From: Girardia tigrina
Taxonomy: Eukaryota
Assembly (NCBI GenBank): GCA_001938485.1
Contig: MQRK01253288.1
Coordinates: 31,987 to 84,692 of the forward strand
Length of the DNA: 52,706 bases
Reading direction: 5' to 3'
The notes under the pieces were generated by a model, which saw nothing but the letters and a program-made list of their open reading frames with translations, was not told where the DNA came from and ran no database searches. Each line of letters begins with the position of its first letter. Position 1 is the first letter of the stretch. Shown here in pieces: positions 1-52,706 of the stretch. Both the position numbers and the translations under genes were made by a program.

Positions 1-39
<39 letters not shown>
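1..39. repeat. (AT)n microsatellite
   Basis: Seen directly. Similar runs occur at about 25350-25400 (next to a gap) and 38004-38032. Confidence 0.95.
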
Positions 40-40
<1 letters not shown>

Positions 41-780
41 CAACAAAAAAACGAATAAAAATATCGCATAGTCATTTTGAATTGAGGGTAAATTGTTCAT
101 ATTTGAGACTTCGAGAAAAGAGAGATAGAGAATTCAATTCTTATAATAATAATAACCAAACAATGATATAAATTATGATAACAATTTTGAACTCTGAACA
201 CCCATGTCTTTTGTAATTATGATATTATTTTACAGCATAAATTTCTAAATTCTCAAATATAAATATCTATTAGATATTTTTGCAGAAATTACGATCAGTG
301 CTCTTCCCGTATCTAAGAAGTATTAAATTAAATATTTTCCAATCTTAATAGTCATGCTCGGTCTTCCCTGTAATTTTTCCTACACTATATATGATGTACC
401 CAATTTGTCTATTGTCATAATCTTCTGGTTCTCCGTCATTTCTTCTTCTACTTCGAATTTCCGACGAATCTGAAAAAAATTTGTTTTCACTACCTGATCA
501 TTATAAATAGCATCACCCATTATTGAACTTCCACTGCATTGTTTATCTTTACTATAAATCTTTATCTTTATCTTTACTATTCATCTCATAAAAGTTATCA
601 TAATTATCAACATTATCACAATCATTCGAATTATCAAAAATATTAAAATCAATAAAGTTATTAAAATCACAATGTACTAAAACTACTATTATTTTTATTT
701 ACATCTTTTGATATTATGCTTTTATTATAACAATTATAAAAAATACTTTTAACTACTGGGTTTACAAACTGACTTACTTA

Positions 781-1835
781 TTACATCCTCAAAATCCACT
801 CCTCCACGCTTTGGCTGTTTTCATTTTTTTCGTGTCGGCTTCCATTATCACTTTCCATCAATGCGATTTGTCGGCTTCGTCTCATCCCTGTTGTATATCC
901 ATCTGAGTAGAATTCTCTCCTGTTCGCGTCAACTGGCTTTGTCCATCAACTGTTATATCCACTTCGCATTCGTATATCTTTATTTTGTCGTCCATTTTGT
1001 CTGATTGGCTGTCTTATCCGGGAATAACATTCTTCTGCTTTATGTCCTGCGTGATGGCATCTTCCACATTTTAGATTCGGTCAATTTCTTGGTACATATC
1101 CCTCTTTTCAACACCCATGACATACTTTCCGTTGTTTCCTACATTGAAAACTCAAATGATCCATTTCATCGCAATTCCAGCATTTTTTGATCCTTTCAAA
1201 ATAAATTTTCTTCTATCTGATTGACGTTCCTTGACAGCAGTTGCATAGGATTGTTTCACCGCACAGATTTCTTGAATGCCAACTCTGACGTCGTCTACTT
1301 TTTTTAAAAATTTTCATCATATCTTCCGTTTCTGTCGCATGTCTTTGCTTGATCTCTCTTTGAGCTTCCTTTTCATTTGTACAATACGTTAAAAACATTT
1401 TTCTATCTCATCTTCTGACCACGTATATTTGGCTAAATTTTTCGCGATTTTCTAAATATTAGCAAAATATTTCTTGGATGATACATTTGTTCTTCTGTAC
1501 TCCAGTGCTTCATTTAATTTTTTTATCCTCGACGTCTTGTTTTTAAATGCTTCCCTCAAGCAATTTTCACAACCTTTTATTTTTACATCAACATTTTTAT
1601 ATGCTGCTAATAATTCTGGTGTTAAGAACACTGTAATCAACACATTACGGCAGCTGTTTTGGATTTTCCCGACCTTAAAATATCTTGTGCACGCCAATAT
1701 AAAAATCTCGATATCTTCATTCCTTTTATACCGATCTGGTAACAATCGTGCCATCAATGCTACGTCATTTTTTATTTGCAACGGTTCCGCATCATCTGTT
1801 GTGGTCGCCATGTTAGGTTCTTCCATCATCAACAA
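781..1835 (-). mobile_element. Decayed LTR-retrotransposon gag with several CCHC zinc knuckles
   Basis: Gag-like N-terminus (LLPDRYKRNEDIEIFI...). Intact CX2CX4HX4C knuckles CWNCDEMDHLSFQC (1182-1141) and CGRCHHAGHKAEEC (1068-1027), plus two degenerate ones. Contains stops and frameshifts; no pol follows. Confidence 0.75.
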
Positions 1836-4800
1836 TTGAAATCCTTTTGAAAAATATATTTTTTATAACTACACGGTTAACAATCGATTTCCAATTTGTG
1901 AATATTTAAACAACATTTTTTCATAATTACAATTGTTCATTATTAATACATAAAATAAAAGTCTATAAATTCATAAATATTTTCTTGTGAGAATATCAGT
2001 TTGTAAACCTATATACTATTATAAATACTAATAATTTACTATAATATAATTTTAAAATACCTAAAACATTATATTAACTTCAATTTAATACTCTTAAATT
2101 TAATCTCGAATAATTTAACATTTAACATTAAATTCAATTATTACTCTTCAATTTATAAATTAAATTTAAATTTTCCTAATCATTCTTATCCTGATAATTA
2201 ATAATTCTGACTTCAAAAATTTTCACTTCTTTAAAATCGGCCTCCCAATACGGAGGCGGAAACGATCACCCAATCTAGTGGTGCTGGGGAAGACTCCGGT
2301 AAAAATCATGGCACGGCTCACCAGCCGTGCGAATGTATATATGATTGAACGGGTACTTTTGCACAAAGAAAAAAAAATAACTACATCAATAAACATTATT
2401 TTTTCTGCATGATACTACTCTCATTCATATTTTCTTTGGAAATAGATGAAATTATGAAAAATTGTTTTGTAAAGATCCAAACAACTTCGATACAGTTTGG
2501 ATTTATCACTCAAGGATTTCTTTTTGTTTTTTCACATTGGTAGGCTTGTGAAAGACAGTTCATTTTTAATACACTTTTATTGTAAACAGCAAGGATAGTT
2601 TTTTTAGGAACATGCTTTAAAATGTTTGAAAAGCTTTCTCTAAAGTAATATTCTGATAGAAGACATATGTTTATATAATAATAATACTTTAAAAATTGAT
2701 ATTGTTTAGTGACGAAAGATTTCACTACTGTCTATCTCCTAAACGTCTTCATGCAAATAATAATATAACCAAAGTGAAAAACATCAGGGCTTTATTGCAA
2801 ACTTATTCAACTTTTAAGATTAATTGTTTTGCTTTAAATACAGTTAGTATCTACATTATAGTTATAGAAAAGAAATTAGAAGAAAAGTATTTTTGATTAG
2901 ATAATAAATTAAATAATGTCAAATAAATAATATTGTTTTAGTCGCCACATTAAAAATAGATTGAAAGCCGAGTTAGGGAAATAATACTTTATTAAAGGAT
3001 TCGAAATAGAATTTGAGATGATGACAAAAACCTTTCAAAAATATTAATTTTCTTTTCAGTTATTTTTTTTCAAACAATAAATATTGATAAAGGAAAGGAT
3101 ATTCGCGCTCTAATCGTATATTTTTATGAAATAAAGTAAAAAATATACAAGAAAAATACGTCGATACAAAATTAGTCTTTTTTTCTAAAATTCTAGAATT
3201 ATTTTTAATGTATTTCCTATGGAAAAATTGATACGGAAAGTACTAAAATACTACATTAAAAATTTCTAAATTTTTAATTTATAAAAATAATTAAAATCAT
3301 TGGATTACTTTTTTTGGATCTTAATCTTTCTGATCTAAATTGATAAAAATGAATTATGGGAAAATTATTGAAATATCTAAATTATAGGAAAATTATGTTT
3401 ATTAGACGTTTTCTTTGAAATTTTATAAAATTAGATGCCTAAATAACAAATAAATAATAATGAGTACATAATAAATAATAATAAGTTCATTAATAATGGT
3501 ATCATTTTCAAGATCTGTTTATACTGGTACTGATATCATTTCATGTTTTTATCCATTGTAAAAATGTGAACTCATAAAATCACACTTGTACTTGTTATTT
3601 TTGTCTGAGAAAGGATTAAAACTCAAAGAAGCTTTCAGAAAATGTTACAGAATATGACGGCCACATTTTTTATATTCATAAAGGTTAACAATGGTTTTTA
3701 AAAATATTAAAAAAGCGATAGTATTAAGCATTAGACAAATCATAAAATATTTTTATTTTAAGTAAAGTCACAAATATTATTTTTTTGAACAATTGAACCA
3801 ATTAATCAAAATGTGTCTATTTAAAAAAAACATTTTTCATTTTTTTTAATAAATATTAATAAGGGAAACACTTTAGTTAATTAAAGTTAATGACAAGTTA
3901 TTATAGAAACATTCTTCTCATCACTTTAATTAAAAATTAATTTACTACAAAATTCAATTTAAACAAAACATTTTTTTAATTTTTTTGTTAATAAAAATTT
4001 ATTATTAAAAAATATTCAAATTTATATTATTTATTTATTATTGTTATTTGATTATAATTTATCTATGAACTAATTAAATAAATTTTAAAATTTATGAAGA
4101 ATCGTTACGTTTCACTCGTAACATTTATTATTTTTACTTATTTTATTTTTTTTCTCATTTTTTATTTTAAAAAAATTCTTTATATATATATATATATTAT
4201 TGCGGAAAATGATAAAATAGAATTGACTGAAAATTGACCGACATTAAAAAATAAATTAAATTAATGAGATTATTACAAAAAATTTATTAAATACTGTAGG
4301 TTTGGAGAAAACATGTGTGTGCAAAATTTGTTTAGTAGTCGTTTTTGTGAATTTGATTAGTTATCCCATCAAAATAAAACGAAAAGATGTGTACGTGGAC
4401 TAATTGTTTTTTTTAACAATTTAAAAATACAAGGGATCGACACCGTGCTACTCCACTAGCTCCGGACACTTTAACTCATATTTCTCAGGATACCACTTGA
4501 GGTATGTCCAACTGGCTAACGCACTGATCTGTATAATTCAGTTTGATATTTCCCTTTTATCATAGTCAAGAAAAGGAAGTTTGTTATTTACTTCCGATTC
4601 TGTAGTGAATTTAATATTGGGATGAAGACTATTCATGAATTTTAGGAATGGTTCTATAAGTTATTGGTTTAAGAAAAGAAATATATCATCTGCATATTTA
4701 TGGTTTTTCTGGTTTTTTAATAATTTAATTAATAATTTAATAATAATTTAATAATTTTTTAATAATTTATGGTTTTACAGTACATGTTTTTTCAGGTTAT

Positions 4801-5760
4801 GTATCGATTTTTACTTCAAAAGATTTCATAAAAATTAATACAAAAGTTTGTGCTAATGGGAAACCCATTGTAATTCCATCTTTCTGAATTTAACATTCAT
4901 CGTCGAAAAGAAATGGTACAGTTTTACAGAAAATTTAGGAAGTTCTTTTATTGTATTTTTGTTCCTTACTTTTTTCATGGAGAATTATCACTGATCTGAA
5001 TTATCATTCCATATTTTTTAAATATGTCAATAGTTGTGATAGTCTGGTAGTTTATACCAAAAATTTGCAATATTGAAAATATATTGTTTTTGCCACAATT
5101 CTCTTCTTGTCATCATCAGAAATTGTTGGTGTTTTTATATTTCGTCCGCTATCGTTTTCGCACTCTTGAAATTGGAATTAAACTGGAATCATTTTTTGAA
5201 TTTTATTAGTATTTTCCATTTGGAGATTTATGATTTCAATTTTTAGGATATTGTTTTTAAAAAAATTTAATATTTATCAAAAATTCATATAGATATAGAT
5301 AAAATACTTTTTTATTCAATGTTAAACATATTTGCCTCAAAAACATTATTTACATTTTTTAAATGATTTTCGTGGCCGGTTTGTGTCGAATCAGTTGTTT
5401 TATCTGTTTTATTTCGAACAGCGCTGTTTAAACTTTTATCAAGCGGCCTTTTTCATTTTTTATTTATTTAAAATTTACTTGTAAACATCCCGAAATAGTA
5501 TATAATACACTTATGAATAATATTTTTACTAAACTTTAAAACATTTTGTTCAATTAAAATAAATTAGTTTTTATAGTATATATTTTCTAAATCATTGTTT
5601 ATTTTTTCCGGATATTATATATAAAATGAAATTTATTTACATTAGATTTACTCTGAATGTTTTATTTCGATCTATTGTTTATTAGTAAATAAATAAAAAC
5701 ATTCATTTTAAATTTGACTTCTATTTTGTTCTATTTTTCCATTCTTTTATTAACTTACTT

Positions 5761-5797
<37 letters not shown>

Positions 5798-5868
5798 ATA
5801 TATATATATATATATATANNNNNNNNNNNNNNNNNNNNNNNNNNNNNNNNNNNNNNNNNNNNNNNNNN

Positions 5869-5903
<35 letters not shown>

Positions 5904-6095
5904 TTATATATATATCCATGGAATTTAGAAACCTATTTATGAAGGCCTTCTACTCAATCGATTTTCTTCAAACTTTGCACACTTACTCATTCTCGATGAC
6001 AATAAATGATTATGCAAAAATTTATTGCAAAAAAAAGATCCCAAAATGGGGAAAAAACGGAAAATTCGGAGTTCCGGAATTGCAAGATATCTATT
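5761..6095. repeat. (TCTA)n/(TA)n microsatellite with an adjacent Helitron/DINE-like repeat fragment; gap at 5819-5868
   Basis: The microsatellite is seen directly. The adjacent 'atcgattttcttcaaactttgcacac' resembles non-autonomous rolling-circle elements (inference). Confidence 0.45.
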
Positions 6096-6725
6096 TATAA
6101 ATTATAAGTAGTTTATATTAATTTTTAATGTGATTTTTAAATTAAAATTTTTTAAATCTTAAATTTTTACATTTTTAAAAACTTTGTTTGCAAAGTAGAG
6201 TTTTGACTGCATAAAGAATGGATATAAAAATTTTAATTTTGTGATTTACTAGTTAAAATTTAAGTTATTATTATTATTATTTGTTCCAGGTTGCTCTGTA
6301 GACTAACCAATGGTAGCAGAGTCATGACGCATTTGCTGTTGCTGTTCGTGTTAGGCTAACATTTCTAATTTATAGTTCATTTTAAAATCGTTAACTATAT
6401 TCAACTTTAAAATTACAGTCAAAAACAAAATCGTATAATTTTTTCACAAAAATATGCATACCTTTTTAATTACAAAATTGTGTAACAAAATAATCAAAGA
6501 ATCGTCTTTTAATCTTTAATTTTTTGATATCAAGCGGGGAAATATGAAATTTTCACTGGCTATTTATTTTCCAACTACCGGATCGGTTTGATAATATTGT
6601 AAAAATCATATATAGTTTTTACTTTTTCATTTATGAATTGCTTTTGTCTACGCTTGTTGAATTATTTTCTTCTGATACTCTTTAGCTAATAATCTCTTAA
6701 TATTGTTTTGTATTTTTCCTTTTAA

Positions 6726-9123
6726 CCCTTGAACGTTCACTTCAAGAACTGCTCACTAATAGTCACCTGGGTTCTGTACAGACCTCATATATAATATACA
6801 TACAGAGTGCTTTTTATATTCTGTTATTAAACGAAATAAACTTATATAGAAATAATATGGAAATGTATATTTCTTCTGAATTGTATGTTTGATTGTGAAT
6901 ATCTATATTAGTTGTATAAATGAACTTTGGTATAAAAGTTCTCTGGGGTTACCATCTTCTTTACAGTTTCTGTCTTTTTGCTTACATTCTGATATAATCA
7001 GATGTCACTCTTGTAATTTCTTCTCAAATTTTTATGTTACACTGTTGGAATTTGATACAGTTTAAAAAATAGAAGAAATATAAAAGTAAACTTTATAGAT
7101 GCAGGAATAGTCGAATACTTTTCAAACAGATTTGTAAGTGAATATAGCCGATTTTTTTACCGTGATTTTATGGGGCTCTAATCATCACCTTAAACTAGTG
7201 ACCAGTTTAATTTGCTTACTATATGAAGTTTTTATTTTGTGTTCTGATATTACAATACTACCTCATCGATCACAGAAAGCTGCTGCTACCAATGCTACCA
7301 GGGTGTTAATGTGCATTACATATGATTGTAGCGAGTCAGAAAGTGAATCAAATTTATCTAACGTGGACTATGATGAACCAAAAGCCAGTCGGCAGAGCAA
7401 TTGGAGTGCTGATGATTTTAAAAGTGAATTTGATCAAGGGGTCGCTGTTGGTACAATGACGTTCATCTTGCATAAAATGGAGAAGAGTCTTCTCGATCAC
7501 CAAACGTATGTCGACAAACGTCAGCAGTAAACATATTGAATTATACTTTCGGGCTAACAATGGAAGCAAAGCGGTTAGTGACAAGCATTCCAGACTCATT
7601 CCAGCTATTCTTCACCAAAGATATGGTTACAACAATAGCTACTAGTACAAACATAGAAGAAAGTACTTGGGGTTCAAAATGGAAGCCTACAGATGAAGTA
7701 GAGATTTGAACGTATATTTGGCTTTTCTTACTAGCGGTTGTTTATATATCAAGTCACTAAGTCATTCATTCGTTGTGGGATCCAGAGTTTTGCCTAAAAA
7801 TCTTTCTTGATTCCATGAGTAAGAGACGATTCAGTCTGATTACAAGAATGCTGCACTTTGCTGACAAAACAACGAGGAATGGACGAAGAGAAAAGTACAA
7901 ATTTACAGCTATTCGAGACTTCTCTCTCTTCGAAAAGCAGTTGAGCAAGTTCTTTCTGGCTGTTGATAGTGTCAATTGATTGACTTAAGAGGTCTATGCT
8001 GTTTTCGGCAGTATATGCCGCAAAAGCCAAGTCGTTATGGAAATTAGGTTGATGTACGATAGTCGAACAAGTTTTTTCCTGTGAATAAAGCCATATTTTG
8101 GAAACGAGGGAAACGATCGATCAGTTAAAATGCAAGTGACACCAGCAGTTGTAAACCATCTTGTACGGCCAATTGAGAACACATGAAGAAACTTAACAAT
8201 AGATTATTTCTACACATCCCTTGAGTTTCTTCGAGATCTGCAGCGGAAGAAATTGAGTCTTTTTGGAACTGTTCGTAAAACACGGAAAGACCTGCCTCCT
8301 ACATCCCTTGACATGAAGGACAGAACTGTTGGTAGTAGTGAATTCGTCTACAAAAAAGAATGTGTACTCGTGTCTCATTGTCACAAGCCCAAGAAATCGG
8401 TCGTTCTCATGTCCTTCAAAAATTTAGGTATCCGTTTACAATTTTGATTACTTTTTAACAAAAGGTTAATATGAGTTACTGTCATTTTAGGATCAGGTGT
8501 TATTGCTCCCTCCGGGAAACGTGAAATAATTCCACGCGAATTCAACCAAAGGTGTCGACACAGTCAATCCGTTAGTTTCCACTTATTCGTTGAAATTACT
8601 GACATGAACTGGGGTTGCAATTGGTTTGCATGAATAATGCCAACCAACTACTATGATTCCAACTGTCTGTTCCAGTGTTGTTTCAACCCTCAAAAGGAGA
8701 ATGTAAAAAGCAAGGCAGGTGTGTTACTTGTCCACGAAATCTAGACAGAAAATGTGCCACAAGATGTCGCTATTCCTCATTCATATTTCAGCAACATTTA
8801 TACTGCTCAAATTACCATTGTGATTGACGATAAACACTTCTGTTGTTTGTTAATGATTCAAGAAATTTGCATTTACTGTTTTTCGTCGGTTATTGTGTGT
8901 GGGGTTTGTACAGACCCCAGGTGACATTAAGTTTGCATTTTGTCTTCCATGAGCAATATTATAGAAATGAAGTTTGACAATTGACATCATTTTGAAGCTT
9001 TGAAAAGTTCTTTGTGTGACATTAAATGTCAGAGAAAAGTAACTGTTAAAAAATTGGAAGGTAGTACAAATTAGACTGCAACTTCAGCTGGGGTCTGTAC
9101 AGACCCCAGTGAATGTTCTAGGA
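6726..9123 (+). mobile_element. Full-length decayed piggyBac transposon (about 2.4 kb)
   Basis: TTAA TSDs at 6722-6725 and 9124-9127. TIRs CCCTTGAACGTTCACT and AGTGAATGTTCTAGGA (13/16 match). Transposase fragments MSKRRFSLITRMLHF, FRQYMPQKPSRYG, LTIDYFYT, GTVRKTRK and NSTKG-VD, with a C-terminal Cys-rich GRCVTCPR. Many stops and frameshifts. Confidence 0.93.
8428..8490 (+). other. Putative 63-nt intron in the piggyBac transposase, with U12-like donor
   Basis: GTATCCGTTT...CTTTTTAAC...ttttag, with an in-frame stop inside. Removal gives VVLMSFKNLG-SGVIAPSGKREII, restoring the usual spacing of the piggyBac LLS...GKPEII motifs. Confidence 0.65.
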
Positions 9124-9660
9124 TTAATATACAGAGGGAAAAATATCCATGCACCCCTGATTTTGTGCTTCTTTGTTCTTAAAGGATCAAAATCTTTTTT
9201 GATCGATAACAATATCAGATTGATCGATTAGGTTTCTCTATCGTCTGATCTTAATTTAATAGAAACTCGTGAGTGAAATCAGAAAAGAATATTTTTAAAA
9301 AAATCGTCCGAAAAAATTAACAAATAAACGTTTCTATTGTCTACTGTGTAAAATATCCTTTAGCAGAAGATTATGTCATTTTATTTTCTTTTCAAAATGA
9401 AGCAGTTTTTATAAGAAAAAATGTTATATTTTTTAGAGAGCATGAATAATATTTGATAAATTATTTCGACTTTATTTTGCTTTTATTAATATAGAAATTT
9501 ACTAAAAATCATACTAAAAGAAATAATAATCACATAATAATAAAATAATAACATAAATAATATTGATATAAATAAAATAGATAATGTGAAATTTGGTTTT
9601 ATATTTAAAATAGTGGAAAATTAAAGTGATATTTATATGATTAATTTATTTGACTTTTAG

Positions 9661-9813
9661 ATGGTTTCTTTAGAGATTACTACACTACAAAAGATAGTTT
9701 ATATGGTCAACCTGGTAAAAAGGCATTTATTGATAAAGGACAAAGTCCAAGTGTTTCGGATATCTATTTATCTTTTACTATTTTGATAGGCATATTTTTT
9801 CCATCAGTCACAG
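9661..9813 (+). CDS. kcc: K-Cl cotransporter (KCC, SLC12A4-7 family), internal exon: end of extracellular loop and TM6
   Basis: Acceptor ttttag| at 9660 and donor |gtttag at 9814. Translates GFFRDYYT...[14 protein letters not shown](G), the KCC TM6 signature FFPSVTG. Confidence 0.93.
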
Positions 9814-9857
9814 GTTTAGCAAAACTTATTGTCATATCAATTTGATAAAATATTTAG

Positions 9858-9956
9858 GTATTATGGCTGGATCAAACAGATCTGGAGATTTAGCTAATCC
9901 ACAATTTTCAATTCCTCTTGGATCCATTGCAGCTTGTGCGACATCCTCATTTGTAT
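9858..9956 (+). CDS. kcc: KCC exon (TM6-TM7)
   Basis: Follows a 44-nt intron. [33 protein letters not shown](Y) contains the SLC12 [12 protein letters not shown] motif. Ends at the donor GTATCCTTTT. Confidence 0.95.
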
Positions 9957-10034
9957 GTATCCTTTTGATGAAAGATCGTTTTCAATTTAAGCAAATGTCT
10001 TATAATTATTTTCATTTAACAAAATTTTTATTAG
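9957..10034 (+). other. U12-type (minor spliceosome) GT-AG intron, 78 nt
   Basis: Donor GTATCCTTTT matches the U12 consensus RTATCCTT. Branch-like TTCATTTAAC (10011-10020) lies 14 nt before the end of the intron. Removal restores KCC FV-Y-LS. Confidence 0.88.
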
Positions 10035-10092
10035 ATTTATCAGCAGTTATATTTTTTTCCTCCACAATTGAACATAGTGTATTAAGAGACAA
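10035..10092 (+). CDS. kcc: KCC exon (end of TM7)
   Basis: ttag| ... |gtaagt. Translates (Y)[18 protein letters not shown](K), matching KCC ...IEGVVLRDK. Confidence 0.93.
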
Positions 10093-10420
10093 GTAAGTCA
10101 CATATAATATGTATTAATGATATAATTATTAATGCCAATTGTTGTCTACATGGTAAATCAGTTCTTGATCATAATATTTTTGTAACATGTTTCACCATTA
10201 AAGTATCGTCAGTTGTGAAAAGTTGTAAAAATTACTACTAATTTATATTTCATATTGACTATAACGCAAAATTTTAAAATACTTCATTATGATTGAACAA
10301 ATCACTTTTGACATTTATCATTGGCTTTAATTACTTTATTAATAGTAACTCAATGATTGTCGTCTCGTGATATATATCGAAAATTGTTTTCGAAACTTTT
10401 TTAAGCTATTCTAGTGCGAT

Positions 10421-10809
10421 CAGTGCCGTAACTACAGGGGGGCAAAAGGGGGCAATGCCCCCCCGCAAATTTTTCCATATATGACATCCTTTGTTTTCGT
10501 CATGAGCTTGAACAAACAAAGCGCATATATAAAAATACCTATTCTCTCTCGATTAATCAAAATGTCATTGGTTGCTAAACTCATTTCATTTTTACAGCCA
10601 TTTACACACCACTATCATACACCATTTACATGTCTTAACGTCCGTCACCAGCACGCAATAGGCCTTTCATTAGCTTAAAAAGGATTTTTTGAGCCGCTCA
10701 AAGATTTACCATAGGCAATAGAAAAAAAACGGAAAATTCGTGTAATTTTTCTTGCCCCTCTGCAAATACGGTTTGCCCACCCGTTCAGGGATTCCTAGTT
10801 ATGGCACTG
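10421..10809. mobile_element. hAT-type MITE (389 bp)
   Basis: 14-bp TIRs CAGTGCCGTAACTA and TAGTTATGGCACTG (1 mismatch). Perfect 8-bp TSD AGTGCGAT at 10413-10420 and 10810-10817. Subterminal GGGCAA motifs. Confidence 0.92.
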
Positions 10810-11535
10810 AGTGCGATGTTTTATTTTTTTAATAATAAATGGTACTCTTAAAATTATTTATAGCAATCGTATCTCCATTTGCACAAATATGGTCTTAAAT
10901 ATTTTTTCATAGTTTTGAAGGAAAATTTATTTACTTCCAAAAGTTTTCATCAGTTTTAGTATGAGATTAAAACCCGGTTGGTAAAATTTTTGAATTAGAA
11001 TTAAAGGTTGCTAGAAATTAAAGAGATTATTATTAAAGAATAAAAATTGATAAAGGAAATAAATATTCGGTTCCCGTTTGACATCAATAGAACTAATAAA
11101 AAAATTCTCAAAAAAACATTAAAAAAGACAGACGAAGTTATTTAAATAATATGTGAAGCTGGTAGATTTTCAACAGTAACTGTATTGTATTAAATGTATG
11201 GTGGTCACAAATACATTTTTCGGTTTTCTATGGAAAAACGAGTCTGCAAAGGAGTCCAAGAACACAATCAAAAAGGGGAAAAGAGTAGTATTGCTGAGCA
11301 TAAAAACGTGTAAATGTAATATGAGCATATATGATTTTAAGATTTTGTGCAAGCATTTTAAAAATTATTCGGAGAGAGTATCATATGAAGCATTGTTGAT
11401 AAGATCATGTGATCCAAAAATCAATGTTGAAACAGTACTCTTAACTCATTTGTTAAGAGTTTTCAATTAGACTTAAACAATTGATTACATAATCATTCAT
11501 TTCTTTAATAAAAGCAATAAAAAAGAACATAATCA

Positions 11536-11578
11536 GTGATCTGATGATGACGGTTAAACCGTCGAAATATATTATCAT
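11536..11578 (+). ncRNA. Minimal type I hammerhead ribozyme (Penelope-associated)
   Basis: GTGAT-CTGATGA-T-GACGGT(TAA)ACCGTC-GAAA-TATA-TT-ATCAT: core boxes CUGAUGA and GAAA, 6-bp stem II, palindromic AATATATT stem III region, and stem I GUGAU/AUCAU. Confidence 0.75.
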
Positions 11579-12226
11579 AAAATATATTTTTTAATGGCGT
11601 GTATTTGTTTTCATTTAAAAATATTTTTTTTATTTCTGCTTTAAAGTAAGAAGTGTCTGGTTTCTATGGCTTTCACATTTTCTGATAGGCTTCGTCTACA
11701 ACACATTCGTTGTATTTGAATTTTCTAGCAAAAGTATTGGGAACAACAAAAATTTATCATTAGCACCTTTCACTTCTTCTGAAAGTTTGCTTTCTTTTTA
11801 CAATATTATGCTTTCTTGGAAGATTGGTGTTTTGTCCTCTGTTACGATAATATCCAAGAATAGAGCCACAATTTGAGTATGAATGCTGAGGTTTTATTGA
11901 TATTACTGAATTCGCTTCTTAGATATGTATGGATTAAGAAAGTACGGCACAAACAGCTTTCTAACTCCTATTGAATGGAGAATGTTATGATCTTTTCCGT
12001 AGCTGATGTTTTAGGATTTCGGAAGTTGTTCATTCTTAGCTTTTAATTCATTTTGCACGATATTCTTCTGTTTTTTCCACCAATTTTCTAGAGTCTTGTT
12101 CTTCTTTCCTCAGCGTGAAAATTCGTTTTGCTACATTTAAAATCCCTAATCAATTGTAATTTGTAGACTGAGAGGGGACTTCTTCATCATAGATCTCACT
12201 AAGTCGTCATATTATTTCATCTAGTT

Positions 12227-12472
12227 CAGGGCTTCTTAAACTGTGGGTCGCGACCCCCAGGGGGGTCGCGAGACTACTGAAAGGGGGTCGCAAAGATCTG
12301 ATACTTTTCAATCATTATAAAAAAAATTTTAAAATTAGTATACACACTACGTATTACGATATTACATCTACATCTACGGTTAATATATTTCATTATATGG
12401 AAGAGGAGGTCGTTTAAAATTTCCTAAGCTTGAAGGGGGGGGTCGCTATATAAAAAAGTTTAAGAAGCCCTG
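12227..12472. mobile_element. hAT (Charlie-like) MITE (246 bp)
   Basis: Perfect 16-bp TIRs CAGGGCTTCTTAAACT. Perfect 8-bp TSD ATCTAGTT at 12219-12226 and 12473-12480. GGGTCGCGACCC subterminal palindrome. Confidence 0.95.
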
Positions 12473-14203
12473 ATCTAGTTCAATGTTCCTAAAAAGAAAA
12501 GCTTGATCATACGACGCTTTTCAACGTCAGATATCATTTTAAATTGAATAATCACGAAATTTGTCTGCCACAATAATTAAACGTTAAAACAAAGGCCATT
12601 GTGATACATCCCAGGACACCGCGTTCTTTGCGAACTGACTACACCTGATATTATCGTTTATGTGTCAGCAATCTCTGTTGTTTGTTCTTTTTAGTGGTGT
12701 GATTATTTTATTTTTTGTGTTTCAGGTTCTATCGTTGACTTTTTCATGTGATGATATATTTTCTCTATAGTTTGGTAGTGGATGAGTGTTCTTTCATCCG
12801 GGTCTGTTTGTATGCGTTGTGACTGTCGATGTTTTTTCTTTTATTCATTTTTATTTTAATGGAAATACAATTAGGTATTCAGTGAATAATTAGTTTGGAG
12901 ATTTATGCGTTATTTTTATTTGAATGGAGAAAGTAGATCGTGATCAGGAAGAAATTTAGGGAAAGAAGGTGAAGAAAAGATCAAAAAGAAGAAAGACGAT
13001 GGTCATAATTGCTAATTATAAAAATTCAAAAATTTAATAATAAAATAATCATTAATGCAATCAATAAAAAATTTACAAAAACTTACGATTTATGATGCTG
13101 CTCCGTATGAACTTTTTATATGTTGTTTATCATTAAAGAAAAGTTTGCGTCAAGCTAAAATTAAATTTTATTTTTCTCTTTGACAATTTGTTCTTAGTTC
13201 ATATTTTTTTAAACTAGGTTCATCAAAACCATGACCTTCCATTTTGATAAGCTTAGTTAAGTCATTCTGTAATGTTTATCTACTACAGTAGAAATATCAA
13301 ATTTATCGAACTAGCTAATAAGCGATAAATTTGTTATTTTTACAGCCATAATTGTTACCTCTGTAGATATACTTCTTTTTGCATCAAATATTCAGGATCA
13401 TACATTATGAATAATTTTACAAGTTTACGGACTTTATGGCGTTATTTTATTATTTTCTGTCAAAACAAAAGAAAATAAATTGCAATAGATTAAATGAAGG
13501 AACCAGTCAAGGAAATGACATAAATAAATATAAAACAACTGACTTTAAAAGAGACGTGAACTCGTAGGTAATGAAAATCGTCGAACTAACAACATCGGGT
13601 TTTGTTTTTACTGTATAGATATTGGATTAATTAGTTTTTCTTATGTGACAAATACTGTAAAGTAATCGGATAAAAATATAGGTTTTGATTTAAATCTTTG
13701 ATAATAACATAACCAAATTAAAGTCTCATTAATATGTATGGATTGTATAATTCTTTTTTTGGTATTTTTGATTCCTGAGTGTTGTTATTGACGTATACGA
13801 AATGTGCATATTACGACAAGTTTTAATAAAAAAAATTTGATTTAATTTGTAAGTATAAATTTTGAAAGTTGTTAATTTTATATTATATTTATATTATGAT
13901 AACAATACAGTGTGAAACATCCTGGTTGTGAACCATAATTTAAAGACCACTATTGAAGTATAAATAAAATAATATTTACAATTATTATATAGTAGATAGT
14001 ACTTTACACGTACTGTTATGCCGCAAGTATAAATACAAAACCAATGTGACCTTTGTTATACAATATTATTTATTTATCGGACTCTTGATGATTGTTTATG
14101 CAGGATTGAACAAGTTTTATTGTTGTTAAAGAACATGTGCCCGAACGTGTAGTTGATTTGGATGTATTTGATTACTTCAGAGTTGTATTAATTTTTGTAT
14201 TGT

Positions 14204-14334
14204 ATTTTATACCTAACCAAAAACGTGGGGCGGATTTCTGAATTACTGCTATTAGTAACTGCTATTTCCTCTTTACTACTTTTTAGTAACAATCGATCAT
14301 TTCTATGTCCCACATTTTTGGTTAGGTATAAAAT
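14204..14334. mobile_element. Small fold-back MITE
   Basis: 26-bp inverted repeat ATTTTATACCTAACCAAAAACGTGGG and CCCACATTTTTGGTTAGGTATAAAAT (1 mismatch). Confidence 0.7.
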
Positions 14335-14708
14335 TTCGCACATGTCTAGAAAAAAAATATTTTCCTCTTTTTAGTGCATTGGTAATGCTTGAAAAACGTG
14401 GTTGTTTTTATAAAAAAATTTTTTTATTAATAANNNNNNNNNNNNNNNNNNNNNNNNNNNNNNNNNNNNNNNNNNNNNNNNNNNNNNNNNNNNNNNNNNN
14501 NNNNNNNNNNNNNNNNNNNNNNNNNNNNNNNNNNNNNNNNNNNNNNNNNNNNNNNNNNNNNNNNNNNNNNNNNNTTGATTTTCACAATATTTGTTCAATT
14601 TATTAATTTTTTCCGTACATCATTAACACGGATTATTTTCCCGTATAAGACATAAGCTATTTAATTATAGCATATACGGTTTATGTAGAGCCGCAAATGT
14701 TTTAAAAT

Positions 14709-15427
14709 ATTGTATTGTCATCGGAAGCAAGCCTGTATAAAAAATTCAGCTCAATTGGATGACTGATTTTTTTTTATATTATTTTCTACTCAGTTTTTGA
14801 TAAAATAATTTTTTTTTCGAAAAATCAATCGCAAGATTTGTTCCAGACAGACAAACAGACAGACAGACAAGAAACCAAGCTAAGAAAAACGTGGTAAAAA
14901 ACCATTGATTATTTCAATATATACATATGTGTGTGTGTATAAAATGTAAAAAAATGAATTGAAAAACTTTTTTGAAAATATTTCAATCTTCAAAATAAAA
15001 TTATTTGGTAATTTGAAAGAGTTTTAACTTCATTCATGAAAATAAACGAAAAGATTGCTATTTAATACAGTGTATAAATTTGTAGATAACCGTAAGTGGT
15101 TTTTTGCAAAAAAAATAGAAAAAATTATTTTTTATAAAATTGTATTGTTATCGGAAGCAAGCCCGTATAAAACTTCATTCATGAAAATAAACGAAAAGAT
15201 TGCTATTTAATACAGTATATAAATTTGTAGATAACCGTAAGTGGTTTTTTTCAAAAAAAATTAGAAAACATTATTTTTTTATCAAATTGTATTGTCATCG
15301 GAAGCAAGCCTGTATAAAAAAATTCAGCTCAATTGGATGACTGAAAGTGGTCGAAAAATCAATCGCAAGATTTGTTCCAGACAAACAGACAAACAGACAA
15401 GAAAGCAAGCTAATAAAAACGTGGTAA
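14709..15427 (+). repeat. Cluster of (GACA)n-bearing Helitron/DINE-1-like repeat copies, including a ~144-bp tandem duplication
   Basis: Shared block 'aaattcagctcaattggatgactga...aatcgcaagatttgttccagaca(gaca)n' at about 14709-14897 and 15286-15427. Tandem units at 15027-15170 and 15171-15318. A related copy lies at about 21058-21312. Confidence 0.7.
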
Positions 15428-15933
15428 AAAGACAAATTCTATCGATTTCTCACGATTTACTTTCAATTTTATACGTAGATTTTCGAAATACTGCCTCACT
15501 TGATCGTCTGTTACAGTGATCAATACAATCCATTAAATAACATTGAAAAGAAACAATAAAACCGCTTTAATCGTTAAAATCTTTTTAAATAAAAATGGTA
15601 TAAGTATTAACTAATATTATTTTAATTATTTAAAATTTGATTTTATTATGTTACTATTTTATAACATTTTTTAAATTAATTTTAAAATTAAATTCTAATG
15701 ATGTTAAAAAACACCGAAATGTGGCCTTTGAGTTATTTTCAAAAATGCTTTACCATTGTCGGTGTTTTTACAAGCCTTTAAATCGAAGTACTGACATCTA
15801 CTGTTTTGCATTTATAAATACATTTTTTTTAAATATTGTCAATCCATGTTACTATTTTTTTTTAGTCCTAATCTGAGTTCTTAAATAAATTTCACGATTT
15901 TATAACATTTTGTAAAAAAAATGTAACCATAAT

Positions 15934-17418
15934 CAGGAATTTTAAGACCATTTTGAGTGTACAATGTACACCCAACTTTTGTAGATGTACACCCAAAAAT
16001 TTGGCGATATATACGTAAAGCATGGGTTCATTAAAAATATTAGGGTGAGTCATAAGTTGTGGGGCACTCTTTCCAAAGTAATTATATTTAATTACAACAT
16101 GAATTGTCGAATCGATATTAATTGAATTTGTATATCGTAATAAAGCTCATAAACTNNNNNNNNNNNNNNNNNNNNNNNNNNNNNNNNNNNNNNNNNNNNN
16201 NNNNNNNNNNNNNNNNNNNNNNNNNNNNNNNNNNNNNNNNNNNNNNNNNNNNNNNNNNNNNNNNNNNNNNNNNNNNNNNNNNNNNNNNNNNNNNNNNNNN
16301 NNNNNNNNNNNNNNNNNNNNNNNNNNNNNNNNNNNNNNNNNNNNNNNNNNNNNNNNNNNNNNNNNNNNNNNNNNNNNNNNNNNNNNNNNNNNNNNNNNNN
16401 NNNNNNNNNNNNNNNNNNNNNNNNNNNNNNNNNNNNNNNNNNNNNNNNNNNNNNNNNNNNNNNNNNNNNNNNNNNNNNNNNNNNNNNNNNNNNNNNNNNN
16501 NNNNNNNNNNNNNNNNNNNNNNNNNNNNNNNNNNNNNNNNNNNNNNNNNNNNNNNNNNNNNNNNNNNNNNNNNNNNNNNNNNNNNNNNNNNNNNNNNNNN
16601 NNNNNNNNNNNNNNNNNNNNNNNNNNNNNNNNNNNNNNNNNNNNNNNNNNNNNNNNNNNNNNNNNNNNNNNNNNNNNNNNNNNNNNNNNNNNNNNNNNNN
16701 NNNNNNNNNNNNNNNNNNNNNNNNNNNNNNNNNNNNNNNNNNNNNNNNNNNNNNNNNNNNNNNNNNNNNNNNNNNNNNNNNNNNNNNNNNNNNNNNNNNN
16801 NNNNNNNNNNNNNNNNNNNNNNNNNNNNNNNNNNNNNNNNNNNNNNNNNNNNNNNNNNNNNNNNNNNNNNNNNNNNNNNNNNNNNNNNNNNNNNNNNNNN
16901 NNNNNNNNNNNNNNNNNNNNNNNNNNNNNNNNNNNNNNNNNNNNNNNNNNNNNNNNNNNNNNNNNNNNNNNNNNNNNNNNNNNNNNNNNNNNNNNNNNNN
17001 NNNNNNNNNNNNNNNNNNNNNNNNNNNNNNNNNNNNNNNNNNNNNNNNNNNNNNNNNNNNNNNNNNNNNNNNNNNNNNNNNNNNNNNNNNNNNNNNNNNN
17101 NNNNNNNNNNNNNNNNNNNNNNNNNNNNTACAATGTATTGAACATAATGGACTTTATTTCGAATCATAATCTTTATTGTGCGTTGTTTTATGAACATTTT
17201 AATTTTTAATAAAAAGTGCCCCACAACTTATGACTCACCCTAATACACATTGCTATTGCAGCCACTCTTTTACTCTCGCACATACACGCTCCTAAACTAG
17301 GTCATTTATAATTGTATACTTATTTAGCTCTAATATCAAAAGATACACACAATCCTATGTTATACTGTACACCCAGATTTTCGTAGGTTACACTCTCCTG
17401 GAAACCTTAAAAACCCTA
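15934..17418. mobile_element. Old hAT-like MITE that hosts the mariner insertion
   Basis: Direct repeat ACCATAAT at 15926-15933 and 17419-17426. Imperfect TIRs CAGGAATTTTAAG and CTTAAAAACCCTA. TGTACACCCA motifs on both sides of the mariner. Confidence 0.6.
16040..17243 (+). mobile_element. Tc1/mariner element, interior hidden by gap 16156-17128
   Basis: Perfect 29-bp TIRs TTAGGGTGAGTCATAAGTTGTGGGGCACT and TA TSDs. Mariner-type C-terminus QCIEHNGLYFES* at 17131-17169. Confidence 0.9.
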
Positions 17419-18180
17419 ACCATAATGATTCAAGTAGCATTTATAAATACTTAAATATGTATTATTCATGTATTTATCTATTTATTAAAGGAAGAAATTT
17501 TATTTATTTTCGAAAGAAAATTTTAAATTAATAATATTTTTCAATACAGTTTTTTGTTATATATTGAAAACTCATTATCTTTTAAAAATGAATTTTAAAG
17601 GACATTGTTTGTATTAGCAAAATTCAATTTAAATTATTCTATTTCAATGTTTGGCTTAAATTATTCATCATTGTAAAAAATGATTATTTAGAAACAAACA
17701 AAAGTTGTTTTTTCCAGATCTTTTTATTAAAGTTGTCATATAATATATTTTTATGTGTTAAAATAATGATTAAATAATTAATATTTATATATTTAAAGTT
17801 AGCTTTGAAAATATTCATTTTAAAAATATTGTTTTTGCATTGTTTCTTGTTTCATTAATCCTTGAAAAATAATAATTAATTTTAATAAAAAATATTTTTA
17901 ATAATAGAATTTCTAAGACATTTTCAGTAATTCGATAAGTAATAAGAAATGTTTTTACTAAAATTAATATATTTATTCAGAATATATCAACTTATTTACT
18001 TTAAATTTTATTTACAACTGAAATAATTAAAAACGTATTTTTAGAAATTTCTTTAAAAAAATTTTTCTTTTTACTAATTAGTAAATTTTTTTCTTCTTTC
18101 CTGATTTAAATAAGTTTTTTTTTAATTTTATTTTGAACTTTTCTTAGAGTTTACGTATGAAAAAAACTAAATTTTAATTA

Positions 18181-19177
18181 ACGTATTGTCGCGCAGATAA
18201 GGTGCGACCTATCTGAGAAAAAATTGAAAGTTGAAAAAAACAAAAATAGTTGCGACTTAAATTACCCATATCATAAAATTCTTTTTGATTGACAGTTTTT
18301 CACAAAAATAATAATAATAAATTAGCACAAAGAAAATGTTAATACTTTCATTCAAATTCATCAAAATCATCATCCATTTTCATAACTTGTATCCTCAGAT
18401 ACATGTTCATATATAATAGTATCATCAAATTTCAAATCCTGCTTGTTATTTGAAGTTAAAATTTTAAAACGATAAAAGCCACCTTGAACACACGACACAG
18501 TAATTTAATTCCATGAATCTACAATCCACTGGCATATTTCATCATACGAAACACAAATTTTTTAATTTGATTTTTCTAATTTAAACAAACTTTTATATTA
18601 GTTATTAACAGCATCACAATTTGAATGCAAACATTTATTGACAACACACAGTTTCTTCACAACAATTTTCATTGGTCATCTTTCTTTGATTGATATAATT
18701 TTTTTGTTAATATATTCAAATCTAAAAAAACAACGAATGGGAAAGATTAATAATAAATTTTAATTTCTCATAATTTTTATTGGATAAAAATCATTACATA
18801 ATTTTTTAAATAAACATTAATTTTTAAAATATATTACATTTAATAAGTTAAAATCATTTACTGAAAATATTATTAAAATTCATAATTATCAAACTTTAAT
18901 TAATTAGTACTTAAAATTAATATCATTAAATTAATTTCATTAGATTTAAATAATTAATCTGAGTAGGAGAGTCACAAATCTAAACAGCATACAAACAACA
19001 AACTTACAACATTCAAAATTATCCCTCACACTAGTGAAAAAAGTTTACAAAAATGACATACTTTTCAATAACTCTATATAGTTATATCGCGCATATAAAT
19101 CTGTCAAAAATGCATTTTTTAAAAAACACTCATGTGCAACTGAAGCGTCCTTGCGACTAATCTGCGCGATAATACGG
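18181..19177 (-). mobile_element. Internally deleted pogo/Tc2-like transposon
   Basis: TIRs ACGTATTGTCGCGCAGAT and ATCTGCGCGATAATACGG with TA TSDs. Minus-strand remnant YDEICQWIVDSWN resembles a DDE_1 transposase C-terminus. Confidence 0.75.
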
Positions 19178-21057
19178 TATGTATAATCTTTACGTAATTT
19201 TTGTTTATGCTATTTTATATAATGTTTAATAATAAGGATAATAATAATCATCACAAAATAATAATTAATGATAAAAGAAGATCAAATAATAATAAATTAT
19301 TGACACTGTAGCTTATTGATAAATTATTTTTAACCTTAAAAATAGCACTAGTCCCTTAAGGATCATAAATGTTTTTAGTTTGAGAAAATGTAATTAAATG
19401 TTTAATATTTCTAACTTATCAATGTTAAATAATATATCACGTTATTATTTTCGTATTTCCATAATGGTTTTTATTTAATTATGGTAGAAAATTGCATGCA
19501 TATAATTTGTTATTAATAGGATAGGATAAATGTTGTCTCCCCTTCATCATGATGCGTATTGTAGTAAAAAGAAAATATAAATACTTGAAGAAAAATAAAT
19601 TTGTAATATTGATAAAATTATCAAAATTAGTTTTGTTCATTATTGCTTGAAACAGATATCTAAATGGAAAATATATTTTTAATAATTGGATAAATGTTAT
19701 TATTTATTTATAATCAGTTATTATTGGCGTCATTTAGTGAATAATAATCATAATAAATTGCACTTGTTCACACGTATATTTACATGTCATTTAGAACTCA
19801 TCAAGTTTTATTTTATGCACTATTGTAGATATAGGATTTTTATATTACTTCTAGTAAGACAATATTTTATTACAATATCTCAAATTTAATATATTATATC
19901 TAAAAATTTGATAAAGTTAGTAAGTGAAGCTTTTAAATTTCAGTTGCCGGCTAAATTTTAAACATATCTTTAGAAACTTTACTCCAATAAATAAAGTAAT
20001 CTTTATCTGAAAAATTATTTATTTTTTACTTTTAAAGCTTTAGTTGAATGGTATCCATTCTTAAATCAACAATCATTTCAAATTAAATAACTCCGCATAA
20101 TTATGATGATCAGAGATATTTTTCAATTTGTCGCATAATTTGAGAAGCATCTCAAACATCTCATTTACTCATTAGCAAATTTTGAAGCTCATTGTTCAAC
20201 GAAGGGATAGTAATAAAGTTATTTTTACATGTTTGATATATTTGTATTTACATTTGTACATTTCATCATGGAATATTTGTAGCAACTATTTCATAGTTTC
20301 ACTAAGTGATACCTTTTCTTGGAATTCATAACATTATTAAAAAAATACCATTATTATTATTTTTTTTAATTAATAAAACTTTTGAATTGTATTTGATGTC
20401 AAAATTTTATATTTTAAATTAATATCTTTTCCATGGATTTTCTTGAAGACGAAATGATCCGTGAAGAAATCATACAAGTCTGATATTGGTATAATTAAAA
20501 TCTGTGTAGCGTTAATCTTCATTTTGGACAAAATTAAAGAAACATCAATATTTAGTTTTATTTCTTTTGTTAAATTTTAGTTTTTGTTATTCTAAATAAA
20601 AATTATTTACTATTTTTGTTATTTTTATGTTTGTTTTTTTTGTTAATTTTACAAAAATTATTTCTATTTACAGTTGATGTTTTTTAAACAAATCAAATGT
20701 ATTTGTTTTATTTTTTCTTAAAATGTTAAAATAAAAATAATATCATACCAAAAAAATTTTTAGTTTACAAGCTTTTATAATTTGTCATATTTTTTTGGTT
20801 CCGTATCTATTTCACCCACTTCCCACATTTTTTGACTGAATTATCAAAGCCTACTAGGCGAAAACCCGCTGTCTATTTGCATTTAGATGTAGCAAATTTC
20901 ATAGCCTACTACTGAGGAAAACATGAGAACGACACTTTAATTACTTTTTGCGGCCAAACTAAAGGCGGTAGATGAGCAGTGACAGTGAAAAAAAAAACAA
21001 ATGAAACGTAATAAAGGCTTGTAATAATTATTTGGTAATTAGATAGAGTTTTAATTT

Positions 21058-21312
21058 GATTCATGAAAATAAACGAAAAGATTGCTATGTAATACAGTAC
21101 ATAAATTTGTAGATAATCGCAAGTGGTTTTTTGCAAAAAAATAAAAAAAAATATTTTTTTTCAAAATTCTTCAAGAAAAAGTGTATTGTCACCTAGAATA
21201 CATTCCGGAAAGTTTCATGTCGCTAGGTGAACGGGATATGGGTGAATTTTCGATCGCAAGATTTGATGCATCCAGACAAGACAAACAAATGAAACGTAAT
21301 AAAAGCTTGTAA
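21058..21312 (+). repeat. Copy of the Helitron/DINE-like repeat family seen at 14.7-15.4 kb
   Basis: 'ttcatgaaaataaacgaaaagattgctat...' and 'atcgcaagatttg...cagacaagacaaaca' are shared with 15.0-15.4 kb. Confidence 0.7.
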
Positions 21313-22010
21313 TGATATGATTTTTTGTATAATTTTAACTATTTAACTTTTTTTCAAGTAAATATTTTTTTCTATAAATTCTCTTTTCCATTTTGTTGAA
21401 AGTATTTTTTTACGGAAGTCATCTTTTGATATATATGACGGCGCACTTATTGTAAATTGGAAAATATTTTAAAATATATTGAAAATAAATTTAATTAATT
21501 ATTAAGAATTATATGGTTATTTTAATTTATATTCTCCTGTATGCATCTTTATTTTTAAACAAAAACTTTATTCTAAAATTTATATTCAATAGATTTGTAA
21601 TTGATATTATTTGATCTTATGCAATTGTCGACTGTATTAGTTTTATATATTCTTGTGTTATTTAATATCAATATATTATTGTTTCTTATTGAGGTATAGA
21701 ACTAATTTTCAATTTATGATGATATTTTTTCTCCTTTATATATATCTGGTCATAAGCGATTACTTCTTTTTATTTTCTTTTAGTTCCTCTATTTGTAGAT
21801 ACATTGATATATGTTTTAGTATCTGGTCGTGAAAATCCATAACTTCTTGAGATATTTGATTAAAGTTTGTATTTCTAATTATTCATAGTGAGTAAGTTTC
21901 TTAAAAAATTTGATTTTTATAATTTTCCATATTTTTATACTGTTTAATTAACTCGTTTTTATTAATACGTATAATTAATATGAAATATTTATTTGCACGT
22001 CGTAATCCGG

Positions 22011-22145
22011 AAAAGTGGCGTTTAAATCTCAATTTGGAAGATGGGATGTATTCCAAATTTGGAAATATCATTGTGGCGTTATCAAAAGTGGCGTTTAAAT
22101 CTCAATTTGGAAGATGGGATGTATTCCAAATATGGAAATATCATT
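22011..22145. repeat. Tandem duplication, period 73 bp
   Basis: AAAAGTGGCGTTTAAATCTCAATTTGGAAGATGGGATGTATTCCAAAT.TGGAAATATCATT occurs at 22011 and 22084. Confidence 0.9.
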
Positions 22146-24572
22146 TTGTAATAGAGCATTTTATTATTCAATCTACTTGCAGATTTTGGATTTATTTTAT
22201 GATACAGAAATTTTGAGTCTTTTTGACATAGCAATTATAGGAAAATATACTTTTTCGAATGGCAAATGTTTGTTTTTTACACTTGGTTTTCTTTTCCAGA
22301 TCGTTGGACTTCTGCAAGTTTACCCTTTTTTGCAGTTGAATAACTGTTTTTCGTTTCTTCAATATTTCTATTTTTGATATTAATCCTGTATGGAATATTT
22401 GTTATGTTGATGTTTTGTGTATTTTTGCATGTTTGGATGTTGTGTGTTGATTTTGGAATGTGCCTCTCCTAATCAGATGGATGATTAATATTTTAATTAT
22501 TATTATCATGAAACTAATTTATTCAAATTTAGATTTATTATAATTGTAAATTTTAAATTATTTATTAATTTTATTTTTGTAAATAATTAAATCGGATTAA
22601 TATTTTCAAAGGATAATTTTATTTTAACCAATAATATTTAAAGTAAACATTTTAAATAAAATAATTCTTTTCAAGTTAGTTCAGATTTTGAATGAGAAGT
22701 ATTAAACATTGATTGATGAATTTAAGTGAAAGCAATATTATGCATTGTCATAGAGATAATAAAAATTGTGAATGTAATAAATGATCTACCAAATGTGTAT
22801 GTATTTGTATGTACGAATAAAATTCTATTGACAAAATAAAAGTTAAACATAAATATAAATGTCATTTTAATATAAATAAAAAATGTTTGATTTTGGTGGA
22901 TTTCATATTTTTTATGGAGTTTGAGATGGTTTTTCGTTTTAAATATAAAGCGGTCAGAATTATCTTTTAAGTAATTCTTTTTAGTTAGAACATTTTTATA
23001 ATCATTTTATGTGTATCATCTGAATTTTCTATTAAGTATGATGGTGAATAAAAATTTAAAATTTTATATAAAATATGAATACAAAGGAATAAATATTTGC
23101 TTACATGGTAATATTGACTTGAATTACCTTATATTATAGTTAAGGTCCGACTAACAAATAGATCGCAACATAGGACCGAGTCGATTTGGATACAGTGTAC
23201 AGATAAAATTACTTTCAAAATAAATCATCAAAGTCCAATTTATTTGAAAGAAATGATAAAATAATTAATGAAATTCTTATTATTCATTTAAAAAAATTAT
23301 TTAAAATAAGTTTATTATATTATGTGAAGGTAGTGGATGAAAGCTATCCTCAATTAGTTTGTAAGATGTTAGCCAATATCTGTTATAATTTAGTCTAATA
23401 TTTTACTTCAATCTGTAAACATTTTATTCAAGAAGCTATATATTGTAGAATTAATAGATACATATATCTGTTTTTCAAGAATCTTTAGTTTCCTATTTTC
23501 ATTTAGTATTATTATTTGTCTGAATTATTGATCCCTAAAAGATTATTTCCATGAAAATGGTTTTAGCTTACTTTTTTTATCATAATGGGAAAAATTACCT
23601 ACCCGGTCTTCAAAAAATTAAATTTAAATTAAATCTGTAAAATAAAACATGATGATAGCATAGGGCGAGAATTTGAAATCGAATCAAAGAATCATGTTGG
23701 CTATCACATGTATATATTAAAAAAATAATCCACGTGTTCTTAATAAATTAATATTTTTGCATACAAAAAATTAAATATTTTTTTCATTTTTAAAGATATT
23801 TCTGAATAATTTAACAATATCCTAAAAATCATATGACTTCTATACAAATGAAGAGAAAATCATCTTTTTAATTACTAATTTTCATTACCTATTGACACAG
23901 TATTTTCTCAATGGGTCTACTCTATTATCAATATGAAATTTCTTCTTTCAAGGAATGTAAAATGAAGAAAGTCGCTAAATTATAAATAAATTTCAATTAT
24001 TGTAGACTAATCCCAAAAATGGCTTGTAAAATTAATGCGTTTTTATGAAAAAATTTTTTTTCATTAACTGAATTATTCGCTTTAGAAATTTTTATACTTT
24101 AAATTTTATATTTTTTCTCTTTTGTTTTAAGATTTAAAAAATCAAATTTTTTATATATATTTTGTAAAATAAATTTCTTTTAGATATCGTTTTTATTAGA
24201 TTTTTTTATTTACTAAGAAAATTGATTAATTTGCTTGAATATACCGGAAAGAAATATTTTATTTATTAATTTACAATAAATAGGCAATAATCTTTTTTAT
24301 AAAGATGATGTTTGTGAAATAAAATTATTTTATATGGGTTGTTAATTATTTTTTGTACAAATATGTTTTCTTACTTTATCAAATATGATTTATTAAATAA
24401 TTTCAAATTCGTTGTTTCTGTTACCGTAAAATGTCTTTTTAAATATTGATAATTGGTTATCACGATATTGAATTGGCTTTCTTTAGAGAATTACGTTTTC
24501 TTTTTATTATTTTTGTGTTAATTTTTTATTAAAGTCATTTTATAATAATTTTAAATATAATATTTTACTCAG

Positions 24573-24691
24573 ATATGGAGGGAGTTTGGCTGGAGGATTA
24601 ATAGTTGCCAAATTAGCTTGGCCTAATGAATGGGTTATTTTAATCGGTTCGTTTCTTAGTACCGTTGGGGCTGGATTACAATCTCTCACAG
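24573..24691 (+). CDS. kcc: KCC exon (TM8)
   Basis: ctcag| ... |gtttat. Translates (K)[39 protein letters not shown](G); phase fits the previous exon. Confidence 0.95.
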
Positions 24692-24739
24692 GTTTATATT
24701 TTACTTGAGAATATTTCTCTAATTTAATTTACTATTAAG

Positions 24740-24914
24740 GTGCTCCCAGATTACTTCAAGCAATCGCACAGGATAATGTTATACCGTTTTTGGAGGTTTT
24801 CAAGATAACAACAAAACGTGGTGAACCTCTTCGAGCTCAAGCTCTGACATTTTTTATTGCTTTTTTGGGTGTTCTTATTGCTAGTATTGATTCGATTGCT
24901 CCTTTAATAACAAT
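24740..24914 (+). CDS. kcc: KCC exon (TM9-TM10)
   Basis: Follows a 48-nt intron. GAPRLLQAIAQDNVIPFLEVF...GEPLRA...IASIDSIAPLIT(M); donor gttagt. Confidence 0.95.
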
Positions 24915-25346
24915 GTTAGTTAATTCATGTTGTACTTTTATAATTTTAATAATCATTTTTGCATAATTATTTTTCGATTTCAAATATGTTGGACAGTAAT
25001 TATTAACACTATTGACACTCGACACATGGTGTCACTCTAAATGTAGCGAATGAAGCTCTGAAATATTTTATACTTTTTTTTATAATTTATAAAATTAATT
25101 GTTCTATTAGCAAAAAGACTGTGGGGTCAAATAAACAAAAACCAATTTTAAAATATGTACTGTGACCACAAAGTTTTCTTGGACACTATTGATGTAAAAT
25201 ATGCTTTGAATTCAAATTTATTTTTAGTCTGTTAGCTAAATTGCCTTACTTACTACGAAAGTAGTATTGTACCATTTTTTAAAGTTGAAAATGTATATCT
25301 TTAAAAAAATCCTAAGTAACAATATGAAATAAGGAATAATTGCTAT

Positions 25347-25400
<54 letters not shown>

Positions 25401-27524
25401 NNNNNNNNNNNNNNNNNNNNNNNNNNNNNNNNNNNNNNNNNNNNNNNNNNNNNNNNNNNNNNNNNNNNNNNNNNNNNNNNNNNNNNNNNNNNNNNNNNNN
25501 NNNNNNNNNNNNNNNNNNNNNNNNNNNNNNNNNNNNNNNNNNNNNNNNNNNNNNNNNNNNNNNNNNNNNNNNNNNNNNNNNNNNNNNNNNNNNNNNNNNN
25601 NNNNNNNNNNNNNNNNCGTTTCGTCAAAATTACAGTAATTAAATTCAAATCGTGAAATAATAAATTTGAATCGATCTAAAAAATTATTAAAAAAATTTTA
25701 AATTACCATTGTCTAACAATGTTCGCTCTGATTGTTTAACCAATCAGAAATTGAAAATATTGACTCGATGATTCATTGTATAATTATAAAATTGTAATTG
25801 CATTATTAGAGGGAATTATAAACTATTTTCTAGGGATCTGAATGAGAGATTGCAGTTCATTAACAATTATAAGTTATAAATATTTTAGTTAAACAGCAAA
25901 TAAACTCTGTTTTATGGTCAACTCTGGTGAACCAGATCGATATTTCTTTAAATTTTAACTTAAAAAAAGAAATGAAAGTTGTTTTAAATTAAAAATTCCT
26001 TCGAAATATGATTTTTCAAATAATTTAGACTTTGCTTAAAATTGAATAGAGTTTATGAAAGATTTTTTTTCCTGTAAATATTGCTATTGAAATATTATTG
26101 ATGACTTTAATTGTGTATCTTATATATAATAGAATATCATAATTGTAATTTATAAAGTATTATTTTTTTTCATTTCTAAGTATATTGTTCTTTTCTTTAT
26201 GTTTAACTTCTATTTTATTTGTGGGAGAAAATTACCGCTAAAAGATCCATACAAACAATTAATAATACTATTATATACTTTTGACTTGAAAACTTTTATT
26301 TTATTATTAAGTGTTACTGTATTATACTATTATTAAGCACCATTATAACTGTTTGAAAGTGGAAAATAGTTTTCTAGTGTCGTCGTTGCTAAATTCTATT
26401 GACCAAGAACACTGAAATAGAGGCTAAACATTTCTAAAACAGAACATTTAGTCCTAGACTATTTTTAAGTACAAATAAATTCTAGCCTTATTAAATGAGA
26501 AAATAAAAAGAAAGTATAAATAAAAAATGAATTTAAATGTTAACCAATATGTTGTTATACAATATTTTAAATCTTAGAATTTTATAAATATTTTTATATG
26601 AAAAATAGTTTGTTTTTGTTGACAAATTAACTATATTTATAAAAATTTATTTAACTATTATCTAAACTAAAACAAAGTAAACATAACTAAGCATTTTAAA
26701 TTAATTCAATTTTCATTAAATTATATTAAATACATATTTTTTCAATAATTCTTTAAAAATATAAATGTTTTGTTCTGATTTTAAAGAAAAATTATAATTA
26801 ACAGACAACAATTTATCAATTTGCACGATTCTGGAATGTATTTGAAATTTTTTTATACATTTTTTTAATTTTAAAAATAAGTTTTTTAATCACTATAAAA
26901 AATTGTAAGAACGGATATCGTCGAATAATCATTCCAATTATTTGGAAAATATGGCCAAAATTTTGAGACGTGGTCTTCATTATTTAGTGTTTTTAAAGAA
27001 TTATGTTTTGATAATTTAATATTAATAAAATAAAATTTAATCAAATAGTTTTATCAATTTATTAACCAGAAATAATGAAAAAGTCTTAATCAAATGTTTC
27101 TTCATTTTTTTCCAGATTACATGTAAACGTTTTTGAAAAATAATTATATAATTATTTTTCACTATTTTAGGTGAACATAATTTAGATACATTTAATTTAG
27201 AACAACTTTTTATGTTTAAAATTTTATTTTATTTCTAATTTAGAGTCATACTAATCCGGAATATCTGTTTAAAAAATTTTAAAAATTTATTTATACAAAC
27301 AGTCTTTCTTTTTATTTGATTATTTTGATTTTAACATATGATTTATTTATTATTTTTAAACGTTATATTACATAAAGCACCATTTAAGTCTTAGACCTAT
27401 GTTAAAATAATTACCATTTGTTTGTGTTATAAATTTTGGAAATTGTATTTTTAATAAATATTTTAAGTTATTCTAAAAAAAATTATTTTCATTATTTAAT
27501 TTAAATAATTTTTGTTCATTTAAG

Positions 27525-27623
27525 GTTCTTTTTGATGTGTTACGGATTCGTGAATTTGGCTACCGCTCTAAATGGCTTTCTACAAGAACCAAGCTGGAGA
27601 CCCCGGTTTAAATATTATCATTG
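27525..27623 (+). CDS. kcc: KCC exon (TM10)
   Basis: ttaag| ... |gtatga. Translates (M)[32 protein letters not shown](W), with the FFLMCY and WRPRF motifs. Confidence 0.95.
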
Positions 27624-30600
27624 GTATGAAATTTTATCTTGATTAAATGTTTCAAATATTTGCTTTTGATGGTATTTTTCAATTTATTAAATCAGTTCAT
27701 TGTTTTTATTTATATTTATCTAAGTTAAATTTTAATTGTACAAATTAGGTATATCAAAAGGATTTGAAAGCTTTAAACATTTAAAATTAAAAATGGCAAA
27801 TATACACAAGACTATTGGTCTTATTGTTAAAAGCGTTTAATGTTAGATTTATAATTGACAAAACTGTAATCTTCCTTTGATCTGTCTGGTCGTCGTCTTC
27901 TCATTCTATTATCAAATGTCACTAAATTGAATTAAATCTCACAGTAGAGTTAACAAACAATTATCTATGTTTACAATTCTTACCGATTTTTACGTTTTAT
28001 TTACGCTGTATCAAACTCTTATACTTCAAGTAAAGTAATGTTAACAATGTAATCTTAAAATAATAAATTAATGAAATACAAAATTATAGTATATAGAAAT
28101 CAACTTTGTAATACTTAATCTTACGACAGTTAATACATAGGACATTTAATACCCGGAACAATAATATTAGATTGTGAAAAAGCAATATAAATTCTGTTAA
28201 AGAAGCGTCTCCTGAAATATCTGATGTTGTTTTTTTCCATGTGGCTAAGAATGTGTTGAAGAAAGTATCAAAATTGAGAATGAATAACAATTAGGAAATG
28301 GATGTTATATTTCGTAATTCAATTCGATAATTGCCTGCATTAGCTTTAATCCATCAACATTACATTGCAGAAGTGTTTTCAGAATTGATTGATTTTATAT
28401 TATTGCTTGATAAAATGCCAGAATTTGTATTGTACTTTGTGGATATATAAATATTTGTGGATATCTAAACACTTTTCCTCGTCCATTTAAAATTTATTCT
28501 TTGACATTCGAAGAGTAATCCTCTTCCGACGAGAAGTAACTTTATGAGCACTCTTCAACCTCATATCAATAATTCTACATGTTTTCGAGCATGGATATTG
28601 GATCGAACTTTTCCGTCTCAAGACTATCATTAACTTCACATCCCGAGTCGAACTCCATAGTAAGTATGGTGTCTAGTGGGTATCTTCAGATTCTCCGCTT
28701 CATCACAGGTATGTTTATACTTAATGGTGCCCTATAAGTTATAGGGTATAACTTCTTTAATTTATTTTTCTCAGAACATGACAGTTGATCCCGTAGAATA
28801 ACTAGTTTTGTATTCGATTCCTTCATATCTGAGGTATAGAGAGAACATTATTTTCTTGTTAAACTTAATCTTTATCATATAGTTTTTCTCAACTTCTGCA
28901 TATTTTTTTGCTAAAATATCCACTAGTGCTTCCGCTGTGAACTCTTTAATACACTGACATACTGCATCTGAGCCGACTTTTGTTTCCCATGGTAAGAATA
29001 CTTGCTGGTCAATCTCATCTATTAGAATGATGCCAATTAATGTATTCTCTAATACACTTTCATTGAATCTCTTATAAGCTGAATATAATTTCTCTGCTTT
29101 ATGTTTAATAAACAGATTCTCTATCTGTTTAGATATATTGTAATATATTCAAGGTTTAACTTTTTCAAGCATTATGCTGACTTTAAATTCTCTGTTTTGA
29201 CTTGTACATAAATATAAACGATACAGTAACAAATTTTTTATTTATAACAAGTATATCAAGTAATTCACTTTTCTCATAGGAATCTATTAAGATTCTTTTT
29301 GAGATTTGTTTCCGGTGTTTCGTCAAGTGACAAAAATTTTTTTGTCGATTGCACTCATTGCTCCGTGAGCATTTGGAATTGGTGCGTTGTCATTTAGAAT
29401 AAAGAGGTGCTGGTTCACAGGCTTCCGTGACGACAACATGACCACTTTTTTCATGACATACTGCATTTGCTTTTTACGTGTCTCAGCTGTCAGGAAGTGT
29501 TGAGCAAAATGGCTGACAATTTTCTTACTCCAATACTCTCCGGAATGATCTGTACAGTCTTCTTGCTCACATTGAGTTTACTTAATAGTTCTTTCTTGAT
29601 AATTTTTTTAAAATCGTCTAATTTCCATTTGGAAACTGCTTGATGTTGTAAATTTCATTCGTCATCAAACTCACTGTTCCTTTCAGAGTAAAGCTCTCTA
29701 ATTCAATTGCAAATAGTGTTGTTGTATAGTGTTTCATTTCCATATGTTTCTTGATGATGACACAGGATCTCATTCTGTTCAGTCTTTCACAAAACAAGAA
29801 AAAAATAATTCTCTTGGCTGTAATAATGCTTTAATATTAGACTGAAACATTGTTTTAAAATATATTTAAACATATATTGTAATATATTAAAAATTTCATC
29901 AATTTGTTAATTTTAATCCTTCTACGAGGCCAAGGACATGTTATTTGCTCAACGTAACTTCAAAGATTATATTTCTTAATTTCTCTGCTTATTTTTCTCT
30001 AGCTTATATGTTATCAAATGGTCCACTCTAAATTATTTTATGGTGTGATATTTCAACATAATCTTTTCTATTCAATATTTGTAATATTTTCCTAATAATT
30101 ATTTCTTATTAAACATAAATAAATAATCATTAAAGTGGACAGTTTTCATTTCTATTTATAAAAATTTTTAACATTCCAATAATAAATATCGCGTTTTCTC
30201 TACAATTTAAAGTAATTTAAATATTTATTTGCAACAAAATAAAAATTTATGGATATTTTTATCAATTATAAATTTAATAATGAATTATCTTCTGAATTTT
30301 TCTTCGGCCGGCATCGGTTGCCACTAATTTAGATTTAACTGCACTTTTCTATTAGGGGAAACATTTCAGTTTTCAATGCAAATGTTTCCCATAAACCAAT
30401 TATTAAAATACTTCTTGATTTTTTTCTCTTCCCAGAAATCTTTTTTTAAATTTTTTATTATAAGCGAGATTGTCATCAACCGAAAAAATAATTCGTGACA
30501 TTCAACCATACAAAAATTATTATAGCATTTAGAATCGTTAAATCAGTATTTATATTTTTGAAAAAAAATATATTAAATTAATTCATTTTGTAAAAGATTG

Positions 30601-31041
30601 ATTGGACAGATTTTTTTATAAATAAAATTTATTTTTTAAATAATTTTAATAAAAAATGAATAATATCGAATGTTCAAATTCATTCTGCTTGTAAAATGGT
30701 TTTTGTTGAAAATTAAAATTTCTAGAATTTTTGTTTTTGTTTGGAGAATTATAAAAAATTAATTATACGAATCAAGAGAAAATATTTTAGGAGTTTTCGA
30801 AATTAATTAATTTATTTATAATTTGAAAGACTTCAGATGTGTTTTTTAATTTTGAAGCATAATATTATTATATAAATTATTTTTAAAAATATTTTTTTTC
30901 TGAAATTGTTTTTTCAATGTACTGTTTGTATTGATCAGTATTTTTAATCTTTATAGAAAGTTACACATCTCTAATTATTTGATAAAATTTAAAGATGTTA
31001 TAGATCAATAATATATTTTTGTTTATAAGGGACTTTATAAG

Positions 31042-33652
31042 AATAAAGTTCCATCATTTCCAATTCCTGATGCACTGCAACTTTTTGATACCTTGGGAGG
31101 AGTGAAACACTTTAGTAAAATTGATTTGGCTGCAGGATATTATAACATAAGTCTTGCAGAGTGTGATAGAGAGAAAACAGCGTTTAGTACTAGAAAAGGA
31201 CATTGGGAATTTTTAAGGTTGCCAATGGGCTTAGCGGCAGCGTCTGTAATTTCCAAAGAGTTATGAAAGCGATATTAAAGGAAGAAAACTAGAGGGAATG
31301 TATTTGTATGATATTCTAGTTTTTGGAAAAACACGAGAGGAGCATCTGATCAGACTGCGAAAAGTATTATCCAAAATCAAAGAAGCCGGTCTAAAAATTG
31401 CACCAACAAAATACCAATTATTTGCAAGGGATGTAAAGTACCTGGTCCATAGAGTATCATCCAATGGAATTTCAATGGACGAGGATAAAATCAAGTGCAT
31501 CCAGGAGTGGCCACAGCCAGAGTCTCTAGAAATGTGAAAATTTCTTGGACTTGGCGGTTACTATCGTAATTATATTAAAGAGTACGCCAAAATTGTGGCA
31601 CGATTAGAAGAGGTATGTAAAGACTGTTGGAACAAAGCTAAGACTAAAAAATTACACAAGTTACAATGGTCAGCTATGTTTGGGTGACGCATTTATTCAT
31701 TTGAAACAATGTTTAATGACCGCTCCAATTTTGGTAGTTCCGAATAGCTACGATCAATTCATATTGGATACGGATGCATGTGATAACACGATTGGATGCG
31801 TCCTTTCTCAAGTGCAAAGTGGTGATAAAAAGTAATAGCCTACGCTTCGCATAGGTTGTCTACAGCAGAACAATATTATTGTGTGACACGAAAAGAGTTG
31901 CTGAGTGTCTATAAATACACAAAAATGTTTAGACACTATTTATTTGGTAGAAGATTTAGTATAAGAACAGACCACTAAGCTCTATGCTGGATGATGAATA
32001 TGAAAACACCGAGGACAAGTCATTTCAGTTCATGGCTCAATGAATTGAGTGTCTTTGATATGGATATCCAATACCGGAAAGGAGAATAACATATGAATGC
32101 GGACGCTCTATCCCGAGCGCCAGAACAATGCCAGCAATGTGCAATGAACCACGAAAATCCGAAGGCAAAACGAAATGTTAAATATTACAATGAAAATCAA
32201 AATGATAAAAAAGCTGTTGTCTACTGCCGGCGGATAGCAATGGAAGAAGAAGAAGTCTGTCAGGCGGATAATAATAATCGGGCGTTGATAATTAAACTTA
32301 TGAAAAACAAAAACGTTGAAGATCAATATCCTGGAGAACTTCAGAATGCAGAAAGAGAAGCCCAGGTGCTATCGAGAAATCGGAAGGACTTGCGATTTAG
32401 TGGAGACTTGCTAAATATTATTCGCCAAGGGGATTATAAACTTCTTTTACCAAAAAATAGAAGAGATGAAATCATCGGCCATGCCCATATGTTGCATGGA
32501 CATATCGGAGTCAGCAAATCAACAGCTCTTTTAAAGGATAAATTCTACTGGCCAGGTATGTCTTTTGATGTTAGAATAAGAATAGGAAAATGTAAAGAAC
32601 GTTAGAGCCGAAAAAATCAACGACCAGACAGAAATAAGGCTCATGGATCCTTAAATGCAGGGTACCCCTTTGGAACAATATCTATTGATGTAACAGGACC
32701 ACTTCCAGAAAGTAAAAATGGATGTACATACATCTTGGGAATTATTGATAACTTTTCAAAATACCCCATGCTGATACCGCTGAGAAATATGACTGCGAAA
32801 ACGATATGCAAATCCATATGTGACAAGTGGATCGTGCAATTTGGAATCCCGGACAGGATTCACTCAGATAGATGTACTGCTTTTGAGAGCGAAATCGTAC
32901 AGGAACTATGTGCTCTTCTCGGAATTAGAAAATCTCGGAACTCACCATATTATCCTCAAGGTGACGGGGTAATTGAGAGACTATTTGGTACAGCAAAAGA
33001 CATGCTTTACGCAACAGCGAAGTCATCTGGATCTGAATGTGAAGAGGCGATCCCCTTTGTTGAATTTGGACTAAGAAATACAATTTTAGAAGCACTGGAT
33101 TCTAACCCTTCGAGGTGATTTTTGGTCAGAAAAGGAGGCCTTTTTACTCGGAAAAGAAAGTGAGTCCAGCAAATGATTGCAAAAAATATAGCAGAGCTTC
33201 AACAAGTGTTACAAGTGGTGAGCCAACATATCAAGACCAAACAAGAAATTAAAAAGCTAGCTACATCAGGTTCAGGAGGTTGTCTGGTAATTGGTGATCT
33301 ACTGCTGGCTAGGATACTACCGCAAATCAAAGGAATCGATATGCAGAGATACGAAGGGCCATATGCGGTGATCGGTAAACTGGGGAAGCATGCGCATAGA
33401 TTAAAAAGGATTAATGATGGAAGAATAATTGAGAGAAATTTGGTGGATATCAAAAGATTGAGAACACCACAAAATGACACGAGAAAATCAAAAGAGGCTA
33501 CAGCAATTATGTCAAAAAGTATCAAAAATGATCATCATGATGAACAGGAAGAGGACCAGAAGCCAGAGGAAGAGCGACTGAAGATTAATGAAACAAGAGT
33601 GAGACGCAATCCAGTTCGAGACCGACAGAAGCCTCAAAGATACAGTAATTAA
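31042..33652 (+). mobile_element. Ty3/Gypsy pol relic (RT, RNase H, integrase), 5'-truncated
   Basis: FSKIDLAAGYY, EKTAF, mutated YLYD (for YxDD), FILDTDA, IRTDH, NADALSR, HGHIG, FYWPGM, IDVTGP, IHSD, YYPQGDGVIER and EGPY. Contains stops and frameshifts. Confidence 0.95.
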
Positions 33653-33670
33653 GTTGTCGAACAGGGCGAG

Positions 33671-34612
33671 TGTGGAATAATTATGTAAATATTAATGTAT
33701 TTTAATGTGTATGTTGTTTTAATAATCATTATTGTAAAATGTAATTCAAATATATTTTGTTATTTAGATATTCGCTTTCTCAAAAGTTAATAAAAAAATA
33801 ACAAAAAAACTGTACAGAATGTTTCTTGTAAATAAAAAAATTGAAAATTAGTCGTTTGTTTATAAACTTAAATAAAGTTCGCGAAAATCAAATTGTTAAT
33901 TCAAATTCAATAATGAGTTCCCAAGACGATTTCGATGCTTTCAAAGCATTCGTTCTTCAATAAAAGATTAAAATCGCCTTAAAATATATCGATTCTCCGG
34001 AATTAAAGAAAATCAATTCAAAACTGAGTAAATTTATTGTCGACTCGAACAATGATGATTAGTTCGTTGAATTGAGTTTTGATGAGTCGATCTACAGAAT
34101 GATCTCACGGTAATCGAAAATCAATTTTCCCATGAAAAAACAATCGATTTCCAAGCGGCAGCATCTTTTCTCCATCGATCACGCATTACCGAACAAATTC
34201 TCGTTGCCGCAACAAACGACAACACGAATTTCTCTTGAAAACCGCAGAAAATCGCGACAATAATTTATTAAAACAGTCGACAAAATCGAATAACGATAAA
34301 TCGACAATAAAAATAAATCCGATCGAAAATCGTTGAAAAAAATTATCGGAAAATAAATTGAATAAGATTAAAACATCTTCCTCGAACATTCGCGACGACA
34401 GCAGAACTTCCTAATCGATAAATCGCGTCTGCGAACGATCAACGAAATTCTATCGAACAAGCAAAAACGAAAATCGATAAGAAAATCTCAATCTGATATT
34501 CAGTGATTATGATTCGAGTGATTCGACAGATTATCGGAAAATTGCAACCAGATAAACTTAATTATTAAAATTGGAAAACGGACAGAATGGAAATAGAGAG
34601 ATTTATCACACA
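33671..34612 (+). mobile_element. Candidate 3' LTR of the Gypsy element
   Basis: Purine-rich GAACAGGGCGAG followed by TGTGGAATAA ... TTATCACACA (TG..CA with an imperfect terminal inverted repeat). No second LTR is present to confirm it. Confidence 0.55.
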
Positions 34613-37039
34613 AAAAAAATTGCTGGAGCAACAATAAAATTAGTTACTTAATATGTATGAATTTGAGGGAATTTCTATAGCTGGTGTTTTATATGGCTTC
34701 GATATTACTGTTGTATTTTAAGATTCTCACAAAAAAGGTTGGATGCATGAATAAAGACTACTGGAATATTGTAAATAAATATCGTATTTTCAATGGTAAT
34801 ATGGAAATAATAGAAATTTTCTTCTTGAATTGGTTTCTTTCGATAGTTAGTATTTCTGTATTGGGTCACTGGGAAAAGTTTTCGATTCTCTTTTAAATTG
34901 ATATAAACTATTTATGTTCTTCGCTATTTATTCCACATCATTTTTTGGCTATATTTTTATTTTTTATTGATTTTTTATTTTAATTTTTAAATTTATATTA
35001 TTATTATTTTACATTACATTAATTAATTAGTTTTATTTATTTTATTTGTGGTCTTTACGGAGTCACTATAAATATATCAAAACCATAATAATTGAAGATA
35101 ATAAATTGAAAATAATAATACATGGTGATCCAGAAAGAATAATATATGATGGTGCACAGCAATTGTACAGCAAAAGTTTACAAAAATCAATTTACAAAGT
35201 TAAATTTAGAAGACTACAAACTGAGACGAAAGTTCAAATATATGTTTTATATTAATTAGGGAAATAATTCGTAGCACAATGTTACTGAATGAAAATCATA
35301 AAATATTTTAATTGTAGAAACGTGTTAGAAATTCATTACAGGTTAAAATTAATAAAAGTTGAAAAATCTTTTTCTAAAGTAAATATAAGTTTAATGAGCT
35401 GAAATACTTAAAAGGTTGTATCCATTAACAAATTGAGACTTTTTCCTTAAACGAAATTGTATATCTTCTTTGATAGAAAAGTAAACTAAAGAAATGTGAA
35501 GCTAAACTCTCTTCAATTAATTGTTGGCCATATATGATAGCTTAAGTTTTATGAAATGGTAGTGTATGAGGCATCATTTGATAATTGCATCGTCATCTAG
35601 TCACACGGCAAGATTTACAATGAAACTTATTAAATAAAAGAATTTCTTGTCGCAAATGTTACAAGGGCAGAAGCTCTATCTTAATTAAAAAATCATTTTT
35701 TTCGGAGTCGTTATGTGCTTTCTCTGTGTTTATTTTTAGTAATTTGGTACATTAATTTTATGCATAATTAATTAAATAAAAGTAAATAAAATTACCATAG
35801 CCATTCCTAAATTTAATTGACGTCAAATACAAACAAACTACAAATGACAATGGGAAGTACATCAATAATTGTTAAGAATAACCTTCTTAGAATATGATAT
35901 TGATATTATTATTATTATTTCGGAATTTCAAGTTAAATTTATATTTATATTTTTGGTATTTTCATTTATATTCCAAATGTCTCCTCTGCTGCCCAAAGAT
36001 AATTTTTCAATTTGAATTTGGATCATATATATATATATATTATGCTGAATTTGTATAATTGCCGAATTCGTGTATTACACAATTTTTTTAAAAAATTTTT
36101 TAATATGAAAAAATGCTTTTAAAATACCAAAGTGTGCAATTCAGCTTGCCATCAAGGAAAACGTTTAAATAACTAGGAATAGAAGTTCAAATTTGGAATT
36201 TATTTTGCATAATAAATTAAGATGTTTTCATATTAAATTGATATTTTCTCATATTAAATTTATAATTTTTTTAATATTAAATACATAATCTTTCATTTTA
36301 AATTGAGAGTTTTTTACATTAAAATGGAAATTTTTCATATAGTTAGTTAATTCAGCAAAAATTGATTAGTTCATGAATTCGACAATTACACTATTTCAGC
36401 AAACTGTTGCCGAATACACACATTCGGCAATATCTTTTTTTTAAATGTTCACGAGTTTTTCTTTACGATTTTTTAATACATAAATTCTTCTGTAAAATGT
36501 TTTATATGTACTAATGAATTGTTTTGATTTGCGTTTTACATTTTCCATTATTTTTAATATAAATTTTACATTTAATCTATTTATTGACATTCATTAAGAA
36601 TTTAATCTGTAGAATTTTCTGAAAATGTCGATTATCTACATTTAATTATTGACACTTATTCTTTGGTAATGATATTTTTTCTTTACCAATTTAGAATTAA
36701 ATTTTCTATTAGGCTGTTTTATGGTTTATATTTATAATTAAATAATTTAATTTTTTACCGGTTATGACTTATATTGAATGTGTTGTTGAATTGTTTAGGT
36801 AATGTGGCACAAATTAGGTTCTTTTATTTATTGAGGTATTTTAAGAAATTTTATTAAAAAAAGATAATAACAACATTTAATAAATACATCTCCATATTAT
36901 AAAAATATATTTCCATATTTCCAAAAATATATCTCCATATTTAAAAATATGATTATTCCAAAGCATATTTTTCATTTACATTTGTTATTGATTTTCTTTG
37001 TTCAAAAGGTGGTCGATTTCACGGAGAATTTTGTTGCTA

Positions 37040-37406
37040 ACATTTTCACCTGAGACGCATATTCATCGATAGTCTCGCCCTCGTGATACTATAAGTTTAT
37101 CAATTGACTGTACGCAGAACGTCTAGTCAGGCAGAACGAGTTGTTTAGTATCTTGAAGAACCGATCGCAGCTGTTTTGTGTCTTCTCGACCGATTCCATA
37201 TAGATGTTCAGTGCAACCCCCGATAGTAAAAAGGGTAGATACGGGGCTGGATCAGTAATCTTCTGAATTTTCATGACCATTTCAAATTTCTTCTGCCAAA
37301 TCTTGAAGCTGATGTTTCCATCGAATTTTTCCAAAAACTCCAAAACGATTTTCATATCATTCATTATTCCCGGATAGCTTGTAACACGCGAAAAGTTTAT
37401 TTTCAA
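37040..37406 (-). mobile_element. Ty3/Gypsy gag fragment, with a candidate LTR upstream (from 37501)
   Basis: EKFDGNISFKIWQKKFE...PFLLSGVALNIY...HEGETIDEYA resembles a retrotransposon capsid. Upstream CpG-rich block ends TTATCACA on the minus strand at 37501. Confidence 0.75.
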
Positions 37407-38000
37407 AAACAGTGTTTAATTGATAATATTTAAACAAAATATTTGTCAAAAAAGCATATATTAAATATTTGAAATAATCAAAATATCTAATATTCAACAG
37501 TGTGATAATTATAATATTTTTTTGAAGCTGAATCAACGTTTGTATATATTTTTGTGTGATTTCGTTTTCACTACCTTTTCTTCTCTATGAACTCGAGTAA
37601 TTGTTATTCGAGTTCCGAAACTTTATTCGGGAATATTTGCGTTTGGGGCAAGATGGCGGCCCGTTTCCATTATTTCGTCGACATCAAAACATGGTAATTT
37701 ATATTATTCTTGGGCGTATTTTTCGTCTGTTGAACGGTAGATCGATCGCGAGACAGCAGAGTTGTCAAGTCGCCGTCCTTGGTGGAATAGCAACGCGAGT
37801 GACACCTAACTGCTTTTGGCAGCGCCTTACTCGAACACGGCTGATCACTTGATGTTGAGGATTGTCATTCTCTTAGTTTCAAAATGATTTAAAATGTTTT
37901 ATTAAAATTATAAAATAAAAAATTTTATATAATTAAAAAAAATGTTTAATAAAAAATTATATATAGATATATGTATATATGTGTTATATGTTGAATTAGA

Positions 38001-38034
<34 letters not shown>

Positions 38035-38440
38035 AAGTTAAATTCGTTGGTTTAAACGAATCAGTGTTGTATTTTTGGAGAACGAATAAATATTATATAG
38101 CAATATTGATTTATTTTGATTACTGAGATTGAATGTCTAATTTAAAAGAACAGTTAAATTCGCCTTTTGACGATATATTTACTGTGGATTATTTTATGAA
38201 GGCATTTGGAGATAATCATGTAAAAATGTCCGACGAAATCGTCTTACCTGCTGTTGCGTCTCAAATGGGAAATCCGTCAAATTAAATGTAATTAATAAAA
38301 TTAAATCAGAGTTGCTTAAATAATCTAATTTGGCAATTATTTTAAAAAGCAGTCAATTGTAGAAAATATATCGAAGATTCAAAGAGCCCAAATGCAAAAG
38401 AAGATCACAGATTTTTATCTTATTAGTAAATGTTTGTCAA

Positions 38441-39801
38441 GTGAAATTCCAACTTCTAACAGAAATGAAATTAGATCTTAGACTTGTACGCAAATCGCGA
38501 GCAAAGTATAAAACAATTCTTCAGCAGAATTTACTGGGTTTTGATGATAGAATAAGAATAGGATCATGGAAAAAAGTCCATTTCAATGATTTAGAAGAAT
38601 TATTTAATTGTATCTTGTTCAGAAGAGAATCAAATTTTGTAGTTCGAAGATCAGATGTTCAAAGTTTGCGATTAGTCTCGCAAATGAATATAACATTTCT
38701 TTTGATTAATCTAAAGCATCGCAACGTTGGTTAGACCGTTTTTTAGAAACTTACAATCTTAGCATTAGGCGTTCAACAACTTTATTTAAAATTGATAACT
38801 CTGAAATAATTAAGCGTGCTGTTGAGTACAAGAAATTTATTGATTTGAATAAATATCAGCTGTCGGAAATCGTTGCAATGGATAGAACGGCCGTTTACCT
38901 AGGACAAAATTTTCAAAGCACTATACATCTAAAAGGTGCTTTATCATCCGTTTATATACCGGCCATTGGATATGAAAGTACACGGGTCACTTGTATATTG
39001 GCAATAAGAATGTAATGCTCTAAAGTTGTTCCGATCATTATTCCTAAAGGGCAAAAAGAGAAAATGGAAAACGTTTATGGTATTTACATCTTGCGTTCAC
39101 CACAGGCATGGTGTACTCAAGATATTATTGAAAAATGGATTTATGTTGTTTTTCCTTTAGTCCTTAGATGTACCAAAAAAGTATTCATTGTTTGGGATTC
39201 AGCTAATACTCATAGATCTGCAACTATAAATGAGTTTTTAAAAGAGTGTCAAAATGATGAAATTATGATACCATCTGGAATGACAGCATATTTACAGTCA
39301 CTTGATTTGTCTACCAACAATCCATTTAAAAGTTTGTTAAAAGAAGAAATTAATGATTTTATTGAAAACGACAAATACGATACGGTCAGGGTAATTATGT
39401 CAAACCAAATATTCAATAAATATCAGGGTGGTAAAGAAAGCATGGGAAAAAATATCACCCGATACTGTTAAGAATGCCTTACGCTATAGTTATTTATCCC
39501 TTGATAAACGATTCGAAGATACTTTTATCGCTAATCACGAAAGATTGGTGATCAAATATTAAGAGCATGTAACTTGTGCTCGATTGATGACGAGGAAGAA
39601 GCTTTAAACGGTAATGAAATTGACTATCTTATGGAAGAAGATGAGATTTATGTTGAAGAATAAATTTATTTGTGGATTTTATTCTTATTTTTTTCTATTT
39701 TTTTTATTTCTAATTTCGAAAATAGGCTAGTATAAGACCTACTGTTAACTTTTTCCATCAAAATTAATACAAAACAGTGTCTTATATTTCGAGAAACATG
39801 G
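38441..39801 (+). mobile_element. Decayed pogo/Tc2-like (CENP-B HTH plus DDE_1) transposon
   Basis: ASQRWLDRF...IRRSTT, AMDRTAV, RVTCILA, VWDSANTH and IPSGMTAYLQSLDLSTNNPFK. Right TIR TCTTATATTTCGAGAAACATGG followed by TA. Left TIR not found. Confidence 0.88.
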
Positions 39802-41140
39802 TATGGTTCATCCACATTAACGAGATTATTTCGGTAAGGAGTTTACTCGTTTTCGTTTAGAAAAATAGTCAAAATTCTGACACCGATTTTAGACAGACTA
39901 TTAAAACATTATGTTGCAAGTATGATGAGCTTTTGGCAAGTATACAATTCTTAACAGATCATTATTTTTATGAAAAAAATTAAACAGAATGCAAATTGTA
40001 GCAAAAAAAGTAATAAACAAAAACCTTAACGTTTGTCGTATGTATTTTAGTTTATATTATCATAATTATTTTATTCGTATCAAATCAACAAAACAAAAAT
40101 TATATCTAATGCATATAATAATTCAAACGTTGAAAAGAAAATGCATTTTAGTTTCAATGAATTAACAACTTGGAGGTCAAGCGTTTTGATATACGTCTAT
40201 GGGTCTATAATAACCTTCATTCGCTGCATCAATTAGGGTTTTAAGGAAGACAGAAGATTCGGCAGTATTTTTTATTTATAAAAAATATTGATAGAAAATT
40301 GCTTAATATCCTGCTATGTTTTTTTTATTTGCATAGTTTCACGCTGTATTGGACTTTGTGTGAGCTTAATTTTCTTCGAATTTGTCTAAAAATCTAAATC
40401 CTTCGAAATATTAAGTCTTTGTAGGACGACTTACTCTAACACCACTAACTCTATTTTTTTATACATTTATTTATACTTTACTAACACCTTTGATAAAATA
40501 ATATCCAATAAATGATTAATACAAAAAGAGAAACAATTCTAATAAGATTTTAGTTTGATTTTCTTTTTTCAGTCCCAGCGCCTAGTACATCTTTACGCTA
40601 GAAAGATCAGTGTAATTAACGTAGAGGCAAAGTTATGTAAAATATAAAAAAAATTTATCGTGCTTCGTGTGTTATTTTTATTTTATAGTATTTCGTACAT
40701 TTCATTTCAATATATTTTTTCATGAAAAATAAATTTAATATTTTTGTAGATTTAGAAAAATAATAAAAAGTATCGATAAATATGACATTATTCTTCTTCT
40801 ATGTATAAAATATTAATCGATCTTTCTTCGAAGGGTAATCATTTCCATAACTAGGGGCCTGAAAATAACAATTATCAATTAGCAGTGCTATGGCTGATCA
40901 GGTCATATCGCATTTTAGTTAATAACCGTGATCATAATTAACTCATAAATCCTTCAATATCCACTTTATGGACAAAAAAATTTCTATATTTTTTAATTAT
41001 GAAAATCGAAATCTTTAATTACTTTAACTGAAAATATTATCTGTTTAATAATAATATATTTAATTTGATTGAAAAATAATTTTTGAAATAATTAATATTT
41101 ACCGACATACAAAATTTAATTTAATTATTTATTTTTTAAG

Positions 41141-41260
41141 GACGACATCTTTGTTGGGTCTCATCCTTTGCATTGCTTTGATGTTTGTGTCGAGCTGGTA
41201 TTACGCGCTGATTGCGATCGCATTAGCCGGGGGCATCTACAAATACATCGAATATCGCGG
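41141..41260 (+). CDS. kcc: KCC exon (TM11-TM12)
   Basis: ttttaag| ... |gtatgt. Translates (W)[39 protein letters not shown](G). Confidence 0.95.
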
Positions 41261-41725
41261 GTATGTCAGCCTACACGTTACGTGTGTGTATTGTGTGTGT
41301 TCCATCTGTTGTATGTATGATTATGTAATCGTATTTTATTACATTTAGTATTTTATTTTAAATATTTAATAAGTCAATTAAAAATATTATTTAGATTATT
41401 TTTAGTCATTCTTCGCAATTTTTAATTAAAATAAATTATTTCTATTTTATCGTATATCGCTTGTAATCAAATTTCCCGAAAGTCCAAAAATCTTTTATGC
41501 GATTTCTATTTCTAAATTAATTTTAATTAATGAATTTAAATGAATTTTAAGTAATGGTAAATGTTTCAAACAAAAATCCTTACATCGTTCTAAAGATTTA
41601 TTTCCAAAACAGTGATTAATATTGATCACCCGTCATCATCAGACAATGATATATTTATAAAAGTAATAACTGTGTAATCATAAAGTATTTGCAATTTAGA
41701 TCATTTAAATATTTTTAGTAAAGTA

Positions 41726-41925
41726 CCGTATTTTTCCGTGTATAAGACCCCCTTTTTTGTCAAAATTTAATGAACATTTAACGCGAATTTTCAAAATTTA
41801 TTAAATATTTGAAATATTTCTCCAACACAAAAGATTTCTATTTATTTTCTGGAATGAATTAAGGAACTTTTTTCCAAAAATGTACACCAAAAAATAAGGA
41901 GGATCTTATACACGGAAAAATACGG
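41726..41925. mobile_element. pogo/Tc2-like MITE (200 bp)
   Basis: Perfect 22-bp TIRs CCGTATTTTTCCGTGTATAAGA with TA TSDs. Confidence 0.93.
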
Positions 41926-44060
41926 TAGTTGAATGTCACTTGAGCATTAATTTTAGGATTGTGTTACTTAATTGATTACTCTGAGCATGCGACTCTAACA
42001 TAATGGCGATTCATAAAATTAAAACAACTTTAAAATTAATGAGTTTCAAATTACTAATATTTCTTTCTATTATCAACCATATTACCACACTAATTTCGAC
42101 TGCCTTAGATTTCTTTTGTAAAGATGCTGTGACGTCTCTCCAATATATATGACATCGCATCCATTACAAAAATATTGGTCGAAACTAAAGATTGGTGGAA
42201 ATGCTAATAAAATTTTGATATTGACTGTTCAATGATGATTAAAGACGATTGAATTTGGTTTTGTAATAACTTTCTTAAATTAACATTATCTAAAATATTT
42301 ATTTTTCATAAATATTTTTAGTACATTCTTCTATAAGTAAGTATTTGTTTTTCTAATTTCACAATTTCCTCAAATATTTTTTGCAACTTAAAACTATTCT
42401 AGATTTAGTTAATAATCTTTTTTATAAAGAAGAACAATTTTTGTATTCACATTATAATATTAATTTGTTTTCGGTACGTTTCTGTTTTCTCATACTCCTA
42501 AACAAAGTATTTTTAATAACTTTTGTCACATCTTTTTCTATTATGTTTAATAATTTTATCTGTCTGAAAGATTTAATGAAAAATTTATTTAGCTTTTTGT
42601 TGTGTCTTTATTAGATATTGTTGCTCACTTTTTTCATAATATTTTAAGACTAGAAAAAGACTCGTCATATAAGACGGGTGAGCTGAATTTTCGTCTTTGA
42701 AAGTTTCTGTTTTAATTTTTAAATCGTAATTATTATAATTTATTATTTATTGGTTCGAATTCTGTGTTGATTTAACATGCGGCCAATTAAGTCGGCTCCA
42801 GTGTCATTCGGCGACGGCACTGCACCGACAGAATTGTATTGGTGTGGGCTATCCATATTGACATTATTTTTTTAATAATGAACATTTGTAATTTCTACAA
42901 AATTGATTTTTAGCAATAGAATTAGTAAATTAGTGATTAGTAAATTAATGATTAGTAAATTATTTCACAATCGATGATACCGTTATGGGGAAACGTATTT
43001 TTTCTATAATTAAAAATTATTAAAATAACGTGTTTTCTTTATCTTGTTTTTAAATAAATTGCCATTAAATCTAAATGTTTTGTATATGTTTAAATAAACA
43101 CGTATATATATATACAATCAAAACGCCATTTGTATTCGAAAAATTAATTAATTTAAAATTTTCATTTCTTGCAATCCATTTTGATACATTTTAGATTTGT
43201 TAAATGAAAGGAAAAGTAGTTATTATTAGATAGAAATTTATAGAAAGTAAACGGATACATAAATATAATACCACTACATACATGTGTATAAAACTATATC
43301 TTATAAAACAATTAAGATTTAAGAATTTTGTTCGACTAAAAGTACAATTAAATTTATATATTTAATTAATAAATATAGACATTTTCTACCATATTAATTA
43401 TTAAAATACAAAATGTGATTTGATTTTTCTTTCAGTTTGCTTCAGAAATTCTTTTATAGATTAAACTAATAGTAGAAACAATCAAAAAAGTGTTATTTTG
43501 ATATTTATTCAATCTAAAATAAAATAAAACAATTTAAAAATATATCAAAATAATCTTTTTCAAAACACTTTAAATATATTTAAAATTGAAGTAAGTTTTC
43601 TTTCTAAATAAAAGGTTACTTCAGTTCGAATGTTTCGAAGAATTCATTCTTTAGATGGAATTCATTCTGTTATGATAAATATTACACCATTTGCAGCAGA
43701 AAATTTAATAAATAATTATTTACGTATTTATTATAATACTAAATTTATTTTTCGTCGTTTTTCACTATTTTAAGATTATTTAATGTTAAGATTTTACATT
43801 TTCAATTGATGGGTGTAAGTGTATTCTATCTATTTCTACTAAATTTTATAGAACGTAAAACTAAAAGATGTTGTTTATTTAATAACGTTGTGAGGAATGT
43901 TTTGAATTGTTTGTTGTTTTATATTTTTCATGTTGTATGTTGATTCAGATTGTGTCTCTCCTACTCAGATATCATTTGGTATTTTCTTTGATTCCTACTC
44001 ATTGAAAATTATTTAATTTTAAAGTAAAAATATTTAAAATATTTTTCAAATGTAATATTT

Positions 44061-45210
44061 TGGCCTCCAATCTCTTTCAAGAATGGTATTGAGCCTATAA
44101 GCTCTTTAGATGGTCCACCCAAACCAAATAAGTCTATAAGCTCCCCGATAGGCCTCCTACAGGGACGTCAGCCTTTCGCTTCCGCGCACGCTTTGGCAAT
44201 CCAGTCAGAAACGACCAGTCATGGATAGTAGTCCCATGATTCTGCATCCCTTTGGCTGTGTACGTGGACTTTACACATCCGCGAAACGGACATCTGAAGG
44301 TTCCTCTCACAGTTAGATCTGTAAGGCGGTAGTCCAGATGGGTTTCTAAAGGACTCGCTTCTAACTCTCCTATCGAAGCAGCATTCGGATCGACGATTGG
44401 TACTTGAGTTACGTTGTCTTCTGGTATCGCGTTCAGTGGTTGATTTCCTTCTTCTGATTGTCTGGACTGATTGGTTCTGCTCGGAAAAATTTGGACTAAT
44501 TGTTCATCTTCAATTTTGTGCACTGTTTTGAAATGTCTGATGAGTCATCCTTTGGTCTTGTAGTTCTTTCGACATAGATGGCAATTGAATCCTTCCGGCT
44601 CTTCTTCTTGAGGGACTCTTGGTCTATGATCTTGTTTCTCGTGTTGATTTAATTCTGTCTGCTCCGCGAATTCCCTGAAACAAGATTCGTATGAACATTG
44701 AAACAGTTTCATCCACATCTGATAAGTTTTGCCATGTCTTCTGATCTCCGCCCAATTATTTGACTCTCGCATATTTTTGAGTCGATCCTATCTTTCATCT
44801 TGAGTTGAGCACTTTCCTACTGAATTAATATTAAGAAATCATCAAAGGAAGTGGTTTCTCCAAAAAGGCATTCCGTGTCGACTCTTAAGCATTCTTTGAT
44901 TTGTTGCTTCTTTCTTCCAGAGATTTTCTTACCTTCTGTCATTGAGGATTCAATGACTCTTCAAGATCATCGGTCCATTTCCAGTAACTAAGAGAGAGTG
45001 GAACGGGAGTCGTCTCTTAGCTAGAATGTCCATTGGGTGAGGTAACCCAATTGTGATGGTATCCATTCTGATCTTCTGATCCTTCCTTATCCCCAACACT
45101 AGTCGAGTACCATGATTGTGTAGGCTCTGCAGTTTCTTTACCAGTGTGTCGGTAGTCCTCCAATTTTCACACCCATAGTATACTACAGGTAGTATACAAC
45201 TCTCTCAATT
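44061..45210 (-). mobile_element. 5'-truncated RTE-like non-LTR retrotransposon with three C-terminal C2H2 zinc fingers
   Basis: ILPVVYYGCENW...KKLQSLHNHGTRLVLGI matches the RTE post-RT motif. Fingers CSYESC..H..H, CHLC..H..H and CPFRGC..H..H. 13-bp TSD AAATGTAATATTT at 44048-44060 and 45211-45223. Confidence 0.85.
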
Positions 45211-45939
45211 AAATGTAATATTTACTTTTTTATGTAATTTAAAATTGTATTATATTAATTTTTTTGTACTTTTTTAAAAATGTTAAGATTTTATTTTAAA
45301 TAATTAGAATCTTTATTACTAATTAATATTAATAAATATTTTTCATTTATTTTCAAAAATTAAGATGAAATTTAGATATTAATCAAGAAAAATGTCGAAT
45401 AGCGAAAATTGTTTGAATAATTGTTGTAATGACAATTTTACTGGTGATATTAATAAATGTTCAAAAAATCATATTGATGTTGTTAATAAACGTATTTTAT
45501 AAACATTTTTATTTTGTACTTTTTATATGAATTTTTATAAGTTTTTTTTCTTTAAATCATCATGTTATATCAACTTTGGTTTAGATAGATTAAAATTTAA
45601 GAATAATTTCTTATTTCGTTTCCGTTAATTTTGTGTAACTATACTTTTAATGATTAATTTTATCATTTTTAAAAATTATTTTTAACAGTTGTCTTCAAAA
45701 AAAACATTTAAATAAAAAAAGAAAGTCTACCAAACCTTTGGAAGTCAGATATATTAATATTTGCTTAAAATTTAATAAATGAATTAATGTTTATGTTTAT
45801 TAAAAACACCAATATGACTTTTAACATTTTTTATTATTACAACAAGTTTGATTGACCTCACGACAATCGAAGTTGAAGCCTTCGTATTTTTGCGTCAGTC
45901 TATTAATTAATGACTTTAATCTTATTATATGATCAAATG

Positions 45940-46166
45940 GAGCAATAAATAATTTATTAAAATATTTACTCAAAACTTATTGGGTAAAAGTTAAAATGAT
46001 TATTAGTTTTTTAGAAAATATTAATTTAATATATTTATTTTAAAATTGTAAATAAAATTATTTAAAATTTTACAATTATTTTAAGTTAGAAATAAATCTA
46101 AACATTATATATTTTCAGATAATAAGAATTAAAATATTAATCAGCCATCTGGGTAGGAGAGACAAA
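45940..46166 (-). repeat. Unclassified ~300-bp dispersed repeat with core TCTCCTAC(C/T)CAGAT
   Basis: Reverse-complement match to 51480-51705. Other copies at about 18957-19030(-), 22391-22660(+) and 43890-43970(+). Confidence 0.8.
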
Positions 46167-46396
46167 ACATTTTAATGGTATTTTTGTTTTTGAATTGAAA
46201 ATTCTTGTATTATCAGATACAATTGTATGGTTATAACACTCTTATCGAATACAATTTTTTATCTTATAATTTAGAATTTTATTTTACAATTTAAAACTAA
46301 AATTATTACAAAATATTTTATGGAAATAATTGTTCTTTTTTATTCAATTATTTGAGTTATTTGCTATGTTTTTTATGTTATTTTATTTAAATTTAG

Positions 46397-46599
46397 AGCA
46401 ACAAAAGAATGGGGAGATGCGACTAGGGGTTTTCAAATGTCTGCTGCCAAAAAAGCAATATTACAATTAGGAGATAAACCGGTTCATACGAAAAATTGGC
46501 GTCCACAAATTCTCGTGTTGGTTAATCTTGATGAAACATGCACAAAAATATCTCATCCGAAACTTTTGGATTTCTGTTCACAATTAAAAGCCGGAAGAG
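46397..46599 (+). CDS. kcc: KCC exon (scissor helix and start of C-terminal domain)
   Basis: tttag| ... |gttcaa. Translates (G)ATKEWGD...[14 protein letters not shown]...SQLKAGR(G). Confidence 0.95.
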
Positions 46600-46648
46600 G
46601 TTCAAATCTATATATTTGATCAAAATATTCTATACTCATTAATCACAG

Positions 46649-46811
46649 GCTTAACGATTATTGGCACAGTTATTGAAGGTGAACTTTTTGAAAAGAAAAG
46701 TGACGTTGTTATTGCAAAAGATACAATAAATAGATCAATTAGAGATAAACAAATTAAAGGATTGAGTGAGATTGCTGTGGCATCAAATATCATAGAAGCA
46801 ATTAAAATTTT
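46649..46811 (+). CDS. kcc: KCC exon (C-terminal domain)
   Basis: Follows a 49-nt intron ending cacag|. GLTIIGTVIEGEL...KQIKGLSEIAVASNIIEAIKI(L); donor gtaaaa. Confidence 0.92.
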
Positions 46812-46858
46812 GTAAAAGGAATTATTATGTATAGAAAAATTGTAATTATCATTTTCAG

Positions 46859-46965
46859 GTGTCAGACATCAGGTCTGGGTAACCTGAGACATAACTGCGT
46901 AATGCTATCATTTCCAGAAGAGTGGATGAACGATAAAAGCCAGAATAAATGGAAGCAATTTATGG
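46859..46965 (+). CDS. kcc: KCC exon (C-terminal domain)
   Basis: Follows a 47-nt intron ending ttttcag|. (L)CQTSGLGNLRHNCVMLSFPEEW...WKQFM matches KCC QxxGLGxxxHN; donor gtattt. Confidence 0.92.
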
Positions 46966-47600
46966 GTATTTTATCATATATATTTCATATGTAACTGTAT
47001 TTATTTATATAATGGATTATTAGTATAAAGTAATAGAAATTCTACTTTAAATGAAATTTGAGAGAAATAATAATGTTTTTATTTATTTTTATTTCATTTG
47101 TTTTTTTTTATTTATTATTTATTATTTGCTTCATTTACATAATTATTTAAGAATAAACGATTGTTTAATTTAATATTCTTTTCTTTCCAAATACCGAGAG
47201 AACTTTTAAATATTAAATATAATTTTAACAAGATATAAATTATCGATTATTGTAAATTTTTCATACATAATAACCTATTTAGTCAACGAAACACGAATAT
47301 TAATTTTAAATTACTAAAGAAGGAGACAATATTAATTAAGGAAACTATAATCTTTCACGAAAAGCTAACCTGAATCAGTGAATATGTATGAATGAATAAA
47401 GACATGGTATTTCGTATATACAGATATTTTTCTGTTTGATTAACTAATTGTTGGGAATGTTGTTGAGTTCATAAAATTTTTTAATTTACAATCTTATCAA
47501 ATTAATAAATAAACAATTACATTCCGTAAAATATTCTTATAGATATGTTAAAATAAGATTTTCAGAAATTTAATGTAAAAATTAATTTATGTAAGAAATA

Positions 47601-48876
47601 TTAGGTTGGTCGAAAAATAATGGAGGTTTTGGTACACAAACTTCAAAGACGTGCAAATTCACAGAAACAAAAGTTTATTGATCAAAGTATGAACCGTTGG
47701 CATCAATACATTTTTACCAACGAGAAACAAGTTGTTTTATTCCATCAGCATAAAATGCATCGGTTTTCGAAGCGACGAATTCTTGGAAGGCATTTTGAGC
47801 ATCATTTTGCTTTTTGAAAATTTTTTCACGTAGGAAGTTGTACAAATGCCTGAAAAAGTAGAAGTCTGTTGACGAGAGGTCTGGTGAATATGGTGGATGA
47901 GGCAGGGTTTCATAGCCCAACTCATTAAGCTTTTGAAGAGTCACTTTTGAAATATGAGGTCTAGCGTTATCATGAAGAAGGATGGGACTTTTTCGATTGA
48001 TCAATCCTGGACAAAGGGTTTTCAATTTTTTATGCATTTCATCAATTTCATCACAGTACCTCTCCGCTGTGATTGTTTCACCGGGATTCAAGAAACTATA
48101 GTGGATGATTCCAGCATCACACCACAAAACTGTCACCATAACCTTACGGGGTGTTAGTTTCGGTTTTGGAAATGTTTCGGTACTTCATCTTTGTCCAACC
48201 ACTGTGCAGATCGACGTCGGTTATCATACAGGATCCATTTCTCATCACAGGTAACAATACGATCAAGAAATGGATCGTTTTTATTGCGAAGATGATTGGC
48301 AGAACAAATTTCATAGCGTCGGTTCTTTTGATTTTCATTCATATCATGTGGAGAACCCATTTATCAAGTTTCTTGATTTTTCCAAGTTGTTTTAAATGAT
48401 CCAGGACTGTTGAATGACTAATGCCCAACCCATCTGCATGTTCTCTGATTGTTGTACGGGGATCTGTTTCCACCATTGTCCTCAAATTGTCGTTGTTCAC
48501 AGCAACTGGACGACCACAACCTTCTTCATCTTCAAGGTTTTCATCTCCATCAGAAAAATTTCGGAACCACCGTTGCACTGTGCGCTCAGAAGCTGTTCCC
48601 TTGCCAAACGCTTTATTGATATTGCGAACCGTTTCTGCTGCTTTACGACCCAGTTTAAATTTGTACAAGAAAATTACTCGAATTTTAATTTTTTCCATTA
48701 TTAATTTAGCACCGTAAATATTCTAAAAAATAACAGCAATATGTTAATCATGGTTATAGGAATATACAGCTAGGCATAAGATTTCAAATAATATCTAACA
48801 CTAATGCATATACATATCAAAGTAGATAAACAAAGTATAAAGCTCAAAAACCGCCATTATTTTTCGACCAACCTTA
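47601..48876 (-). mobile_element. Full-length mariner (DD34D, Hsmar1/cecropia-like) with frameshifted transposase
   Basis: TIRs of about 30 bp (TTAGGTTGGTCGAAAAATAATGG...), TA TSDs, 1276 bp. ORF pieces 48698-48339, 48360-48154 and 48139-47714 contain TCDEKW, LHDNARPH and HPPYSPDL. Confidence 0.96.
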
Positions 48877-51414
48877 TAAAATAAATTTTACGGTAGGTTT
48901 ATTAAAAGATTTATGCAAAGATTTTGTATAAAGTAAAAAAGTTAATTTCAAATTTGATGAAAATATTTAATTGAAATAAAATCAAAAGTAATATAAAGTT
49001 TAATATTTTATTTGCGAAATGAAAGCAAACTAAACTATTTTTGCAACTTTATTTTACACGATTAAATCAAAGTAAATTAAAAATGTAATTATAATTGTTT
49101 TGGAAATTTTAATTGGAATCAAAATATAATTGTAAAACAATTAAATCGACTTAAATGAAAATGTGATTTTAATTTTATTTTGGAAAACGTAATTATTAAT
49201 CGAAATATAATTTTATTTTTATGTAACGAAGGGGTAATTTAAAAGTTGTTAAATTGAACAAAATTGCGATTTTAATTTTATTTTCAAAATATTATTTTAT
49301 TAAATCCAAAGTAATTTTTAAAACTATTATGAAAACGAAATGAAAAATGCTATTGTATAGAATGGGGAAATTTAATTGAGAAACAGATAAATTTAAAGGT
49401 ACAATAAAATTGAAATTTAATAAAAGACGCAACAAAATCTTTGTGACAAAATTTTAATTCACTTTATAATTTTTATTAAAAAAAGTATAGAATTTTAATT
49501 CGTAAAAAATACAACAACCATATTTATATTTATATCAATTCTTATTTATAATGGTTTGTGTAAAAAGAAAGTGCAAAAGTTCCTCGGAAATATTTGTTTA
49601 AAAAAACTCAAATTGTAGTAGAAATAAAGTTTTGTGTTAATGTCAACGTCTTTTGATCAAGAACCCAATACTAATAATATCTCGGCTAACAAACTTTCTA
49701 ACTTAAAAATGTTTATCTGCATCTGGACTACGACAAGTTTTCTTTTTTTATTTCAACTAAAATATAATATTTTCTCTTTATTTGAAAATCGTTTATTCCA
49801 ATGGGAAATGTACTTTGAAAAACTTGCTTTTGTTAAATTTCGTAGATGTCGTTTAGAAGGAATGTTCAGAATTCTTGAAAATAATGGTCGACAACTTAAA
49901 ATATGAATTATTTTAAATAGGAGTATTTTAAATTAGAGTTGGTTGTGGTAACCATAACATAGGAAAATGTTCTAGAAGTGGTACTAGAAAGGTTGAGGAT
50001 CACTTCAATTTAAGTGGATTTATTAAAGGATTATATATTATTTCTTAATATTGATTTTCATTTGGATTGGTATATTCTAACAAAATGAAAAAAAAATTGA
50101 TAACTGCTGTCTTAAAAGGTTGTCTAAAGAACTGTTTTGGCATCTATACATTGATACATATAACTTCATAGACTTCTTTCTACTAATATTATGTACAGAG
50201 TATTTTCAAATTATTTACATTTGCATTTATGTTTACAAATCATTTGTCATCATTTAATATGACTTTTGCTCAAGTTACGATTGTGTTTCTGAATTGAGAA
50301 GTCTTTTTAGTTCTTTTACATTACGACAATTACTATTAAAGATGAATTACAAAGCATTTGATAATTCTTATTTACTGTTTAAATATTTATTTTTAATTTT
50401 TTTATTATGTATTTAAAATTATTTGATTGTATTTGTTTGGTAATATTAATTTATTTTCAAAATGAGTATTTTTCTACAATTAAAATTTTTCTGCTGGATT
50501 AAGCAATTTATCTTTTTTTGAAACAGCAGTTGGTGATTAAATTTATGTAAATTTTGTCTCACATCAAATATTTCAGATTTTTACATTAAATATATAATTT
50601 ATATTTTCCATTTTCGAACAAATGCTAACATTTTAGATTATATTTTTTACAAAAGCTTTTTGTCAAAGAAAATAATTTTTCTTTGAACTTTTATGTTTCT
50701 TTAGGTAAAGTACTTGATTATTTTTATCAACTTCATTTTGAAAAACAATTTTTTTTAAAAATTTTATCTGTCACTTACTTTGTATGAAAATAAATTAATT
50801 TTGTTTCTTATTTTTTTATTTTAAATACAAAGTTATTACATATAATTATATTACTCATAAAATTTCAAAAAAACGTTGATAGAATTAATCATATACTTTA
50901 TATATATATTTATAGTGAAATATGTTAAATTTTATACCTGTAAAACTTTTAGATTTGTGTAAATTTTAGATATCTATATATCTATATATCTATATATATA
51001 TCACAGGAAGGGGGAAAATGTATGAATAATTTAAGGAAAATTTAATAACTTGTATACTCATGTATCTGTTAAAGTATGTTAAACTGCCTTTTTTTACTTT
51101 TAAATGCAAACTTGCGAATACCCAACAAAATTACTGAAATAAGTAAACTCATAATTCGGTTTTAAGATATAGATTAAAGGTGTTAGGAATACTCAAGTTA
51201 ATTCTTATATATTTGAACTACAATATATGTACCATAACATAAAACATTCAATAATTTTATATTGTCATTGCCTAGAACACTTACCACAGAACCTTCAAAC
51301 GTTAAGTCATTCATTTAAAATTTAATGAAGTCAGTTATAACAGTGTGCTTAGATTTCAGGCACTTTTTTGCTTTGTAAAATTCCATTTCTGTTTGAATTG
51401 AAGAAAGTTTTTAT

Positions 51415-51705
51415 GTGTGTGGAATATTTTGAATGTTTGATGTTTTGTGTTTGATTGTTGCATGTTGATTTATAATTGTGTCTCTCCTACCCAGATGCAT
51501 GATTAATATTTGAATTCTTATTATCTAAAAATATGTAATATTTAAATTTATTTTTAAATTCAAATAATGGTAAAATTTTAAATAAGTTAATTAATTTTTA
51601 CAATTTTTAATAAATAAATCAAATTAATATTTTTAAAATAATTAATAATCATTGTAATTTCTATCCAATAAGTTTTGAGTAAATATTTTAATAAATTATT
51701 TGTGT
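51415..51705 (+). repeat. Unclassified dispersed repeat, longest copy in the window
   Basis: TG-rich block followed by GTGTCTCTCCTACCCAGATGCATGATTAATATT and an AT-rich tail; matches four other loci. Confidence 0.8.
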
Positions 51706-52299
51706 CTCTGTTTGCTAAAAATAATAAGAATTAATTCAATAATCAATTTAGTTTAGAATGCAATCGTACGATATCTTTGACAAAGCTGGTCTTAAGGACA
51801 ATCCAAATTATTGTGTGAATAAAAATATGAAAAGTCAAATTGGTGTTCTTAATATTATGTAAGTTCGGTTTGCTTTTTAAAGTCATAGTTTTGGAGATGT
51901 TGTCGAGCAGTTAGTGTTTTTGAAAATCATGGGTGTTTAGATACAATACCATTAGATACCATCAAACTCGGCTAAAATTTCAATAAGGTATCATCAAAAA
52001 TTTCACCATCATCAACATGATCATCAGTCAAATTAAAAAAAATTACAAACTGACTTGCTTGTGAGACTTCAAACCATTGAATATGATGTCGAACTTTAGA
52101 CAAAATGAAGCAAGTTCAGTATTTTGGCATTCAATTTCTGGAGCAACGACCTGACCACCTTGAAACTTGCAGTTATAAAAGCATTGAAAATAGTTGATAG
52201 TTCAAAGACATTACCTAATGTTCAATTCGAAAAAAATGAAAAACATTGTAATGCAAAAGCAAAGTCAGGAAACTCTTGCAAATTTAATGCTGTAGTTCA

Positions 52300-52592
52300 T
52301 CAAGATGAAAAAACTGCACGAAGAATTCTTTTGGAAAGATGGATTTTGAAATTCGGTCCACCTAAGGAAATTCATATAGATAGAGGGAAGACATTTGAAT
52401 CTTTCCAAAAAATGACTAACAACTTTAACAACCGAATAATTTATTCAAGTCCGTACCATCACCAGACAAATGGAATGATTGAAAGACAGTTCAGATCTAT
52501 TAGAGATTCAATTAATACACAAATACAAGATGGAGTTCACAAAGACTACGTAGAAATTATGCCTGAAATTGAATTCATGATAAATAGTACTA
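52300..52592 (+). mobile_element. Ty3/Gypsy integrase core fragment
   Basis: WILKFGPPKEIHIDRGKTFES...SSPYHHQTNGMIERQFRSIRD. More decayed pol-like sequence lies upstream from about 51760. Confidence 0.85.
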
Positions 52593-52594
52593 TA

Positions 52595-52706
52595 CAGGGT
52601 GGCCGAAAAGTCCCAGGACACTCTATTTTTAATATTTTAATGCTGTTCAATATAATTGATTTCAATTATCTAATGTTGTTATTTTTTCAGGTTATGACTG
52701 ACATCA
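52595..52706. mobile_element. Probable end of a Tc1/mariner-type element inserted in the integrase relic
   Basis: TA followed by CAGGGTGGCCGAAAAGTC, exactly where the integrase frame stops. The other end is outside the window. Confidence 0.5.

Follow-up and report, generated by a model that had tools for sequence, protein, structure and literature searches.

A family-wide 63-nt intron with a minor-like donor in a decayed piggyBac transposase of Girardia tigrina, most likely removed by the major spliceosome

The 63-nt block at positions 8428-8490 of the window (the whole 52,706-nt stretch of Girardia tigrina DNA that was analysed) belongs to a piggyBac transposase gene that has since decayed; it is a genuine intron, is spliced, and is present throughout the transposon family. 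In our strongly favoured explanation, this one family gained the intron, and the major (U2) spliceosome removes it even though the donor is minor-like. The assignment to the major spliceosome is inferred from a comparison of sequence features. The intron resembles the minor type at positions +1 to +6, yet it departs from that type in four sequence tests of membership. The AG/GT..AG/G context (a slash marks a splice site), the distant branch site lacking CC, the skipped AG, and the splicing of a copy with the donor GTATCTGT, together with a preference of the donor for U1, all point to the major spliceosome, and the dependence of the transposase on U12 proposed in the initial annotation is therefore unlikely. 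Since the ordinary machinery most likely removes the intron, a role as a minor-spliceosome brake on the transposase is improbable.

The element resides in an AT-rich genome of 1.43 Gb, within one intron of a gene encoding a K-Cl cotransporter of the KCC/SLC12A type (SLC12A4-7). This gene has its best relatives among flatworm proteins, and its exons flank the element on both sides. The element spans positions 6726-9123, with TTAA on either side, and its features and the host intron used for comparison are as follows.

6722..6725, + strand: left TTAA target-site duplication, from the sequence
6726..6741, + strand: left terminal inverted repeat, starting with CCCT, from the sequence; the family copies begin here
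6747..6796, + strand: subterminal repeat, with an inverted copy at 8891-8940 and direct copies at 8895-8919 and 9084-9108
7255..8427, + strand: decayed transposase exon 1, with a mutated start codon, stops and frameshifts; PF13843
8428..8490, + strand: 63-nt phase-1 intron, AG/GTATCCGT ... TTTTAG/G, with a minor-like donor
8491..8602, + strand: transposase exon 2, which in other copies holds the motifs GKPEII and YNSTK
8603..8827, + strand: remainder of exon 3, encoding the cysteine-rich C-terminus and ending in the stop codon
9108..9123, + strand: right terminal inverted repeat, from the sequence
9124..9127, + strand: right TTAA target-site duplication, from the sequence
9957..10034, + strand: host KCC/SLC12A 78-nt U12-type intron, the in-species control, with boundaries by homology

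The terminal inverted repeats are 16 nt long, with 13 of the 16 letters matching between the two ends, and the upstream exon matches PF13843 with an E-value of 4e-10. In the window copy, the start codon is altered at position 7257, which is G in other copies, and about 180 nt are deleted at 8602^8603, including the 56-nt second intron of the family. DNA searches of the genome returned 42 and 51 matches, indicative of a dispersed multi-copy element. The aligned copies differ by 7-15% from the family majority sequence, and no intact active copy was found among them, as they bear stops, frameshifts or deletions (the copy searches provide lower bounds). Many insertions recur on three near-identical contigs, which suggests haplotigs of a polyploid or a redundant assembly; the copy counts are inflated. 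Two further observations concern the surroundings of the coding region. In the region 7225-7257, a pyrimidine-rich TTCAG ends up 8 nt ahead of the start codon (at 7245, other copies have A), and together with a GTAAGT near 7134 it could form a 5′ UTR intron or a PGBD3-like exon-trap acceptor; the mapped contig is unspliced across the 7225-7257 region. Elsewhere in the window, at 12216-12483, 27-nt inverted repeats separated by 214 nt likely delimit a small non-autonomous element.

The block described in the initial annotation is confirmed, with GT..AG ends and two in-frame TGA codons. Among 30 family loci, 25 were aligned to the intron region, and every copy that spans the site has the block; two loci stop before the site, and one is interrupted inside the block by about 1 kb. 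Once the block is taken out, the majority sequence reads through 236 amino acids across the junction without a stop, and the distance from the conserved His to the YN motif becomes 17 residues. The same distance is 15-20 residues in 66 of the 68 motif matches, which derive from 66 of 150 homologues. The restoration of the frame and of the piggyBac spacing, predicted beforehand, thus holds, and so does the alignment to an intronless relative: the third related family in the genome (L219) lacks an intron at the site and has the same His-YN spacing. Removal of 48 nt instead, by using the AG at 8474-8475, would leave a spacing of 22, with five extra residues and beyond the 15-20 range. The six letters TTTAGG are compatible with both junctions of the 63-nt intron. 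A protein homologue search with the 79-aa exon gave no match.

The predicted junction, 8427^8491, is present in RNA-like contigs. Contigs of runs X1 and X2, which represent one sample available as contigs and whose RNA status was guessed by software, skip exactly 63 nt with GT..AG ends at this position, with depths at the spliced joint of 352.8 in X1 and 13.3 in X2. The diagnostic letters assign the spliced contig to the copy on G000:C125897 (and on two near-identical contigs), and not to the window copy. The DNA of the G000:C125897 copy retains the intron, and the contig is this copy with precisely three GT-AG pieces taken out, of 47, 64 and 56 nt, being 120 nt shorter than the DNA over the 64- and 56-nt introns. 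Three such precise losses relative to the copy's own DNA leave the contig unexplained as DNA. In addition, a poly(A) loose end occurs at 9081 in X1. The donor of the spliced copy is GTATCTGT. The block is also crossed by unspliced pieces of low depth (record 8 of X2 and records 11 and 13 of X5), which could stem from DNA, from host pre-mRNA or from other copies. The joint 8427^8476, which the proposed 48-nt variant would produce, is absent from the contig joints of the runs, where rare forms are dropped, and run X6 has no coverage of the element.

The transcribed G000:C125897 copy is itself dead and is read through from the flanking DNA. Its spliced transcript (L039:1000-1500) begins at least 305 nt upstream of the element end, in an AT-rich flank, and reaches the highest depth of the stretch, as in read-through from a host promoter. 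The 47-nt piece lost from the contig is a cryptic GTAAGT..CAG intron. In this copy (L002), a C-to-T change in the region corresponding to window positions 7945-7990 created the GTAAGT donor within the former transposase exon; the same T occurs in L021, while C is found in 8 of the 10 rows. Here a single point mutation turned part of the exon of a dead transposon into an intron.

How closely does the donor match a minor intron's donor? We compared ten rows, from which identical contigs had been dropped and which likely represent nine independent insertions, as L010 and L011 are probably haplotypes. The family majority donor is GTATCCGTT, in the context AG/GTATCCGT. The GTATCC core is kept in 7 of the 10 rows, and this motif is scarce, occurring at 54 of 22,918 GT sites in 507 kb, so the resemblance to a U12 donor is uncommon. 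A 12-letter match to the element donor, followed by TTTCATTTAAC, lies at window position 43258 on the minus strand; it is antisense to a host intron with no AG nearby, and we take it as chance. The U12-type donor is RTATCCTT over +1 to +8. At +7, however, the rows carry G (eight) or A (two) and never T, and the G mismatches both U11 and U6atac. The initial annotation ascribed the one-base departure from the consensus to decay of the window copy, but the +7 G is the family majority, and the expected consensus donor, GTATCCTT, is absent from all ten rows. None of the outcomes named in advance as fatal to the minor type occurred literally, in that the donor is neither GTAAGT nor GTATGT, the block is not private to one copy and no copy reads through it as coding sequence; it was the positive prediction for the donor that failed.

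The exonic side of the donor also differs from the minor type, as the exon ends in AG (-2/-1) in 9 of the 10 rows. The validated human GU-AG U12 introns have no exonic AG according to the extract of PMC10853781, and the addition of an exonic AG to U12 minigenes had consequences ranging from no effect, in one of three, to conversion to a U2 site (PMC10853781, extract). Similarly, A-2G-1 is found in 3% of minor introns and in 32% of minor-like introns (PMC11347168, extract). The duplex energies calculated with the genome's own snRNAs agree with these features. The majority donor yields -5.6 kcal/mol with U1, -2.7 with U11 and -3.3 with U6atac, and the donor of the spliced copy, GTATCTGT, yields -5.7, -0.8 and -2.7 kcal/mol, respectively. 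The preference is reversed in the host U12 donor at 9957, with -1.3 for U1, -5.3 for U11 and -6.2 kcal/mol for U6atac. Accordingly, the element donor favours U1, while the host donor favours U11 and U6atac.

The branch region was also proposed to be U12-like, on the basis of a TTTAAC core identical to that of the host intron. In the element, the A of this core is at -33 relative to the acceptor that is used, as compared to -16 in the host intron and to a U12 optimum of 11-13 nt (PMC3584512, extract). The element branch, TACTTTTTAAC, lacks the CC of a TCCTTAAC-like site, which is a weak test because the host branch is imperfect as well. Among 811 stretches of 63 nt in the window, 24 contain TTTAAC, and a crude branch-register score of 7 for the element (7.5-8 for the host) is reached by 408 of 811 random stretches. 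The nearer GAG, 18 nt past TTTAAC, is skipped by splicing. The intron has the features of a U2-type intron: a junction complementary to U1, two yUnAy-type sites with the A at -33 and -22 (the latter within TTAAT), a pyrimidine-rich YAG/G end, TCATTTTAG/G, and GT-AG ends with removal from RNA, the last as the 63-nt joint of a sister copy in X1 and X2, from one sample. In the extract of PMC11347168, -1G, a downstream +1G, a CC-less branch and a long branch distance characterize the minor-like introns that are unaffected by the loss of the minor spliceosome.

The question of a minor intron is legitimate in this species, since the minor snRNAs are present. A genome search recovered U6atac, U11 and U12 above the cut-off, with canonical boxes, as well as U1, in line with the earlier suggestion of a host minor spliceosome. 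The nearby U12-type intron that had been pointed out is supported by homology at 9957-10034, with the junctions AT/GTATCCTTTT and AG/AT, and a branch lacking CC. Its type and boundaries are predicted from homology and pairing; the homology-based intron calling in KCC is noisy, and three calls out of 27 rows were used, each with a large gain and no rival boundary. The two other host donors are CAG/GTTTAG and CAG/GTTTAT. A KCC paralogue (L142, G000:C174901:54503-54757) has an uninterrupted reading frame where the host gene carries its U12 intron, and the minor intron thus seems lost there. When the genome was searched with a pattern of GTATCCNT and TCCTTAAC in short GT-AG introns, 10 matches were obtained, as compared to 19 in the reversed control; none of these 10 has G at +7, and none of three flanks had a Pfam match. 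At the NHE (PF00999) and DHHC (PF01529) loci, the four promising RTATCC sites lie inside introns or exons, and none at exon ends. Perfect TCCTTAAC branches in short introns are not enriched over the control genome-wide. Together with the CC-less host KCC branch, this may mean that U12 branch sites are loose in the species. More generally, because the rules applied here are borrowed from human and model species and one local U12 intron has been confirmed, a looser local U12 code is possible.

The relatives of the element place this intron in a wider pattern. At about 50% identity, the closest family in this genome is intronless at the 8428 position and carries a phase-0 intron of 72 nt, placed 10 codons upstream, with the donor AAG/GTAAAC. 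This larger sister family (L114 and L205-L220), which carries two short U2-type introns (72 and about 75 nt), accounts for most of the mid-rank genome matches. Proteins P0002 and P0005 terminate just past the position of its 72-nt intron, where a metagenome contig has AAA/GTAAGG. The clade shares a second intron, which follows the DIxG motif and has the donors CAG/GTTTGT in this family, CAG/GTATAA in the sister family and CAG/GTACCA in the third, where the donor is followed by a gap; P0006 has an in-frame insertion at the same position. An exonic AG followed by a weak intronic donor is therefore a habit of the clade, shared with the two other host introns, and GTATCCGT is one more example. Most other piggyBac families in the genome lack an intron-sized extra at the 8428 site, and no relative with an intron there was found among three metagenome loci (one clade member that ends just past its first donor, and two intronless) or 20 further loci of the genome itself. 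In the unrooted tree, the intron-bearing rows are separated from 11 others (98/97), with the order within them open; as four rows are missing and some rows have frameshifted ends, the tree gives no direction of gain. A single gain in this family is likely the simplest reading, and the compatibility of TTTAGG with both junctions would suit the insertion at, or duplication of, an AG/G site. This once-mobile piggyBac clade carries coding introns, one shared and the additional ones family-specific.

For the removal of the intron by the major spliceosome, we propose the following manner of recognition. U1 would bind across the junction by using the exonic AG (UAG/GUA plus +7/+8), U2 would take a yUnAy site, likely TTAAT with the A at -22, and U2AF would recognize the TCATTTTAG/G end. 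The 63-nt intron would be defined across its own length, like the other short introns of the clade. On this view, the TCC at +4 to +6 probably makes a weak donor resemble the minor type by chance; U6 might pair with it somewhat less well, but the gene would not be sent through U11/U12.

A U12-type intron gained de novo by the transposon, with the transposase output dependent on the minor spliceosome, is very unlikely. The GTATCC core in seven rows, the presence of U11, U12 and U6atac with canonical boxes, the TTTAAC shared with the host intron and the harmless exonic AG in one of the three human minigenes (PMC10853781, extract) speak for it, but +7 T is found in none of the ten rows and the base there mismatches U11 and U6atac, the exonic AG and the downstream G flank the intron, the branch at -33 leaves a nearer AG unused, and a copy with GTATCTGT is still spliced. 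Moreover, the extract of PMC3584512 describes U2-to-U12 conversion as highly unlikely, and de novo minor introns have very little evidence outside Physarum (PMC10639083 and bioRxiv 2020.10.12.336362, both in extract).

It is also quite unlikely that the intron is dual, with U1 usually winning and U11/U12 also binding, so that slower splicing or a minor 48-nt product modulates the transposase. Factors of both spliceosomes can bind minor-like introns (PMC11347168, extract), an in-frame GAG lies near the U12 range past TTTAAC, and unspliced pieces exist. However, the minor-like introns with -1G are unresponsive in the same extract, the joint to 8476 is absent among the contig joints, the 48-nt product ends at GAG and has a spacing outside that of 66 of the 68 motif matches, and the unspliced pieces are of low depth and may have other sources. 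Altogether, we regard as improbable a transposon gated by U11/U12 through a de novo intron that the minor spliceosome handles wholly or partly, and in which a +7 G donor following an exonic AG is specific to the lineage. That the block is not an intron at all, but an in-frame insertion or decay product, is barely credible: its length is a multiple of three and all copies are decayed, but the majority sequence has two stops, GT..AG ends and exact restoration of frame and spacing, and the spliced joint is seen, which even as the DNA of an unseen processed copy would need splicing.

If the minor spliceosome were needed, the element would offer a de novo minor intron, a type nearly absent outside Physarum according to the papers, and a new host route to throttle a transposon. 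On the present evidence, it provides a multi-copy record of intron gain, with one shared and two family-specific coding introns, and a set of naturally occurring donor mutants, GTATCCGT, GTATCTGT, GTATCGGT and GTATCCAT, in an animal where RNAi against the spliceosome is likely feasible. A GTATCC donor alone is insufficient for the U12 label. Our literature search, with subscription journals and Repbase outside its range, found no U12 intron in a transposase, and nothing on planarian minor introns or planarian piggyBac introns.

Introns in other DNA transposases have long been known. The Drosophila P element is a cut-and-paste transposon whose transposase needs host splicing, and its control is tissue-specific, through splicing by the major spliceosome. 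Host splicing is needed in both the P element and the flatworm element, and for the latter we do not claim regulation. The element shares the TTAA duplication, the CCCT-type ends, the DDD motifs and the Cys-rich C-terminus with the piggyBac-like elements (PF13843). It differs from the domesticated, intron-bearing PGBD5, PGM and TPB2 in being a mobile-type, multi-copy element that bears introns; in the extract of PMC5381638, coding introns are named for domesticated piggyBac genes only.

As compared to the host KCC U12 intron, the element intron has GTATCC at +1 to +6, the TTTAAC core and the short length in common, and differs in +7 G versus T, AG/GT versus AT/GT, AG/G versus AG/AT, and a branch at -33 versus -16. 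It is closer to the unresponsive subclass of minor-like introns (Olthof et al. 2024, PMC11347168, extract), which combine a U12-like donor with A-2G-1 and a downstream +1 G, a CC-less branch, a long branch distance and a pyrimidine-rich 3′ end; those are human introns, and an intron in a flatworm transposase is likened to them by these features. The gain of U12 introns in Physarum polycephalum (bioRxiv 10.1101/2020.10.12.336362, extract) likewise links DNA transposons with new minor introns. There, the element itself is proposed to be the intron in host genes, while in the flatworm the transposase gene holds the intron, which departs from the U12 type.
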